DNA of 64,000 bases from Alphaproteobacteria bacterium (GCA_963555825.3 CAUVXB020000002.1:2560001-2624000); one strand, 5' to 3'. Counted from the first letter of the stretch, positions 1 through 64,000 are shown. A program made the numbers and translations. The notes: generated by a model not told the origin, from the letters alone.

Positions 1-239
1 GGACGTCGCAGGGCAAAGCTGTCGACGCCGGCTTTTGCCATGAACGGACCCAAGGGCGAGTAATGCGGCGCCAATGCTTATCGGAACTCGGCCGATCGAG
101 ACGAGCCCCCGCGGACAACCGACAAATCACAAACTGAACGCCCTCCCCGGGGCGATATGTACACGGGTCGTCACGTTGCACTTACTTCAAAGAATAGACC
201 GCGACTGACGGTAACGTCGACCGTGCGGGGCGGGCCGCC

Positions 240-2474
240 TCAATCGGGCATCGTGAAGGGGTCGGGGTCGAGGAAGCGGCGCACCACGTTCTCGCTGAGC
301 CGCGCGACGTTGTTGTCGTAGCCGTTGTGCGGCAGGCTCGCGGCCCAGGCGATCGAGCCGACCGAGAAGACCGCGCCGCCGCGCGCCGTCTCGAAGAACG
401 TCATATCCGCCCGGATGTCCGGGTTTTGCGCGCCATCCATGGCTGAATGGTGGAAGCCGGTCTCGTCGGGCACCAGGTAGGTGTTTGCCGAATGGCCTTC
501 CGAGCTGGCGACGATCAGCGTATGAGCGGGCGTGCCGAGCATCGGATCGGCCGCGTCGATCTCCGAGCCGCTGGCGCCGTCGCCGAGGATGCCGAAGTCG
601 CCGATCACCTCGTCGTCGCCGATGCCCTCGAAGATGAAACTGGCGCGCGGATCGAAACTGGCTTCCTTGCGCCGGTAGTGGCCCGAGGCGTCGAAGCCGA
701 CCGCGACCGTGCCGACGCCGACCAGCGCCTGAGGCGCCATGCCGAGGCGGCGCCACAGGCCGCCGTACTCGCCGGTGAACTCGAGATAGTACTCGCCGGG
801 TTCCTCATCGCGGTAGCGGATGCCGTCCTCGGCCCGGCGCAGCTCGAGCACGCCCGGCATCGCGTCCGAGAAGGCGCAGCGCCAGATGAAGCCGTTGCCG
901 CCGAGATAGACCAGCCGGCCGGCGCGCGCGAGATAGGCCCTCAGCCCGTCCCACATCGGCGTCGTATAGTATTCGGGATGCGCGCCGGTGATCACGGCAG
1001 CGTAGGGCTCGAGCAGCGCGACGCCCTCGTGATGCAGGTCCTCGTCGGTGATCACGTCGTAGTCGATGCCCTTCTCCTCGAGCCAGCCGAGAATGTGGGT
1101 ATCGGCGTTGAAGCCCCACAGCGGCGTCTTGGGCGCCATGTTGAGCACCGGCCGCAGCCGCGAGGCGTAGCGCACGCCGCTGGCGTCGGAATGGGTGTCG
1201 TAGGTCGAGAGGCCGAACTCCGAGTGCTCCTGCAGGAAGACGTCGCCCGGATCGAGCGTCGTCCAGAACGTCTCGGAGACCTCCGAGTAGTGCTGGTGCA
1301 GCATCCAGTGATAGTTCGAATACGCCATATAGGTCGCCGTCGAGGCCAGGAAGGCGAGCTTCGCCGTGGTCGTGCCCCGCGGCGGGCGCACGAAGAAGGT
1401 GACGTACCACTCATCGTCCTCGGCCCTGAGGCGCGCCGCGTAGACCCCGCTCGGCAGATCCTCGGGCACCTCGTAGTCGAAATCCGCCTCCCAGCCGACG
1501 TCGTAATGGTCGTCGTCGTGGAAGTGGATGGCGCCGTATTCCTGGGGTGCGTGGCGCCAGTTCTGTTCGGCGCCGGACCAGTTGAAGCCCTTGACGGCGC
1601 GCGAGGGCAGGTTGACGGCGCGCCCGTGCGCCCGGTTGGGGCCGAGGTCGCTGATCCGGTCTCCGCCGATGTCGCGCGCGAAGTCCCAGGACGCGATCAC
1701 CGAGGTGTCGCGCTCATGGGGCGCGGCGTCCCAGGCGAGCGCTACGATCTCGGCCCGTGACAAGGCACGGCCGGTCAGCCGTGGTCGATCGATCTTGCCG
1801 TTGAAGTGATTGCGCGCCCCGGGACCGCCGGCGGGGTGCGCCGCGGGCAGCGCCGCCATCACCAGCGGCGCGCCGCCGTTGGCCGCGACATCGAATGCGA
1901 TGGCGCTCGTGACGCTGGCGGCGCTGCTCACCTCGAGCGGTGTCTCGATGGGTTCCTGGAAGACGCTGAGGTCTCGCGTCGCCGCGTCGTAGGCAGCGGC
2001 GACCAGGTGCCAGCGCCGCACCGCGAGCGGCCCGCCCGTACTCACCTGGGCGACATTCCCGTTACCGTCGCCGAGCCGCATGGCGAGCGCGCCGGCGTCG
2101 TCGATCAACAGGGCGAAACCGCTCGCCGTCTCGCCGATCCAGTTGGCGATCAGTCCCTGCTCGCCCCTGTCGGGTGTCGTCGGAAAGACCCAGGCCTGCA
2201 CGGTGAAGCTTCCCGGCGCGGCGATCGCCGGGACATCCGGAACGATCACGTAGGAGCCGGCGACCGTCGGCTGCGTCCGGCCGGGGTATTCGCCATTGAA
2301 CGGCGCGGCGATCTCTGCTTCGCGATAGATGCCGTGGTCGGGATCGTCATCGCCGCAGATGACGCGCACCAGGTCGGCGCGATAGCGCTCGGCACCATAG
2401 GTGCTCACCTTGATGCTGAGTGTATCGCCCGGCATCACGCTCCAGGCGTTTGCGTATCCAACGACTTTCTTCAC
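240..2474 (-). CDS. dmfA2: N,N-dimethylformamidase large (beta) subunit family protein
   Basis: 744 aa; LamG-like N-terminal part; motifs TYMAYSN, GLSTYDTHSD, GAHPEY, GSEID match the Tyr/Tyr/Glu iron ligands and His/Glu of DMFase; small-subunit-like gene directly upstream. Confidence 0.88.
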   Translation of the reverse strand: MKKVVGYANAWSVMPGDTLSIKVSTYGAERYRADLVRVICGDDDPDHGIYREAEIAAPFNGEYPGRTQPTVAGSYVIVPDVPAIAAPGSFTVQAWVFPTTPDRGEQGLIANWIGETASGFALLIDDAGALAMRLGDGNGNVAQVSTGGPLAVRRWHLVAAAYDAATRDLSVFQEPIETPLEVSSAASVTSAIAFDVAANGGAPLVMAALPAAHPAGGPGARNHFNGKIDRPRLTGRALSRAEIVALAWDAAPHERDTSVIASWDFARDIGGDRISDLGPNRAHGRAVNLPSRAVKGFNWSGAEQNWRHAPQEYGAIHFHDDDHYDVGWEADFDYEVPEDLPSGVYAARLRAEDDEWYVTFFVRPPRGTTTAKLAFLASTATYMAYSNYHWMLHQHYSEVSETFWTTLDPGDVFLQEHSEFGLSTYDTHSDASGVRYASRLRPVLNMAPKTPLWGFNADTHILGWLEEKGIDYDVITDEDLHHEGVALLEPYAAVITGAHPEYYTTPMWDGLRAYLARAGRLVYLGGNGFIWRCAFSDAMPGVLELRRAEDGIRYRDEEPGEYYLEFTGEYGGLWRRLGMAPQALVGVGTVAVGFDASGHYRRKEASFDPRASFIFEGIGDDEVIGDFGILGDGASGSEIDAADPMLGTPAHTLIVASSEGHSANTYLVPDETGFHHSAMDGAQNPDIRADMTFFETARGGAVFSVGSIAWAASLPHNGYDNNVARLSENVVRRFLDPDPFTMPD

Positions 2475-2504
2475 GGCTCAATTCCTCCTCGGCACGCAAA
2501 ATCG

Positions 2505-2810
2505 CTATGCGATCACCTCGCCCGTCACCGCTTCCCAGCGCAATCGGAACACTTCCCAGGCGGCGGCGTAGTAATCGTCGAAGACGCGGTCCTCGAAGAG
2601 CTCCAGCTTGGCGCCCCGGACCGTCGGCATTTTCGCCACCGTCCACTCGCGGCCGCGCTTGGTGCAGACCAGGATGTAGCGTTCCGCCATCGGTCCCAGG
2701 CGCAAGCGGTTGACCAGCAGCGTGAGCTCGGGGCCGTAGGGTCCCCCAGGGTTCTGCCGGTACTCCTCGACGAGGTCCTTTCTCGATGTGTCGATCGCGT
2801 ACATATGCAA
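2505..2810 (-). CDS. dmfA1: N,N-dimethylformamidase small (alpha) subunit-like protein
   Basis: 101 aa, 30 bp upstream of the large subunit; EYRQNPGG...WEVFRLRWE pattern typical of DMFase small-subunit homologues. Confidence 0.72.
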   Translation of the reverse strand: MHMYAIDTSRKDLVEEYRQNPGGPYGPELTLLVNRLRLGPMAERYILVCTKRGREWTVAKMPTVRGAKLELFEDRVFDDYYAAAWEVFRLRWEAVTGEVIA

Positions 2811-2983
2811 TTGCCTCCTTCAACGTCCGAGCATCGGATGACAGTGGCCCGGCAAACCGCGTTCGATGATGGCTTTCCGGCGCCGCCCGGGCATCCGGCG
2901 ACGCTGTCGCGAAACGCCGCCGTGGCCTACAATGCGGGCAGTTTATCAGACTCTGGATCGGCCGGGTCGGTGGGAGGATCAAT

Positions 2984-3745
2984 ATGTCTGGCGTTCTGCT
3001 CGTGACCGGCGGCAGCCGGGGAATCGGCCGCGACGTCGCACTGCGCGCCGGCGAACGCGGCTGGGACGTCGTGGTCAATTACACGGCGAGCCACGACGCG
3101 GCCGAGACCGTCGCCGCCGAGGTCCGGTCGCACGGCCGCCGCTCGATCGCCGTACAGGCCGACGTCGCCAAGCACGACGACGTCGAGCGCCTATTCGCGA
3201 CGATCGACGGCGAATTCGGCCGGCTCGACGGTCTGGTCAACAACGCCGGCGTCGGCCGCAGCCAGGGCCCGTTCGAGGACTGCCGGCCCAAAGACCTGCG
3301 CGAGACCTTCGAGGTCAACGTGTTCGGCCTGTTCTACGTCTCGCAGGCGGCGGTCCGGCGCATGTCGACCAAGCACGGCGGGTCGGGCGGGTCGATCGTC
3401 AACGTGTCGTCGGCGGCGGCGCGCACCGGCGGCGTCAACGCGTTCATCGACTATGCCGCGTCGAAGGGCGCGGTCGACACGATCACCATCGGTCTGGCCA
3501 AGGAACTGGGCCCGGTCGGCATCCGCGTCAACGCCGTGCGCCCGGGCGTCACGGCGACTGAAATGCTCGAACATGTCCGCGAGTCCGACCCATCGTGGCT
3601 CGACGACGTGGTTGCGACCATGCCGATGGGCCGCATCGGCGAGGTCCGCGAGATCGCCGATCCGATCCTGTGGCTGTTGTCCGCCGAAGCGTCCTACGTC
3701 ACCGGCACGATCATCGACGCCTCGGGCGGGCGGGCGACGCCGTGA
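2984..3745 (+). CDS. SDR family NAD(P)-dependent oxidoreductase
   Basis: TGGSRGIG, NNAG, YAASK (YxxxK); GGAGG RBS. Confidence 0.93.
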   Translation: MSGVLLVTGGSRGIGRDVALRAGERGWDVVVNYTASHDAAETVAAEVRSHGRRSIAVQADVAKHDDVERLFATIDGEFGRLDGLVNNAGVGRSQGPFEDCRPKDLRETFEVNVFGLFYVSQAAVRRMSTKHGGSGGSIVNVSSAAARTGGVNAFIDYAASKGAVDTITIGLAKELGPVGIRVNAVRPGVTATEMLEHVRESDPSWLDDVVATMPMGRIGEVREIADPILWLLSAEASYVTGTIIDASGGRATP

Positions 3746-3785
3746 ACGACCGCAACGAAGCCGGACACGCTGGAGGAGGAAAGTC

Positions 3786-4742
3786 ATGGCCAACGAGCCC
3801 CTGAAGCCGGTCGGCGTCGAGACCATCGCGCCCTTCACCTATCCCGACTCGCTGCTGCGCGCGCAGCGCCAGACCGGGCCCGAGGGCCTCGATATCGCGT
3901 TGTTCGGCCTGCCCTACGACGGCGGCACCATCGCGCGCGACGGCGCGCGCCACGGCCCCGGCCAGATGCGCCAGATGTCGATCAACATCCGCGGCACCAA
4001 CATGTCGACCGGCGCCTCGCCGTTCGCCGCCTGCCGCATCGCCGACATCGGCGACGGGCCGGTCAACTCGTTCGACCACGTCGCCAGCGTCGACATGATG
4101 ACCGCGTTCTGCGCCGAGATCGCCGCGGCCGGCGCCTGGCCGCTGGCGGCCGGTGGCGACCACCTGATCACGCTGCCGGTGCTGCGCGGCACGGTCGATC
4201 CGGCCAACCCGGTCGGCCTGGTCCACTTCGACGCCCATCCCGATACCCACGACAACATCTTCGGCACCAAGCTCAACCACGCGACGCCGTTCCGCCGCGC
4301 CATCGAGGAGGGCCTGGTCGACCCCAAGCGCCACGTCATGATCGGCCTGCGCGGCACGACGCGCGAGACCGACGCGGCGCTCGACTGGGCGCACGACCAA
4401 GGCATCACGATGATCGACATCGACGAATTCTACGAGCTTGGACCCAAAGCGACGGCCGCCAAGGCGCGCGCGGTGGTCGGCGATGGGCCGGTCTATGTCA
4501 CGCTCGACGTCGACGGCGTCGACCCGGCCGACATGCCGGGCACCGGCTCGCCCGAGCCGGGCGGCTTGAGGATGCGTGATACGCAGGTCATCCTGCGCGG
4601 GCTTCGCGGCCTCGACATCGTCGGCGGCGACGTCAACGAGGTCTCGCCGCCGCTCGACCCGTCGGGCTACACGGCGTTCAACGCGGTCCACCTGATGTTC
4701 GAGATCCTCTGCCTGATGGCCGAGAACCGCGCGGCGCGGTGA
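3786..4742 (+). CDS. Agmatinase/ureohydrolase (arginase family)
   Basis: GGDH, DAHPD, DVDGVDP and GTGSPEPGG metal-binding motifs; start reassigned to ATG 3786 after GGAGGA RBS. Confidence 0.9.
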   Translation: MANEPLKPVGVETIAPFTYPDSLLRAQRQTGPEGLDIALFGLPYDGGTIARDGARHGPGQMRQMSINIRGTNMSTGASPFAACRIADIGDGPVNSFDHVASVDMMTAFCAEIAAAGAWPLAAGGDHLITLPVLRGTVDPANPVGLVHFDAHPDTHDNIFGTKLNHATPFRRAIEEGLVDPKRHVMIGLRGTTRETDAALDWAHDQGITMIDIDEFYELGPKATAAKARAVVGDGPVYVTLDVDGVDPADMPGTGSPEPGGLRMRDTQVILRGLRGLDIVGGDVNEVSPPLDPSGYTAFNAVHLMFEILCLMAENRAAR

Positions 4743-4846
4743 CAGCGCATCGCGTTTTCGAGACGCCGGCTCAGGGCTTCCTGGCGCGCAGAGGGAAACT
4801 CGACGGGACGGGCGGCAGCGGCGGCGGGTAGTGGTAGAAGTATTCG

Positions 4847-5305
4847 TCAAGCGAGGATGGTACGCACATCGTCGCACGCGCGCTCGATCAATGCCACATC
4901 GTCGCCGCTCCACGCGCGCGTGCCCAGGGTGTAGTGGACCGACACGATGCCGACCATGGTGTCGCCGCGAAACACGCCGCAAACCATCTCGGCGCGAATG
5001 CCGTATTGCTCGATCACGTAATTCTCGGGCGCGACCTCGGGCGCCCAGGGGTTGAGGCAGTCCTCCATGACGAAAGGACGCCGGTTCTCGCGCAGCCAGC
5101 GGGCGGCTGCGCCGTTGCGGGCGCCGGGCGTTCGCTGCCCCTCGAGGGCGAGAACGCCGTCGGCGCGGGATTCCGCGGCGACGGTCTCGACATCCAGACC
5201 GAGGCGCGCGGAGTCGACGCGGATCGTCGTGCGCGACGCGCCGGTGCCGGCGCGCAGCCGGTCGACGATGTCACGGAAGGCGTCGATGGTCTCGTTCTCG
5301 TCCAT
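4847..5305 (-). CDS. Stand-alone GAF domain protein
   Basis: 152 aa; YGIRAEMVCGVFRGDTMVGIVSVHY...RAWSGDDVALI is a GAF C-terminal signature. Confidence 0.75.
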   Translation of the reverse strand: MDENETIDAFRDIVDRLRAGTGASRTTIRVDSARLGLDVETVAAESRADGVLALEGQRTPGARNGAAARWLRENRRPFVMEDCLNPWAPEVAPENYVIEQYGIRAEMVCGVFRGDTMVGIVSVHYTLGTRAWSGDDVALIERACDDVRTILA

Positions 5306-5330
5306 GGTCGATTTGCCGGAAAGCGAATCT

Positions 5331-6926
5331 CTACCCGACGTAGGTGAGCGTCGTCATCATGCCGGCGGCCATGTGGTAGAGGTTGTGGCAGTGCATCACC
5401 CAGTCGCCGGGATTGGTCGCGTCGAAGACGACCGTCACATGGATGTGCGGCGGCACCAGGACGGTGTCGCGCATGGCGCCCGGAAACCGCTCGCCGTTGA
5501 TCGCGACGACCTGGAAGGGCACGCCGTGCATGTGCATCGGGTGCGCCATCATGGTGTGATTGCGGAACGCCAGTTCGACGCGCTCGCCGGCGCGTAGTTC
5601 GAGCGGCTTGTGGTCGCCATAGGCGGCGCCGTTGATGCCCCAGACGAAGCCCTGCATCGAGCCGGTCAAATCGACGACATGCCTGCGGTCCGCCGGCCTC
5701 GCTTCGAGCGGTTGGGCAGCGGCGAGGCGGCGTTCGAGGTCGAGACCCAGCGCGGGCGCCATGTGCTCGACCTGGTCGGCGAGGTGTTTGAGGCGCCCCG
5801 CCGGGGTCGCAAGCACGATCCCGGTACGCGCCGTGTCGCCTTCGCGGTGCGCCATGATCGGATAGGCCCCTTGCCCGGCAGGCAGCGTGAGCCGGAGGTC
5901 GAGCCGCTGCGCGATGGCGATCGGAAAGCGCTGGCCGGGGACCGGCTCGACGGGCAGGCCGTCGACCGCGATCAGGCTGCCCTCGAGGCCGCCGAGACCG
6001 AGCCAGAAGTTGGTGCTGGCGGCGGCGTTGATGATACGCAGGCGCAGGCGCCCGCCGGGCGCGACGCGCACCACGTCGGGATCGGCGAGCGTGCGGTCGT
6101 TGGCCAGATAGGCGTCGAATTCGACATCGTTGAGATCCATCTCCATGGCGCCCATGGGCATGGCCTCGTTATCGCCGGACATCATGTCCATGGCCGCCAT
6201 GTCGCCGGATTGGCCGGTCATCATGTCCATGGCCGCCATGTCGCCGGATTGGCCGGACATCATGTCCATGGCCGCCGTTTCGCCGGATTGGCCGGTCATC
6301 ATGTCCATGGCCGCCGTTTCGCCCGATTGGCCGGTCGTGGCGCCGGCCATTTCCATCTGTTCCGACATGCCGCCATGGCCGCCGCCGGCGCGTAGATCGG
6401 CGAGAATCTCGTCGGGGTCGCGGAACGTGAAGTCGTGCAGCATCACGACGATTTCCTGCTCGTCGAGGCCGGCCTCGGCCGGGTCGCGGATGATGAAGGG
6501 CGCCGCCATCATCCGCTGCTCCTGGAAGCCGACGTGCGAGTGCATCCAAAACGTGCCGGGGACGTCGAGCGGGAAGTCGTAATCATACGCGGCGCCAGGC
6601 GCGAGCGCCGGTTGCGAGACATCGGGAACGCCGTCCTGCCGATATGGCGGCGACAGGCCGTGCCAGTGCACCAGGGTCGGTTCGTCGAGGTGGTTTTCGA
6701 GCGTCGCGCGGTAGCGTTGCCCGGCCTCGGCGTAAACACCCCACACGCCGTCGGGCCGACCGATATGAAGCGTCGACGCCGCCTTGCCGTTGACCTCGAT
6801 CACGCGCGTCTCGGCGCGCAGGACGATCGGCGACTGCCCGGCCATCGCCGGCCACGTCAGGGCTGCCGGCATGAGCGCCGCCCCGGCGGCGGATCCGAGG
6901 AATTCGCGGCGCGTGAAACTGGTCAT
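5331..6926 (-). CDS. Tat-exported multicopper oxidase with Met-rich insert
   Basis: TRREFL twin-arginine signal; HWHG, WMHSH, HPMHMHG, HCHNLYHMAAGM copper motifs; start reassigned to ATG 6926. Confidence 0.93.
   Translation of the reverse strand: MTSFTRREFLGSAAGAALMPAALTWPAMAGQSPIVLRAETRVIEVNGKAASTLHIGRPDGVWGVYAEAGQRYRATLENHLDEPTLVHWHGLSPPYRQDGVPDVSQPALAPGAAYDYDFPLDVPGTFWMHSHVGFQEQRMMAAPFIIRDPAEAGLDEQEIVVMLHDFTFRDPDEILADLRAGGGHGGMSEQMEMAGATTGQSGETAAMDMMTGQSGETAAMDMMSGQSGDMAAMDMMTGQSGDMAAMDMMSGDNEAMPMGAMEMDLNDVEFDAYLANDRTLADPDVVRVAPGGRLRLRIINAAASTNFWLGLGGLEGSLIAVDGLPVEPVPGQRFPIAIAQRLDLRLTLPAGQGAYPIMAHREGDTARTGIVLATPAGRLKHLADQVEHMAPALGLDLERRLAAAQPLEARPADRRHVVDLTGSMQGFVWGINGAAYGDHKPLELRAGERVELAFRNHTMMAHPMHMHGVPFQVVAINGERFPGAMRDTVLVPPHIHVTVVFDATNPGDWVMHCHNLYHMAAGMMTTLTYVG
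6180..6336. repeat. 39-bp tandem repeat x4 encoding (T/S)GQSG(ET/DM)AAMDMM inside the multicopper oxidase
   Basis: Unit catcatgtccatggccgcc(at/gt)..cgccggattggccgg(t/a) repeated four times. Confidence 0.9.
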
Positions 6927-7060
6927 ATTCAATCTCCAAAACCGCGGCTGCGCAGATGGCTTCCCGCAATCGCTTGCGACAGTATCACGAGAACCGCCCC
7001 AAATCGAAAGCCGCGCCCTTTGGGATGTAGTGACTCCGAATTCGGCCTTGAACGGGCGAA

Positions 7061-7666
7061 CTAGACCGCGTCGATGCGCTCGATGGCGCCGCCGTGCAGG
7101 CGGTAGAAGGCGTTCTGGGGCTGGTCGAGGGCGAGCGTCTCGGCGGGGCTGAGGCCCAGATAGTGGCCGCGGAAGACGCGGCCGACCGCGCCGTGCGCGA
7201 CGGCGATGAGCGGTCCGCCGCCCGGCGCCAGGGCGTCGAGCCAGTCGCCGACGCGCGCCGCCAGCATGGCATAGCTCTCGCCGCCGCCCGGCGGCACGTA
7301 GTTCCAGTGGTGGTGGGTGTCCTGGCGGCGGTGCGCCAGCGCGCCGGGGTCGCGCGCCTCGATCTCGTCGAGGGTCAGGCCGTCCCAGGCGCCCCAGGTC
7401 TGCTCCTGCAAGCGGTCGTCGATCGGGATGTCTTCGGGCGCCAATCCCAGTTCGGCGCGGATCAGCGCCGCGGTCCGCCGCGTGCGGCCGAGGGGACTCG
7501 CCACCATCTTGACGTCGCCGTCGACGAGTCGGGCGAGCGCGCGGCCCATGGCGCGCGCCTGGTCCTCGCCGCGTGGCGTGAGCCGCGAATCGAGATGGCC
7601 CTGCATGCGCCGCTCGCGGTTCCACTCGGTCTCGCCGTGGCGGACCAGATAGATCACGCGGTCCAT
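7061..7666 (-). CDS. Histidine phosphatase (phosphoglycerate mutase-like) family, paralog 2
   Basis: RHGETEWN, SPLGRTRRTA, GGESY, VAHG motifs. Confidence 0.92.
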   Translation of the reverse strand: MDRVIYLVRHGETEWNRERRMQGHLDSRLTPRGEDQARAMGRALARLVDGDVKMVASPLGRTRRTAALIRAELGLAPEDIPIDDRLQEQTWGAWDGLTLDEIEARDPGALAHRRQDTHHHWNYVPPGGGESYAMLAARVGDWLDALAPGGGPLIAVAHGAVGRVFRGHYLGLSPAETLALDQPQNAFYRLHGGAIERIDAV

Positions 7667-7713
7667 GGCATTCGCTGAGGATCGTCGGTATTCATTGGGG
7701 TCGACGCTTTACT

Positions 7714-8322
7714 TCATCGCCCGGCCGCGTCGATGCGCTCGATGGCGCCGCCGTGTAGGCGAAAGAATGCGTCCTGCGGCTCGTCGACGGTGAGCGTCTC
7801 GGCCTCGGAGAGCCCCGCGTAGCGCCCACGCAGCACGCGCCCCACCGGGCCATGGGTGATGGCGACGATGCGCCGGCCGGGCGCGAGGTCGTCGAGCCAG
7901 CCGCCGACGCGCGCGGCCAACGCGGCGTGGCTTTCGCCGCCCGGCGGCTCGTGGGTCCAGTGCTGCCGGGCGTCCCGGCGGCGGCGCGCCAGCTCGCCCG
8001 GGTCGCGCGCCTCGATCTCGTCGAGCGTCAGCCCGTCCCAGGCGCCCCAAGTCATCTCGTTGAGCCGGTCGTCGGCCGTGTGTTCGGCCGCGAAACCCAT
8101 CGCGTGACCGATGATCTCCGCGCTTCGCCTGGCGCGGCCCAACGGGCTGGCCACCATGTCGAAGCCGTCGCCGTCGCCGATCAGCCCGGCGAGCGCCGTG
8201 CCGACCCGCCGAGCCTGGTCCTCGCCGCGCGCGGTGAGCGGCGAATCGAGTTGGCCCTGGATGCGGCGGTCGCGGTTCCACTCGGTCTCGCCGTGACGGA
8301 CGAGGTAGATCAGGCGGTCCAT
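7714..8322 (-). CDS. Histidine phosphatase family, paralog 1
   Basis: RHGETEWN, SPLGRARRSA, GGES, ITHG motifs; highly similar to the adjacent gene. Confidence 0.92.
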   Translation of the reverse strand: MDRLIYLVRHGETEWNRDRRIQGQLDSPLTARGEDQARRVGTALAGLIGDGDGFDMVASPLGRARRSAEIIGHAMGFAAEHTADDRLNEMTWGAWDGLTLDEIEARDPGELARRRRDARQHWTHEPPGGESHAALAARVGGWLDDLAPGRRIVAITHGPVGRVLRGRYAGLSEAETLTVDEPQDAFFRLHGGAIERIDAAGR

Positions 8323-8494
8323 CGCGCTAGTCCTCGATGCGTTTCGTCAGTTTTATGCGATTGCACTCGCCGTCGCGCCGGTCGTCGATACCATCCATCG
8401 GGTTCTTGACCAGATGGATACCGGCAGTAACGCGCCATCGAGGTCCAGGCCAACCTCGATGACATGCGCGTCGTCGTCCGCGTTATACCAGGGA

Positions 8495-9277
8495 TCAGGC
8501 GTCGGCCAGTATCTCTATCGCCTCGGCGTGCCGGCGGGTGTCGCCGGCGGCCAGGATTCGGCTACCCGAGGACAGCGTCAGCGACGCGCCCCGCCAATCG
8601 CTGATGACGCCGCCGGCGCCCTCGATGACCGGCACCAGCGCGAGGTAGTCGAACGGCTCGAGCGCGACGTCGATACCGAGGTCGATGCGCCCCGAGGCGA
8701 GCTGGGCGTACGCCAGGCAACTGCCGCCGTAGACCGTCCAGCAGACCGCCGCCTTGAGCCGCGCGAAGGCGTCGCCGTCGTCGGGACCGTAGAAGTCGGG
8801 ATTGCTGGTCGACATCAGCGCGCCCGCGAGGTCGTCGCTAGCGCGCGTACGGACCGGGGCGCCGTTGCGCGTCGTCGGCCGGCCGCGGCAGCCGAGCCAG
8901 CGTTCGTTGGTTGCCGGCATGTCGATGACGCCGATCAGCGGCGCGCCGTCCTCGATCAGCGCGATCAGCGTGCCGAAGACGGGGATGCCGGCCAGGAAGG
9001 GCAACGTGCCGTCGATCGGATCGATCACCCAGACCGGGCCGCCGTCGGCCGCCGTGGCGCCGCGTTCCTCGCCGACGACGCCGTGGCTCGGATAGGCCGC
9101 CGCGATCATCGCGCGCAGGCGGTCCTCGACGGCGCGGTCGACATCGGTCACCGGGCTGCCGTCGCCCTTCACCTCGGCCGTGAAGCCGTCCTGGTGGGCC
9201 GCGCGAATGATCGGGCCGCTGGCGTCGGCCAGCCGGCCGGCGAAGCCGGCGAGGTCGTCTACGAGGGTTTGGTCCAC
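8495..9277 (-). CDS. hisN: Inositol-monophosphatase family, histidinol-phosphate phosphatase-like
   Basis: SPVTDVD, GEE, WVIDPIDGT, FGTLIAL, PFDYLALVPVIEGAGGVISDW; GTG start. Confidence 0.8.
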   Translation of the reverse strand: MDQTLVDDLAGFAGRLADASGPIIRAAHQDGFTAEVKGDGSPVTDVDRAVEDRLRAMIAAAYPSHGVVGEERGATAADGGPVWVIDPIDGTLPFLAGIPVFGTLIALIEDGAPLIGVIDMPATNERWLGCRGRPTTRNGAPVRTRASDDLAGALMSTSNPDFYGPDDGDAFARLKAAVCWTVYGGSCLAYAQLASGRIDLGIDVALEPFDYLALVPVIEGAGGVISDWRGASLTLSSGSRILAAGDTRRHAEAIEILADA

Positions 9278-9287
9278 GGTGATCGGC

Positions 9288-10040
9288 TCAATGCGTCAGA
9301 ATTTGACTGAGGAACAGCTTGGTCCGCTCGCTCCTCGGGTTGTCGAAAAATTCTTTGGGCGGGTTCATTTCAACGATCTCGCCGTCATCCATGAAGACCA
9401 CATTGTCGGCCACCGAACGGGCGAAGCCCATCTCGTGGGTCACCACGATCATGGTCATGCCCTCGCGCGCCAAATCGGTCATGACGTCGAGCACTTCGGA
9501 GATCATTTCCGGATCGAGCGCCGAGGTCGGTTCGTCGAACAGCATGACCAGAGGATTCATGCACAGGGCGCGGGCAATGGCGACACGTTGCTGCTGGCCG
9601 CCGGATAGCTGGCTGGGATACTTATCCGCCTGCTCAGGGATCTTCACCCGCTCGAGATACTTCATGGCAGTGTCATAGGCCTCGGGCTTCGAGGACTTGC
9701 GCACCAGCCTGGGCGCCAGCATGAGGTTCTTGATGACCGTCAAGTGGGGAAACAGATTGAAGCTCTGAAACACCATGCCGACTTCGCTTCGCACCGAATC
9801 GATATCCTTCACCGCACTGGTCAGTTCATGGCCGTTCACGATAATCTTGCCGTTGTTGTGTTCCTCGAGCCGGTTGATGCATCGGATCAAGGTCGATTTT
9901 CCGGACCCGGAAGGGCCGCAAACGACAATCCGCTCGCCCTTCTTCACCGACAAGGTGATATTTTTCAGCGCCTGAAACTCGCCAAAAAATTTATCGACAT
10001 TCTCCAGTTGGATGATGATTGTTGGGCCGCTATCAGTCAT
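9288..10040 (-). CDS. Polar amino acid ABC transporter ATP-binding protein
   Basis: [35 protein letters not shown]. Confidence 0.96.
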
Positions 10041-10041
10041 A

Positions 10042-10737
10042 TCATGCCTCGCTTCTTACATGACGGCTCATGCGTTTTTCGATCCCACCGAAACTTCTTT
10101 GAATCATCCACGTGATGATCAGATAGATGACCATCACCGATAGGAAAATTTCATAGGGTGCGTAGGTCTCGGCCACGATGGTTCGGGCGATCCCCATCAT
10201 ATCGAGCAACGTGATGGTGCTGGCCAGAGCGGTGCTCTTCATCAGGCTGATGACATCGTTACTGTAGGCCGGGAGACACAAACGGATGGCGATGGGGGCC
10301 GTAATGTAGATAAATCGGTGCGTTGCGGAGAGTCCCAGCGCCGCGCCCGCTTCTTTCAGGCCCCGGTCCACGCCGAGAACGCCGCCACGAAAAATTTCCG
10401 ACACATAGGCGCCGGTATTCAGCGTCAAGGCGACGATTGCACAGCCGAAAGGCTCGCGCAAAATAGGCCAGAAAATACTGTCGCGGACGAACTCCAGTTG
10501 CGGCAGGCCGTAGTAGATGATGAAGATCTGCACCAGAATGGGAGTGCCGCGAAAGATATAGATGTAGACCATTGTGGGCGCTGCGAGATACCACCGGCCG
10601 CTGATTCGCAACAACAGAAGGACAATGGCGAGCGCCGTACCCAACGCGAGCGACAGGAACAGCAACTGAAACGTCAGGCCAATTCCCATGAGAATTTGGG
10701 GAATGCTTTCGATGATCAGGGCGACATCAAAACTCAT
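10042..10737 (-). CDS. Polar amino acid ABC transporter permease (HisM-like)
   Basis: [22 protein letters not shown] loop, hydrophobic helices. Confidence 0.93.
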
Positions 10738-11435
10738 CGCGCGACCTCCAGATGCCGGTTGGCATATTTTTCAAGCGCCATGACCGACAAGGTGATGATC
10801 GTTGAAAACCCCAAATAGATCACGCCGACCACGATATACATGGTAAACGGCTTGGCCGTGTAGCCGATCGCCTGTTCGGCGACAAACAGGGTTTCTTCCA
10901 GGCCGATGATGGCAATCAGCGCGGTGTCCTTGATCAGAGACAGCATGTGATTGCCGAAGGGCGGCAGCGCCAGCCGCCACATGGCCGGAATGCGCACGTA
11001 CATGAATGTCTTGATATTCGAGAGACCAAGCGCCCGGGCGGCCTCGACCTGACCTGGATCAACACCGAGGAAGGCGCCGCGAAAGGTCTCCGTGGCGTAG
11101 GAGCCGATAATCAGTGCAATGGCAAATGATCCGGCCCAAAATGGCGGGAGATCGACAAACTTGATCTCGGGATCGAAGACCTGGGCAATCGCCGTCAGGG
11201 TGATCGCCGAACCGAAGTAAAACAGCAAAAGAACCAGAATCTCGGGTGTGCCGCGAAAGATGATCGTATAGCCGTTGGCGATGGATTTGGCGACCCGATT
11301 CCCCGACAGCTTCGCGGCCGAGCCAATCAGTCCAAACAGGACCGTCAGAATCAGGGCTACAACGAAAAGCTCAACAACAACGAGAGAGCCCCAAAAAAAA
11401 TCGTCCCACCAACCATCTAATGCGTCCACGGCCAC
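10734..11435 (-). CDS. Polar amino acid ABC transporter permease (HisQ-like)
   Basis: FRGTPEIL, GQVEAARALG, LIKDTAL; 4-bp overlap with the next gene. Confidence 0.93.
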   Translation of the reverse strand: MAVDALDGWWDDFFWGSLVVVELFVVALILTVLFGLIGSAAKLSGNRVAKSIANGYTIIFRGTPEILVLLLFYFGSAITLTAIAQVFDPEIKFVDLPPFWAGSFAIALIIGSYATETFRGAFLGVDPGQVEAARALGLSNIKTFMYVRIPAMWRLALPPFGNHMLSLIKDTALIAIIGLEETLFVAEQAIGYTAKPFTMYIVVGVIYLGFSTIITLSVMALEKYANRHLEVAR

Positions 11436-11492
11436 TCACCCCATTCAGTTCTCACGGCGTGACAGAGCATCATCCTGATAGGGATGGCAAAT

Positions 11493-11538
11493 AAGAAAAA
11501 AGTCGCGGTGGGGGTCAATACAGCGCCCCCACCGCGGA
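11493..11538 (-). terminator. Intrinsic terminator/stabilising hairpin between the SBP and permease genes
   Basis: cgcggtggggg...cccccaccgcg stem followed by a T-tract on the minus strand. Confidence 0.7.
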
Positions 11539-11576
11539 CATGAAATCCAACCTACTCTGCGAGCTTTGACTTTTAC

Positions 11577-12368
11577 TTAGTGGATAGCGAAGGGGAAATA
11601 TTGCAGGGCATATTTCTCCAGCCAGCCATGATCAGTCAGGGTCTTCAAGGCGGCGTTCAGACGGGCCTTCAACTCATCATTGCCCTGGCGAAGGCCAATG
11701 CCGACACCAATGCCGAAGTATTTTTTCTCATCGATCTGCGGGCTGACATATTCGTAACCCGCGCCGTCTTCCTTGCTGAGAAACCTGAGGTGGGCTTTCA
11801 TGGGATTGGTCATGATCATATCGGTCCGGCCATTCACCAGATCGAGATACAGGGCCTCGTTTGTATCGTATAAAACCACTTCAGCTTCGGGAAGTTCGTT
11901 TTCGAACCAGTCGGAATAAGTCGTTGCCCGTTCAAGGCCGACCTTGAGGCCGGCGAAGTTGGCGGGAATCGGCTTGTCCGCATCATCGAAAAGATTGAAT
12001 CCGGCATTTTTCTTGCCGACCAGGCGGCCGACCGAAATGCGGTAAGTGTCGGAGAAATCCATTTTCTCCCGACGTTTGTCCGTAATCGACATGGAGGCGA
12101 TGACCAAATCGAACTTGTTGGCCAAGAGGGCCGGGATCATGCCGTCCCATTTCTGGCAGACAAATTCCAGATCGGCGCCAATAAGACCAGCGACACCCTT
12201 GGCGACATCGACGTCATAGCCCATGAGTTTGCCATCGGTATTCTTGAAATTGAATGGTGCATAGGTGCATTCCATTCCCACGCGAAGCGTCTCGGCCGCG
12301 GCGATGTTGACCGCGCCGAACGTAACGACGGCGAGCGCCGCCGCCATGACCGTTTGTATCTTTTTCAT
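11577..12368 (-). CDS. Amino acid ABC transporter substrate-binding protein (family 3)
   Basis: Signal peptide; YAPFNF, GYDVDV, WDGMIPALLANKFD, SMSITDKR. Confidence 0.94.
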   Translation of the reverse strand: MKKIQTVMAAALAVVTFGAVNIAAAETLRVGMECTYAPFNFKNTDGKLMGYDVDVAKGVAGLIGADLEFVCQKWDGMIPALLANKFDLVIASMSITDKRREKMDFSDTYRISVGRLVGKKNAGFNLFDDADKPIPANFAGLKVGLERATTYSDWFENELPEAEVVLYDTNEALYLDLVNGRTDMIMTNPMKAHLRFLSKEDGAGYEYVSPQIDEKKYFGIGVGIGLRQGNDELKARLNAALKTLTDHGWLEKYALQYFPFAIH

Positions 12369-12418
12369 CGTGACTCCTCCTTGTTGGGTTGGTTCGTCCG
12401 TTTGTTTTGGTTCCGCCC

Positions 12419-13663
12419 TCAGACGAGCGCGTCCAGGCCTTCGATCAGCCGGTCGACGTCTTGCGACCCATTATAGTGCGCGAGCGACGCGCGGACGACA
12501 CCGTTCTGCGGCCGTGCGCCGATCGCGTCGATGCAGCGGGCGGCGTAGAAATCGTCGGCGTAGAGGCCGATCTTGCGTTCGCGCAGCGCAGCCGGGACCT
12601 CGCGCGAATCGTGGCCGTTGACGAGGAACGAATAGACCCCGACACGCTCGCGGTCGGCCGGCGCGCCGGCGCCAATGACGCGGACCGACGGCTGCGCGCC
12701 GAGGAAATCCTCGATCTCGCGGCCCAGCACGGTCTCGTGCGCGGCGAACAGTCCGAGGACCTGCTCGATCCGCTCCGGTGCGTCGAGGTTGGCGCCCGGG
12801 AAGTGGTGCGCGTGCACCGCATCGAAGTATTCGGTGATGCCTGCGGCACCGGCGGTCAGCTCGTAGTTGAGGCCGCCCGGGCACAGCCGGCGCTGGTGGT
12901 CGTCATCGCCCAGGAAGTAGTGGCTCTGGTTGGCGGTCCGCGCCAGCGCCGCGCGCTTGCCGTAGAGCACGCCCATGTGCGGCCCGAAGATTTTGTACGG
13001 GCTGTAGAGGTAAAAGTCGACATCGAGCGCCTTGACGTCGATGCGCCGGTGCGGCGCGTAGGCGACGCCGTCGACGCAGACCATCGCGCCCGCCGCGTGC
13101 ACCTTCGCCGTGATCGCCTTCACGTCGTGGATCAGGCCGACGATGTTCGAGCAGTGGGTGAAGCAGACCAGCCGGGTGCGCGCGTTCAAGAGCGCTTCCA
13201 TATCCTCGATCTCGAGGTCGTCGGTGTCGGCGTTCATGCGCCACTCGCGGACCACCAGTCCGGTTGCCTCGAGCGCCCGCCAGGCGCCGTTGTTGGCCTC
13301 GTGATCCTGGTTGGTGACGATGATTTCGTCGCCCGCCTCGAATTGCGGACGCAGCGCGTGGGACAGCGCATAGACGTTGGACGTGGTCGACGGCCCGATG
13401 ACGATCTCGTCGATCTCGGCGTTGATCAGCGCGGCCAGCGCCGCCTTGCCCTCGTCGATCATCCGCGCGCCTTCCTCGGAGGCCGGGTAGCCTTCGCCGG
13501 GCTGCACCTGGCAGGCCGCCGTGAAGTGGCCAAGGCGATCGATTACCTGTTGCGGAACCAGCGTGCCGCCAGCGTTCTCGAGGAACACCCAGCCGGTTTC
13601 GAGCGCCGGAAAGTCGCTCCGGCAGAAGTCGACATCGAGTCGTGTGTCGACGGCCATGTCCAT
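12419..13663 (-). CDS. PLP-dependent aminotransferase class V / cysteine desulfurase-like protein
   Basis: LENAGG, DHEAN, VDGVAYAPH, YSPYKIFGPH (PLP lysine), RASLAHYN. Confidence 0.88.
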   Translation of the reverse strand: MDMAVDTRLDVDFCRSDFPALETGWVFLENAGGTLVPQQVIDRLGHFTAACQVQPGEGYPASEEGARMIDEGKAALAALINAEIDEIVIGPSTTSNVYALSHALRPQFEAGDEIIVTNQDHEANNGAWRALEATGLVVREWRMNADTDDLEIEDMEALLNARTRLVCFTHCSNIVGLIHDVKAITAKVHAAGAMVCVDGVAYAPHRRIDVKALDVDFYLYSPYKIFGPHMGVLYGKRAALARTANQSHYFLGDDDHQRRLCPGGLNYELTAGAAGITEYFDAVHAHHFPGANLDAPERIEQVLGLFAAHETVLGREIEDFLGAQPSVRVIGAGAPADRERVGVYSFLVNGHDSREVPAALRERKIGLYADDFYAARCIDAIGARPQNGVVRASLAHYNGSQDVDRLIEGLDALV

Positions 13664-13736
13664 CCCTTGTTGCCTGTTCCAGTCGGTCTTTTCCCGACCG
13701 TTGCAGATATGGTAAAATGGCCGGCACGGCTTGGAA

Positions 13737-13751
13737 ATACCCCCAGGGTAT
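13737..13751. promoter_or_regulatory. Palindromic candidate operator ATACCC-N3-GGGTAT between divergent genes
   Basis: Perfect 6-3-6 inverted repeat between the aminotransferase and the LuxR regulator. Confidence 0.45.
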
Positions 13752-13791
13752 GAGGCGCCCTTGGGCGTGATCTAGGGAGCGGCTGAGCGCC

Positions 13792-14649
13792 ATGAACGCA
13801 CGTGACGACGGGCCAGCGGCGACGCAAGACGACGGCGTCGACTGGTACCGCGACATCGGCGAGATCATCGACGGCCTGGGCAGCGAGGCGCTGCCCGAGC
13901 GACTGGTGCGCGGGCTCGGCCGCCTGGTGCCGTTCGAGCTGGCCGCCGTCTTCGCCTATCGGGGCCGCTCGCGCCCGCTGGTCGTGTACGAAAATTTCGA
14001 TGCGCGCGGCGCCAAGCAAGGCGTCGCGGCCTACGTCGAGAACACCTATGTGCTAAACCCGTTCTATCACGCCCATCTCAAGGGCCTTGAGGACGGCGTC
14101 TACCGGATGCGCGACCTGGCGCCCGACGCCTTCTTCGAAAGTGAGTACTACCGCGCCTACAAGGCGCGACCCAGCGCGGCCGAGGAAATCGGCTATGTCA
14201 CCGATAACTGGCCGCCGGGCATGGAGGAACTGATGGTCGCCGTGACCCTGGGGGACGGGGTGCTCGCCGAGATTAGCCTGTCGCGGCCGCGCCGCGGCGG
14301 CGGCTTCGACGACGCCGACGTCGCGCGGCTTTCGGCGGTCGTGCCGGTGATCGGCGCGCTGCTGCGAATATACTGGGCGGAATTCGGCGCGCCCGGCGCG
14401 CACTCGGCTCCACTCGACAGCCGGGTCGACGACGCCTTCGCCGACTTCGGCAAATCGGTGCTGACCGGCCGCGAGTGCGAGGTCACGCAGCTGATTCTAC
14501 GCGGCCATTCCTCGGAATCGATCTGCGTCAACCTCGGTATCTCGCTCGGCACGGTCAAGACGCACCGCAAGAACGCCTATGCCAAACTCGCCATCTCGTC
14601 GCAGTCGGAACTGCTGGCGCGCTTCCTGCAATCGCTCCAAGCGGCGTGA
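13792..14649 (+). CDS. LuxR-family HTH transcriptional regulator with N-terminal sensor domain
   Basis: C-terminal LTGRECEV...GHSSESI...ISLGTVKTHRKNAYAKL. Confidence 0.9.
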   Translation: MNARDDGPAATQDDGVDWYRDIGEIIDGLGSEALPERLVRGLGRLVPFELAAVFAYRGRSRPLVVYENFDARGAKQGVAAYVENTYVLNPFYHAHLKGLEDGVYRMRDLAPDAFFESEYYRAYKARPSAAEEIGYVTDNWPPGMEELMVAVTLGDGVLAEISLSRPRRGGGFDDADVARLSAVVPVIGALLRIYWAEFGAPGAHSAPLDSRVDDAFADFGKSVLTGRECEVTQLILRGHSSESICVNLGISLGTVKTHRKNAYAKLAISSQSELLARFLQSLQAA

Positions 14650-14753
14650 GCGCAATTCACGGAGGCGCGGGGGAACTGGGGCCAGATAAGTAGAAGTAAC
14701 GATTCAAATCTTAGCCATCGATCGGTCCAACGACGCCGCTTGTGCGACCGTTG

Positions 14754-16049
14754 TCAGAAATTCCTGAGATAGCGCTCGATCTCAACCGAGGTGACTTGGT
14801 CGGCGAAGAACGCAAGCTCGCGCTCGGCCTGGCCGATCAGAATCTCCAGGCGGTCAGCGCCCAAAACGTCCTTCAGCAGCGCGGATTCCCTGGCCAGGGC
14901 CACGGCGGTCGCGAGATCGGTCGGGAGCGGCGTCGCGTCCTTCGATTCGTAGGCGTTGGCGTCGGTCACGGGCGTCGGCTCCAGGCCCTCCTCGATGCCG
15001 TTCAGCCCGGCCGCGATCTCGCAGGCCATCAGGTAATAGGGGTTGCAGTCGGCCGAACCGTCGCGCTTCTCCACCCTGACCGCGCTGTCCTTGCCCCCGA
15101 TCACGCGCAGGCCGACGGTGCGGTTGTCGACGCTCCAGCTATCGTTGATCGGACAGAAGCTATCGGGCACGCGCCGACGATAGGCGTTCGGCGTGGTCGC
15201 CGCGACCAGTGTCATCTCGATCATGCCGCGCTGCATGCCGGCCAGGTAGTTGAGACCGAGCGCCGAGAGCTTGCCGCCGTCGGCGAAGAGGTTCTTGCCG
15301 TCCCGCCATAGCGAATGGTGGACGTGAAAGCCGCTGCCGGAAAGCTCGGCGAAGGGCTTCGCCATGAACGTGGCGACATAGCCGTGGGCCTGCGCCAAGT
15401 TCTTCACGTGGCCGCGAAACACCACCGCCTGGTCGGCCGCCGACAGGGCGTCGCTGTAGCGGATGTTGACCTCGACCTGGCCCGGTGCGTATTCCGGGTT
15501 CGACTGCTCGATCGGGATGCCGACCTCGTTCAGGTGGCGGCGGATGGGGCCGATCACATGCTCCATTTCCGAGGCGCGGGTCAGGCCATAGACCTGGATA
15601 CCCGAATCGCGCGGCCGCAGGGTCTCCGGGTCGAGCAGGTAAAACTCGAGCTCGGCGCCGATATTGACCTCATAGCCCATGCCGGCGGCGCGCTCGAGGA
15701 CGCCGATCAGCGCGTTGCGTGGATCGATCGCTATCGGCTTGTGGTCCATGCCCTCGGCGCGGCCGAGGCAAAACGCGACGCCTTCCTCCCAGGGCAGCGG
15801 GTAGACTTGGCCCATGGGAAAGATATGCATGTCCGGATAGCCGTTCTGGAAATTCACGTAGGGTGTTTCCCAGAGGTCGCAGGTCATGTCGACCGTTAAC
15901 AGCGCGAGCGACAGGGCGTTGCCGTCCTCGCAGACCGTCGGCCAGTGGCTGGCCGGGATGCGTTTGCCGCGCATGATGCCGTTCATGTCTGCCACGCCGA
16001 GGGCGACCGTATGGATGCCCTTGGGAAGCTCGATGGTCTTCGCGTTCAT
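14754..16049 (-). CDS. Glutamine synthetase family protein (gamma-glutamyl-amine ligase-like)
   Basis: DMNGIMRGK, GAELEFYL, EYAPGQVE, FMAKPF..SGSGFHVHHSL, DNRT, NPY. Confidence 0.9.
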   Translation of the reverse strand: MNAKTIELPKGIHTVALGVADMNGIMRGKRIPASHWPTVCEDGNALSLALLTVDMTCDLWETPYVNFQNGYPDMHIFPMGQVYPLPWEEGVAFCLGRAEGMDHKPIAIDPRNALIGVLERAAGMGYEVNIGAELEFYLLDPETLRPRDSGIQVYGLTRASEMEHVIGPIRRHLNEVGIPIEQSNPEYAPGQVEVNIRYSDALSAADQAVVFRGHVKNLAQAHGYVATFMAKPFAELSGSGFHVHHSLWRDGKNLFADGGKLSALGLNYLAGMQRGMIEMTLVAATTPNAYRRRVPDSFCPINDSWSVDNRTVGLRVIGGKDSAVRVEKRDGSADCNPYYLMACEIAAGLNGIEEGLEPTPVTDANAYESKDATPLPTDLATAVALARESALLKDVLGADRLEILIGQAERELAFFADQVTSVEIERYLRNF

Positions 16050-16161
16050 CTCCGATACCCCCTAGAACCGGTTTGGCGCTCCCCGTAACGCCTTCGTCCC
16101 GACCCTACTATGCCGGATTTACACTGTCACCGCGGCCAGCCGTCGGGAGTCGGTGGCCGGG

Positions 16162-17583
16162 TCACCAGGTGAACGGCCGGTCGATGCCGGCCAGCTTGAC
16201 GCCGGTGAAGGCCGAAGCCTCGAGCGAGAGCGCCCGCAGGTCCTCGACCTCCAGATTATGGACCTGAGACTTGCCGCAAGCCTTGGCCAGGAGGGTGATC
16301 TCCATGGTCATCGCCGTCAGGAAGCGCGCGACGCGCTCGGCGGCCGCGGCCACGTCGACCCGTTTCTCGAGTTCCGGGTCCTGGGTCGTGATGCCGACCG
16401 GGCAGAGCCCGGTGTGGCAGTGATGGCAGCGCCCGGGCGCGGTGCCGAGGGCGGCGTAGTCGTCGAAATAGCGCGGCGAGTTGCAGCCCAGCGCCATCAG
16501 GGCGGCGGTGCCGATCATCACCGCGTCGGCGCCCAGCGCCAGGCATTTTGCGGCGTCGGTGCCGGAGCGTATGCCGCCGGCGGCGACCAGCGAGACCGCG
16601 CCCGACATGCCGCAGTCGTCGAGTGCCTCGCGCGCCGCGCGGATGGCGGAGATGGTCGGTATTCCGGTGTGGTCGAGCAGCAGCTCGGGCGAGGCGCCGG
16701 TGCCGCCCTCGGCGCCATCGACCACGATCACATCGGCGCCCGCCTTGGCCGCGATCGCCACGTCGAAGCGGGGCCGGGTTGCACCGACCTTTATGATGAT
16801 GGGCACTTGGTAGTCGGTGGCCTCTCGCAACTCCTCGATCTTGACCTGCAGATCATCGGCGCCGAGGAAATCCGGGTGGCGAACGCTGGAGCGCTGGTCG
16901 ACGCCTTTCGGCAAGGTACGCATCTCGGCGACCCGGTCCGAGACCTTCATGCCCAGAAGAATCCCACCGGTGCCGGGCTTGGCGCCCTGCCCCATGACGA
17001 GCTCGATGCCGTCCGCCATGCGCAAGTGCTCGAGGTCCAGCATGTAGCGTGACGGCGTCATCTGGTAGACCAGCTTTTGCGAGGCCGCGCGCTCGTCTTC
17101 CAGCATGCCGCCCTCGCCGGTGCAGGTCATGGTGCCGAGCTTGGACGCGCCGTAGCCGAGCGCCGCCTTGGCATTGGCCGATAGCGCGCCGAACGACATC
17201 GAGGCGATGTAAATCGGGATATCCAGCTCGAGCGGCTTGGCGACCAGCCCGGGGCGGTTGCCGAGCACGGTCTTCGTGTCGCAGCTCTCGCGATATCCCT
17301 CGAGCGGCAAGCGCGTCATGGTCGCCGGCACGAAGGTGAGGTCGTCGAAGGTCGGCATGCGGTTGTTGAAGGTGTTGAAGCCGCGAATCTGGTAGCGGCC
17401 GAGGCGCGATAGCGCGTGCACCTCGGATATCGACTCCGGCGTCCAGCGCACCGAGCTGCCCCGGTCATAGGAGGACGGTGTGCCCGCTGGCCGCTCGGCG
17501 GCCGCGCCGTCCTTCATGGCGATGGCGTCTTCAGAGGCCGGTTCGAATGGGTACGCGTAGGGGCGCTTCAGATCATCAGCCAT
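16162..17583 (-). CDS. glxD: FMN-binding glutamate synthase family protein (GlxD/MgsC-like)
   Basis: MSFGALS, TGEGG, GQGAKPGTGG, CHHCHTGLCPVGITTQDP; start reassigned to ATG 17583. Confidence 0.85.
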   Translation of the reverse strand: MADDLKRPYAYPFEPASEDAIAMKDGAAAERPAGTPSSYDRGSSVRWTPESISEVHALSRLGRYQIRGFNTFNNRMPTFDDLTFVPATMTRLPLEGYRESCDTKTVLGNRPGLVAKPLELDIPIYIASMSFGALSANAKAALGYGASKLGTMTCTGEGGMLEDERAASQKLVYQMTPSRYMLDLEHLRMADGIELVMGQGAKPGTGGILLGMKVSDRVAEMRTLPKGVDQRSSVRHPDFLGADDLQVKIEELREATDYQVPIIIKVGATRPRFDVAIAAKAGADVIVVDGAEGGTGASPELLLDHTGIPTISAIRAAREALDDCGMSGAVSLVAAGGIRSGTDAAKCLALGADAVMIGTAALMALGCNSPRYFDDYAALGTAPGRCHHCHTGLCPVGITTQDPELEKRVDVAAAAERVARFLTAMTMEITLLAKACGKSQVHNLEVEDLRALSLEASAFTGVKLAGIDRPFTW

Positions 17584-18260
17584 GCGTTCGCGTCCCTGCT
17601 CTCGAAATGCCATAGCTGCTCGGCGGAGACGATCTTTTGCCAGCCGCGCGAGCCGTCGCCGAGGCCGCGCCCCGCGAGAAGGCTTTCGATCGCGGCGATC
17701 TCCTCCGCCGCGGGGTCGACGACCTTCGAATCGACGCCGAGCGACCCGATCGGCCCGGCCACCCACACCTCGCCGCCCCACAGCGAGTCCGCACAGGCGC
17801 CCTCGGCGCCGCCCAGAGCGATGATCCGCCCGGCGTGGGCCATGAACCCCGACAGGTGTCCGATGCGGCCTTCGACGATGATGTCGCCGCCTTTCATAGC
17901 GACGCCGCAGCGCGGGCCGGTATTGCCCTTCACGTGAATCAAGCCGCCGCGCATCGACGCGCCGGCCGACATGCCGGCATATCCGCCGACCACGAGCTCT
18001 CCCTTGGCCATGGCCTCGCCGACGCCCCAGCCGGCGTTGCGCTCGATCTCGATGTGGGCGCCGTCGTTGAGGCCGCCGCAGTAATAGCCCACGCTGCCCT
18101 CGAAGGAGACCCGGGCGCCCTCGGCCAAGCCGATGCCGAGGTTGTGGCGCGAGCGGGTATCGCGCACGGTAACCGCATCGCCCTTGGCCAGCGCGTCGCG
18201 AATCGTCTGGTTCAACTCGCGGATCGGAAGAGCGCCGGCGGTGATGACGACGTCGCTCAT
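17568..18260 (-). CDS. glxC: GXGXG (GltB C-terminal-like) protein, GlxC/MgsB-like
   Basis: GSVGYYCGG, NAGWGVGEAM, RCGVAMKGGDIIV beta-helix repeats; start ATG 18260. Confidence 0.85.
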   Translation of the reverse strand: MSDVVITAGALPIRELNQTIRDALAKGDAVTVRDTRSRHNLGIGLAEGARVSFEGSVGYYCGGLNDGAHIEIERNAGWGVGEAMAKGELVVGGYAGMSAGASMRGGLIHVKGNTGPRCGVAMKGGDIIVEGRIGHLSGFMAHAGRIIALGGAEGACADSLWGGEVWVAGPIGSLGVDSKVVDPAAEEIAAIESLLAGRGLGDGSRGWQKIVSAEQLWHFESRDANAWLMI

Positions 18261-19201
18261 GCCGCGGCCCTGCTCACCTCGATCGGCCAAGTCATGGTGA
18301 CCCCCGGCCCGTCGTAGTTGATGACGTCGACTTCGTCCCGGTAGATGGTGCGCACCGCCTGCTCCTCGGTGGCGGCGGCCAACTCGCCATCGCGCTCGAC
18401 CGAGACCAGGGGTTTGATCGCCCAGCGGTCCTTGGCGAATCCCATGCTTTCGTGGTTGGCGATGAGGAAGGTGAAGACGCCGTCGATGTCGTCGATCGAC
18501 TGGCGCAAGGCCTGCGCCTGGGTCATGCCGCGCGACATGCGATCCGATATCCACACCGCGATCAGCTCGCTGTCGTTCTCGGTCATGAAGCGATAGCCGT
18601 CCCGTTCGAGCCGCTCGCGCCAGGTGAAGTAATTGGTGATCTGGCCGTTATGGACGATCGCCACGTCGGCAAAAGGCCGCGCCCAGAACGGGTGGCTCGC
18701 GGTCGGCGAAACCGAGGACTCGGTGGCCAGGCGCGCATGGCCCAAACCGTGGGTGCCGAGGAAATCGCGCACGCCGTGCTTGTCGGCGACCACGGATGCG
18801 CTGCCGAGATCCTTGATGATTTCGAGCGACCGCCCGACCGACTGGATTTCCAGCCGGTCCGCCATTTCGTCCGCGGCGCGCACCCAGGCCTCCATCGAGT
18901 CCGGCTCGGCGATGACCATGCGCGCCGAAACATGGGCGCTGTCCGCGCCGTCCCAGCTGGGGTCGGCCAGGAAGTCCGATCGATGCGCCTTGAGAATGGC
19001 GTGAAACTCTTCGAGGGCAGACGACAGGGCCGCCCTCTGGGGCGCGATAGCGCGGACGACCAGGCCGGTCTCGAGCGGCGGGCCGTAGAGGGCGAACCCG
19101 GTCGAGTCGGCGCCACGGTGAACCTGGGCGTCCATCAACGCCACCAAATCCGCCCCGACCGTGCCGGGCGCGCCAAGAATTCTTCCGGCAATCCCGCACA
19201 T
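18257..19201 (-). CDS. glxB: Class II (Ntn) glutamine amidotransferase, GlxB/MgsA-like
   Basis: N-terminal MCGIAG, HRGADSTG, GHARLATES, VHNGQITN, TENDSE. Confidence 0.87.
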   Translation of the reverse strand: MCGIAGRILGAPGTVGADLVALMDAQVHRGADSTGFALYGPPLETGLVVRAIAPQRAALSSALEEFHAILKAHRSDFLADPSWDGADSAHVSARMVIAEPDSMEAWVRAADEMADRLEIQSVGRSLEIIKDLGSASVVADKHGVRDFLGTHGLGHARLATESSVSPTASHPFWARPFADVAIVHNGQITNYFTWRERLERDGYRFMTENDSELIAVWISDRMSRGMTQAQALRQSIDDIDGVFTFLIANHESMGFAKDRWAIKPLVSVERDGELAAATEEQAVRTIYRDEVDVINYDGPGVTMTWPIEVSRAAA

Positions 19202-19484
19202 TTGAAGCGCCGAGCTCCGGCTGTTGCAATGCTGACCAGTCGCCGCCGAATGATACCCGGTAGCGACGCGAGATTGGTGGAAATTCGATACGCGGCGTGC
19301 GCCGGAGCATCGGCGTTGTCACCTCGGCGAACTGCCTGATCGACCGCGGGATTCCGTGCCGGTCCTATGAAAACCGTTCGACACCGTCAACCACCAAACG
19401 ATTGTCGAACAGTATAGCACGAGGCTTGGCCAAGAGGGCCGGGACGGCGGCCGAGCCGTTGTCGTCGAATGGCGGCTTAGGACC

Positions 19485-21168
19485 CAGACTGTGTAAAAAC
19501 GTCGATGGTGTTATGATTCTCTCGTGCTTTGGCGGGAGGGTCTGATGAAGCGTTTTGTCGAGGGTGTCGATCGCAGCCAGGGCACGTTGTTTCCGGAGCG
19601 CCTGGAAGACTGGATCGGCGACGACAACCCGGTTCGGGCGATCGACGTCTTCGTCGATGAGCTCGATCTTGGCGGCCTCGGGTTCGACCGGGTCGAGCCG
19701 CTGGCGACCGGCAGGCCGGCCTATCATCCTTGCGATTTGTTGAAGCTCTACATCTACGGCTATCTCAACCGGGTTCAGTCGAGCCGTCGGCTCGAGAGGG
19801 AGGCCGGGCGCAATGTGGAAGTGATGTGGCTGGTCGGCCGGCTGGCGCCGGATCACAAGACGATCGCCGACTTCCGCAAGGACAACGGCCGTGCGATCCG
19901 CAAGGTCTGCGCCCGGTTCGTCGCGCTGTGCCGGCAACTCGGGCTGTTCGCCGAGGCGAGCGTGGCGATCGATGGCTCGAAGTTCAAGGCGGTCAACAGC
20001 CGGGACAGGAACTTCACGCGGGCCAAGATGGCGCGGCGGGTGGCGCAGATCGAGGAGAGCGTTGCGCGCTATCTGGACCAGTTGGACAGCGCCGACCGGC
20101 AAGAGCCGTCGCTGGCGCGCACGACCAAGACGACTCGTCTGGCCGACAAGATCGCGATCCTCAAGGAGGAGATGCGGCGCCTGAAGGCGCTTGAAGTCGA
20201 GCGGCGTGCGAGCCCGGACCAGCAGATCTCTCTGAGCGATCCCGATGCCCGCTCGATGGCGACGAGCGGCCGGGGTTCCGGCGTGGTCGGCTACAACGTT
20301 CAGGCCGCCGTCGACACCAAGCACCACCTGATCGTCGCCCACGAGGTGACCAATCAGGGCACCGACCGCGCCCAGCTCTCAGCCATGGCGAAGCGGACCA
20401 AGGCGGCTCTGGAGACCGACGAGTTGGATGTCGTTGCCGATCGCGGCTACTACAACGGCAAGGAGATTCTGGCCTGCGATGAGGCCGGCATCACCGTCAC
20501 ATTGCCTAAGCCGCTGACCTCTGGAGCCAAGGCCAAGGGCCGCTTCGGCAAACAGGACTTCGTCTATCTGGCCGCCGACGATGTCTATCGCTGCCCGGCC
20601 GGCGAGCGTTTGGTCTACCGCTTCACCAGCCAGGAGAGGGGGCTGAGCATGCGGCGCTACTGGACCAACGCCTGTCAGGGATGCGCCATCAAGCATCGCT
20701 GCACCACGGCCAAGCAGCGCCGCATCACCCGCTGGCAGCACGAGCATGTTCTCGAGGCCGTCGAGAGGCGGCTCGACGAGCACCCGGAGGCGATGCGTCG
20801 GCGGCGCGAGACGGCCGAGCATCCCTTCGGCACCATCAAGTCCTGGATGGGCGCGACGCATTTCCAGACGAAGACGCTGAAACGGGTGAGGACCGAGATG
20901 GCCCTGCACGTGCTGGCCTACAATCTCAAGCGCGTCATGAACATCACGGGCATCGACCCGCTGATCGCGGCGATGAGGACCGCATAGGCCTCTCTGCGCC
21001 GCAAATTGCGCCCATATCCGGCCAAATCGCAGCTCACACCGGCGCCAGCCGGCCGACAGGTCCGCACGAGTGGCGAAAATCCTTAATCCCGGAATACCCG
21101 CCGCGACGGATCATCGAAGCCAAAGACGCGCCGTACAGATCACGCAGCAAACGTTCTTACACAGTCTG
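19485..21168 (+). mobile_element. IS1182-family insertion sequence
   Basis: Terminal IRs cagactgtgtaaaaacgt / acgttcttacacagtctg (1 mismatch); 4-bp direct repeat GACC on both flanks. Confidence 0.9.
19545..20987 (+). CDS. IS1182 family transposase
   Basis: GRPAYHP, SSRRLERE, PDHKTIADFR, IDGSKFKA, GYNVQ, ADRGY, EHPFGTIK, AYNLKR. Confidence 0.93.
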   Translation: MKRFVEGVDRSQGTLFPERLEDWIGDDNPVRAIDVFVDELDLGGLGFDRVEPLATGRPAYHPCDLLKLYIYGYLNRVQSSRRLEREAGRNVEVMWLVGRLAPDHKTIADFRKDNGRAIRKVCARFVALCRQLGLFAEASVAIDGSKFKAVNSRDRNFTRAKMARRVAQIEESVARYLDQLDSADRQEPSLARTTKTTRLADKIAILKEEMRRLKALEVERRASPDQQISLSDPDARSMATSGRGSGVVGYNVQAAVDTKHHLIVAHEVTNQGTDRAQLSAMAKRTKAALETDELDVVADRGYYNGKEILACDEAGITVTLPKPLTSGAKAKGRFGKQDFVYLAADDVYRCPAGERLVYRFTSQERGLSMRRYWTNACQGCAIKHRCTTAKQRRITRWQHEHVLEAVERRLDEHPEAMRRRRETAEHPFGTIKSWMGATHFQTKTLKRVRTEMALHVLAYNLKRVMNITGIDPLIAAMRTA

Positions 21169-21348
21169 GACCGACAACGGACTCCCAACGATTGTCTCTC
21201 CGGTCTCCGTTTTCGGGCGTCAAGCGGACAATGGCGGCACGCAGGACCGCGGCGAACTCCGCCCGGCGGCGAACGAAGCCTTGCGCGACGGGGCACCGGG
21301 TGTGGTAGCTTCGGGCCCCGAGGAGGGCGACGCACGACGGGGCGATCG

Positions 21349-21768
21349 ATGATGAGACTCGTGATGGTTTTGGCCCTGTTCGGGCTGGCGGCGGAGGCAG
21401 CCTGGGCCGACGGTATGAAGGACGCGCGGCGCTGCGCCTCGCGATCGGGCGAGCTCGACGTCGACATTTAATACTGCACGCGCGCGATCCTGTCGGGCGA
21501 GTTGCCGGCCGAGTATATGGCCAAGACGTTCCACAACCGTGGCCTCGCCGAATTCAATCTGGGCTGCTTCGAAAACGCGATCGCCGACTTCGGCCGCGCC
21601 ATCATGCTCGCGCCCGATTTCGCGTACGCCCACGCCGACCGCGGCATGGCCTACGAATATCTCGGCCAGATGGACAAGGCGCTGACCAACTACAAATCGA
21701 CTTATGATCTCGGCATCAAGCCCAAGTGGCTGGTCAAGAAGCTGCGCATGAACGGTGCGCTAAACTGA
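21349..21768 (+). pseudogene. Secreted TPR protein interrupted by an in-frame TAA
   Basis: Signal peptide MMRLVMVLALFGLAAEAAWA and the TPR part (HNRGLAEFNLG..AIADFGRAI..PDFAYAHADRG) are in one frame, separated by a single TAA at 21469-21471. Confidence 0.7.
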
Positions 21769-21804
21769 TCCTCGGTATCAAACCGGGGCCCGCGCGCGGC
21801 GGGC

Positions 21805-22539
21805 CTATTCTGCGGCGGTCAATCGCCCGGTCAAGCCGGCCATGCGCAGCGGCCTCGGCGGGCGCGCGACGTCGGCGAAGGGGCTGAATCCCATCCATTT
21901 CCCGAAACCGGCCGCCAGTTCGCGCGCGCCGTGCAACTCGACGGCCCCCGAACGCACCGCCTCGCGCGCCGGAATGTCGCCGATGGCAACCTTGGTCAGC
22001 GTGCGCAGGTCGGTGGTGACATAGAGGTCGACGTCGAAGCCGGGGTCGTCGATGCACATGTCGACGTCGCCGTCGTCGACGACCAGCCACCAGAGATCGT
22101 AGCGCAGTTTCGGCCGGTCGCTGAAGCTGAACTGGACGACGCTGCGCGTGGCGGGGAATTCACCGGCGTCGATGGCGCCGCTGATCGCCCACATCAAGAG
22201 GCCCGCGTCGAGCTCGTCCTCGCCCAGCACGTTGCGCACCCAGCGCTGGCCCCAGACGCCGAACAGCTCGACGATGGCCGCCGTTTCGCGCCCCGCCACG
22301 GTCAGGTGGTATTCGGGCGCGCGGCCGTCGGCGCCCGAGCGCCGCGCGACGACGCCCGCCGCCTCGAGCTCCTTGAGCCGCCGCGACAGGAGCGACGGCG
22401 AGATCAGCGGCACGCCCTTGCGCAGCTGGTTGAAATGCCGGCAGCCGCCGTGCAGGTCGCGCAGGATCAGCAGCGTCCAGCGCTTGCCGAGGATCTCGGC
22501 GGCCCGGGCGACCGGGCAGTATTGTCCATAGCTTTTCAT
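21805..22539 (-). CDS. HxlR-family winged-helix regulator with C-terminal SCP2-like domain
   Basis: YGQYCPVARAAEILGKRWTLLILRDL...FNQLRKG..ISPSLLSRRLKELE. Confidence 0.9.
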   Translation of the reverse strand: MKSYGQYCPVARAAEILGKRWTLLILRDLHGGCRHFNQLRKGVPLISPSLLSRRLKELEAAGVVARRSGADGRAPEYHLTVAGRETAAIVELFGVWGQRWVRNVLGEDELDAGLLMWAISGAIDAGEFPATRSVVQFSFSDRPKLRYDLWWLVVDDGDVDMCIDDPGFDVDLYVTTDLRTLTKVAIGDIPAREAVRSGAVELHGARELAAGFGKWMGFSPFADVARPPRPLRMAGLTGRLTAAE

Positions 22540-22573
22540 GACCCGAGGCTAACCCGCCCGAGCGCCGCCACCT

Positions 22574-22590
22574 AGTACAACTATTGTACT
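22574..22590. promoter_or_regulatory. Candidate HxlR operator AGTACAA-N3-TTGTACT
   Basis: Perfect AT-rich 7-3-7 palindrome about 35 bp upstream of the regulator start. Confidence 0.6.
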
Positions 22591-22648
22591 TGATGGCGGA
22601 CGGGTGGCCGCGCGAGACTTGGCCCAAGCCACATAGTTGGCGCCCTTA

Positions 22649-23773
22649 CTAGTGTCCCGATTCCGAAGTTCGCATGATTTTCGCCTGCTGTTCAGCGATT
22701 TCGATTGTTCGGAGGCAGAAGCGCTGGATGGCGCCGAGGATGTCATCGGCGGATTTGGTCCATTTGAAGGGTTTGGGGTTCTGGTTTGTCGTGTCGATGT
22801 AGTCGAGGATGGTGCGCTCCAGCTCCTTGGTGGAGCGATGGACGCCGCGCCTGATCTGTTTGTCGGTCAGCAGCCCGAACCAGCGCTCGACCTGGTTGAG
22901 CCAGGAGGCGCTGGTGGGTGTGAAATGGGCCTGCCAGCGCGGCCGTTTGGCGAACCAGTCGCGGATCGCCTTGGTCTTGTGGGTCCCGTAGTTGTCCATG
23001 ACGATGTGGATGTCGAGATCAGCAGGGACGTTCGCCTCGACGAGGTCGAGGAATTTGCGGAACTCTCGGGCCCGATGGCGCGGGAAACATTTGCCGATGA
23101 TCTCTCCCGTGGCGATGTCGAGGGCCGCGAAGAGAGAGGTCGTGCCGTGGCGCTTGTAGTCGTGGCTGCGCCGCTCCGCCTGCCCGGGGCGCATCGGCAA
23201 GAGGGGCTGGGAACGGTCCAAGGCCTGGATCTGGCTCTTTTCGTCGACACAGAGAACCAGGGCACGATCCGGCGGCGCCAAATACAGACCGACGATGTCG
23301 CGGACCTTCTCCACGAAGAAGGGATCGCTCGACAGCTTGAAGGTCTCCGAGCGATGCGGCTGCAAGCCGAAGGCCCGCCAGATGCGATGAATGGTCGAGG
23401 GCGCGTGGCCGCTCGCCCGCGCCATCGAGCGAAGGCTCCAATGGGTCGCGTCCGGCGGCGTCTCTTCCAGCGTCAGCCGGACCGCTTCCGCGATGGCGTC
23501 ATCGCCGATTTGACGCGGCGCGCCGGGGCGGGGTTCGTCGTACAGACCGTCGAGGCCCTCCGCCGCATAGCGGCGACGCCACTTGCCCACGGTGTCCGCG
23601 CTCGCCTCGAGACGAACGGCGATCTCCTTGTTCTCCAACCCTTCCGCCGCCGCCAAGACGATCCGAGCCCGCCGCGCAAGCCCCTGCGACGTCTTGCGAC
23701 GACGAGACAGCGCCTCCAATTCGGCGCGCTCGTCATCGCTCAAAGAGATCGTCACCGCCACTCTCGCCATCAA
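22649..23773 (-). CDS. IS630 family transposase
   Basis: HTH region, [37 protein letters not shown] (DDE). Confidence 0.95.
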
Positions 23774-23830
23774 TCGCGCCTCCTGAAAACAAATAGAGAC
23801 ATAATCATATCAATTTATCGATCAGGACAC
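22652..23830 (-). mobile_element. IS630-family insertion sequence, copy 1
   Basis: Ends GTGTCC(C/T)GAT, TA flanks within CTAG on both sides; near-identical to the copy at 32268-33446. Confidence 0.93.
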
Positions 23831-23846
23831 TAGCGAGGAAAGAACC

Positions 23847-25292
23847 ATGTCCGGACTAACCGCAACGAACCGCGACGGCAACGGAACCGTCACCATCGAC
23901 GCCGAAGCGGTCGAGGCCTTCGTGGCCGGCCACCGCGGCCCGTGTCTCACCGCCGCCGCCGACGGCTACGACGCGGCGCGCGTCATCTGGAACGGTTCGG
24001 CCGACAAGCGCCCGGCGATCATCGCCCAATGCGTCGGCGCCGCCGACGTCATCGACGCGGTCAACTTCGCGCGCCAGCACGACCTCCGTGTCGCGGTGCG
24101 CGGCGGTGGCCACAACGTCGCCGGCAACGCGGTGTGCGACGACGGCATCGTCATCGATCTCTCGGCGATGAACGGCGTGCGCGTCGACGTCGCGGGGCGG
24201 ACCGCGCGCGCCGGCGGCGGCTGCACGCTGGGCGACGTCGACCGCGAGACCCAGGCCTTCGGCCTCGCCGCGCCCTTGGGCGTGGTCTCGTTGACCGGCA
24301 TCGCGGGGCTCACCTTATGCGGCGGGCTGGGCTGGCTGCGCCGCAAGCACGGCATGGCCTGCAACGCGCTGGTCTCGGTCGACATCGTCACCGCCGACGG
24401 CAATCTGGTGACCGCCAGCAAGGACGACAACGCCGATCTGTTTTGGGCCGTGCGCGGCGGCGGCGGCAACTTCGGCGTCGTCACCTCGTTCGAATACCGG
24501 CTCTACCCGGTCGGGCCGATGGTGACGCTCTGCGCGCCGTTCTACCGGCTCGGCGACGACGCCGCCAAGATCATGGCTCGCTGGAACGACTTCATGGCGA
24601 CGGCGCCCGAGGACGTCTCGTCGAACTTCATGTTCTGGAGCATCCCTCCGGTTCCCGGTTTCCCCGAGGCGCTGCACGGCACGCCCGTCGTGATCACCGC
24701 GGCGGTCCATTCGGGCGCGCTCGAGGACGGCGAGAAGCTGCTCCAGCCGCTGCGCGAGCTGGGCGAGCCGATTCTCGACCTCAGCGGGCCGGTTCCCTAC
24801 AACGGCGTGCAGACCGCCTTCGATCCGCTGTTCGTCAAGGGCGAGCGGCTGAACTACTGGAAGTCGCTCTACCTCGACCGCATCGACGACGCCGCCATCG
24901 ACCGCATCGTCGCGCGCGCCAACGACCGGCCCAATCCCTGGTCGCTGATCGCGTTCTGGCACCTGGGCGGCGCCATGAACCGCGTCGACCCGGCCGAGAC
25001 CGCGCTCGGCGTGCGCGACGCGGCCTATCTCTACAGCCTCGACACCTCGTGGACCGACCACGCCGACGACGCGCGCGCGATCGGCTGGACGCGCGACGCC
25101 TGGGCCGAGATGCAGGACTATTCGAGCGGCGCCGTCTATCTCAACTTCCCGGGCCAGGGCGAGGAGGGCGAAAAGCTGATGCGCGCGTCTTACGGCGACG
25201 CCAACTACGAGCGCCTGGTCGCACTCAAGACCAAATACGACCCGACCAACCTGTTCCGCATGAACCAGAACATCAAGCCGAACGGCGGCTGA
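23847..25292 (+). CDS. FAD-binding oxidoreductase, berberine-bridge/6-hydroxy-D-nicotine oxidase-like
   Basis: RGGGHN covalent-FAD motif, GGGGNFGVVT, YLNF, KYDPTNLFR. Confidence 0.92.
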   Translation: MSGLTATNRDGNGTVTIDAEAVEAFVAGHRGPCLTAAADGYDAARVIWNGSADKRPAIIAQCVGAADVIDAVNFARQHDLRVAVRGGGHNVAGNAVCDDGIVIDLSAMNGVRVDVAGRTARAGGGCTLGDVDRETQAFGLAAPLGVVSLTGIAGLTLCGGLGWLRRKHGMACNALVSVDIVTADGNLVTASKDDNADLFWAVRGGGGNFGVVTSFEYRLYPVGPMVTLCAPFYRLGDDAAKIMARWNDFMATAPEDVSSNFMFWSIPPVPGFPEALHGTPVVITAAVHSGALEDGEKLLQPLRELGEPILDLSGPVPYNGVQTAFDPLFVKGERLNYWKSLYLDRIDDAAIDRIVARANDRPNPWSLIAFWHLGGAMNRVDPAETALGVRDAAYLYSLDTSWTDHADDARAIGWTRDAWAEMQDYSSGAVYLNFPGQGEEGEKLMRASYGDANYERLVALKTKYDPTNLFRMNQNIKPNGG

Positions 25293-25370
25293 CCCGCGGT
25301 GAGTTGATGTCGACGTCGGAGGGCGTTAAAGTCTTGATCTGAATGAAATGGAACTGGGTGGGGGGACACC

Positions 25371-25721
25371 ATGACCAGAAGGCTCGGCGTCACGCGTCGC
25401 GGCGCGTTGGGGCTCATCTTCGGCGCATCCAGCCTGATCTATGCGGCGGGAACGGCGCTGGCCAGCAGCTCGGCGGTGGCGACGCCGGGCGAGTCGGTCA
25501 CGATCAAGACGAACAAGGGCTCCCGCTACACTTGGGTGAAATTCATTAACCAGGGGCCCGGCGCGGCGGAGATCGAGATCGCGAGTCCCAACGTCAACGA
25601 AACCTTCGTGATCGCGGACGGTGGCACCGTCGAGATGACAAAGAGCTTCGGAACCCGATCGACGCGCATCACCAACAACAGCACCACGGCCACCGTCAGG
25701 ATCGATTCGCGCTGGCTATAA
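25371..25721 (+). CDS. Small putative Tat-exported beta-rich hypothetical protein
   Basis: TRRGALG twin-arginine motif plus hydrophobic stretch and ALA cleavage site; GGGGGA RBS. Confidence 0.65.
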   Translation: MTRRLGVTRRGALGLIFGASSLIYAAGTALASSSAVATPGESVTIKTNKGSRYTWVKFINQGPGAAEIEIASPNVNETFVIADGGTVEMTKSFGTRSTRITNNSTTATVRIDSRWL

Positions 25722-25752
25722 CGCCGGCGCGGATTTCAACCAAGCGGCCGAG

Positions 25753-28700
25753 GTGATGGGCCGCTGCCTGCGCGCGCTTGCGCTGCTGTCGGTGCTGGTC
25801 TCGACATTCGTGACCGGTGCATCGGGCCAACAGTCGGATGCCGATCTTCGGGGCCTCGGCGAGATGTTCGGCTGGGCGAGCGGCTGCCGTTGCCTCGAGT
25901 ACAATATCGCGACGCTCGAAAAGCACATGGCATCGCTGTTCCCGCAGTATTCCGAGCAGCAAATCAAGACGATCCTCCAATGGGCGCATTGGGGCCGCAA
26001 GGAATCCGACCTCGTCGATACCAGCTCCCAGGGCTGCTTTCAGGCCTGCGAGGCGGCCGGGCGCGCACAGTTCTTCGACCGGGTGAACGCGGCGATCGCC
26101 GGCTTCGCCGACAGCGGACGCGATGTGCTCGCGCGCGCCAACAGCCTGTTCGACGAGGCGCGCTATGCCGAGGCCGAACCGCTATACAAGAGCTATCTGG
26201 CCGAGCATGTGAGGCGCGGCGACGCCGATACCGGCTTGGTCGCGCTGGCATTCAACAATCTGGCGCTGCTCTACTCGACGCAGGGCCGCTATGACGAGGC
26301 CGAGCCGCTGTTCGAGCGTGGCTTGGCGATCAGGCGCAAGCTCTTCGGCGCGGCGCATCCCGAGGTCGCGCAGTCGCTCGCCGGCTTGGCGTCGCTCTAC
26401 GACGGACAAGGCCGCTACGGCGAGGCCGAGCCGTTCTATCGCGAAGCCTTGTCGATCCGTGAAGCGTCGCTTGGCGCCGAGCACCCCGACGTCGCCGCCA
26501 GCCTGGGTCAGCTCGCCGGCCTCTTGGTGAGCCAGGGCCGCTACGGCGCCGCGGACGCTCTCTATCGGCGCGCCCTCGGCATTCAGGAGCGAAACCTAGG
26601 GACGGATCATCCGGATGTCGCCGGCACCTTGAACAGCATCGCCGGACTACGCGTCAGCCAAGGCCTCTACGACGATGCCGAGGCCCTGCATCTGCGCGCC
26701 CTGCGCATCAGGGAAACCGCCTTCGGCGTCGATCATCCGGTCATCGGGCAAAGCGTCTCGAACCTCGCGCTGCTGTACGACATCCAGGGGCGTTACGGCG
26801 CGGCCGAGCCGCTGCACCGCCCCGCGCTGGCGATCTGGGAGACCGCCTTCGGCATCGACCACCCCAACGTCGCCGCCATGATGAACAATCTCGCGGTCGC
26901 CTTCGCCATCCAGGGCCGCTACGCCGAGGCGGCGCCGCTCTATGAGCGCGCGCTCGCCATTCGCGAGGTGGCGCTCGGCGCCGATCACCCCGATGTCGCC
27001 GGTGGCTTGAACAACCTCGCCTGGGTCTACGCGCGCGAGGGACGCTATGACGATGCAGTCGCGTTGCACCGCCGCGCGCTGGCCATCCGCGAGGCGGCGC
27101 TCGGGTCCGCCCATCCCGACGTCGCGGGCAGCCTGAAAAACCTGGCGAGCCTCTACGTCCGGCAACGCAGCGACGTCGACGTCGAGCCGATGCTGCGCCG
27201 CGCGCTGGCGATCCGCCAGGCGGCGTTCGGCGCCGACCACCCGCTGGTCGCCGAGAGTCTCAGTCAGCTTGCCGGGTATCTCGCGACCGACGGCGACCGG
27301 GCCGAAGCGGAACGGCTGTTCGGGCAGGCGATCGCGGCCAGCGAGAAGGCGTTGGGCGCCGACCATCCGACCGTGGCGACGCAGCTCGACGGCCTCGCCG
27401 GGCTCTATCAGGCGCAAGGCCGGATAGCCGAAGCGCTGGGGCTCGCGCGCCGCGCCACCGCGGTCTTCCGCGACCGCGCCGCGCGCGCCAGCGGCGATCT
27501 CTCCTCCGGCCAACTGCGCGAGCAGGCGAGTGTGCGGCACATCTTCCTGCGCCACGTCGACCTCGCCACGGCGGGCGCCGCGCCCACGGCCACGGCGCTG
27601 AACGAGGGGTTCGAGGCCGGTCAGCTCGCCCAGGCGACCGATGCGGCGCAAGCCGTGGCGCGCATGGGCGCCCGCTTCGCGGCCGGCGACGACGGCTTGG
27701 CGAAGGCGGTGCGCGCGCGCCAGGACGCCGTCGAGTGCTGGCGCAGGTTGGACACACAGTTGATCGAGGCGGTGAGTTCTTCGCCCGAGGCCCGTGACCG
27801 CGCCGTCGAGGAACGCCTGCGCGCCGAAACCGCTCGGCTCGAAGCGCGCATCGCCGAACTCGACAAACGGCTGGCACGCGAATTCCCCGAATTCGCCGAG
27901 CTCGCCAGCTCGAAACCACTGACGGTATCGGACGTCCAACGATTGCTCGCACCGACCGAGGCGTTGATGACCTACCTGGTCGGCGAACGGTTCAGCTATC
28001 TCTGGGTCATGCGGGGCGACCGCGTGGCGTTCCATCGCATCGACGTCGCTCGCCAGGAGATCGAGGACGCCGTGACCGTGCTTCGGTCCGGCCTGGACCA
28101 ATCGGGCATCAGGACCGTCGGCGACATCAGGCCGTTCGACGTCGAAGAGGCGTTCCTGCTCTATGCGCAAATCTTCGCCCCGGCCGAGGCCGCCCTCGAC
28201 GGCGCCAGCCACGTGTTCGTGGTACCCGATTCCGCGCTTCGCGCCTTGCCTCTCGGCGTTCTCGTCACGGCCGAGCCGAAGCGCCGCATACGGAAGCTTT
28301 CCGCCTACCGCGACGTGCCGTGGCTCGCAAAGTCGTACGCCTTCACGACGCTGCCCTCGGTGTCGTCGCTGCGCGCACTCCGGCTGTTCGCCAAGGCGAC
28401 CCGCGCGACGCGGCCCTTCGCCGGCTTCGGCGATCCGCTGCTCGACGGCGACCCGGGCGGCGGTCGCGGCGTCGACGTGGCGATCCTGTTCCAGCGCGGC
28501 GCCGTCGCCGACGTTGAATCGGTGCGCCAGTTGCCGCGTCTGCCCGAGACCGCCGACGAGCTGAACGCGATCGCACGCAGCATGGGCGCCGACACCGACG
28601 CGGTATATCTGCGGGAGCGCGCGACCGAGGCGCTGGCGCGGTCGGAAGACCTGTCGCGCTTCCGCATCCTCGCCTTCGCCACCCACGGCCTGATCGCCGG

Positions 28701-29148
28701 CGATATCAAGGGCGTCGCCGAGCCCGCCCTGGTGATGACGCCGCCCGAGGTCGGCAGCGAGCAGAACGACGGGCTGCTGACCGCGAGCGAGATCGCGACA
28801 CTCGATCTCGACGCCGACTGGGTGATTCTGTCGGCCTGCAACACCGCCGCCGCGGACGGCACGCCCGGCGGCGAGGGCTTGTCGGGGCTCGCCAAGGCGT
28901 TCTTCTTCGCCGGCGCGCGGGCGCTCTTGGTGTCGCACTGGTCGGTCGCTTCCGACGCGACGGTCAAGCTGACCACCGGCATGCTGGGCGCGCTCGCGAA
29001 GGACCCGGCGATCGGCCGCGCCGAATCGCTCAGGCGCGCGATGCTCGCCCTGATGGCCGACGAGGAGAAACTGTACTTCGCCCACCCGATGTTCTGGGCG
29101 CCCTTCGTCGTCGGCGGCGGCGAGGGCGCCGCCGCCGCCGCCGGCTAG
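25753..29148 (+). CDS. TPR-repeat CHAT-domain (caspase-like) protein with N-terminal signal-like sequence
   Basis: About 10 HPDVA..LNNLA.LY..QGRY TPR repeats; CHAT motifs VPDSAL, FATHG, LSACNTA, LVSHWSV, HPMFWAPF. Confidence 0.92.
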   Translation: MMGRCLRALALLSVLVSTFVTGASGQQSDADLRGLGEMFGWASGCRCLEYNIATLEKHMASLFPQYSEQQIKTILQWAHWGRKESDLVDTSSQGCFQACEAAGRAQFFDRVNAAIAGFADSGRDVLARANSLFDEARYAEAEPLYKSYLAEHVRRGDADTGLVALAFNNLALLYSTQGRYDEAEPLFERGLAIRRKLFGAAHPEVAQSLAGLASLYDGQGRYGEAEPFYREALSIREASLGAEHPDVAASLGQLAGLLVSQGRYGAADALYRRALGIQERNLGTDHPDVAGTLNSIAGLRVSQGLYDDAEALHLRALRIRETAFGVDHPVIGQSVSNLALLYDIQGRYGAAEPLHRPALAIWETAFGIDHPNVAAMMNNLAVAFAIQGRYAEAAPLYERALAIREVALGADHPDVAGGLNNLAWVYAREGRYDDAVALHRRALAIREAALGSAHPDVAGSLKNLASLYVRQRSDVDVEPMLRRALAIRQAAFGADHPLVAESLSQLAGYLATDGDRAEAERLFGQAIAASEKALGADHPTVATQLDGLAGLYQAQGRIAEALGLARRATAVFRDRAARASGDLSSGQLREQASVRHIFLRHVDLATAGAAPTATALNEGFEAGQLAQATDAAQAVARMGARFAAGDDGLAKAVRARQDAVECWRRLDTQLIEAVSSSPEARDRAVEERLRAETARLEARIAELDKRLAREFPEFAELASSKPLTVSDVQRLLAPTEALMTYLVGERFSYLWVMRGDRVAFHRIDVARQEIEDAVTVLRSGLDQSGIRTVGDIRPFDVEEAFLLYAQIFAPAEAALDGASHVFVVPDSALRALPLGVLVTAEPKRRIRKLSAYRDVPWLAKSYAFTTLPSVSSLRALRLFAKATRATRPFAGFGDPLLDGDPGGGRGVDVAILFQRGAVADVESVRQLPRLPETADELNAIARSMGADTDAVYLRERATEALARSEDLSRFRILAFATHGLIAGDIKGVAEPALVMTPPEVGSEQNDGLLTASEIATLDLDADWVILSACNTAAADGTPGGEGLSGLAKAFFFAGARALLVSHWSVASDATVKLTTGMLGALAKDPAIGRAESLRRAMLALMADEEKLYFAHPMFWAPFVVGGGEGAAAAAG

Positions 29149-30071
29149 CGCCCGCCGCCCATTCGCACCGGATCGCGGCGGAGTTCCTGTGACAGGCAAT
29201 GGACGCCGCCGCCGCCGTGCTGAAACATCGACATGTCGGGCGCATAGACCTCGAAGCCGAGCGCCTCGAGCCGCGCGTTGAGATCGGCGTTGCTGGCCAT
29301 CGACAGGATGCGCTTGTCGCCCAACGGCACGACGTTGCACCCCAGGCGCACGCACTCGCGGTAGCCGACCGGCACCATCTCGATGCCGCGCGCCTCCAAG
29401 GCGTCGGTGACGTAATCCTCGAGCGCGTCCTTGCACACCACGGCCGTCTTCTCGGCGATCATCACGACGAGCGCGTCCATATGCACGAAATGCGCCGGGA
29501 TGGCGACGGTCAGCGCCTCCCAGCCTTCCGCCTCGACCCAGCGCGCGACCTGCATGGCGCCGACCTCTTCCGAGCGCTCGCCGCCATAGCCGAGCAGCAC
29601 GAAGCCGGGTTCGACGATGTCGAAATCGCCACCCTCGAAGTGAGCCGCGGTGACCCAGTGCCAGATCGGGATGCCGGCGCGCCGGTAGAACTCGGCGACC
29701 AGCGCGTAGTCGCGCCGCCGATACGGCGTCTGAATGCTGGTGATCAGCGCGCCCCACGGCGTCATGGCGCTCGAATCGCGCGCATAGACGCTGCACGGCA
29801 GGCCCTCGTCGGCGTCGAGGAAGTGGGTGCGCACGCCGGCGCCGTGGTAGATGTCGACCATCTCGCGGTGCTGGCGCATGGCGAGCTGCTGGTCGAACTG
29901 GATGCCGAGGGTGTCGAGGTTCTCGAAGGTGCGCCGGGCGATCGCGCTGATCGGCCGCCAGCCGAAATGGTCGGGCTTGCCGAGCAACACGTCGCGCAGC
30001 ACGCCGGTCGCGTTGTCGACGCCCCAGCCGTCCGGCCAGGCCTCGCCCGGTATCGTTTCCGTCGTGCTCAT
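29145..30071 (-). CDS. Amidinotransferase / dimethylarginine dimethylaminohydrolase family protein
   Basis: VYARDS, HFEGGD, VHMD, GGGVHCL (Cys-His-Asp/Glu pentein fold). Confidence 0.85.
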   Translation of the reverse strand: MSTTETIPGEAWPDGWGVDNATGVLRDVLLGKPDHFGWRPISAIARRTFENLDTLGIQFDQQLAMRQHREMVDIYHGAGVRTHFLDADEGLPCSVYARDSSAMTPWGALITSIQTPYRRRDYALVAEFYRRAGIPIWHWVTAAHFEGGDFDIVEPGFVLLGYGGERSEEVGAMQVARWVEAEGWEALTVAIPAHFVHMDALVVMIAEKTAVVCKDALEDYVTDALEARGIEMVPVGYRECVRLGCNVVPLGDKRILSMASNADLNARLEALGFEVYAPDMSMFQHGGGGVHCLSQELRRDPVRMGGGR

Positions 30072-30098
30072 GCCATCTCTCCCAAACCGCCAACCTAT

Positions 30099-31229
30099 TT
30101 AGAAAACCGACGTCTCGATGATGTCGGCGCCGGCCTGCCGGTCGGCCAGATAGATCAGGCCGCGGTCGTCGATCGTGACGTCGTTGGAACAAACGCGCTC
30201 AAAGCCATCCGGTGGGTCGGGGATATAGTGGCCGACCTCCTCTGGCTGCGCCGGGTCCGTGAGATCGACCAGGCGCAGCCCCTGGGCGAACCAGGCGAAG
30301 GGGACGACCGGGCCATTCAGGCGTTCGGACGGCTGGTGGCAGCCGGTCATTGCCGGCTGTGGGCCGTCGTCGGCGGCGAGCGAGGCGACCTGGAAGCTCG
30401 AGATCGGCGTCGGCGCGGCCGGCTCGGTGACGTCGTAGAGCGTCACGCCGGCCGGCGGCGACGGCCACAGCTTGGCGACGTCCTCCTCGGCGACGATCAT
30501 GGCCCGTCGGCCATCGCGCGTCTCGGGCAGCACGACGCAGCTATGGGTCGGATGGGCGCGCGCGCCGCCGTTGTCGTGTTCGGCGAGCAGGGCGGGCCGC
30601 GAAGGATCGGCGATGTCGAGGATGAAGAAGCCGTGGTGCCAATAGCTGACGTGGAGCCGGTCGCCGAAGCGCAACGGGTGGTGGCAGCGCATCGACAGCG
30701 CCGCCTCGTCGGCCGGGTAGACCTCGCCGCCGGCGCGCCATTGGCCGGGCGCCCACCAGCGGCCGACCTCCCGCGGGCTCGCGGGCTCGGCGAGGTCGAG
30801 GATCATGACGATGTTGCCGACATAGCCCGCGACGGTCGGCGAGATATAGGCGAAGCGGCCGTCGAAGTCGTAGCGGTGGACGCCCTTGCCGGCGGTCGGC
30901 CACTTGGCGGCCAGGCGCGGGCGTGCCGGCTCGGTGACATCGTAGATGCCCAGGCCGCCCGTGAAATCGGCGACCTCAGCGCCGCCGACGCGCTCGTGGT
31001 TGACGATCATCAGGCCGTCCACGGCGCGCACCTTGTGCGAATGCCAGCCCGGCGGCATCTCGAGGCTGGCTAGCAGCCGGGGCGATGCCGGGTCGGCGAC
31101 GTCGTAGATCGAGGTGCCGTGGGGGGCGCGCATATGGCCGACGTAGAGCGTCTCGCCGTCGACCCAGACCTGGCCGCCGCCGGCGCAATCGATATGCCCG
31201 ATCAACCGGGTGTTCGCCGCCTCCACCAT
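30099..31229 (-). CDS. LVIVD-repeat beta-propeller protein
   Basis: Repeated IYDVADP / IYDVTEP / ILDLAEP / ILDIADP / LVDLTDP blades with many His. Confidence 0.8.
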   Translation of the reverse strand: MVEAANTRLIGHIDCAGGGQVWVDGETLYVGHMRAPHGTSIYDVADPASPRLLASLEMPPGWHSHKVRAVDGLMIVNHERVGGAEVADFTGGLGIYDVTEPARPRLAAKWPTAGKGVHRYDFDGRFAYISPTVAGYVGNIVMILDLAEPASPREVGRWWAPGQWRAGGEVYPADEAALSMRCHHPLRFGDRLHVSYWHHGFFILDIADPSRPALLAEHDNGGARAHPTHSCVVLPETRDGRRAMIVAEEDVAKLWPSPPAGVTLYDVTEPAAPTPISSFQVASLAADDGPQPAMTGCHQPSERLNGPVVPFAWFAQGLRLVDLTDPAQPEEVGHYIPDPPDGFERVCSNDVTIDDRGLIYLADRQAGADIIETSVF

Positions 31230-31296
31230 GCTGCATTCTCACACGATTCGCGGCATCGCCATCTGCTAATATGCGCCAAACCAGGGAGGACAGACG

Positions 31297-32112
31297 ATGA
31301 CACGGAAACTATTGAGCGCGATGATCGGCCTCGTTGCGGTCGGTGCGCTGATCACCGGCGCCGCCAGCGCGGCCGAGCTTCAGTGGTTCGGGCAGGCCGC
31401 CTTCAAGATCACCACGCCGGGCGGCAAGGTGATCCTGATCGACCCATTCATCACCAAGAACCCGAAGACGCCCGAGGCGCTCAAGGACCTCGCCAAGCTC
31501 GGGCCCGTCGATCTGATCCTGGTCACCCACGGCCACGGCGACCACGTCGGCGATACCGCTGCGATCGCCGAGTTGACCGGCGCCAAGGTCGCCCTGAACG
31601 CCGACATGGGCCAAACCTTCCGCACGCTCGGCATGGTGCCGGGCGGCCAGCTCATCCGTTTCAACAAGAGTGGCTCGATCCGCCCGCTCGGCGACGGCAT
31701 CACGATCACCATGGTGCACGCCGAGCACAGCTCGGAGGTCGTTCACAAGGACCCGGAGACCGGCAAACAATCGGTCCACCCGGGCGGCGAGCCCGCCGGC
31801 TACATCATCGCGTTGGAGGACGGCATGACGATCTACCATGCCGGCGACACTGGCGTGTTCGGCGACATGGCCTTCATCGGGTCGTACTACAAACCCGATG
31901 TCGCGCTGCTGCCGATCGGCGGCCACTTCACCATGGACCCGGCGCACGCGGCCTATGCGGTCAGGGAGCTGCTCAAGGTCAAGACGGTGGTGCCGATGCA
32001 CTACGGCACCTTCCCGCCGCTCAAGGGCACGCCCGAGCAGCTCGAGGCGGCGCTGAGCGGTTACGCCGCCGACGTCGTGGTCATGCAGCCGGGCGAGGTC
32101 CGCGACTTCTAG
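31297..32112 (+). CDS. Metallo-beta-lactamase-fold hydrolase (UPF0173-like), exported
   Basis: Signal peptide; ILIDPF, THGHGDH, YHAGDT, LPIGGHFTM, PMHYGTFP. Confidence 0.9.
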   Translation: MTRKLLSAMIGLVAVGALITGAASAAELQWFGQAAFKITTPGGKVILIDPFITKNPKTPEALKDLAKLGPVDLILVTHGHGDHVGDTAAIAELTGAKVALNADMGQTFRTLGMVPGGQLIRFNKSGSIRPLGDGITITMVHAEHSSEVVHKDPETGKQSVHPGGEPAGYIIALEDGMTIYHAGDTGVFGDMAFIGSYYKPDVALLPIGGHFTMDPAHAAYAVRELLKVKTVVPMHYGTFPPLKGTPEQLEAALSGYAADVVVMQPGEVRDF

Positions 32113-32268
32113 CGCATTGTGCGGCCATCTTTACGCCGTAAAGATGACCTGCGCTCAATCGCCGCGCATGCCAATCTTTATCCCACAAGGACTGGCCGAA
32201 CGGTCGGCGGCCCGCAGTCGCGGGCTGGCATAATCCGTTCGATTTCAATCGATCGGATTATGCACTAG
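32109..32268. repeat. CTAG-bounded palindromic intergenic element, copy 1
   Basis: Ends ctagcgcat / atgcactag; two internal hairpins; about 75-bp core shared with 42068-42192. Confidence 0.7.
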
Positions 32269-33446
32269 TGTCCTGATCGATAAATTGATATGATTATGTC
32301 TCTATTTGTTTTTAGGAGGCGCGATTGATGGCGAGAGTGGCGGTGACGATCTCTTTGAGCGATGACGAGCGCGCCGAATTGGAGGCGCTGTCTCGTCGTC
32401 GCAAGACGTCGCAGGGGCTTGCGCGGCGGGCTCGGATCGTCTTGGCGGCGGCGGAAGGGTTGGAGAACAAGGAGATCGCCGTTCGTCTCGAGGCGAGCGC
32501 GGACACCGTGGGCAAGTGGCGTCGCCGCTATGCGGCGGAGGGCCTCGACGGTCTGTACGACGAACCCCGCCCCGGCGCGCCGCGTCAAATCGGCGATGAC
32601 GCCATCGCGGAAGCGGTCCGGCTGACGCTGGAAGAGACGCCGCCGGACGCGACCCATTGGAGCCTTCGCTCGATGGCGCGGGCGAGCGGCCACGCGCCCT
32701 CGACCATTCATCGCATCTGGCGGGCCTTCGGCTTGCAGCCGCATCGCTCGGAGACCTTCAAGCTGTCGAGCGATCCCTTCTTCGTGGAGAAGGTCCGCGA
32801 CATCGTCGGTCTGTATTTGGCGCCGCCGGATCGTGCCCTGGTTCTCTGTGTCGACGAAAAGAGCCAGATCCAGGCCCTGGACCGTTCCCAGCCCCTCTTG
32901 CCGATGCGCCCCGGGCAGGCGGAGCGGCGCAGCCACGACTACAAGCGCCACGGCACGACCTCTCTCTTCGCGGCCCTCGACATCGCCACGGGAGAGATCA
33001 TCGGCAAATGTTTCCCGCGCCATCGGGCCCGAGAGTTCCGCAAATTCCTCGACCTCGTCGAGGCGAACGTCCCTGCTGATCTCGACATCCACATCGTCAT
33101 GGACAACTACGGGACCCACAAGACCAAGGCGATCCGCGACTGGTTCGCCAAACGGCCGCGCTGGCAGGCCCATTTCACACCCACCAGCGCCTCCTGGCTG
33201 AACCAGGTCGAGCGCTGGTTCGGGCTGCTGACCGACAAGCAGATCAGGCGCGGCGTCCATCGCTCCACCAAGGAGTTGGAGCGCACCATCCTCGACTACA
33301 TCGACACGACAAACCAGAACCCCAAACCCTTCAAATGGACCAAATCCGCCGATGACATCCTCGGCGCCATCCAGCGCTTCTGCCTCCGAACAATCGAAAT
33401 CGCTGAACAGCAGGCGAAAATCATGCGAACTTCGGAATCGGGACAC
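32268..33446 (+). mobile_element. IS630-family insertion sequence, copy 2 (inverted relative to copy 1)
   Basis: Same ends and TA/CTAG flanks; identical protein. Confidence 0.93.
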
Positions 33447-33449
33447 TAG
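32325..33449 (+). CDS. IS630 family transposase
   Basis: Translation identical to 22649-23773. Confidence 0.95.
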
Positions 33450-34999
33450 TCCTCGCCCGGGCCGTCGCGCTCCGGGGCGTCGCGCCAGGGCAGCCGGGCG
33501 CGCCGCTCGGTGCCGTAGAGCGTGCCGAGGTTGCGGATGTAGTCGCGCGCCGGATCGCGCGCCGGGCGGTAGTCCCAGAGGCTGCGCTCACCCGTCATCA
33601 GCGCCTCGTGCACCAGGCGCCGGCGGCGCTGGCTGGCGATGATGTCTTCGGTCAGCGCCGGGGCGTCCCATTGGCGCGCGACCTCGGCCGCCAACTCGCG
33701 CTCGATCCCGGCGTGCGCGGCATCGCCGGCCAGGTTGTGAAGCTCGTCGGGGTCGGCGGCCAGGTCGTAAAGCTGCGGCGGATCGGCCGGCGAGGCGACG
33801 TATTTGTGCGGCCCGCGCAGGACCATGAAGATCGGCGCCAGCGCGACCTCGGCGGTGTATTCGCCGTACACCGTGTCGTTCCAGCCGGCCGCGTCGCCAT
33901 CGAGCAGCGGGACCAGGCTGTGGCCGTCGACCGGCGCGGCGCGCTCGGGTACCGCGCCGCCGGCGAGATCGAGGAATGTCGGGAACAGATCGACCAGCGA
34001 GACGTTGCGCACCACGCGGCGCGCCGCGCGGCCCGGCGCGGCGACGATCAGCGGCACGCGCGCGGATGGCTCGAAGAAGCTCATCTTGTACCAAAGTCCG
34101 CGCTCGCCGAGCGTGTCGCCGTGGTCCGAGGTGAGCACCACGACGGTGTCGTCGGCCAGGCCGCAGGCGTCGAGCGCCGCCGTCAGCTCGCCGATCTTGT
34201 CGTCGACGTAGGAGATCATGCCGTAATAGGCGTGGCGCGCATTGCGCACGTGGTCGTCGGTCACGCGGTAGCGCCCGCGGTCGTAGTTCTCGTAAAGCCG
34301 CCGGCTGTGCGGGTCGCGCTCGGACACCGGAATGGGGCCGACGCGCGGCGCATCGATCGCGTCGTGGTCATAGCGGTCCCAGTGTTCCCGGGTCGTCGTA
34401 TAGGGGTCGTGCGGGTGGCTGAACGAGACCATCAGGAAGAACGGCCGGTCGTCGTCCTCTCTCGCGAGGTCGTAGATTTTGCGCGTCGCGGCGAAGGCGA
34501 CCTCGTCGTCGTAGTCGATCTGCAGGCTGCGCTCGCAAGGGCCGGCCTCGACCACGTTGAGTATGTCGTGGAACCATTCGAGCCGCCCGTCTGGCGCCTG
34601 CCAGTCGGGCGTCCAGCCGAAGTCGGCCGGGTAGATGTCGGTGGTCAGCCGTTGCTCGAAGCCGTGCAGCTGGTCGGGGCCGACGAAATGCATCTTGCCG
34701 GCGCAGGCCGTGCGATAGCCGGCGAGCCGCAGGTAATGCGCGAAGGATGGGATCTCGGCCGGGTATTCGGCGGCGTTATCGTACGCGCCGATGCGCGTCG
34801 CGAGCCGACCGGTCAAGAGCGAGAAGCGCGACGGCGCGCAGATCGGAAAGTTGCAATAGGCCGCGTCGAACACCGCGCCGCGCGCCGCCAGCGCGTCGAT
34901 ATGGGGCGCCGCGACCAGCGGGTGGCCATAGGCCGGCAGCGCTTTCGCCGCCATCTGATCGGCCATGACGAACAGGAAATTGGGCCGCTTGCCGGGCAT
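33446..34999 (-). CDS. betC: Choline-sulfatase
   Basis: [15 protein letters not shown] formylglycine motif, [53 protein letters not shown]. Confidence 0.9.
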
Positions 35000-35143
35000 C
35001 GCGTATCCTCGTGGTTTTGCGCGTACATAGCACGACGCGGCGCGGGCGCAAGCGGCGAATCCGCGCGTGGCGATCGGCGCCGGCGCGCCGCGGCGGCCCG
35101 GCCCGGCGGGACACTGGCGGGTCCCGGGGCAATGCCCCGGCGG

Positions 35144-35872
35144 TTATTCCCGAGCGCCGGCTTGCTCGAGAAGCCGGATGATCTCCCGGTAACCGCCGAC
35201 GTCCAGTTGGGTCGAGGCGAGGGATTCATGTATGAACGCCGCCCTCATCAGCGCGGTCGAGCCGAAGTCGCTCTCGGCGTTCACGTCGGCGCCGGCGGCC
35301 AGCAGCGCCTCGACGGTCTTGGCGTGTCCACCGAACGCGGCGAGGATAAGCGCGGTCTCGCCGATGTCGGTTCGCGCATCGACGTCGACGCCCTGGCCGA
35401 GCAGGGTTCGCACGCCAGCCGCGTCGCCGATCCTCGCCGCATCGAGCAGCATGGCCGCCGTTCCGCCGGTCAAGCGGGACGCGAAGTCGTCGTTCGTCGC
35501 CCCGCGGTTGCGCTGATAGAACTGTTTGGCCGCCGCGATTTCGCTCGCCGGCAATCCGGATACGTCGATGTCGCCGACAGAGTGCAGTTCGCATTCGTAT
35601 TTCACGTCGTACGAGGCCGCCTTGTCGTCGCAGGCCTTGGTCGCCCTGCGGACTGCCTCATCGACGGTCCGGCCGGCAAACGCGTAGCCCAACGCCTTGT
35701 CGTGTTTGCCCGTTGTCCGCGAAATGGTGAACGCGCGATAATGCGGGCGGCTCTTGTAGTCCTGATAGCTGTAATAGGCCCATGACGGCACCGCCCCGGC
35801 GTTGCCGTCGGCGACGGCAACCAACGCCAGTGAAATGACGCATAGCGACCCCAAGAGCCGCCGCCCGTTCAT
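35144..35872 (-). CDS. Secreted protein with a Cys-containing N-terminal domain and C-terminal ankyrin repeats
   Basis: Signal peptide; GETALILAAFGGH..TVEALLAAGADVNA, GSTALMRAA; N-terminal GYAF..TVDEAVRRATKAC...C resembles DUF4189-like domains. Confidence 0.82.
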   Translation of the reverse strand: MNGRRLLGSLCVISLALVAVADGNAGAVPSWAYYSYQDYKSRPHYRAFTISRTTGKHDKALGYAFAGRTVDEAVRRATKACDDKAASYDVKYECELHSVGDIDVSGLPASEIAAAKQFYQRNRGATNDDFASRLTGGTAAMLLDAARIGDAAGVRTLLGQGVDVDARTDIGETALILAAFGGHAKTVEALLAAGADVNAESDFGSTALMRAAFIHESLASTQLDVGGYREIIRLLEQAGARE

Positions 35873-36009
35873 GGCCAGCCCCCGTCGTGACGCGATGACC
35901 GGCAGTCTACGCCCATCGCTCCTCGATGGATACGCTGGCGAAATACCCAGATGACTGCCAATACGATGAAGGCGAAGACAATGGGTCCTACGATCGTCGG
36001 GTCCATCAT
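35869..36009 (-). CDS. 46-aa single-pass membrane peptide absent from the ORF track
   Basis: Manual translation MMDPTIVGPIVFAFIVLAVIWVFRQRIHRGAMGVDCRSSRHDGGWP; starts 12 nt after the NB-ARC stop; its TGA overlaps the ankyrin gene ATG (ATGA). Confidence 0.55.
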   Translation of the reverse strand: MMDPTIVGPIVFAFIVLAVIWVFRQRIHRGAMGVDCRSSRHDGGWP

Positions 36010-36021
36010 CCCGTCCCGTTC

Positions 36022-38811
36022 CTAATCGTCGCTCTTGAGCCGCGCCAAGCCGGCGCGCACCTCGTCGACATGGGGCGACTCGTTTTCCTCGAAGATTATC
36101 AAGGCCTCCTGGAGCCGTGTGATGGCTTGGCCACGTTCGCCAGCCTTAGCCAGTTCACAGCCGAGGTTGTACAGGCCAGTACCTTCGCAGCGCCAGTTGC
36201 CGATCTCGCGGGCGATTTCAATTTGTTGCTCATAGAACTCGATGGCGCGGCGGGTCTCGCCGAGGGCCGCATAGGCCAAGCCCAGATTGCCCAGGTACTG
36301 TCCCTCGCCCAACCGGTCGCCGATCTCGCGGGCGATCACCAAATCCTGCTCGTAGAACTCGATGGCGCGGCGGGTCTCGCCGAGGGCCGCATAGGCCACG
36401 CCCAGACTGCCCAGCGCGGCGCCTTCGCCGCGCCGGTCGCCGATCTCGCGGGTAATCTCCAATTGTTGCTCGTGGAACTCGGTGGCGCGGTGGTGCTCGC
36501 CGAGGACCGCGTAGGCCAAGCCCAGATTGCCCAGCGCGTTGCCTTCGCCGCGCCGGTCGCCGATCTCGCGGGCGATCTCCAAATTCTGTTCATAGAACTC
36601 GATGGCGCGGCGGGTCTCGCCGAGGTCCGCATAGGCAGCGCCCAAATGGCCGATCGCGCTGCCTTCGCCGCGCCGGTCGCCGAGCTCGCGGGCGATTTCC
36701 AGCTGTTGCTCGAAGAACTCGATGGCGCGGCGGAACTCGCCGAGGGCCGCATAGGCAGTGCCCAGACAGCCCAGCGCGTTGCCTTCGCTGCGCCGGTCGC
36801 CGATCTCGCGGGTGATCTCCAAATGTTGTTCATGGAACTCGATGGCACGGCGGGTCTCGCCGAGGGTCTGATAGGCCAAGCCCAGATTGCCCAGCGTGGC
36901 GCCTTCGCCACGCCGGTCGCCGATGTCACGAGAGACCTTCAAAGCCTGCTCATGGATCTCGATGGCGCGGCGGGTCTCGCCGAGGTCCCAATAGGCAATG
37001 CCCAGATTGCCGAGCGAGTCGCCTTCACTGAGCCGGTCGCCAAGGTCACGAAAGATATCCAAAGCCTGCTCGTGGAATTCGATGGCGCGGCGGGTTTCGC
37101 TGAGGGCCGCATAGGCCAAGCCCAGATTGCCCAGCGAGACGCCTTCCATACCGCGATCCTGCAACCGCCGCGCCGCCCCAACCGATGCCTTCAACCAGCC
37201 GATACGCGCCTGCGCATGCAGACGCAGGTTCAGCACATAGATCCCCGCGTTCGGGTAACGGCCACAAGCGCGCGCCGCCGTACCATCGTCCGGGGCGGTG
37301 CGGGCCGCCCAGGCCTGGCCCGCCTCGATGTTGCGCCACTCAAGGTCGAACAGCGCCAGACCCTCGGTGATCCCGTCGTCCCCTCGCAGGTAAATCTCTT
37401 GCGCGGACCCTAGCACTGCCAGATAGTGCTCCGCATGGCGCGCCGCCGCCTGCTGCTCAATCGGCGCAAGCGCGGCCAGTTCCGCCTCCGCGAGGTCGGC
37501 GCCGCGCGCCACGTCGCGCATCAGGTCGTGCAGCCGGTACCGCGCGGAGTCCTCGTCGAACAGCACCATGCTGCGCCCGACCAGCGCACTCAGCCCGTCG
37601 CGCGCTTCGTCGGTCGGAACATCCCACACCGCCGCCACCGCGGCGCGCTCGAAGTCTCCGACAAACACCCCCAGCATCCGCCATCGCGCCGCCAGATCCG
37701 ACCGATCGCGCGCCAGCTGCGCTACGCTCAGACCCAAGGATGCCAACACATCGAGCGCCACATCCCCCTCGATCCGCAGCCGCCTTAGCCGCTCGCGCTC
37801 GTCGGACAATGCCGCCAGATACTCGGCCACCGACCAGTCACGGTGCAGATTGAGAAACGCCCCCGCGACCCGCAGTGCAAGCGGCAACCGGCCGCAGGCA
37901 ACCGGAAGCCCGGCCAGCTCCGCGTCGCTCACCCTGTCCGGGCCCAGGATGGCGCCCAGCAGCCCCTGCGCCTCGCTCCCGCTCAACGTATCCAGGTTGA
38001 ACGAGCGAACCCCGTCGAGCGCGATCCCCCGGCGCGAGGTCATGATCGCCGCGCAGGGCGGCGGCGGCATCAGCGGGCGCACCTGGTCCCCGTCCGAAGC
38101 ATTGTCCAGGATGATCAGCGCGCGTTTGTCGGACAGCAGGCCGCGATAGAGCGCCGCCACCGCGTCCGGCTCGTCGGGCAGCCGGGCGCCGGGCTCGAAG
38201 CCGTGGATCACCCGCTCCATCGCCGCCGCCGGCTCGAGCGGCGCATCCGAGGTGCCGGCCATGTCGACCACCAGCTGGCCGTCGGGATAACGGTCGGCCA
38301 GGCGGTGCGCGACATGGACCGCCAGCGCCGACTTGCCGATCCCGCCCATGCCGCCGATCGCGCTGATCGACGCGGCCGCGCCATCGCCCGACAGCAGCGC
38401 CTCCAGCTCGGCCACTTCCCGCTCGCGACCGGCAAAGTCGGCGAGGTCCGCCGGCAACTGCCGGCGCGATGAAATGACCTTTTCTGCGTCGGGGGCCTCA
38501 AAAATCTGGACGGTATCCGCAACAACGGTCCGATCTCCGGTTATGACCTTCGACCCGGCGATGTCGCCGCCCGCCGCGACGCCGCGATCGCCCGTCTGCT
38601 CGATTTTGGGGGTTTCCGGGGTTTGATCGGGCGGCGCTTTGTCCGCCTTCGCCTCCAGGCCAATGTCCCTCGGTCGCTCGGCGCCGTTCTTGGCTCTCCT
38701 GCCGGAGAAATGCTTGTACGCCACCCAAGCGCCACCGATGCCTGCCAAAGCGACTGGAACGACAACGCTGAGTGGGTCGACATTTTCAGTTATCCAATGC
38801 CACAAGTCCAT
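36022..38811 (-). CDS. NLR-like STAND NTPase: N-terminal TM helix, NB-ARC domain, TPR repeats
   Basis: QLPADLADFAGRE, GMGGIGKS (Walker A), LIILDNA (Walker B), TSR, CGRLPLAL, YRLHDLMR; C-terminal 40-aa TPR repeats. Confidence 0.92.
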   Translation of the reverse strand: MDLWHWITENVDPLSVVVPVALAGIGGAWVAYKHFSGRRAKNGAERPRDIGLEAKADKAPPDQTPETPKIEQTGDRGVAAGGDIAGSKVITGDRTVVADTVQIFEAPDAEKVISSRRQLPADLADFAGREREVAELEALLSGDGAAASISAIGGMGGIGKSALAVHVAHRLADRYPDGQLVVDMAGTSDAPLEPAAAMERVIHGFEPGARLPDEPDAVAALYRGLLSDKRALIILDNASDGDQVRPLMPPPPCAAIMTSRRGIALDGVRSFNLDTLSGSEAQGLLGAILGPDRVSDAELAGLPVACGRLPLALRVAGAFLNLHRDWSVAEYLAALSDERERLRRLRIEGDVALDVLASLGLSVAQLARDRSDLAARWRMLGVFVGDFERAAVAAVWDVPTDEARDGLSALVGRSMVLFDEDSARYRLHDLMRDVARGADLAEAELAALAPIEQQAAARHAEHYLAVLGSAQEIYLRGDDGITEGLALFDLEWRNIEAGQAWAARTAPDDGTAARACGRYPNAGIYVLNLRLHAQARIGWLKASVGAARRLQDRGMEGVSLGNLGLAYAALSETRRAIEFHEQALDIFRDLGDRLSEGDSLGNLGIAYWDLGETRRAIEIHEQALKVSRDIGDRRGEGATLGNLGLAYQTLGETRRAIEFHEQHLEITREIGDRRSEGNALGCLGTAYAALGEFRRAIEFFEQQLEIARELGDRRGEGSAIGHLGAAYADLGETRRAIEFYEQNLEIAREIGDRRGEGNALGNLGLAYAVLGEHHRATEFHEQQLEITREIGDRRGEGAALGSLGVAYAALGETRRAIEFYEQDLVIAREIGDRLGEGQYLGNLGLAYAALGETRRAIEFYEQQIEIAREIGNWRCEGTGLYNLGCELAKAGERGQAITRLQEALIIFEENESPHVDEVRAGLARLKSDD
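36190..37140. repeat. About 8 highly similar 120-bp tandem repeats encoding TPR units
   Basis: gatggcgcggcgggtctcgccgagg-like unit recurs at 36241, 36361, 36481, 36601, 36721, 36841, 36961 and 37081. Confidence 0.92.
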
Positions 38812-39036
38812 CCGCGCCTATCTCTCCTAGCCGGGGAACGATCGACTCCGAGCCTACTACCGTTACGGGAGACGCTCAATTTGATCTGCACCCCGCTGTA
38901 AAGAAAATGACCATCTCGCGGCAAAACAGAGTCGCTTTCGGAGCCGGCCTTCGCCGGGGATGACGCCGCCGCCGGGACGGCGTAAGCTGCGCTCTACCGG
39001 CGCGTTCGCGCGCCGCAACGCAACGAGAAGGGGTCG

Positions 39037-40575
39037 GTGGTCATGGTTGCGCTCGTCGAATTTCCACGCGAGATGGAGCAGCGGGTCCGCTTCATCGAGG
39101 ACACCACGCCCGACCACATCTGCGAGGCGACGCTCGAGAAACTGCGCAAGGGCGACCGGCCCGAGCAGCTGCTCGCCGCGGCCGGGCTCGCGGTCAGCCG
39201 CTCGTCCGAGCTGCCGACGCACCACCACGGCGGCCCGGTGCACCCGGTCGCCGGGCTGCACGCCTCGATGGCGCTGGTCAACCGGCTCGACGGCGAATGG
39301 CGCTACCTGCCGGTCATCCAGTCGGTCGCGCTCGCCAACAAGCACATCCGCTCGCCCGACATGGGGCCGGCGGCGATGACCGAGGTCGAGCCGGTGGCCG
39401 GCGGCGGCCGCGACAAGGAGGCGCTCCTGGCGGCCTTCGTCGAGGCGCTCAGGAACCGCAAGGCGCGCACCGCCGAATGCCACCTCCTGACGCTGCTGCA
39501 CATCGCAACGCCGGGGCGCATCGTCGAGGCGATGATGCAGATCGCGCTGCCGCGCAACATGCTCGACGACCACTTCTTCCTCTATCCGATCTACGCGCTG
39601 CGCGCGCTCGACGACCTCGGCTGGCAATGGGCGTCGGTCCTGCTGCGCCCGCCGGTGCGCTATCTGGCGAGCCATCCGATGCTCGAGCCGATCGACGGCT
39701 TCGGCGCGGCAACGATCGAAGAGGGCGTCAGGCTCTACCAGGATTTCGACGCCATCGAGCGGCTGATCGACGCGCGCGAGCTCGACGCGCAGCACGTCCG
39801 CATCCACTCGGGCGAGGACGAGACGGCGGCGATCGGCGCCCTGGCCGAGCGCATCGGCGACGTCGACGACATCCGCGACGTCACCGGCATGCTGGCCGAC
39901 GCGCTGGCCGCCAAGCTGTCGCTCGAAGGCGTCGGCGAGGCGCTGTCGATCGGCGGCGGCTACCTGTTCCTGCGCTCGCACTCGGGCAACCCGTTCGACG
40001 TCCACATCCATACCGGCATCAACGCGCGCCGCTACCTCCTGACACTCGACGGCGTCAGCCTGCGCACCAAGCTCTTGGCGCTGTTCACCTGGTGCTACGG
40101 GACCGAGGTCCGCGCGCTCTCGTCCACCCTGACCTGGCCGGTGCGCGCGGCGGCCGATACGCTGGCCCATCCGCCGGGCGATTCGCAGCAGGCGCTGCTC
40201 GATGCGCTGATCAACAACATCGCCGCCCAGCCGGTCGTCGACCTCGAGACGATCACGGTGCCGATCGAAAAACTGGTTGCGCCCGACGAGGTCCACCAGG
40301 CGGCGGCGCTAGCCGAACGTTATGCCGCGCTCGGCCACGACGCCGAGCCGTTCTTCAAGCTGCTCGGCGAGCTGGTCTGCCGCGATGACGCCTCGGAGAT
40401 GCACGCCTACAAGATGCAGCAGGCGGCGATCGAGGAGTACCAGACGACGCGCGAGCCGTACCGCTGGGTCCATCTGGTGTCGGCCGCCAAGCACGCCGCC
40501 TGCATCACCGAGATGCGCCCAAAGACGGTCTATCCGCGCATCCGCCCGCTGCTCATGGACCGAGATGCGCCGTGA
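39037..40575 (+). CDS. Hypothetical His-rich, mainly alpha-helical protein
   Basis: 512-aa ORF with host-like codon usage; stop overlaps the next start (GTGA); motifs HHHGGPVHP, DDHFF, DVHIHTG, EMHAYK. Confidence 0.75.
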   Translation: MVMVALVEFPREMEQRVRFIEDTTPDHICEATLEKLRKGDRPEQLLAAAGLAVSRSSELPTHHHGGPVHPVAGLHASMALVNRLDGEWRYLPVIQSVALANKHIRSPDMGPAAMTEVEPVAGGGRDKEALLAAFVEALRNRKARTAECHLLTLLHIATPGRIVEAMMQIALPRNMLDDHFFLYPIYALRALDDLGWQWASVLLRPPVRYLASHPMLEPIDGFGAATIEEGVRLYQDFDAIERLIDARELDAQHVRIHSGEDETAAIGALAERIGDVDDIRDVTGMLADALAAKLSLEGVGEALSIGGGYLFLRSHSGNPFDVHIHTGINARRYLLTLDGVSLRTKLLALFTWCYGTEVRALSSTLTWPVRAAADTLAHPPGDSQQALLDALINNIAAQPVVDLETITVPIEKLVAPDEVHQAAALAERYAALGHDAEPFFKLLGELVCRDDASEMHAYKMQQAAIEEYQTTREPYRWVHLVSAAKHAACITEMRPKTVYPRIRPLLMDRDAP

Positions 40576-41648
40576 CGGCGATGGGCGCGCATGAGCGCGA
40601 CATTCGTGGCCGCTACGACGCCGATCCGGCGCGCTCGTTCACCCTGCCGTCGTGGCTCTACACCGACGCCGCCGTCTTCGAGGCCGAGAAGGCGGCGATC
40701 TTCGGGCGCGCCTGGCAGTGTGTGGCGCATACCGAAGAGCTGCGCGCGCCGGGGGCCGTCTGCGTCAGCGGCATCCTCGATCACGAGATCGTCGTCGCGC
40801 GCGGCCAGGGCGGCGGCTTGCGCGCCTTTGACAACCTGTGCCCGGCCGGGCCGCACCGGATGGTCGACGGGCCGGGCGATGCGCTGGCCTGCACGCGCCA
40901 CGGCCTCGCGTTCGACGACGCCGGCCGCGCCGGCGATCGGGCGCTCGAGGAATTGCGGCTCGAGGTTTTCGCAAACATGGTGTTCGTCAATCTGGATGCG
41001 GCGGCCGCGCCGCTCGCCGATCGGGCCGGCGACCTCGCCGCCGAGATCGCCGGCGCCGCGCCCGACCTCGACCGGCTGACCCACGCCCACCGGCTGAGCT
41101 ATGACGTCGCCGCCAACTGGAAGACGGTCATCGACAACTTCTTGGAATGCTACCACTGCCCGGTGGCGCACCGCGCGTTCGTCGGCCTGATCGACATGGC
41201 GAGTTACAACGTCGTGCCGCACGGCATCTGGTCGAGCCACCACGCGGTCGCCGGCCTCGGCGCCAACGACGCCTTCGACGTCAGCGCCGCCGAAGTCACG
41301 GTGCACGCGGTCTGGTGGCTGTGGCCCAACACCGCGCTGCTGCGCTATCCGGGCTCGCCAAACATGATGGTCTGGCGCTTCATTCCGACCGGACCCGAGA
41401 CGACCCACGAGATCTTCGACTTCTATTTCCTCGCGCCCGAGCCCGACGCCGCGCAGCGCGAGGCGATCGCCTATATCGACGAGGTGCTGCAACCCGAGGA
41501 CATCGGAATCGTCGAGGCGGTGCAGCGCGGCCTGCATTCGCGCGGCTACAGCGAGGGCCGCTTCATCACCGACGGCACCACTTCGGGCCTCGGCGAGCAC
41601 GGCGTCCACCATTTCCACGGCCTGGTGCTCGACGCCCTCGAGGGCTGA
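40572..41648 (+). CDS. Rieske non-heme iron oxygenase alpha subunit (CntA/choline monooxygenase-like) with atypical Rieske motif
   Basis: TLPSWLYTD..VFEAEK..IF, ANWKTVIDNFLECYHCPVAH, QPEDIGIVEAVQRGLHSRGY, EHGVHHFH. Confidence 0.85.
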   Translation: MTAMGAHERDIRGRYDADPARSFTLPSWLYTDAAVFEAEKAAIFGRAWQCVAHTEELRAPGAVCVSGILDHEIVVARGQGGGLRAFDNLCPAGPHRMVDGPGDALACTRHGLAFDDAGRAGDRALEELRLEVFANMVFVNLDAAAAPLADRAGDLAAEIAGAAPDLDRLTHAHRLSYDVAANWKTVIDNFLECYHCPVAHRAFVGLIDMASYNVVPHGIWSSHHAVAGLGANDAFDVSAAEVTVHAVWWLWPNTALLRYPGSPNMMVWRFIPTGPETTHEIFDFYFLAPEPDAAQREAIAYIDEVLQPEDIGIVEAVQRGLHSRGYSEGRFITDGTTSGLGEHGVHHFHGLVLDALEG

Positions 41649-41678
41649 GCGCAAGACGCGACGCGAAGGAGTCCGGTC

Positions 41679-42071
41679 ATGACCGCGTTCGACACCCGCA
41701 CGATCTCCGCCGAACCCGACGCCACCGCGCCCGATGGCGCCGATGTCCGCTTGCTGCTGCGCCTCGCCGGCGGCTCGATGGCGCATTTCGAGCTGGCGCC
41801 GGGCGAGACGACGCACGCGGTCGCGCACCGCAAGGTCGATGATATCTGGTACGTGCTCGGCGGCGCGGGCGAGATGTGGCGCAAGAAGGGCGATGTCGAG
41901 GCCTGCGTCGCACTCGGACCGGGCGTCTCGCTGACCATCCCCCACGGCACGCATTTCCAGTTCCGCGCGACCGGCGACGCGCCACTCGCCGCGGTCGCCG
42001 TCACCATGCCGCCCTGGCCGGGCGAGGCCGAGGCCTACCCGGTGCGCGGCAAATGGCCGCCGACCCGCTAG
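41679..42071 (+). CDS. Cupin domain protein
   Basis: APDGADVR, AVAHRKVDDIWYVLGGAGEMWR, IPHGTHFQFR, TMPPWPG. Confidence 0.85.
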   Translation: MTAFDTRTISAEPDATAPDGADVRLLLRLAGGSMAHFELAPGETTHAVAHRKVDDIWYVLGGAGEMWRKKGDVEACVALGPGVSLTIPHGTHFQFRATGDAPLAAVAVTMPPWPGEAEAYPVRGKWPPTR

Positions 42072-42192
42072 AGTTTTGTACGGTCACCTATACTGTGTAA
42101 AGGTGACCTGCGCTCAATCGCCGCGCATGCCAATCTTTATCCCATAAGGCCAATCTTTATCCCACAAAGACTGGCCGAACGGTCGGCGGCCC
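42068..42192. repeat. Palindromic intergenic element, copy 2 (with an internal 20-nt duplication)
   Basis: gtaaaggtgacctgcgctcaatcgccgcgcatgccaatctttatccca...actggccgaacggtcggcggccc shared with 32138-32213. Confidence 0.75.
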
Positions 42193-42267
42193 CCTCTTGT
42201 CCCATTAAGACTGGCGCGGGCTGATTGATAAACCTAAGCAGTATATATTTTACCGTGCGTCGCGGCG

Positions 42268-42759
42268 TCACTCGATCGGGAACGCGCGCAGCGCCTTCAG
42301 AAGCGTCTCGGCCGGCGCGTCGATCGTCTTCGGCGAAATGCGCAGCACCGGCATGCGGACCAGCGGGTTGCGCCACAACCGGGCGCGTTGATCTTCGGGC
42401 AGGCGTTGGGCAAAGCCCTTGGGGTCCTTGAGCTCGATGCAGATCATCGACTTGAGGCGCGAACCGCCGATATAGACATCCGCGATCTCGTGCCACGGCA
42501 CGGTGTCCATACGCCAGTCGCGAAACCAGACGCCTTCGGCGTCGACCGTGAGCCGCGTCTCCTTGGTCATCGACTGGCGCATGCTCATATAGAAGAAGGT
42601 CGCGCCGACGACGATCATCATGACGCCGACCAGCGGCGCGTCCTCGACCGCCAGGTCGGGTATCAGCAGCATCGAGAGGCCGAGCATGGTCACGCCGGCG
42701 CCGATCACCTTGCCGTGGAGCGTCGCCGTCTGGAAGGTGTAGGATCGGGGTTCGGTCAT
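42268..42759 (-). CDS. Hypothetical membrane protein (two TM helices plus PH-like domain)
   Basis: Two hydrophobic helices, then LTVDAEGV...VPWHEIADV. Confidence 0.65.
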   Translation of the reverse strand: MTEPRSYTFQTATLHGKVIGAGVTMLGLSMLLIPDLAVEDAPLVGVMMIVVGATFFYMSMRQSMTKETRLTVDAEGVWFRDWRMDTVPWHEIADVYIGGSRLKSMICIELKDPKGFAQRLPEDQRARLWRNPLVRMPVLRISPKTIDAPAETLLKALRAFPIE

Positions 42760-42839
42760 CGTGCGGTCCGGTGCCTGACTGGTTGCGGGCGGCCGATTAT
42801 ACCGGGTCACGGCGACCCATGAAATGCGAGACAGATGAC

Positions 42840-43661
42840 ATGACCAAACACGACAACCCCATCCGCCCCTCGAAGGCCTACCAGAACGACGGCTTTCTCA
42901 ACAGCCGCGAAGGGCGCCCGCTGCGTATCCTGGCCGAATACGCCGAGCCAAAATCGCGCTTCGACCACCATCAGATCCAGGACACCATCGTGTTCTTCGG
43001 CTCGGCCCGGCTCGCCTCGCGCGAGGTGGCGGAAGCCGGGCTCGCCGCCGCCAGGGCGGCGGGCGGCGACGTCGCGTGCGCCGAGACGCGGCTGGCGATG
43101 TCGCGCTACTACGAGGACACCCGCACGCTGGCGGCGCGCCTGACCGCGTGGTCCAAGGCGCTGCCCAGTACGGAACGCCGCTTCGTGACCTGCACCGGCG
43201 GCGGGCCCGGCATCATGGAGGCGGCGGCGCGCGGCGCGTCGGAGGTGCACGGGCTCAACGTCGGGCTTTCCATTTCGCTGCCAGCCGAGGAGTTCACCAG
43301 CCCCTACGTCACGCGCGAGCTCGGCTTCAAGTTCCACTATTTCTTCATGCGCAAGTTCTGGTTCACCTATTTGGCCAAGGCGGTGGTCGCCATGCCGGGC
43401 GGCTTCGGCACGCTCGACGAGCTGTTCGAGCTGCTCACCCTGATCCAGACGCTCAAGATCAAGAAACGCCTGCCGATCGTGCTGTTCGGCAGCGACTTCT
43501 GGGACAAGGTCGTCGACTTCGACGCGCTGGTCGATTTCGGCACCATCGACGTCGCCGATCTCGACCTCTTCCTGCGCACCGATTCGGTCGACGAGGCCTT
43601 CGACTTCATCACCGCCGAGCTGGAAGAACACGCGATTGCCAGCCCGGGCGCGACGCTATAG
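42840..43661 (+). CDS. LOG family Rossmann-fold protein (TIGR00730-like)
   Basis: VFFGSAR, TGGGPGIMEA, FHYFFMRKFWF, PGGFGTLDELFE. Confidence 0.92.
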   Translation: MTKHDNPIRPSKAYQNDGFLNSREGRPLRILAEYAEPKSRFDHHQIQDTIVFFGSARLASREVAEAGLAAARAAGGDVACAETRLAMSRYYEDTRTLAARLTAWSKALPSTERRFVTCTGGGPGIMEAAARGASEVHGLNVGLSISLPAEEFTSPYVTRELGFKFHYFFMRKFWFTYLAKAVVAMPGGFGTLDELFELLTLIQTLKIKKRLPIVLFGSDFWDKVVDFDALVDFGTIDVADLDLFLRTDSVDEAFDFITAELEEHAIASPGATL

Positions 43662-43693
43662 GCGGGAGATCCGGCCATGAGGAGAATTTGAGA

Positions 43694-44679
43694 ATGAAAG
43701 CAGCATGGTATGCCGACTTCGGACCGGCGGCCGAGGTCATCGAAACGGGCGATGTCGAGACGCCCGCCCCGGGGCCGGGCGAAGTGCGGGTGCGCGTCGC
43801 CGCCTCGGGCGTCAACCCGGTCGACGTCAAGCGCCGCAAGGGCGGCCGCGGCGCCATGGAAGCGCCGCGCGTGATCCCGCATTTCGACGGCGCCGGCGTC
43901 ATCGACGCGGTCGGGGAGGGCGTGCCCGAGACGCGCATCGGCGAACGCGTCTGGCTCTACGAGGCGCAATGGCGGAGCGCCACCGGCAGCGCCGCCGAAT
44001 TCGCCGTGGTCGCGGCCGACCGCGCGGTCGCGCTGGCCGGGCACACGAGCTTCGCCGAGGGCGCCGCGCTCGGCATTCCGGCGATGACGGCGCACCGCTG
44101 CGTCTACGCCGACGGCCCGGTCGAGGGCCAGACCGTGCTGGTCACCGGCGGCGCCGGCGTGGTCGGCCGCTACGCCGTGCAGATGGCCAAGCTGGGCGGC
44201 GCCCGCGTCGTCGCGACCGTGAGCAGCGCCGAGAAGGCCGCCCAAGCCACGGCGGCGGGCGCCGATCACGTCGTCGACTACAAGACCGAGGACGTCGCCG
44301 CGCGGCTTGGCGAGATCACCGGCGGCGCCGGCGTCCAGCGCATCGTCGAGGTCGAGTTCGGCGGCAACCTGGCGACCAGCCTCGACGTGCTGGCGTCGAA
44401 CGGCGTCATCGCGGCCTATGCGTCCGACGCCGTCCTTGAGCCGGCGGTGCCGTTCTACCGGCTCGCCTACGCCAACATCGCGGTGCGCCACGTGCTCGTC
44501 TTCGGCATGCCCGAGGCGGCCAAGCAACGCGCGGTCGCCGACATCACGCGCTGGCTCGAGGCTGGCGACCTCGGCCACCACATTGGCCAGCGCTTCACGC
44601 TCGCCGAGACCGCGGCGGCGCACCGCGCGGTCGAGGCCGGCGCCTTCGGCAAGGTCGTCGTCGAGATCGGCGACGCGCC

Positions 44680-44683
<4 letters not shown>
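43694..44683 (+). CDS. NADPH:quinone reductase (MDR family)
   Basis: SGVNPVD, IPHFDGAG, GIPAMTAH, TGGAGVVG, GKVVV; start ATG 43694. Confidence 0.9.
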
Positions 44684-45780
<1,097 letters not shown>

Positions 45781-45797
45781 AAACAAGCGGACCGATC

Positions 45798-46772
45798 ATG
45801 ACCGACGCAACAATCGTCTATCCCGACGCCAACGAGAATATCGGCGCGCTGATCGTCGCGGAACGGCGCGCGCGGCTCGACGCGATCGGCGGCATCGAGG
45901 TCCATACCGGCCGGCCGGCCGACGTCGCCGACTTCGTCGCGCGCATCGGCGACGCCCGCGCCGTCATCCTCGGTTGGGACATTCCGGCCCAGGCGATGCG
46001 CGAAGCGCCCAATATCGAGGTCATCTCGTTCCTCGGCATCGGCGCCGCGAAGTTCGTCGATTTCGGCGCGGCCGCGCGGCTCGGCATCACGGTCGCCAAC
46101 ACGCCGGCCTATTCGGTCAACGCCGTGGCCGAACACGCGCTCGCGCTGATCTTCGCCACCGCGCGCCAAGTCGTGCGCAACGACCGCACGACACGGAGCG
46201 GCGAATGGGACCAGTCGCTGCCCGGCTTCGAGCTCGCCGGCAAGACGCTTGGGCTTATCGGGGTGGGCGGCATCGGCACGCGGCTCGCCCAGATGGCGGC
46301 GGCCATCGGCATGCGGGTGATCGCCTGGACGCGCAACCCGAGCCCCGCGCGGGCGGCCGAGGCCGGCGTCGTGTTCGCGCCGCTCGATACCGTGCTCGCC
46401 GAGAGTGACGTCATTTCGCTTCACCTCATGGCGACGCCCGAGACCGAGGGTCTGATCGGCGCCGCCGAGCTCGATAGGACCAAGTCCGGCGTCGTCGTCA
46501 TCAACACCGGGCGCGCCGAGCTGATGGACGAGGCGGCGCTGGTCGAGCGCCTCGCCTCGGGCCGCATCGCCGCCGCCGGGCTCGACGTCTTCGCTACCGA
46601 GCCGCTGCCCGCCGACGACCCGCTGACCCGTCTCGACAACGTCGTGCTGGCGCCGCACATCGGCTTCAACACGCCCGAGGCGGTCGGCGCCATGCTCGAC
46701 ATCGCGATCGACAACCTGGTGGCCTATTACGGCGGCGCGCCGATCAACGTCGTCGCCGGACCGGGGCGTTAA
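45798..46772 (+). CDS. D-isomer-specific 2-hydroxyacid dehydrogenase
   Basis: VAEHA, GLIGVGGIG, INTGR, GLDVFATEP, APHIG. Confidence 0.9.
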   Translation: MTDATIVYPDANENIGALIVAERRARLDAIGGIEVHTGRPADVADFVARIGDARAVILGWDIPAQAMREAPNIEVISFLGIGAAKFVDFGAAARLGITVANTPAYSVNAVAEHALALIFATARQVVRNDRTTRSGEWDQSLPGFELAGKTLGLIGVGGIGTRLAQMAAAIGMRVIAWTRNPSPARAAEAGVVFAPLDTVLAESDVISLHLMATPETEGLIGAAELDRTKSGVVVINTGRAELMDEAALVERLASGRIAAAGLDVFATEPLPADDPLTRLDNVVLAPHIGFNTPEAVGAMLDIAIDNLVAYYGGAPINVVAGPGR

Positions 46773-47042
46773 CCCGGCTTTCTCACCAAGGATAGGTGCG
46801 GCACGGCGGATATCGGGCGACAGGCTAGGAAAAGCGCGTGGGCCACGATGCTTGCGCATCGGGCAAACGCTTTGACGCGGCCTGTCGTCCGAGATCCACC
46901 GCCCTTAAGGGTCGCGCCGGGCGGGCCGCCCGCGGCGTCGAAGGCCTTGCGCGTAGCCCAGGCTACGCTCCGCGGCCTTCTCCTGGCGGCTCGGCTCCGC
47001 CCGACGCGATGACGCACCTGTCCTTGGTGAGAAATCCGGGTT
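46771..47042. mobile_element. MITE-like non-coding element with 30-bp terminal inverted repeats
   Basis: aacccggctttctcaccaaggataggtgcg versus cgcacctgtccttggtgagaaatccgggtt (28/30 match); no transposase; sits between convergent stop codons. Confidence 0.78.
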
Positions 47043-47044
47043 GA

Positions 47045-47917
47045 TCAGGCGCGGAGCCGCGCGGCCAGCGCGGCGCGGAGCTCCGACGGCATGTTGAGCA
47101 CGGTGACGCCGGCGGTCTCGAGCGCCGCGCGCTTCGAGGTGTAGCTGCCGCGCTCGCCCATGACGATGGCGCCGGCGTGGCCCATGCGCTTGCCGGGCGG
47201 CGCGGCGCGCCCGGCGATGAAGGCGACGACCGGCTTGGTCATCGCCGCCGCGGCCTCGGCCGCTTCCTCCTCCATGGCGCCGCCGATCTCGCCGACCAGC
47301 GCGACCGCATCGGTGCCCGGGTCGGCCTCGAGGCGGAGAAGCGCGTCGCGCGACGTGGTGCCCAGGATCGGATCGCCGCCGACGCCGATGAAGACCGACT
47401 GGCCGTAGCCGGCGCGCACGATGTTGAGGCAGGCGAGCGCGCCCAGGCTGCCCGAGCGCGACACCACGCCGATCCGTCCGGCCCGGAAGAGGTTGCCGTT
47501 GAACGCCGGCATGATGCCGACGAAGCATTCGCCGGGCGTGACGATGCCGGCGGTGTTGGGGCCGACCACGCAGCAGTCGTTGGCGCGCGCGGCGGCGATG
47601 ATCGCCATGACGTCGCGCACCGGGATGAACTCGGTGAGGACGACCAGCGTCTTGGCGCCCGCCTCGATGGCGTCGAGCGCCGCGGCCCTGGCGGCGAGCG
47701 GCGGGATGAACATGACGGAGGCGTCGAAGCCGCCGGCGTCCATCGCCGCGCGCGCGCTTTCGAACACCGGCACGCCGCAATGCTCGGTACCGGCTTTCTT
47801 CGGGTTGACGCCGCCGACGACGCTGGTGCCGTAGGCCTGCATGCGCTCGGTCCAGAACGTGCCCTGCCGCCCTGTGATGCCCTGGACGAGCACGCGGTCT
47901 TGGGCGCGAACGATCAT
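47045..47917 (-). CDS. ADP-forming acyl-CoA ligase alpha subunit (SucD-like paralog)
   Basis: [36 protein letters not shown] phospho-His motif. Confidence 0.88.
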
Positions 47918-49038
47918 GACGCCGCCGCAATGGCGGCCACAACCGCATCGTCCATCACGTCGAAGGGTTCGAGGCCGAGACCGGCGCGCACCATGGCGAC
48001 CGCCTCGTCCTCGCCGGTGCCGTGGATCGAGAAGAAGATCGGGATGTCGGGCGCCAACCCCTGCCAGGCCTCGATGACGCCTTGCGTCATCACGTCGCAG
48101 CGCGCGAAGGCGCCGCAGAAGTTGACCACCAGGCTCTTGACGCTCGGGTTGGCGAGCACCAGCTCGAGGGCGGGCCGCGCCTTGGTGTAGGCGTCGCCGC
48201 CGATCTCGAGGAAGTTGGCCGGCCGGCCGCCATAGAAGGCGACCGCGTCGATCGTCGTCATGGTCAGCCCGGCGCCGTTGGCGAGCACGCCGACGTCGCC
48301 GCCGAGTGCGATGTAGCGCAGGCCGTGCGCCGCGCCGCGCGCCTCCAGTTCGGTCTCGGGTTCGGCGACGCCCTCGGCCGCGAGATCGGCCTGGCGCGGC
48401 ACGGCCGAGTCGTCGAGCACGAACTTGCAGTCCAACGCGATCACCGCGCCGCCGGCCGTGACCGCCAGCGGGTTGATCTCGACCAGCTCGGCGTCGCGCA
48501 GGTCGTAGAGGCCGTAGAGCCTGACCAGCACATCGGCGACCGTCTCGGCCGCCGCGTCGAGGCCGAGGCCGTCGGTGAGCGCCGCCGCGTCGGCCGCGTC
48601 GAAACCGCGCGTGATGTCGACGGCGTGGCTGCGGATCGCTTGGCGGTTCCGCGCCGCGACCGCCTCTATGTCGATACCGCCTTGCGTCGAGACCATGACC
48701 AGCGGGCCGCGGCTGGCCGGGTCGTTGAGCACCGCGGCGTAAAGCTCGCGCGCAATCGCCGCCCGCCGCTCGACGAGCACGGCCGCGACCCGATGGTCGC
48801 CGATCGTCATGCCCAGGATGCTGCGCGCCGCCGCCTCGGCCGCGGGCGCATCGTCGGCCGGCTTGACGCCGCCCGCCTTGCCGCGCTTGCCAGCCGGCAC
48901 CTGCGCCTTGACGACGACCGGACCGATGCGCGCGGCGATCGCGCCGGCTTCGGTGGGCGTGGTCGCCAGCGCGCCCTCGGGCACCGCGATGCCGGCCTCG
49001 GCGAGCAGGCGCTTGCCGGTATGCTCGGTGAAGTTCAC
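47914..49038 (-). CDS. ADP-forming acyl-CoA ligase beta subunit (SucC-like paralog)
   Basis: KAQVPAGKRGKAGGV, EINPL, LDCK, ANGAGLTMTT, PANFLEIGG; GTG start at 49038. Confidence 0.88.
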   Translation of the reverse strand: MNFTEHTGKRLLAEAGIAVPEGALATTPTEAGAIAARIGPVVVKAQVPAGKRGKAGGVKPADDAPAAEAAARSILGMTIGDHRVAAVLVERRAAIARELYAAVLNDPASRGPLVMVSTQGGIDIEAVAARNRQAIRSHAVDITRGFDAADAAALTDGLGLDAAAETVADVLVRLYGLYDLRDAELVEINPLAVTAGGAVIALDCKFVLDDSAVPRQADLAAEGVAEPETELEARGAAHGLRYIALGGDVGVLANGAGLTMTTIDAVAFYGGRPANFLEIGGDAYTKARPALELVLANPSVKSLVVNFCGAFARCDVMTQGVIEAWQGLAPDIPIFFSIHGTGEDEAVAMVRAGLGLEPFDVMDDAVVAAIAAAS

Positions 49039-49048
49039 GGCCGCGCCG

Positions 49049-50479
49049 TCACTTGCCGTGGGCCGTCCAATAGGCGCCGAACAGCGCGTCCTCGGTCGGC
49101 CGGTCCTCGGCGATCGTGGTGACCAGATGGGTGACGTTGATGAAGTGGCGCCAGTTGAGATTCTCGCTGAACGAGTTGCCCGCCCAGGTGCCGCAGCCCA
49201 TCGAGAGCGTAAAGTTGAGGCCGTTGTCGAAACTGCCGCCGTTGCCGAAGGTATGCGCCTGGTTGACCAGCACGCGCACCACGTCGAGTTGCTCGGCAAG
49301 GCGCCGGGCGTGCGCCGGTTCGGCCGTGTGGATGCCGCAGGAATGGCCCATGCCCTGATGGGCCAGGATAGCGCGGGTCTTGGCCAGCGCATCGTCGAAA
49401 TCGACGGCGCGGTAGACCGTCAGCACGAGCGAGAGCTTCTCGCCCGACAGCGGATAGCCCGGTCCGATGCCGCTCTCCTCGCAGATGAAGAAGCGCGCGC
49501 CCCGGGCCGCGGAAGGCAGGCCAAGCGCCTCGGCGGCCACGGCCGCATCGCGCGCGATGACGTCGCGCGAAAGCTTGCCGCCCGGCCACAGCCGCTCGAC
49601 GACGCGTGCCGTCTCGGCGGCGCTCGCCCGATAGCCGCCGACCGCCTCGAGCGCTGTCATGGCGGCATCATAGACATCGTCGAGCACGACCAGTGCGTTC
49701 TCCGACGAGCACGAGGTGGCGTTGTCGAAGGTCTTCGAGGCGCAGATCTTGGCTGCCGCGTCGGCCAGGTCGGCGCTCGAATCGACGATCACCGGCACGT
49801 TGCCGGCGCCGACGCCGAGCGCCGGCGTGCCGCTCGAATAGGCGCGCCGCACGTTGTTCTGCGAACCGGTGACGACGATCAGGTCGACCGCCGCCATCAG
49901 CGCCTGGGTCGTCGCCTTGGTGACCGGTTCGGGCAGCAGCTGAACGAGATCGGCATCGAGGCCTATGCGCGCCAGCTCGGCGCGCGCCAGTTCGACCGTG
50001 CGCGCGGTGGTCCGCCAGCCGCTCGGCGACGGCGCGACGATGACGGCATTGGCCCCCTTGAGCGCCATCATCGCCTTGTTGATCGGTGTCGCCGCCGGAT
50101 TGGTCGAGGGCGTCACCGCGCCGACCACGCCGACCGGCTTGGCGTATTTGACGATGCCGGTCGCCGGATCGTTCTCGATGATGCCGACGCTCTTGGCACG
50201 CATCAGGTCGCGCAGCGCGCCGAACGTCTTGCGCTGGTTCTTGACGATCTTGTCGGCGGCGTTGCCGAGGCCGGTGTCGGCGACCGCCAGTTCGGCCAGC
50301 GCGGCGGCGTTCTTGGGCTTGTAGATCGACCAGGCGAGCGCCGTGACCGCCTCGTCGACGCGCGCCTGACCGACGCCGGCGAGACAGGCCATGGCCGCGC
50401 GGGCCCGGGCGACCAGAGGATCGACGATGGCCCGCGTCTGGTCTTCCAGCTGCGCCGCCGTCGCGGCTTGTGGCTTCAT
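49049..50479 (-). CDS. sauS: Acylating aldehyde dehydrogenase, sulfoacetaldehyde dehydrogenase-like
   Basis: KNQRKTFGALRDL, TPSTNPAATP, SKTFDNATSCSSEN, NGGSFDNGLNFTLSMGCGTW..NSFSENLNWRHF. Confidence 0.75.
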   Translation of the reverse strand: MKPQAATAAQLEDQTRAIVDPLVARARAAMACLAGVGQARVDEAVTALAWSIYKPKNAAALAELAVADTGLGNAADKIVKNQRKTFGALRDLMRAKSVGIIENDPATGIVKYAKPVGVVGAVTPSTNPAATPINKAMMALKGANAVIVAPSPSGWRTTARTVELARAELARIGLDADLVQLLPEPVTKATTQALMAAVDLIVVTGSQNNVRRAYSSGTPALGVGAGNVPVIVDSSADLADAAAKICASKTFDNATSCSSENALVVLDDVYDAAMTALEAVGGYRASAAETARVVERLWPGGKLSRDVIARDAAVAAEALGLPSAARGARFFICEESGIGPGYPLSGEKLSLVLTVYRAVDFDDALAKTRAILAHQGMGHSCGIHTAEPAHARRLAEQLDVVRVLVNQAHTFGNGGSFDNGLNFTLSMGCGTWAGNSFSENLNWRHFINVTHLVTTIAEDRPTEDALFGAYWTAHGK

Positions 50480-50575
50480 GGGTCTTGGCTCCTGTCTGTC
50501 CCTGCCCTATGCGGTGCCGTTCACCGCGTAGTCGAAAATATCGTCACTGGAACGGCCGATTCGTTGGCTTGAGGC

Positions 50576-50603
50576 AAAAAACGGGGGGCCGTGAGGCCCC
50601 CCG
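50576..50603 (-). terminator. Rho-independent terminator downstream of the SBP gene
   Basis: cggggggcc-gtga-ggccccccg 9-bp stem with T6 on the minus strand. Confidence 0.8.
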
Positions 50604-50634
50604 AGGTTTGTCGTGATTTGTGTCGTTGGTTGGC

Positions 50635-52272
50635 TCAGGCGTCGAACCACAGCTCGTTGACGAACATGTAGGACGTCGGGTGCTGGGCGTAGCCCTGGAC
50701 CCGCTTGTCCCAACCGGCGAACGAACCGCGCCACAGCGGCTGCACGATCGGGCCGTCTTCCTGCATCAGCGTCTCGATCTCGCAGATCACCTCGCGCCGC
50801 GCATCGGCGTCGAGAATGCCCGAGGCCTTGACCAACAGCTCGTCGAACTTCGGGTTGGCATAGGCCGCCTCGTTCCACGGCACGCCCGAGCGATAGGCGA
50901 GACCAAGAACCATGACGCCGAGCGGACGGTGGGTCCACGACGTGAAGCCGAACGGCACCTTGTCCCAGACCTCCCAGTACTGCGCCGACGGCATCGGGTT
51001 GATGGTCACCCGGATGCCCGCCTCGGCCCACTGCTGCTTCATCACCTGGACCGCGTCGAGCTCCCACTTGGGCGACGTCTTGCCGGCGATCTCGACGTCG
51101 ATGCCGCCCGCGTGACCGGCCTCGGCCAAGAGCGCCTTGGCCGCCGCCGGGTCGCGCGTCATCTCAGGCAGCTTGCAGTATTCCGGATGGATCGGGCAGA
51201 CGTGGTGATGCTCGGCCGGCGTCCCGACATCGCCGTAGACGATGTCGCTGACCGCCTTGGTGTCGACCGCAAGACGCATCGCCTTGCGCACCCTGGGATC
51301 GTCCCACGGCGCGTTGCCGAGACGCATCCGCGCGACGCCGGTCTGCGCCGTCGGCACCGTGTAGATCTCGACATGCGACATCGACTGCATCGCCGTCAGC
51401 GTCGTGATGTCGCCCTGGTTCATGCCGTGGATCTGCTTCGACGCCAAGGCGCCCAAGACCGCCGACGGCTCGTCGCCCAGATCGAGATAGGTCACCCGGT
51501 CGACATAGGGACCGGTGCCCCAATAGTCGCTGCGCGCCTCGACAACCGCCTTCTGCTTGAAGCCGAACTCGACCAGATCGAACGGCCCGGTGCCGTTGCC
51601 GCCGACGCCGAACTTGCCGCCCTCCTCGGGATCGATCATCGGGAAGGGATAGTGGAACAGATGTTCCGGAACCGCCAACTCGGCGACCTTCGCGTTGAGC
51701 CGAACGGTGTGCGAATCGATCTTCTCGACGGCGTTGGCGTCCCACTTCGCCGAACCGTCGTCGTTCATCATGTAGCCCTTCATCAGGCCCAACACCGACG
51801 AACCCGTGTCCGGGTCCAAGACGTGGTTGATGTTCCACACCACGTCGTCGGCATCGAACTCGCGCCCGTTGTGCCACTTGATGCCCTTGCGCACGTTCAG
51901 CGTCCAGGTCCGCAAGTCGTCCGACGCCGACCAACTCTCCAACAGATAGGGCCGCGTCACGTTGTCGGTCCCGGTCTTGGTCAGATACTCCAGCACGTCG
52001 CGCGCGATGTCGGCGCCCCAGCTGAAGGTATGCGGATCCTTGACGTCGATGACGCCCGTCGCGATGCGCAGATGACCGCCCATCTTCGGCGTCGCCGCCT
52101 GCGCACGCGGCGCGAAACTCTCGCCCGTCACCCGGCCCATGAAGGCATAGGCCGTCGCGGCCGACATGCCCAACAGCGTCGACGTGCGCAAAAACTCCCG
52201 CCGGTCGACCTTGCCCTCCGCGAAGTTCCGCTTCAGGGTCGGGATGTAACTATGTTCCCTGACTTCTTTCAT
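50635..52272 (-). CDS. ABC transporter substrate-binding protein family 5 (Tat signal), orphan in this window
   Basis: DRREFLR, PYLLESW, VRKGIKWHNG.EFDADDV, GTGPF, DPRVRKAM. Confidence 0.9.
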   Translation of the reverse strand: MKEVREHSYIPTLKRNFAEGKVDRREFLRTSTLLGMSAATAYAFMGRVTGESFAPRAQAATPKMGGHLRIATGVIDVKDPHTFSWGADIARDVLEYLTKTGTDNVTRPYLLESWSASDDLRTWTLNVRKGIKWHNGREFDADDVVWNINHVLDPDTGSSVLGLMKGYMMNDDGSAKWDANAVEKIDSHTVRLNAKVAELAVPEHLFHYPFPMIDPEEGGKFGVGGNGTGPFDLVEFGFKQKAVVEARSDYWGTGPYVDRVTYLDLGDEPSAVLGALASKQIHGMNQGDITTLTAMQSMSHVEIYTVPTAQTGVARMRLGNAPWDDPRVRKAMRLAVDTKAVSDIVYGDVGTPAEHHHVCPIHPEYCKLPEMTRDPAAAKALLAEAGHAGGIDVEIAGKTSPKWELDAVQVMKQQWAEAGIRVTINPMPSAQYWEVWDKVPFGFTSWTHRPLGVMVLGLAYRSGVPWNEAAYANPKFDELLVKASGILDADARREVICEIETLMQEDGPIVQPLWRGSFAGWDKRVQGYAQHPTSYMFVNELWFDA

Positions 52273-52523
52273 GACGTCATATCTCCCTGTTCGCGTGCCG
52301 AAAATTCAATCGGGTTGGAGCCCGCAGAACTCGACAACGCATTATTCCTGGGTGCGAACCCTGCGCCCATATATCGGCCCCACCAATGCGCGTCGAATTG
52401 ATCAAGCACGTCTGGTGTGACTTGACCGAATATCGTACACGTCGAGCGAATGTTCGGCGACCCCTTTTGTTTTCGCCTGCGGACAACCGAATTCGGGCCA
52501 ATTTGTCAGGGACTAGCGACACC

Positions 52524-53435
52524 ATGAACGACGCAATCGCCGCCTTGGCGGGCATTCCGCTTTACCGCGGTATCGACCCGGGCCGGCTGTCGATCACGCG
52601 GTTGGGCGGCCTAAGCAACCGCAGCTTTCGCGTCGCCGGGCCGTCCGGCGTCCACGTCTTGCGCCTCGCCGGGGCCGCCGCCGACACCATCGTCGATCGC
52701 CGCGCCGAGGCCGCCAACGCGCGCGCCGCCGCGGCGGCCGGCATCGGCCCCGAGGTGCTCTATGCCGACCCCGGGAGCGCCGTTCTGCTGACCCGCTTCA
52801 TCGACGGCGTGACCATGAGCCGGGAAGGCTTCCGCGAGCCGGGGGCCGTCGCGCGCGCCGCGCTGGCGCTCCGCCGGCTGCACGCCACGGGCGCGCGGTT
52901 CGCCGGACGGCTCGACCCGTTCGCCGCGCTGACCGGTTATGTGGCGGAGATCGAGCGGCGCGGCGCGCCGCTGCCCGACGGCTGTGCCGCGGCGCTCGTC
53001 GAGGCGGCGCCGGTCGGCCCGGCGCTCGCGGCGCATCCGCCGGCGCCGGCGCCCTGCCACGTCGACCCGGTGCCGGAGAACTTCATCGACGCGGGCGTCA
53101 GCATGTATCTCATCGATTATGAATACGCGGCGATGGCCGATCCGATGTGGGACCTCGCCTACTTCGCCATCGAGGCCGATTTGGACGCCACGCGCGAGGC
53201 CGCGCTTCTCGACACCTATTTCGACGAGCCGCCGCCGGCGCGCATGGCGGCGCGGGTCGCGCTCTACAAGCCGATCTGCGACCTCGTCTCGGCGACCTGG
53301 GCGGCGTTGATGGCAGCGCGCGGTGAGCGTTCGGGCGGCCTCCTGGCCGACGCCGATGCGCGCATCGCACGCTGCCGTAGCGCACTGGCCGAGCCGGCGT
53401 TCCGGCGCCACCTCGATCGGGTCGCCGAGACATAG
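52524..53435 (+). CDS. Choline/ethanolamine kinase-like phosphotransferase
   Basis: LGGLSNRSF, VLRLAG, PCHVDPVPENF, LIDYEYA.M.DPMWDLA; start ATG 52524. Confidence 0.85.
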   Translation: MNDAIAALAGIPLYRGIDPGRLSITRLGGLSNRSFRVAGPSGVHVLRLAGAAADTIVDRRAEAANARAAAAAGIGPEVLYADPGSAVLLTRFIDGVTMSREGFREPGAVARAALALRRLHATGARFAGRLDPFAALTGYVAEIERRGAPLPDGCAAALVEAAPVGPALAAHPPAPAPCHVDPVPENFIDAGVSMYLIDYEYAAMADPMWDLAYFAIEADLDATREAALLDTYFDEPPPARMAARVALYKPICDLVSATWAALMAARGERSGGLLADADARIARCRSALAEPAFRRHLDRVAET

Positions 53436-53461
53436 TCGGTCCGCGAACCCCACGAAGGCGA

Positions 53462-53707
53462 TTAGGGCCGATGGGCGTGGACCAGGAGGCCGCGGATCGT
53501 CGTCTCGCCGAGCGCGCGGGCGGCCTCGAGCCGGTGCAGGCCCTCGACCAGGACGTAGCGGCCGCGGCCCTCGCGCACCAGGATCGCGGTCCGCTGGCCC
53601 TCTTCGATCATGCTTTCGGCGATCGCCTCGACGGTCTTTTCGTCGAGCGTCTTGCGCCGTTTTACCGGCACGTAGATGTCGTCGATGTTGAGCGTTACGT
53701 CTTCCAT
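53462..53707 (-). CDS. Small ParB/Sulfiredoxin N-terminal domain protein
   Basis: 81 aa; IAESMIEEGQRTAILV...LVEGLHRLEAARALG. Confidence 0.8.
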   Translation of the reverse strand: MEDVTLNIDDIYVPVKRRKTLDEKTVEAIAESMIEEGQRTAILVREGRGRYVLVEGLHRLEAARALGETTIRGLLVHAHRP

Positions 53708-53718
53708 TGCGTCCCCGA

Positions 53719-54195
53719 TTATGCGCCGGTCCAGACCAGATCGAAATACTCGCACACGACGTCGTGGTCCTCGCGCCAGTCGACGCCCCATCGGGCGCAC
53801 TGCTTCTCGAAATAGCGCCGATGGACCGTCGCCCAATAATCGCGGCTCAAATCACCTTCGCCCTCGGCGACGGCGAGTTCGGGGCCGACCGCGTCGAACG
53901 GCGCGACCTCGACCTTCGTGACGCGCACGATGCAGAGCGTTGCGCCGGCCTCGTCGAGCACCACCAGGTAATCGCCGGGCGCGCGCCGGCGCACGCCGTT
54001 GCGCGCGAAATCGAGCGCCAGATGACAGGTCGCCCGCTTCTCGCCGCTCCGCGCCAGACGGCCGATCTTGCCGACGTTGGCGCTTAAGCCCGGGTCGGCG
54101 AAGGTCGCGGCGTGATAGTCGGCATGCGGCGTATCCGTTGCCGCGCGGAACGCCTGCCAGTATGCCTCGACGTCGGGCGTCTTCTCGCCGATCAT
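53719..54195 (-). CDS. ASCH domain protein
   Basis: SGEKRATC, PGDYLVVLD, AEGEGDLS..YW..VHRRYF, VVCEYF. Confidence 0.85.
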   Translation of the reverse strand: MIGEKTPDVEAYWQAFRAATDTPHADYHAATFADPGLSANVGKIGRLARSGEKRATCHLALDFARNGVRRRAPGDYLVVLDEAGATLCIVRVTKVEVAPFDAVGPELAVAEGEGDLSRDYWATVHRRYFEKQCARWGVDWREDHDVVCEYFDLVWTGA

Positions 54196-54335
54196 GCGGT
54201 GATTCCTTCGCGTCGCGTCCGCCACCAGACTAACCGGTTTACACGGCCGCGTGTAGCGCATGGGAGGGTCGCCCAGGTTCCCTATCGCACGCGGCGCGCG
54301 CCGATGATAAAGCTCAAGGCCGGGGAGGCGAGGCC

Positions 54336-55259
54336 ATGATGCGCGCGCGACGCAATACGGCGCTGGTGGACGAACCTGGCGCGACGGCCGACAACACCGC
54401 CGGCAGCCTGCAGACCGGCATCCTGTTGATGCTCGCCTCGGGCGTCGTCTTCGCGCTGCTCGACACCGGCGCCAAATACCTGACCGCGGACTACCACGTG
54501 TTCCAGGTCGTCTGGGGCCGCTACTTCTTCTCGATGGCGCTGCTGCCGATGATCGTCGGCCGGGTCAACCCGATGCGTGTCGCGCGCACCAAGCATCTGA
54601 CGCTGCAGATCGTCCGCTCGCTGCTGCTGCTTGCCGCCACCGCCTTCTTCTTCACGGCGCTCCGTTTCATCCCGCTCGCCGACGCCACGGCGATCAGCTT
54701 CGTCGCGCCGCTGCTGCTCACCATGCTGGCGATCCCGCTGCTCGGCGAGACCGTCGGCCGGCGGCGCTGGAGCGCCGTGATCGTCGGCCTGATCGGCGCC
54801 TTGATCGTCATCCGGCCGGGCTTCGGATTAGCCGGTTGGGCGACCTTGCTGCCGCTCTGCTCGGCGCTCGCCTACACGCTCTACCAAATCGCCACGCGCA
54901 AGCTCTGCGCGGTCGACCCGCCGGTCACCATCTTCCTCTACACCGGCATCGTCGGCACGGCGGTGATGACCGCGGTGGTGCCGTTCTTCTGGTCCTGGCC
55001 GACGCTTGGCGGCTGGCTTCTGATGATCGCGCTCGGCGTGCTCGGCGGCGGCGGCCACTATCTGGTGATCCAGGCGTTCCGGCGCGCGCCGGCATCGGCG
55101 CTGTCGCCCTTCACCTTCGCCGTCATCATCTGGACGACGCTCTCCGGCTATCTGGTGTTCGGCGACGTGCCCGACGCGCCGACCATCGCCGGCGCCGGGG
55201 TGATCATCTTGAGCGGCGTCTACGTCTTCTACCGCGAGCGCGTCGTCAAACTGAACTAG
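54336..55259 (+). CDS. DMT/EamA family transporter
   Basis: About 10 TM helices; PLADATAISFVAPL, LGETVG.RRW, APASALSPF. Confidence 0.9.
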   Translation: MMRARRNTALVDEPGATADNTAGSLQTGILLMLASGVVFALLDTGAKYLTADYHVFQVVWGRYFFSMALLPMIVGRVNPMRVARTKHLTLQIVRSLLLLAATAFFFTALRFIPLADATAISFVAPLLLTMLAIPLLGETVGRRRWSAVIVGLIGALIVIRPGFGLAGWATLLPLCSALAYTLYQIATRKLCAVDPPVTIFLYTGIVGTAVMTAVVPFFWSWPTLGGWLLMIALGVLGGGGHYLVIQAFRRAPASALSPFTFAVIIWTTLSGYLVFGDVPDAPTIAGAGVIILSGVYVFYRERVVKLN

Positions 55260-56170
55260 CCGGCCTGCTCGGCGACGACGGCCGGCCAGTCCTTTTCGGC
55301 CCGCCACCCCAAAAGGTCGCGGGCGCGCGTCGTGTCGATCGCGCTGGCGTCGGGCCGGGCGGCATAGCGCGCCGGATTGCGCAGCTCGGGCAGCGCGCCA
55401 TAGACCGCGCGTATGTGGTCGAGCGTCGCCGCGTTGCCGACCGAATCGGCGGCCGCGACGTTGGCGACGAGCGACGGCAGCCCCTCGAACTCGAGCGCGC
55501 GGCGGAACGCCCGCGCGGCGTCGCGCGTGGTCACGTAGGAACGCAGCACCGGCAGGCCGTCGTAGGGCTGGGGCGTTTCATCACCGGGCTCGAGCGCGAC
55601 CACGCCGCGCGCCGCCAGGAACGCGAGCTGCTCGACGATGGCGCCGACCGCCTCGGGACGCACGATCAGCGTCGGGCGCAGGCACAGGGTCTCCATCCGG
55701 CCGCGCCGCGCGAAGCTTGCCGCGACGGTCTCGACGAGCAGCTTGGTCAGCCCGGAGACACCCGAAGGACGTGGCGGGTGGTCTTCGTCGATCGGCAGAT
55801 AGAACGGCGGCTTGTCGCGCGGACCGAGGCCCTGGGCGGCACTCGAGGAGGCCAGCACGACCTTACGGATGCCGAGTTCATGGGCCGCGTGCAGCACGTT
55901 CCAGCTGCCCTGCACGTTGGTCTCGAAATAGGTCTTGTCGGTCGCCGGCACGCCGTCGTCGATCGCCGCCAGATGGACCACCGCGTCGTGGCCGGCGAGC
56001 GCCGCGGCGACCGCGTCGAGGTCGAGCACGTCCACCGCGGCATAGGCGATGCCGGCGGCCGGCGTCGCGATGTCGAGCACCGTGACCTGGGCATGGCCCG
56101 CGAGTTCCTCGACGACATAACGCCCGAGGCGCCCACTGCCGCCGGTCACCGCGACGCGATCGAACTTCAT
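55256..56170 (-). CDS. NAD-dependent epimerase/dehydratase (extended SDR)
   Basis: VTGGSGRLG, VVHLAA, TNVQG, LASS; YxxxK position reads SGLTK; start ATG 56170. Confidence 0.85.
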   Translation of the reverse strand: MKFDRVAVTGGSGRLGRYVVEELAGHAQVTVLDIATPAAGIAYAAVDVLDLDAVAAALAGHDAVVHLAAIDDGVPATDKTYFETNVQGSWNVLHAAHELGIRKVVLASSSAAQGLGPRDKPPFYLPIDEDHPPRPSGVSGLTKLLVETVAASFARRGRMETLCLRPTLIVRPEAVGAIVEQLAFLAARGVVALEPGDETPQPYDGLPVLRSYVTTRDAARAFRRALEFEGLPSLVANVAAADSVGNAATLDHIRAVYGALPELRNPARYAARPDASAIDTTRARDLLGWRAEKDWPAVVAEQAG

Positions 56171-56440
56171 GGTCGGCCCTCCCTTCGGTGCCGCGTCCTT
56201 TGTAGCCTGTCGCGATGGCGCCGGGAACGGTGGTGTCGCGGTTTGAAGTTTGACGTGGCTCGAAAGCAAGAAACTGCGGCGTATGCCGGCTGATCGTCCG
56301 AGAGCGGCCATCGTTCTGGTACGGCCATTGAGTCCGGGTGTAAGCAGGAACGGACCTAAGATTAAGAGTTGGAAATACGGAAATTTCCAAATTTAAGGCT
56401 TGTGGAAATCCTTTTCGATAATACCCACCTTGCAATCGCC

Positions 56441-58021
56441 TCATTCGAAATACTGTTTTACTGCCTTCTGGTATTGCTCGAAGTTGAATTGCTGATACCA
56501 CCCGGCGAATGCGCCCATCCCTTTCCCATCGGCCTCTCGGCCGTGTTTTGAGAGCAGAACGGCGTAATCGCGTAGGGTTTCAGAGGGGTCGAATCCGAGA
56601 TCCCCGCTTTCGGAACTGTTCCAGCTTTGGCGGAGCCGCACTATCCCTTGGTCGATTTCCATCGCCTTGGCGTCGTTGCCCGTCTTCCTCAGGAGTGCGG
56701 CATAACGCTCCAGGCTTAACAGCACGCCCCGCGCCAGCCTGATCACCATCTGCTGCGAGCGGTCGCCGAGGTCGTACGCCTTCTTGTAGTCTCCGAGCGC
56801 GATTTCATGTTGGCCGAGGGTTTCGTACGCGTAAGCCCTGTTGGCGAAGGCACGGGGATAATCCGGCTTCAAGCGGATCGCGGCATCAAAATCCCGGATC
56901 GCCGAATCTGGCTGACCTGTCTGGCCATAAGAGGCGCCCCGGTTAAGAAAGGCCGTGCCGAGTTGATCGTTGCCTAGGTTCCCTTCGTCGATGCAGCGCG
57001 AGAAGTGTTCAATCGCCAGATCGTGGTCTTGGGCGGTGACTGCCACGGCGCCTTTGAGGCAGTACTCTATATTCACCGCCGATGCGGTGGTCGGTGGCCC
57101 CCGCTCGAGAAGCTGATCCGCCTCAGCATCCCCGCCCTGGGCACGATACGTCTTTGCCAAGTTGCTGAGGCTCTGAGCCACGGCGGGATCGTCCGGGCCG
57201 AGGGCCTTCTCTCGGATCGCCAATGCGCGTTTGTATAGCGGCTCGGCGTCGGCGTAGCGGCCCTGGGTGGAGTACAGCACGGCGAGGTTGTTGAGGCTCG
57301 TGGCGACGTCGGGATGCTCTCGTCCGAGGGCCTGTTCTTTGATGTCCAGCGCACGTTTGTAGAGCGGTTCCGCATCGTCATAACGGCCTAGGTCTGCGTA
57401 CAGTTTGGCGAGGTTGTTGAGCAGTCTCGCCGTATTGCGATGGTCGGGGCCGAACTCCCGCTCACCGAGTTCGAGCGCCTTACGAAAAGCCGGAATAGCC
57501 TGCTCGAATTGGCCGGCCTCGTAGAGGGCCTGACCTTCGCGGTAGACGTCCATGCGCCACCACTTCATCGCCTGGGCGTAGCTCCCCGGCATGCCCCGGC
57601 CCTCGTGGTAGATACGGCCTAGGCCCCTTTGGGCCCCAGGGTGACCTTGGTCAGCCGCTAAGCGGATCCACCTCAACGCCTCGGCATAGTCCTGCGGGAC
57701 GCCCTGGCCCTTTTCGTACATACGACCGAGGGAGGATTGGGCCCCGGCATGGCCCCAGTTGGCTGCCATACGAAACCACTTCGCCGCCTCGGTGTAGTCC
57801 CGTGGCACGCCTTTGCCGTAATAGTACATGGCGCCGAGGCCGACCTGGGCTCTGGCGTTGCCCTGCTTGGCAAGTGGACGCAATTCGAGGAGGGCCGTTG
57901 CGTAGTCTCCGCGTTTGTACGCTGCTATGCCCTCGTAATAGTCCGCATTGGCGGGCACGACGCCCGCGGGCGAGAGCCACAGGACGAAGAGGACAAGTTT
58001 GAGCGCCCGACGGATGATCAT
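56441..58021 (-). CDS. Secreted Sel1-repeat / TPR mosaic protein
   Basis: Signal peptide; Sel1 repeats (GKGVPRDYTEAAKWF, GQGVPQDYAEALRW); HPDVATSLNNLA TPRs; a further TPR pair. Confidence 0.87.
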   Translation of the reverse strand: MIIRRALKLVLFVLWLSPAGVVPANADYYEGIAAYKRGDYATALLELRPLAKQGNARAQVGLGAMYYYGKGVPRDYTEAAKWFRMAANWGHAGAQSSLGRMYEKGQGVPQDYAEALRWIRLAADQGHPGAQRGLGRIYHEGRGMPGSYAQAMKWWRMDVYREGQALYEAGQFEQAIPAFRKALELGEREFGPDHRNTARLLNNLAKLYADLGRYDDAEPLYKRALDIKEQALGREHPDVATSLNNLAVLYSTQGRYADAEPLYKRALAIREKALGPDDPAVAQSLSNLAKTYRAQGGDAEADQLLERGPPTTASAVNIEYCLKGAVAVTAQDHDLAIEHFSRCIDEGNLGNDQLGTAFLNRGASYGQTGQPDSAIRDFDAAIRLKPDYPRAFANRAYAYETLGQHEIALGDYKKAYDLGDRSQQMVIRLARGVLLSLERYAALLRKTGNDAKAMEIDQGIVRLRQSWNSSESGDLGFDPSETLRDYAVLLSKHGREADGKGMGAFAGWYQQFNFEQYQKAVKQYFE

Positions 58022-58100
58022 TCTCCACTGCCCTTCTGTTCGTTGAGGGCGTTGATCGAGATGCTATCACACTGAGGCGCGTGATTCACCGATGCCCGTT

Positions 58101-58270
58101 CCGGCTCAAAAGCCGCTGTGCCGATGGCCGTGCGTCGAGGTCCGCTGTCGCGCGCAACGCAGACATGATCCGCTGAAAAGCCGACATTCCGGGCGATGAT
58201 TCGACTGAATTTCAAACCGACAGACCACCCGGGGGAACCGCGCCATGCCACGGTACGTGAGACCGACGCG
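58101..58270. repeat. About 170-bp dispersed direct repeat, copy A
   Basis: Colinear similarity to 60830-60996 (gctgtgccgatg, gacatga.ccgct.aaaagccgac.ttccgggcgatgat, gaatttcaaac, tgccacgg.acgtg.gaccgacgcg). Confidence 0.8.
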
Positions 58271-58366
58271 CCGCGCAGATACCACCTCAAAGGGCTTCTT
58301 TACTCAAGGGCGTTTCTGACCGTCCGGCGGAAGCGATCAAGCAGGCGCGCGTCCGAAAACCGAAAA

Positions 58367-59614
58367 TCATTCGCCATGATAAGTCCGAATTTCGTCTTGG
58401 AGTGATTTGTCTCTCGAACCCGCGTCGAGGGCAGCGGCTGCGAGGATCGCCGCGCAATCGCCCGTCGGCGGATAGATGCGCTGAGAGTTGATCTGGTGTT
58501 TGAGCTGCTTGGCCTCGTCCCGGGTCAATTCGACTCGGCGATCCCAGCCCGTCGTGAACACCGCCCCCCACGATCCCAAATCGAGGCAGGTGACGTATCT
58601 GGGCTGGCGGTAGGCCCGAAGCGGCAGGCCGAGGAGGTCGCGCGCTGTGTTGTAGCCGGCGAAGCGGCCCATGGTCAGGGCGTGTTGGCAGGACATCAGC
58701 GCCAGGCGATCGTCGTCGGCGTAGGCCCGCGCGATATCGCCGGTGGCGTAGACATCCGGGACCCCTCGAACGCGGAGCGCCTCGTCCACCGCGAGCCGGC
58801 CAATCTCGTCGCGCTCGGTGCCCAGCAGTTGCGCCAATGCGCTGGCGCGCAGCCCGGCGGTGACGACCACGGTCGCGGCGCCGATTCGCTCGCCGTCGCC
58901 GAGGACCACCGAATCGGAAGCGATACGTGCGACGCGGGTGCCGGTTCGCGTCTCGACGCTGGCGGAACGCAGGGCTTCCGCGATAAAGGGGCGCGGGTTG
59001 TCGCCGAGATTGCGGCCGATGACGTCGGATCGATCGACCAGTATGACCCGCGCCGCCGCGGCCGCCGCCTCGCCCGCATGGACCGCGATGCGGCATCGCA
59101 TCTCCATGGCGAGCTCGATGCCGGTGAAGCCACCGCCGATGATGACGAATGTGTCGTTGCCCGGGGTCCCGGGGTTCGCCGTCACCGTTCGAAGGTGGCG
59201 GTCGAAGGCGAGAGCGGCGTCGTAGGTGTCGATGTTCCAGCTGTGCTCGGCTATCCCCGGGATCGGCGGCGAATGGAGCGCGCTTCCCGTCGCCAGGACG
59301 AGCCGGTCGTAGCTAAGCACGATCTGGCCGCCGGAAGCTGCCGTCGCCGACACCGTATGTCGCTCGGCGTCGATGGCCGTGACGGTCGCTTCGACCAGTG
59401 CCACGCCGACGGGATCGAGTACCGGCCGCAGCGGGGTTCGCAACGTCTCGGGATCCCGTTCGTACAGTCGCGGGCGCACGGTGAGATAGCCGTCCCGCGA
59501 GACCAGGGTAACGCTTGTCCCGTTGCCCTCGCGGGCCTCCTCGATTTCGCGCTTCGCGGCGAGGGCCGCCCAGAGTCCGGCGAAGCCGCCGCCGACGATC
59601 AGAATCTTGTTCAT
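58367..59614 (-). CDS. FAD/NAD(P)-dependent oxidoreductase (NDH-2-like)
   Basis: IVGGGFAG, YDRLVLATG, IGGGFTGIELA, YATGD, MSCQHA. Confidence 0.88.
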   Translation of the reverse strand: MNKILIVGGGFAGLWAALAAKREIEEAREGNGTSVTLVSRDGYLTVRPRLYERDPETLRTPLRPVLDPVGVALVEATVTAIDAERHTVSATAASGGQIVLSYDRLVLATGSALHSPPIPGIAEHSWNIDTYDAALAFDRHLRTVTANPGTPGNDTFVIIGGGFTGIELAMEMRCRIAVHAGEAAAAAARVILVDRSDVIGRNLGDNPRPFIAEALRSASVETRTGTRVARIASDSVVLGDGERIGAATVVVTAGLRASALAQLLGTERDEIGRLAVDEALRVRGVPDVYATGDIARAYADDDRLALMSCQHALTMGRFAGYNTARDLLGLPLRAYRQPRYVTCLDLGSWGAVFTTGWDRRVELTRDEAKQLKHQINSQRIYPPTGDCAAILAAAALDAGSRDKSLQDEIRTYHGE

Positions 59615-59710
59615 TTTTGCGCCTCCCTACGAGGACATATCGTCTTAGGTGTCGCTGATAAAATGGGGCCCGTTGGGCCTTGTGCGCAAAGCATCATTTC
59701 TCTACGTTGC

Positions 59711-59725
59711 CTGAGAAAATCTCAG
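59711..59725. promoter_or_regulatory. LysR-type binding box CTGAGA-N3-TCTCAG (T-N11-A)
   Basis: Perfect palindrome containing T-N11-A between the divergent oxidoreductase and LysR genes. Confidence 0.7.
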
Positions 59726-59742
59726 ACTAACGGAGCCTTGCG

Positions 59743-60699
59743 ATGGCGCGCCGACTACCGCCCCTGAATGCGCTCAAGGCCTTCGAGGCCGCCGCACGGA
59801 ACGAGAGCTTTACGCGTGCGGCAGAGGAACTCTGCGTCACGCAGGGGGCTGTCAGCCATCAGGTGAAAGCGCTCGAAGCGGAGTTGGGCCTCAAGCTCTT
59901 CATTCGCGAGCCGCAAAGGCTCGTCATCACCGAAGCGGGACGCGACTATCTCGTTGTGGTGCGCGATGCATTGGACCGTATCGCCGTCGGAACCGAGCGG
60001 CTGCTCCAGCGGCAGAGTGCGGGGGTCCTCACTGTCAGCACGTCCCCCAACTTTGCCTCGAAGTGGCTCGTGCATCGTCTTGGCCGTTTTGCTGACGTCC
60101 ACCCATCGATCGACCTCAGGGTCAGCGCCACGCTTCACAATGTCGATTTCGCGCGCGAGGATATCGACGTCGCGGTCAGGGGCCTGCCCTCATCTCTCCT
60201 TACGACCCGGCACGGCGATAGAATTTCGCCAGGGCTCGAGGTCACACTACTCTGCACAGAGGAGCTTTTCCCGGTATGCAGCCCCAAGTTCCTGCGCGGC
60301 CGGCATGCCTTGCGCAGACCTTCGGACCTGGCCCATCATACGCTCCTGCATCTCGACCATCGTCAGGATTGGTCCAAGTGGCTCGATGCCGCCGGTGTCA
60401 ACGACGCCGACCTGTCGCGCGGCCCTGTCCTCAACCAGGCGAGCATGGTTGTTGATGCCGCGGTAGATGGTCAGGGCGTGGCGCTGGCGCGAACGGCCCT
60501 TGCGGCACAAGACCTAATTCGTGGCCGTCTCGTGCGTCCCTTCCCGCTGGCGCTGCCCGTTCCCTATGCTTATTGGATCGTCTGCCCGAAGGCGACGGCG
60601 AAGCTGCCCAAGATTGTGACCTTCCGAGAATGGCTCCTCGCCGAGGCAGCCGAAGAAGCGCAGCGCTTGCGGGAGATCGCACCAAAAGCCGCGCGCTGA
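59743..60699 (+). CDS. LysR family transcriptional regulator (GcvA/AmpR-like)
   Basis: RLPPLNALKAFEAAAR.ESFTRAAEELCVTQGAVSHQVK; GQGVALA; FREWL. Confidence 0.93.
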   Translation: MARRLPPLNALKAFEAAARNESFTRAAEELCVTQGAVSHQVKALEAELGLKLFIREPQRLVITEAGRDYLVVVRDALDRIAVGTERLLQRQSAGVLTVSTSPNFASKWLVHRLGRFADVHPSIDLRVSATLHNVDFAREDIDVAVRGLPSSLLTTRHGDRISPGLEVTLLCTEELFPVCSPKFLRGRHALRRPSDLAHHTLLHLDHRQDWSKWLDAAGVNDADLSRGPVLNQASMVVDAAVDGQGVALARTALAAQDLIRGRLVRPFPLALPVPYAYWIVCPKATAKLPKIVTFREWLLAEAAEEAQRLREIAPKAAR

Positions 60700-60829
60700 C
60701 GGATCTCGGTTGATATCGGTCCCGCCTCAGCCTTTCGATTGTCACAACGCCGGATCGCATGGTCTGCCCGAGCAATCTCCGATCATAGCCAGCAAAGCGG
60801 CCGGGTTCAAAACTATGTGGATGACTGCC

Positions 60830-60996
60830 CCGGCTCGATAGCGGCTGTGCCGATGACCGCGCCACGGTCTGCTGTCGGGCGCAACATAGACATGACCCGC
60901 TAAAAAGCCGACGTTCCGGGCGATGATCGAGCAGAATTTCAAACTGAGGCACGACCCCGGAAATCGGGCCTTGCCACGGGACGTGCGACCGACGCG
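60830..60996. repeat. About 170-bp dispersed direct repeat, copy B
   Basis: Same orientation as, and colinear with, 58101-58270. Confidence 0.8.
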
Positions 60997-61058
60997 TCGC
61001 ATGGTGTAAAATCGGCGCATCGGGGTATTGGCTTGCCGGCGAGGTCGGGAGGGGACGC

Positions 61059-62057
61059 ATGCGAAGCCGATTGACTGTGGCCGTGGTCGCCGTGGCGTGC
61101 CTCGTCGGGGCGCCCGGCGGCGCCTGGGCGCTCGAAGAGACCGTGCCGCCGGTCGGCACCGATCACGAGATGACCCTCGCCGAGCTGCGCTATTGCATAT
61201 TTCAGGGCGTGCGGCTGAAGAGCGCGAACGACGCGCTCGACGCGAGCTCGAGGCTCGAGATCGATCGGTTCAACGAATGGGTCGACGACTGGAACGCGCG
61301 CTGCGCGAGCTACCGCCATCTGCCGTCCGACCTCGACGCGGCCGAGACGTCGGCCGTGCTCAAGCGCATGCAACTGGAAACCGAGGGCAAGGCGCTGGTC
61401 ATCGGCTTGCGCACCGCGCGCGCCGCGTCGGTCTATCACGTCACCGCGTCGGCGTTGAACCTGCGCGCCGGCCCCGACCCGAGCCAATCGATCATCGGCC
61501 GCCTCGAGCGCTTCGAGGACCTGCGCGCCACCGGCCCGACGCTCGGCGAATGGCTGCCGGTCGAGGTCGACGGCATGGCGGGCTATGTGGCGCGGGCCTA
61601 CGTCATGCAGGGCTCGGGCGAGGCGCCGCGGCGCGCCTACTGCCGCTCGATCGCCGGCGCGCGCCCCGAGAACGGCGAAATCCTCGCCGGCGAGGGCAAT
61701 GGCCGGCACGTCGTGCGTGTCACCAACGGGCACGCGAAGGACGTTCTGTTCAAGCTCAAGGACAGCGCTGGGCGCACGCGGCTCGCCTTCTACGTCGTCG
61801 CCGGCCAGACCGCCGAAATCGGCGGCGTGCCCGACGGCGAGTACCGGTTGATGTTCGCCAGCGGCGACGGCTTCAGCCGCGGCTGCAACCGCTTCATCGA
61901 CACCATGCACGCCAAGGTCTTCGACAGGCGCAAGGTTTTCGAGACCGTCGTCGAGGGCGATGCGTCGTACTTCGGCACGTTGCGCATCACGCTGCCCGTG
62001 GTCGAGGGCAGCAATGTCGCGGCTAACGACATCGACCTCGACGCGTTCGACGACTGA
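61059..62057 (+). CDS. Secreted protein with a central bacterial SH3 domain
   Basis: Signal peptide; VTASALNLRAGP...IIGRL...EWLPVEVDGMAGYVARAYV. Confidence 0.82.
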   Translation: MRSRLTVAVVAVACLVGAPGGAWALEETVPPVGTDHEMTLAELRYCIFQGVRLKSANDALDASSRLEIDRFNEWVDDWNARCASYRHLPSDLDAAETSAVLKRMQLETEGKALVIGLRTARAASVYHVTASALNLRAGPDPSQSIIGRLERFEDLRATGPTLGEWLPVEVDGMAGYVARAYVMQGSGEAPRRAYCRSIAGARPENGEILAGEGNGRHVVRVTNGHAKDVLFKLKDSAGRTRLAFYVVAGQTAEIGGVPDGEYRLMFASGDGFSRGCNRFIDTMHAKVFDRRKVFETVVEGDASYFGTLRITLPVVEGSNVAANDIDLDAFDD

Positions 62058-62084
62058 TCCTTGGTATGAGCTACGGCCCGGCTC

Positions 62085-62351
62085 CTAGACCAGCTTACGG
62101 AACACGCGGATGGCGCAGACGAAGGAATCGAGCCGCATGCCGCTTTGCGTCAGGCGGTTTTCGATGCGATTGAAGTTAGGCTCGACGATGAGGCCGGCCA
62201 GGATCGCCCGGTCCATCGCCTCCTGAACCTTGTTGACGGTGTCGACGATCTGTTCGGCGATCTCGGGATCGGTCGGCTGATGGATTTCAGACACGGAGCC
62301 GGACGCTTCGACGGGTTCGGCCGTGGCCAGCATGGGAGTCACTGCATTCAT
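62085..62351 (-). CDS. Small hypothetical protein
   Basis: 88-aa ORF with plausible codon usage and a GAGGAAGG RBS. Confidence 0.6.
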   Translation of the reverse strand: MNAVTPMLATAEPVEASGSVSEIHQPTDPEIAEQIVDTVNKVQEAMDRAILAGLIVEPNFNRIENRLTQSGMRLDSFVCAIRVFRKLV

Positions 62352-62692
62352 TTCGCTGCCTTCCTCTTGTTGAATAAGTGACGGGTGCGCGTTTCACGCG
62401 CGGCGTCGGCCGTGCGCGGTCGTCGAAATGGCTGTACGGAAATGCCGCGTCCGTGACGGCGGTCGGGTGAGAACTCCAGGCGAAATCGGTCCGTCCTTTC
62501 GCTGGCCCCGCTACCTGACACAGGCCAGGCCGGAGGCTTTGCGTCCCGCCGTTGCCGGCGGTTTGCCATTTCGGGGAAGCCGGAACGCATCCGGGCCAGG
62601 GCCCGGCACCGCCTTCACATTCACCGATCGAGCCTAGCGCGAAGCCGGCGTTATGTCAGTGATGCCCGTCACCCGCCGCGGGCGGTTCCGGC

Positions 62693-62818
62693 TCAGAGGC
62701 CGAACGACGTGAGGCCGCGCTGCCAGACGCCCGCCTCGCGGTAGCCCGGCTCGATCATGATCAGGAACGGTTCGTGGGTCGCCCAGCCTAGCGCCAGGCC
62801 GTCCGGCACGTCGATCAT
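62693..62818 (-). CDS. Possible 41-aa peptide or gene remnant coupled to the upstream gene
   Basis: Manual translation MIDVPDGLALGWATHEPFLIMIEPGYREAGVWQRGLTSFGL; ATG overlaps the upstream stop (ATGA). Confidence 0.35.
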   Translation of the reverse strand: MIDVPDGLALGWATHEPFLIMIEPGYREAGVWQRGLTSFGL

Positions 62819-63714
62819 GCCAATAACTCAGTCACGTTCTCGGGGGCGACGACCCATAAATGAGAGGCGTTCTTGAACGTTACCGTCTTTTTCGAGACGT
62901 ACTTGTCGATGACGGCCATGACCTCGTTCTCGCGCCGACCCTTCCAGTACCCGTCGTTGGCGGCGACGAGAACACGGGTCTCGACGTCTATGGGGTTGCG
63001 AACATTGCGTAGCGTATGCTCGAGCATCTCGTTGAAGCAGCTCACGGAAACATAGTCCCAGTACAGATTGAAACAAATAAAACGCGATTCGAGGTCGGTC
63101 TTGAAGAAGGTTTTTTTCTGAGATTCGTATCTCCATTTGAACGTCGTGGTGGTTTCCGGGTTCAAGAACTTGAGCAGGTTGTGGTTGGGGTACGCCACCC
63201 AGCGGTGCTCGTTATGAACGAAGCCGTTCATGCGGTAGAAGAAGGGTTCCCAAGAGGTTTCTTCGAAGCGGTCGGGCGCGCAAGCGCCCCACAGAAGCGT
63301 CAGCCGCTTGCTCGCTCGCGCGTCGTTCAATTCATCATAGGCCCTGATGAAATCGTAGAAGCCGTTACTCGAGGCGATAACCGTGACGTCACCGTGCGCG
63401 GCGAGAAGGTCGGACAGGTCCTCGACGATCGCATCGCGCTTCTTGTCGACGTTCTCCACGGTATATTTTTCCCAAATGGGCTCGGTGGCGGAAAATTCGG
63501 GAAGGTAACAGCAGCGCACGTAAATGTTCGCGCCGTACCGGTTGAAGAGGCTGGGAAATATGAACCTGATCTGCCCCGGGACACCGCCGATCCCGGGAAC
63601 GAAATAGAAAATCTTACGAGCCGCTTTTTGACTGCCGTATTCATAAATGTCGTCGTAAAAATGCTTATAGAAGCCCAGGGACTCGATATAGCGTTTTCTG
63701 ATGGTGGCGCGCAT
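62815..63714 (-). CDS. Hypothetical protein, possible alpha/beta hydrolase fold
   Basis: YFVPGIGG, VIASSNG elbow-like motif, ANDGYW, ASHLW; aromatic-rich and lower GC. Confidence 0.65.
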   Translation of the reverse strand: MRATIRKRYIESLGFYKHFYDDIYEYGSQKAARKIFYFVPGIGGVPGQIRFIFPSLFNRYGANIYVRCCYLPEFSATEPIWEKYTVENVDKKRDAIVEDLSDLLAAHGDVTVIASSNGFYDFIRAYDELNDARASKRLTLLWGACAPDRFEETSWEPFFYRMNGFVHNEHRWVAYPNHNLLKFLNPETTTTFKWRYESQKKTFFKTDLESRFICFNLYWDYVSVSCFNEMLEHTLRNVRNPIDVETRVLVAANDGYWKGRRENEVMAVIDKYVSKKTVTFKNASHLWVVAPENVTELLA

Positions 63715-63813
63715 GTCACTTCTCCCGCGTTCTCTGGTTCCAGATAACCCGTGTGATGTCGATACCGAAGCCGAGCGGCAGGATACGGATGACCGCCATA
63801 GTGGGCCTCCAGG

Positions 63814-64000
63814 CTAGTCCATCATGCCGGGCAGCGCGGTGCTGAGCCGCGGCAAATAGGTGATCGCCAGCACGCCGGCGAGCATGATCGCGAAGAACGG
63901 CAGCGAGGCGCGGTAGACGTCCATCAGCGGGCGCTCGAAGCGGAACGCGGCGAGGAACAGGTTCATGCCGACCGGCGGCGTCAGGTAGCCGAGCTCCATG
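63814..64000 (-). CDS. dctM: TRAP transporter large permease, C-terminal fragment (continues beyond the window)
   Basis: ELGYLTPPVGMNLF...LPFFAIMLAGVLAITYLP. Confidence 0.85.
   Translation of the reverse strand, partial: MELGYLTPPVGMNLFLAAFRFERPLMDVYRASLPFFAIMLAGVLAITYLPRLSTALPGMMD

Follow-up and report, generated by a model that had tools for sequence, protein, structure and literature searches.

An AfsR-like NB-ARC/TPR protein, a probable NLR relic and a neighbouring ankyrin-repeat gene in an alphaproteobacterial locus

Three adjacent genes of an alphaproteobacterial genome, encoding an NLR-like STAND NTPase, a 46-residue peptide with a membrane helix and a secreted ankyrin-repeat protein, raise the question of whether they form one system. 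The original prediction held that they do, the NLR, the TM peptide partnering the NLR helix and the ankyrin protein on the periplasmic side together making up a single membrane-acting immune or signalling system. Analysis of the window, a stretch of 64,000 nt (GCA_963555825.3, CAUVXB020000002.1:2560001-2624000), and of related genomes indicates that the NLR is probably an ordinary membrane-type bacterial NLR, the short open reading frame (sORF) a relic and the ankyrin gene a neighbour, and that a three-component system is not supported.

Gene layout and domain content of the NLR

Direct reading of the sequence confirmed the predicted layout of three co-oriented minus-strand ORFs of 929, 46 and 242 aa, with a 12-nt gap between the first two and an ATGA overlap (35869-35872) of the sORF stop and the ankyrin start, a tight one-strand packing that speaks for a joint system. 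The first gene (36022..38811, minus strand; identified from the ORF, Pfam and PDB sequence matches) has an SD-like AGGAGA 9 nt upstream of its ATG and encodes a membrane-like helix, an EAD10-like beta motif, an NB-ARC NOD and a TPR array. Pfam searches of the 929-aa protein returned TPR families with E-values down to 2.5e-54, AAA_16 (3e-5) and NB-ARC (E=1.5e-4; 21.6 bits, slightly under the cut-off of 23.5, with homologues scoring 30-56 bits), while TIR, SIR2, nuclease, peptidase and DNA-binding domains were not detected in it by Pfam. The top PDB sequence match was the NOD of AfsR (E=7.6e-56 over 369 residues), followed by Apaf-1 (7.8e-7) and Roq1 (4e-3).

The NOD core, delimited by motif positions from Walker A through the MHD-like motif (37525..38352, minus strand), contains Walker A GMGGIGKS at residue 154, Walker B LIILDN at 232, a GLPL-like GRLPLA at 307 and an MHD-like LHD at 427, GLPL and MHD being motif names from the plant NLR literature; the second acidic position of Walker B is Asn, as it is in close homologues according to an alignment reading. 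Tandem Repeats Finder detected the TPR sensor array (36182..37146, minus strand) as 8.0 tandem copies of a 120-nt (40-aa) unit that are 81% alike; the repeats match one another in blastn, and the lengths of NLR homologues range from 740 to 929 aa. Judged by these domains and motifs, gene 1 encodes a bacterial NLR, a STAND NTPase of the AfsR-like NB-ARC/TPR type that is intact and has no enzymatic effector, as had been predicted for the absence of TIR, SIR2, nuclease and peptidase domains.

Regarding the N-terminus, which was proposed to consist of a hydrophobic helix and a short linker, the helix was found and the linker turned out to be long. Codons 14-32 (38716..38772, minus strand) encode the sole membrane-like helix of the protein, with a Kyte-Doolittle 19-residue mean of 1.82 and no other segment of the protein reaching 1.6; the same helix scores 2.06 and 2.25 in the orthologues P0002 and P0003. 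Acidic residues stand before it and K/H/R/R/K after it on direct reading, and it is predicted to be an N-out/C-in anchor. The linker comprises ~120 residues and includes a conserved Gly/Asp-rich, beta-rich motif (codons 73-104; 38500..38595, minus strand) common to the second half of EAD10-type N-termini, as seen in a by-eye alignment to P0004, P0010 and P0013; a GxRxVA-type motif is present in 35 of the 120 listed homologues. The hydrophobicity of the helix, judged by Kyte-Doolittle, is moderate, and its function as a membrane anchor is a prediction.

Variation of the N-terminal slot among NLR homologues

Among 8000 candidates scored, 1636 proteins were homologous at E<=0.001, and the N-terminal slot was surveyed in 120 listed homologues, which fall into 14 with a membrane-like start, 54 with a long N-terminal domain, 43 with a short segment that is not membrane-like and nine that are truncated; the slot was not membrane-like in 106 of the 119 listed homologues other than the window NLR. 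Slot domains confirmed by Pfam in the scanned homologues were PNP_UDP_1, Mrr_cat, DUF4062, TIR_2 and EAD10 (PF19954), the last above cut-off in P0017 (25.0 versus 24.1 bits). Proteins P0004, P0005 and that of the related genome G007 share a NOD 79-87% identical to that of the window NLR and have N-termini quite unlike its own. The NLR clade has a tripartite layout of variable N-terminal effector slot, NTPase and C-terminal repeat sensor; conflict-type effectors are swapped in the slot across the clade, and a membrane-acting immune or signalling role of the NLR alone is therefore a reasonable reading of the sequence. To this extent the original prediction holds, whereas its extension to peptide and ankyrin partners does not.

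An effector slot, a STAND NTPase, a TPR-like C-terminal sensor and swappable N-terminal modules are also common to the Avs families and bNACHT, and 'TM' and 'EAD' are both among the N-terminal classes of bacterial NLR-like proteins in the available portions of the sources (PMC13581612; 2022 bNACHT preprint). In contrast to these, the window NOD is of the NB-ARC/AfsR type, outside the named Avs or NACHT clades, and its putative effector is a single helix. A PADLOC search, proposed with the original prediction, yielded generic TPR/ankyrin matches only, those of the NLR, to the 'TPR' model and to C3a156, falling within its repeats, and the lack of a matching system in PADLOC argues against a three-part one.

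The clade's commonest N-terminus is that of EAD10-type AP-ATPase/TPR conflict proteins, represented by the short non-membrane class and by P0017; EAD10 is described, in the accessible parts of the papers, as having a mixed alpha+beta character and recruiting effectors (Kaur et al., 2020, 2021). In comparison, the window NLR appears from the by-eye alignment to retain the beta-rich second half, with the helical first half replaced by the membrane helix, and Pfam gave no match to EAD10 at E<=1 in its residues 1-130. In EAD10-coupled systems a second EAD10-bearing gene is expected, whereas none was detected in the genome of the window, the best candidate (13.2 bits, E=0.48) being at the level of the control genomes.

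The N-terminal slot of AfsR is a DNA-binding SARP module. Streptomyces AfsR (a large SARP regulator; PDB 8k60, 8jke) is the closest solved relative of the window NOD and arm and likewise has C-terminal TPRs, but in the window NLR a membrane helix takes the slot, and a DNA-binding domain is absent from the Pfam matches. Kinship with this regulator leaves room for a regulatory instead of an immune role, in which the NLR would signal from the membrane as a tethered STAND similar to AfsR/MalT or, being rich in TPRs, would serve a sponge symbiont in host interaction, its output in either case being something other than cell death. The missing enzymatic effector and EAD10 partner agree with such a role, as do TPR and ankyrin proteins being typical eukaryotic-like proteins of sponge symbionts in the available text of PMC13747020. 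Nevertheless it is unlikely: besides the missing DNA-binding domain, TIR, Mrr, PNP and DUF4062 in the slot of sister proteins mark the clade as a conflict system by the reasoning of Kaur et al., as far as the accessible text sets it out, and the near-identical, fast-changing repeats, the frameshifted and fragmented copies in genomes G007 and G003 and the nearby IS630-like transposase-family gene are defence-like traits.

Proposed mode of action of the NLR

As an immune protein, the NLR would be anchored at the inner membrane by its helix, its NOD and TPR array lying on the cytoplasmic side, and the helix together with the beta-rich half of the EAD10-like linker would fill the effector slot, doing what nucleases, TIR or PNP domains do in sister proteins. 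A trigger would be recognised by the fast-evolving 40-aa TPR repeats, the NOD would then oligomerise in an ATP-dependent manner and so bundle the N-terminal helices, and the bundled helices would perturb the membrane, resulting in abortive infection or growth arrest. In the plant ZAR1-type resistosome, NB-ARC oligomerisation gathers N-terminal helices at the membrane, the ZAR1 helix being part of a soluble CC domain and exposed upon activation; the window NLR helix would instead sit in the membrane from the outset, and the analogy covers the proposed mechanism only. The sORF and the ankyrin gene would be dispensable for this mode of action. By a positive-inside reading, the periplasmic side would expose just ~13 NLR residues and ~5 peptide residues, leaving a partner in the periplasm hardly anything to bind, contrary to what a three-part system demands.

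Origin of the short open reading frame

The sORF (35869..36009, minus strand; 46 codons by direct reading) follows the NLR stop after a 12-nt spacer (36010..36021, minus strand), which alignment with G007 places in a conserved NLR-to-NLR junction. In blastn, G007 positions L010:5856-6009 matched window positions 36082-35929 (82.5% over 154 nt, E=4.7e-39), and this 154-nt stretch runs across the stop codon of the NLR, the spacer and the first 27 codons of the sORF; the matching start in G007 opens a full-length NLR (L010:5929-6975, then 6644-8230). The three NLR 3' ends inspected, two of them from G007 and the third from the window, all have this junction of stop, spacer and ATGATGGACCCG. Similarity of the sORF to G007 stops at about 35929. 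Codons 1-27 (35929..36009, minus strand), delimited by blastn against G007, thus correspond to the 'type B' N-terminal membrane module of a lost tandem NLR paralogue, and codons 28-46 with the stop (35869..35928, minus strand), beyond the similarity boundary, to a tail of non-NLR origin that runs into the ankyrin start at the ATGA. The sORF module is of type B and that of the resident NLR of type A, and a downstream remnant in G007 has no hydrophobic stretch.

The sORF aligned with the N-termini of P0008, P0009 and P0027 with scores of 44-50, which none of 2000 shuffles attained, and seven of the ten library matches are further short ORFs of 59-94 aa that open with the type B module and end at different residues. 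By contrast, the predicted echo between the start of the sORF and the N-terminal helix of its own NLR is at chance level, since the local alignment score of 23 was equalled in 673 of 2000 composition-preserving shuffles, a result that also weakens the three-part reading. A short N-terminal NLR motif recurring in a small adjacent gene, as the original prediction had sensed, is known from fungal HET-S/NWD2 and bacterial BASS, as described in the available part of the literature; here the piece is a membrane helix at both N-termini and matches a paralogue NLR, not the resident one, and because it carries the preceding NLR stop and spacer it is a leftover of duplication rather than a signalling motif. 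The sORF is thus what remains of a second NLR gene, formerly standing in tandem behind the first, with 27 codons of its 5' end fused to 19 unrelated ones, and this descent from an NLR 5' end speaks against a designed partner in a three-part system.

Regarding conservation, the reading frame of the sORF is also uninterrupted in P0121 (78% identical) and L061, two further lineages in which the tail and the overlap with the start of the ankyrin gene are retained. Relative to L061, the sORF region has 19 differences in 113 nt and the ankyrin gene 50 in 723 nt (Fisher P=0.0013), and the region evolves at ~2.7x the rate of the neighbouring gene. The dN/dS of the sORF against L061 is 0.41 (8 synonymous and 11 non-synonymous changes; synonymous excess P=0.08), and the sORF may therefore be under weak constraint. 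An SD-like AGGA lies 10 nt upstream of the first sORF ATG, and a sigma-70-like promoter match (36095..36123, minus strand; a consensus match only, at 9 of 12 positions) lies in the NLR 3' end ~85 nt upstream of the sORF, the region having two sigma-70-like sites compared with 0.7 +/- 0.7 in shuffles.

These features would suit a co-opted relic, that is, a free 46-aa membrane module which is produced and acts on membrane-anchored NLRs as a helix-separating decoy or co-effector, the ankyrin protein being unrelated. The frame open in three lineages with a well-conserved 19-codon tail, the dN/dS, the SD-like site and possible promoter, and the recurrence of short ORFs opening with the module (8 of 10 matches in public data) favour co-option, but it is very unlikely, given that the breakpoints and tails of the short ORFs are all different, as in decay rather than design, that the region evolves fast, that its GC3 of 0.66 is far off the coding norm of the genome, that the module differs in type from that of the resident NLR and that the hydrophobic stretch was lost from the G007 remnant.

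The ankyrin-repeat gene

The third gene (35144..35872, minus strand) encodes a 242-aa protein that Pfam and an AF2 model characterise as a secreted, DUF4189-like protein with ankyrin repeats. Pfam detected Ank_2 (1.3e-11) and Ank (2e-11), and the start is signal-peptide-like, with a hydrophobic stretch at residues 6-20 (mean 2.68) and pLDDT <50 over residues 1-26, which bears out the prediction of a secreted ankyrin protein. The AF2 model (pLDDT 74.9) has an N-domain of beta-beta-alpha-beta-beta order, and its PDB fold matches were DARPins only. DUF4189 (PF13827) was not matched in the 242-aa protein at E<=5; a homologue in G005, 29-35% identical to it, matched DUF4189 with E=1.6e-4 and 22.7 bits, under the cut-off of 25. 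Two cysteines are invariant across an alignment of six sequences.

Orthologues were found in P0122 (93%), L061 (89%) and P0124 (67%, or 70% in a further alignment), that of L061 having an in-frame stop at codon 117. Full-length relatives in the genomes of the family number three, a pair of paralogues in G000 and one protein in G005; all are remote from any NLR, and two of them adjoin Trans_reg_C regulators. The protein is on balance a Sec-type secreted, DUF4189-like/ankyrin protein of a family located away from NLRs. Positions 35242-35870 are covered by contigs of two RNA libraries of one study with at most one mismatch, for which DNA carry-over is possible. Directly past the ankyrin stop, direct reading revealed a GC-rich hairpin with a 7-bp stem and a 3-nt loop (35124..35140, minus strand), which a terminator scan did not call because it has no T run; 41 of the 44 nt of the intergenic stretch around it are identical in L061.

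Runs labelled sponge metagenome contain this DNA, and ankyrin-type eukaryotic-like proteins of sponge symbionts are described in the available part of PMC13747020 as able to alter phagocytosis by sponges. The window protein, likewise secreted and with ankyrin repeats, fits this class in a sponge-associated bacterium, but it differs by its additional N-terminal DUF4189-like two-cysteine domain and by the in-frame stop of its relative in L061.

Neighbourhoods and composition of the block

Readable flanks of a close NLR homologue were available in one related genome, G007, where the NLR is preceded by an MmgE/PrpD-like ORF and followed by one resembling an ABC ATPase, and an ankyrin gene is missing beside it. 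In G003 the homologue is fragmented, with transposase-like ORFs on both sides (all these ORFs were named by reading their sequences). Inspection of 19 more distant NLR loci revealed no recurring downstream ORF. The neighbours therefore differ among homologues, the outcome that the original prediction had itself set against a conserved system. Synteny of sORF, ankyrin gene and sulfatase was found only in the near relative L061; the contigs of the orthologues measure 756-3398 nt, below the length needed to show linkage of NLR and ankyrin gene elsewhere.

A single three-part system is consequently highly improbable. Apart from the packing, it is favoured by the adjacency of sORF and ankyrin gene, kept in L061 and implied by the identical C-terminus in P0121, by the GC3 of 0.82 common to the NLR and ankyrin genes and by a weak hint that the entire block is absent in a relative; against it stand, in addition to the points above, the G007 NLR without an ankyrin gene, the ankyrin paralogues remote from NLRs and the interrupted ankyrin gene of L061. 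Since the sORF is a relic and the ankyrin gene looks unrelated, the supposed three-part system is most likely an accidental by-product of gene decay.

The GC3 of the flanking genes is 0.91-0.93, and the NLR, the sORF and the ankyrin gene together seem, somewhat more probably than otherwise, to form a block that looks like foreign DNA. In a single metagenome contig, 35011 is connected with 38952 and the whole block is missing, the shorter arm measuring just 38 nt at 80% likeness and the sequence between being unknown; taken with the shared GC3, the contig hints that the block was gained or lost as one unit. An IS630-like transposase-family gene lies near the block.

Locus organization and genomic context

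As originally predicted, the locus consists of three head-to-tail ORFs on the minus strand, encoding a 929-aa NLR (36022-38811), a 46-aa peptide (the sORF, 35869-36009) and a 242-aa ankyrin protein (35144-35872), with a 12-nt spacer between NLR and sORF and an ATGA overlap between sORF and ankyrin gene; direct reading reveals a plausible ribosome-binding site before each. The GC3 of the NLR and the ankyrin gene is 0.82 and that of the sORF 0.66, while the flanking sulfatase, 512-aa protein and Rieske genes range from 0.91 to 0.93. The locus is probably an NLR accompanied by a relic and an unrelated neighbor. Against this reading stand the retention of the sORF with a conserved tail, the tight coupling of its start to the genes on both sides, the equal, foreign-looking GC3 of the NLR and the ankyrin gene, and one weak contig join in sequencing run X18, connecting 35011 to 38952 and omitting 3940 nt that coincide exactly with the NLR-sORF-ankyrin block. 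On its shorter side this join spans 38 nt, at 80% likeness and with unknown intervening sequence, and it was counted as a hint only, too weak for concluding that the block is absent in a relative.

A true three-part system, which these same features might suggest, is very unlikely, and the peptide and ankyrin partners proposed for the NLR do not hold up. The gene neighborhoods of homologous NLRs differ from that of the window, the NLR of family genome G007 having no ankyrin neighbor and the homolog in G003 being fragmented, in three frames (L003:1387-3632), between transposase-like ORFs. No recurrent downstream gene was seen by inspection at 19 more distant NLR loci. The G007 homolog, which with that of G003 is the nearest one in a genome, is also broken, by one frameshift (L010:5929-8230), and NLR genes of this family seem to turn over fast. 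As swappable NLR effectors are known and the proposed partners fail, the locus matters little as a system.

Regarding the surroundings, an IS630-like transposase-family gene (32325-33449, plus strand; DDE_3 and HTH_32) with a GC3 of 0.83, like the NLR block, lies one gene away, convergent with the choline-sulfatase-like gene (33446-34999), the ends of the two overlapping by 4 nt. About 7 kb from the NLR, a 1131-aa protein (25753-29148, plus strand) combining some ten TPR_12 repeats with a caspase-like CHAT domain at the C-terminus (E = 8.3e-49) is another conflict-type or eukaryotic-like gene of the same variable region. The 512-aa protein (39037-40575, plus strand), divergent from the NLR and without a Pfam match, is encoded by a gene into which an RNA-library contig extends. 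Its homologs were detected in three of the 12 other family genomes (53-58% identity), followed by a Rieske oxygenase gene in both loci long enough to tell (G010 and G005); an empty site was sought in relatives through these loci, and no sulfatase was present within the stretches fetched.

Domain structure and putative mode of action of the NLR

The NLR matches many TPR families, AAA_16 and, slightly below the cut-off of 23.5 bits, NB-ARC (21.6 bits, E = 1.5e-4). It carries Walker A at residue 154, Walker B at 232, a GLPL-like motif at 307 and an MHD-like LHD at 427, and the sensor comprises eight tandem 120-nt (40-aa) TPR units that are 81% alike. Pfam searches bore out the earlier view that the protein lacks an enzymatic effector domain, with no TIR, SIR2, nuclease or peptidase detected. 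Its sole membrane-like stretch is a helix at residues 14-32 (Kyte-Doolittle mean 1.82), preceded by acidic and followed by basic residues, a charge pattern suggestive of an N-out/C-in anchor that would place the ATPase in the cytoplasm. The helix lies about 120 residues from the P-loop, and the interval holds a Gly/Asp-rich beta motif (residues 73-104).

Tentatively, and somewhat short of an even chance for the scheme as a whole, the NLR could be a membrane-tethered cytoplasmic sensor whose effector would be its own helix; the TPRs would bind a trigger, the nucleotide-binding core (NOD) would oligomerize with ATP, and the bundled helices might then damage the membrane. A non-immune signaling or host-interaction role for this STAND protein is unlikely. 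Of the proteins with solved structures, the NOD of Streptomyces AfsR is nearest in sequence (369 residues aligned, E = 7.6e-56); Apaf-1 comes next, ahead of the plant NLR Roq1. PADLOC has no specific model for the NLR. The NLR clade displays the N-terminal swap pattern described for conflict systems by Kaur et al. A partner system based on EAD10 (PF19954), one of the N-terminal domains of sister proteins, was rejected, since the genome contains no EAD10-bearing partner.

The NLR is present as a single copy in its genome. A second NB-ARC-type gene (G000:C1:54760-55386; a 762-aa frame, 28.1 bits, above the cut-off) occurs elsewhere and was missed by the genome search with the window NLR. At position 36129, one G is missing from the near-identical strain of run X12 (depth 44.5 of 44.5, in one contig). 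The deletion would frameshift the last ~35 NLR codons and is either genuine variation or an error in the contig.

Exchange of N-terminal modules

A search with NLR residues 1-520 yielded 1636 homologous proteins at E <= 0.001 among 8000 candidates scored. Among the 120 homologs listed, 54 have a long N-terminal domain, 43 a short non-membrane N-terminus and 14 a membrane-like N-terminus of several unrelated one- to three-helix types, the remaining nine being truncated. The long domains include PNP_UDP_1, Mrr_cat, DUF4062 and TIR_2, all confirmed by Pfam, and the short ones include EAD10 (25.0 bits, cut-off 24.1). Unrelated N-termini occur on NODs that are 79-87% identical, with an EAD10-like module in P0004, another membrane helix in P0005 and, in G007, type B, the module that also opens the sORF.

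Swappable N-terminal effectors, among them membrane segments, have already been described for bacterial STAND/NLR proteins, and figure legends of PMC13581612 and of the bNACHT preprint list both 'TM' and 'EAD' as N-terminal classes. What the present clade offers is a clear record of how tandem NLR arrays of sponge-associated bacteria evolve by gene birth and death and by exchange of N-termini: NODs that are 79-87% identical bear either an EAD10-like module or one of three unrelated membrane modules, and relics of the NLR-to-NLR junction lie beside the genes.

Origin of the sORF

The resemblance of the sORF to the helix of the resident NLR, which had been taken as an echo, is at chance level, its score of 23 being reached by 673 of 2000 shuffles. 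The sORF is instead similar to the N-termini of the membrane-type NLRs P0027, P0009 and P0008, with scores of 50, 46 and 44 that none of 2000 shuffles reach; other membrane-type N-termini score 24-30. In G007, whose NLR is 75-88% identical to that of the window, a 154-nt stretch (L010:5856-6009) matches window positions 36082-35929 at 82.5% identity (blastn) and runs from the 20 final NLR codons through stop and spacer to sORF codon 27, and the same start codon there opens a full-length NLR (L010:5929-6975, frameshifted and continuing in 6644-8230). A third copy of the junction follows the stop of that NLR and decays past ~10 codons. Among 400 other genomes sampled from the class, a sample that did not contain G007, junction DNA gave only GC-rich matches of 25-40 nt, in 15 genomes. 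The similarity between G007 and the window ends at sORF codon 27, so the 19-codon tail is not NLR-derived.

A scan of 1.84 billion representative proteins (E <= 0.001) returned ten matches to the sORF. One, P0121, is a 45-aa protein that is 78% identical and has the same tail; seven are ORFs of 59-94 aa that open with the module and break, at ~32 to 72 residues, into unrelated tails; and two are unrelated repetitive proteins. Together, the junction match in G007 and these recurrent fragments identify the sORF, as judged from sequence comparison, as the decapitated 5' end of a tandem NLR paralog. BASS/amyloid pairing of sORF and NLR was ruled out by the chance-level likeness to the resident NLR and by the junction match. 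A non-exhaustive full-text literature search turned up no paper in which relic 5' modules of NLRs are described as sORFs. The case is a cautionary one for sORF hunting, in that a closely coupled, conserved-looking membrane-helix sORF beside a defense gene can be a fragment.

Co-option of the relic as a microprotein is quite unlikely. In its favor, eight short-ORF clusters begin with the same module, and three lineages, two of them represented by P0121 and metagenome contig L061, retain the reading frame together with its conserved tail. Against L061, the 38 codons compared have 8 synonymous and 11 non-synonymous changes (dN/dS 0.41; P = 0.08 for an excess of synonymous changes). The sORF region, however, differs from L061 at 19 of 113 nt, compared with 50 of 723 nt in the ankyrin gene (P = 0.0013), and a slowly decaying relic fits the sORF data better than weak constraint. 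Across four runs, no near-identical RNA-library contigs were found on the NLR or sORF, but the depth was low and this absence does not show that the genes are silent. In plants, truncated NLRs are active, and it is conceivable, at long odds, that the decapitated membrane modules left by tandem NLR genes survive as translated microproteins tuning membrane-anchored bacterial NLRs; such microproteins could keep helices apart until activation or enter the activated bundle. If so, the sORF would be the first example, and proof that the relic is translated and active would raise the question whether bacteria, too, have truncated NLRs as regulators.

The ankyrin protein

The ankyrin protein starts with a signal-peptide-like stretch. 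Besides its ankyrin repeats it has a beta-beta-alpha-beta-beta N-domain in which two cysteines are invariant. Its homolog in G005 matches DUF4189 slightly below the cut-off, and a search of the PDB for the fold of the N-domain returned only DARPins or ankyrin proteins. Its orthologs are P0122 (93% identity), the copy on L061 (89%) and P0124 (67%; 70% in the alignment), and L061 retains the sORF-ankyrin-sulfatase order. The L061 ortholog (L061:122-838) has an in-frame TAG at codon 117 and a dN/dS of 0.44 against the window, pointing to relaxed constraint or to an error in the contig.

Across the 13 family genomes, full-length relatives (35-37% identity over the full length) turn up at three additional loci, two in G000 (C2:2062666-2063316 and C1:974064-974720) and one in G005 (C34:23069-23719). 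None lies beside an NLR, and two are divergent beside Trans_reg_C (winged-helix) regulators with which they may form regulator-target pairs. These regulators are nearly identical, one having TPRs; a ToxR-like reading was rejected, as their only hydrophobic window (1.62) falls within a soluble-looking conserved motif.

In one study, contigs from two RNA libraries span 35242-35870 with an almost exact match, lending weak support to transcription of the ankyrin gene. Window DNA is contained in runs labeled as sponge metagenomes, and ankyrin-type eukaryotic-like proteins of sponge symbionts are known to change phagocytosis (PMC13747020). A 375-aa metagenome protein on a 1487-nt contig (P0186) combines HATPase_c/FHA domains with a C-terminal stretch sharing 87% identity with the C-terminus of the ankyrin protein over 22% of the query, and is probably a chimeric assembly.
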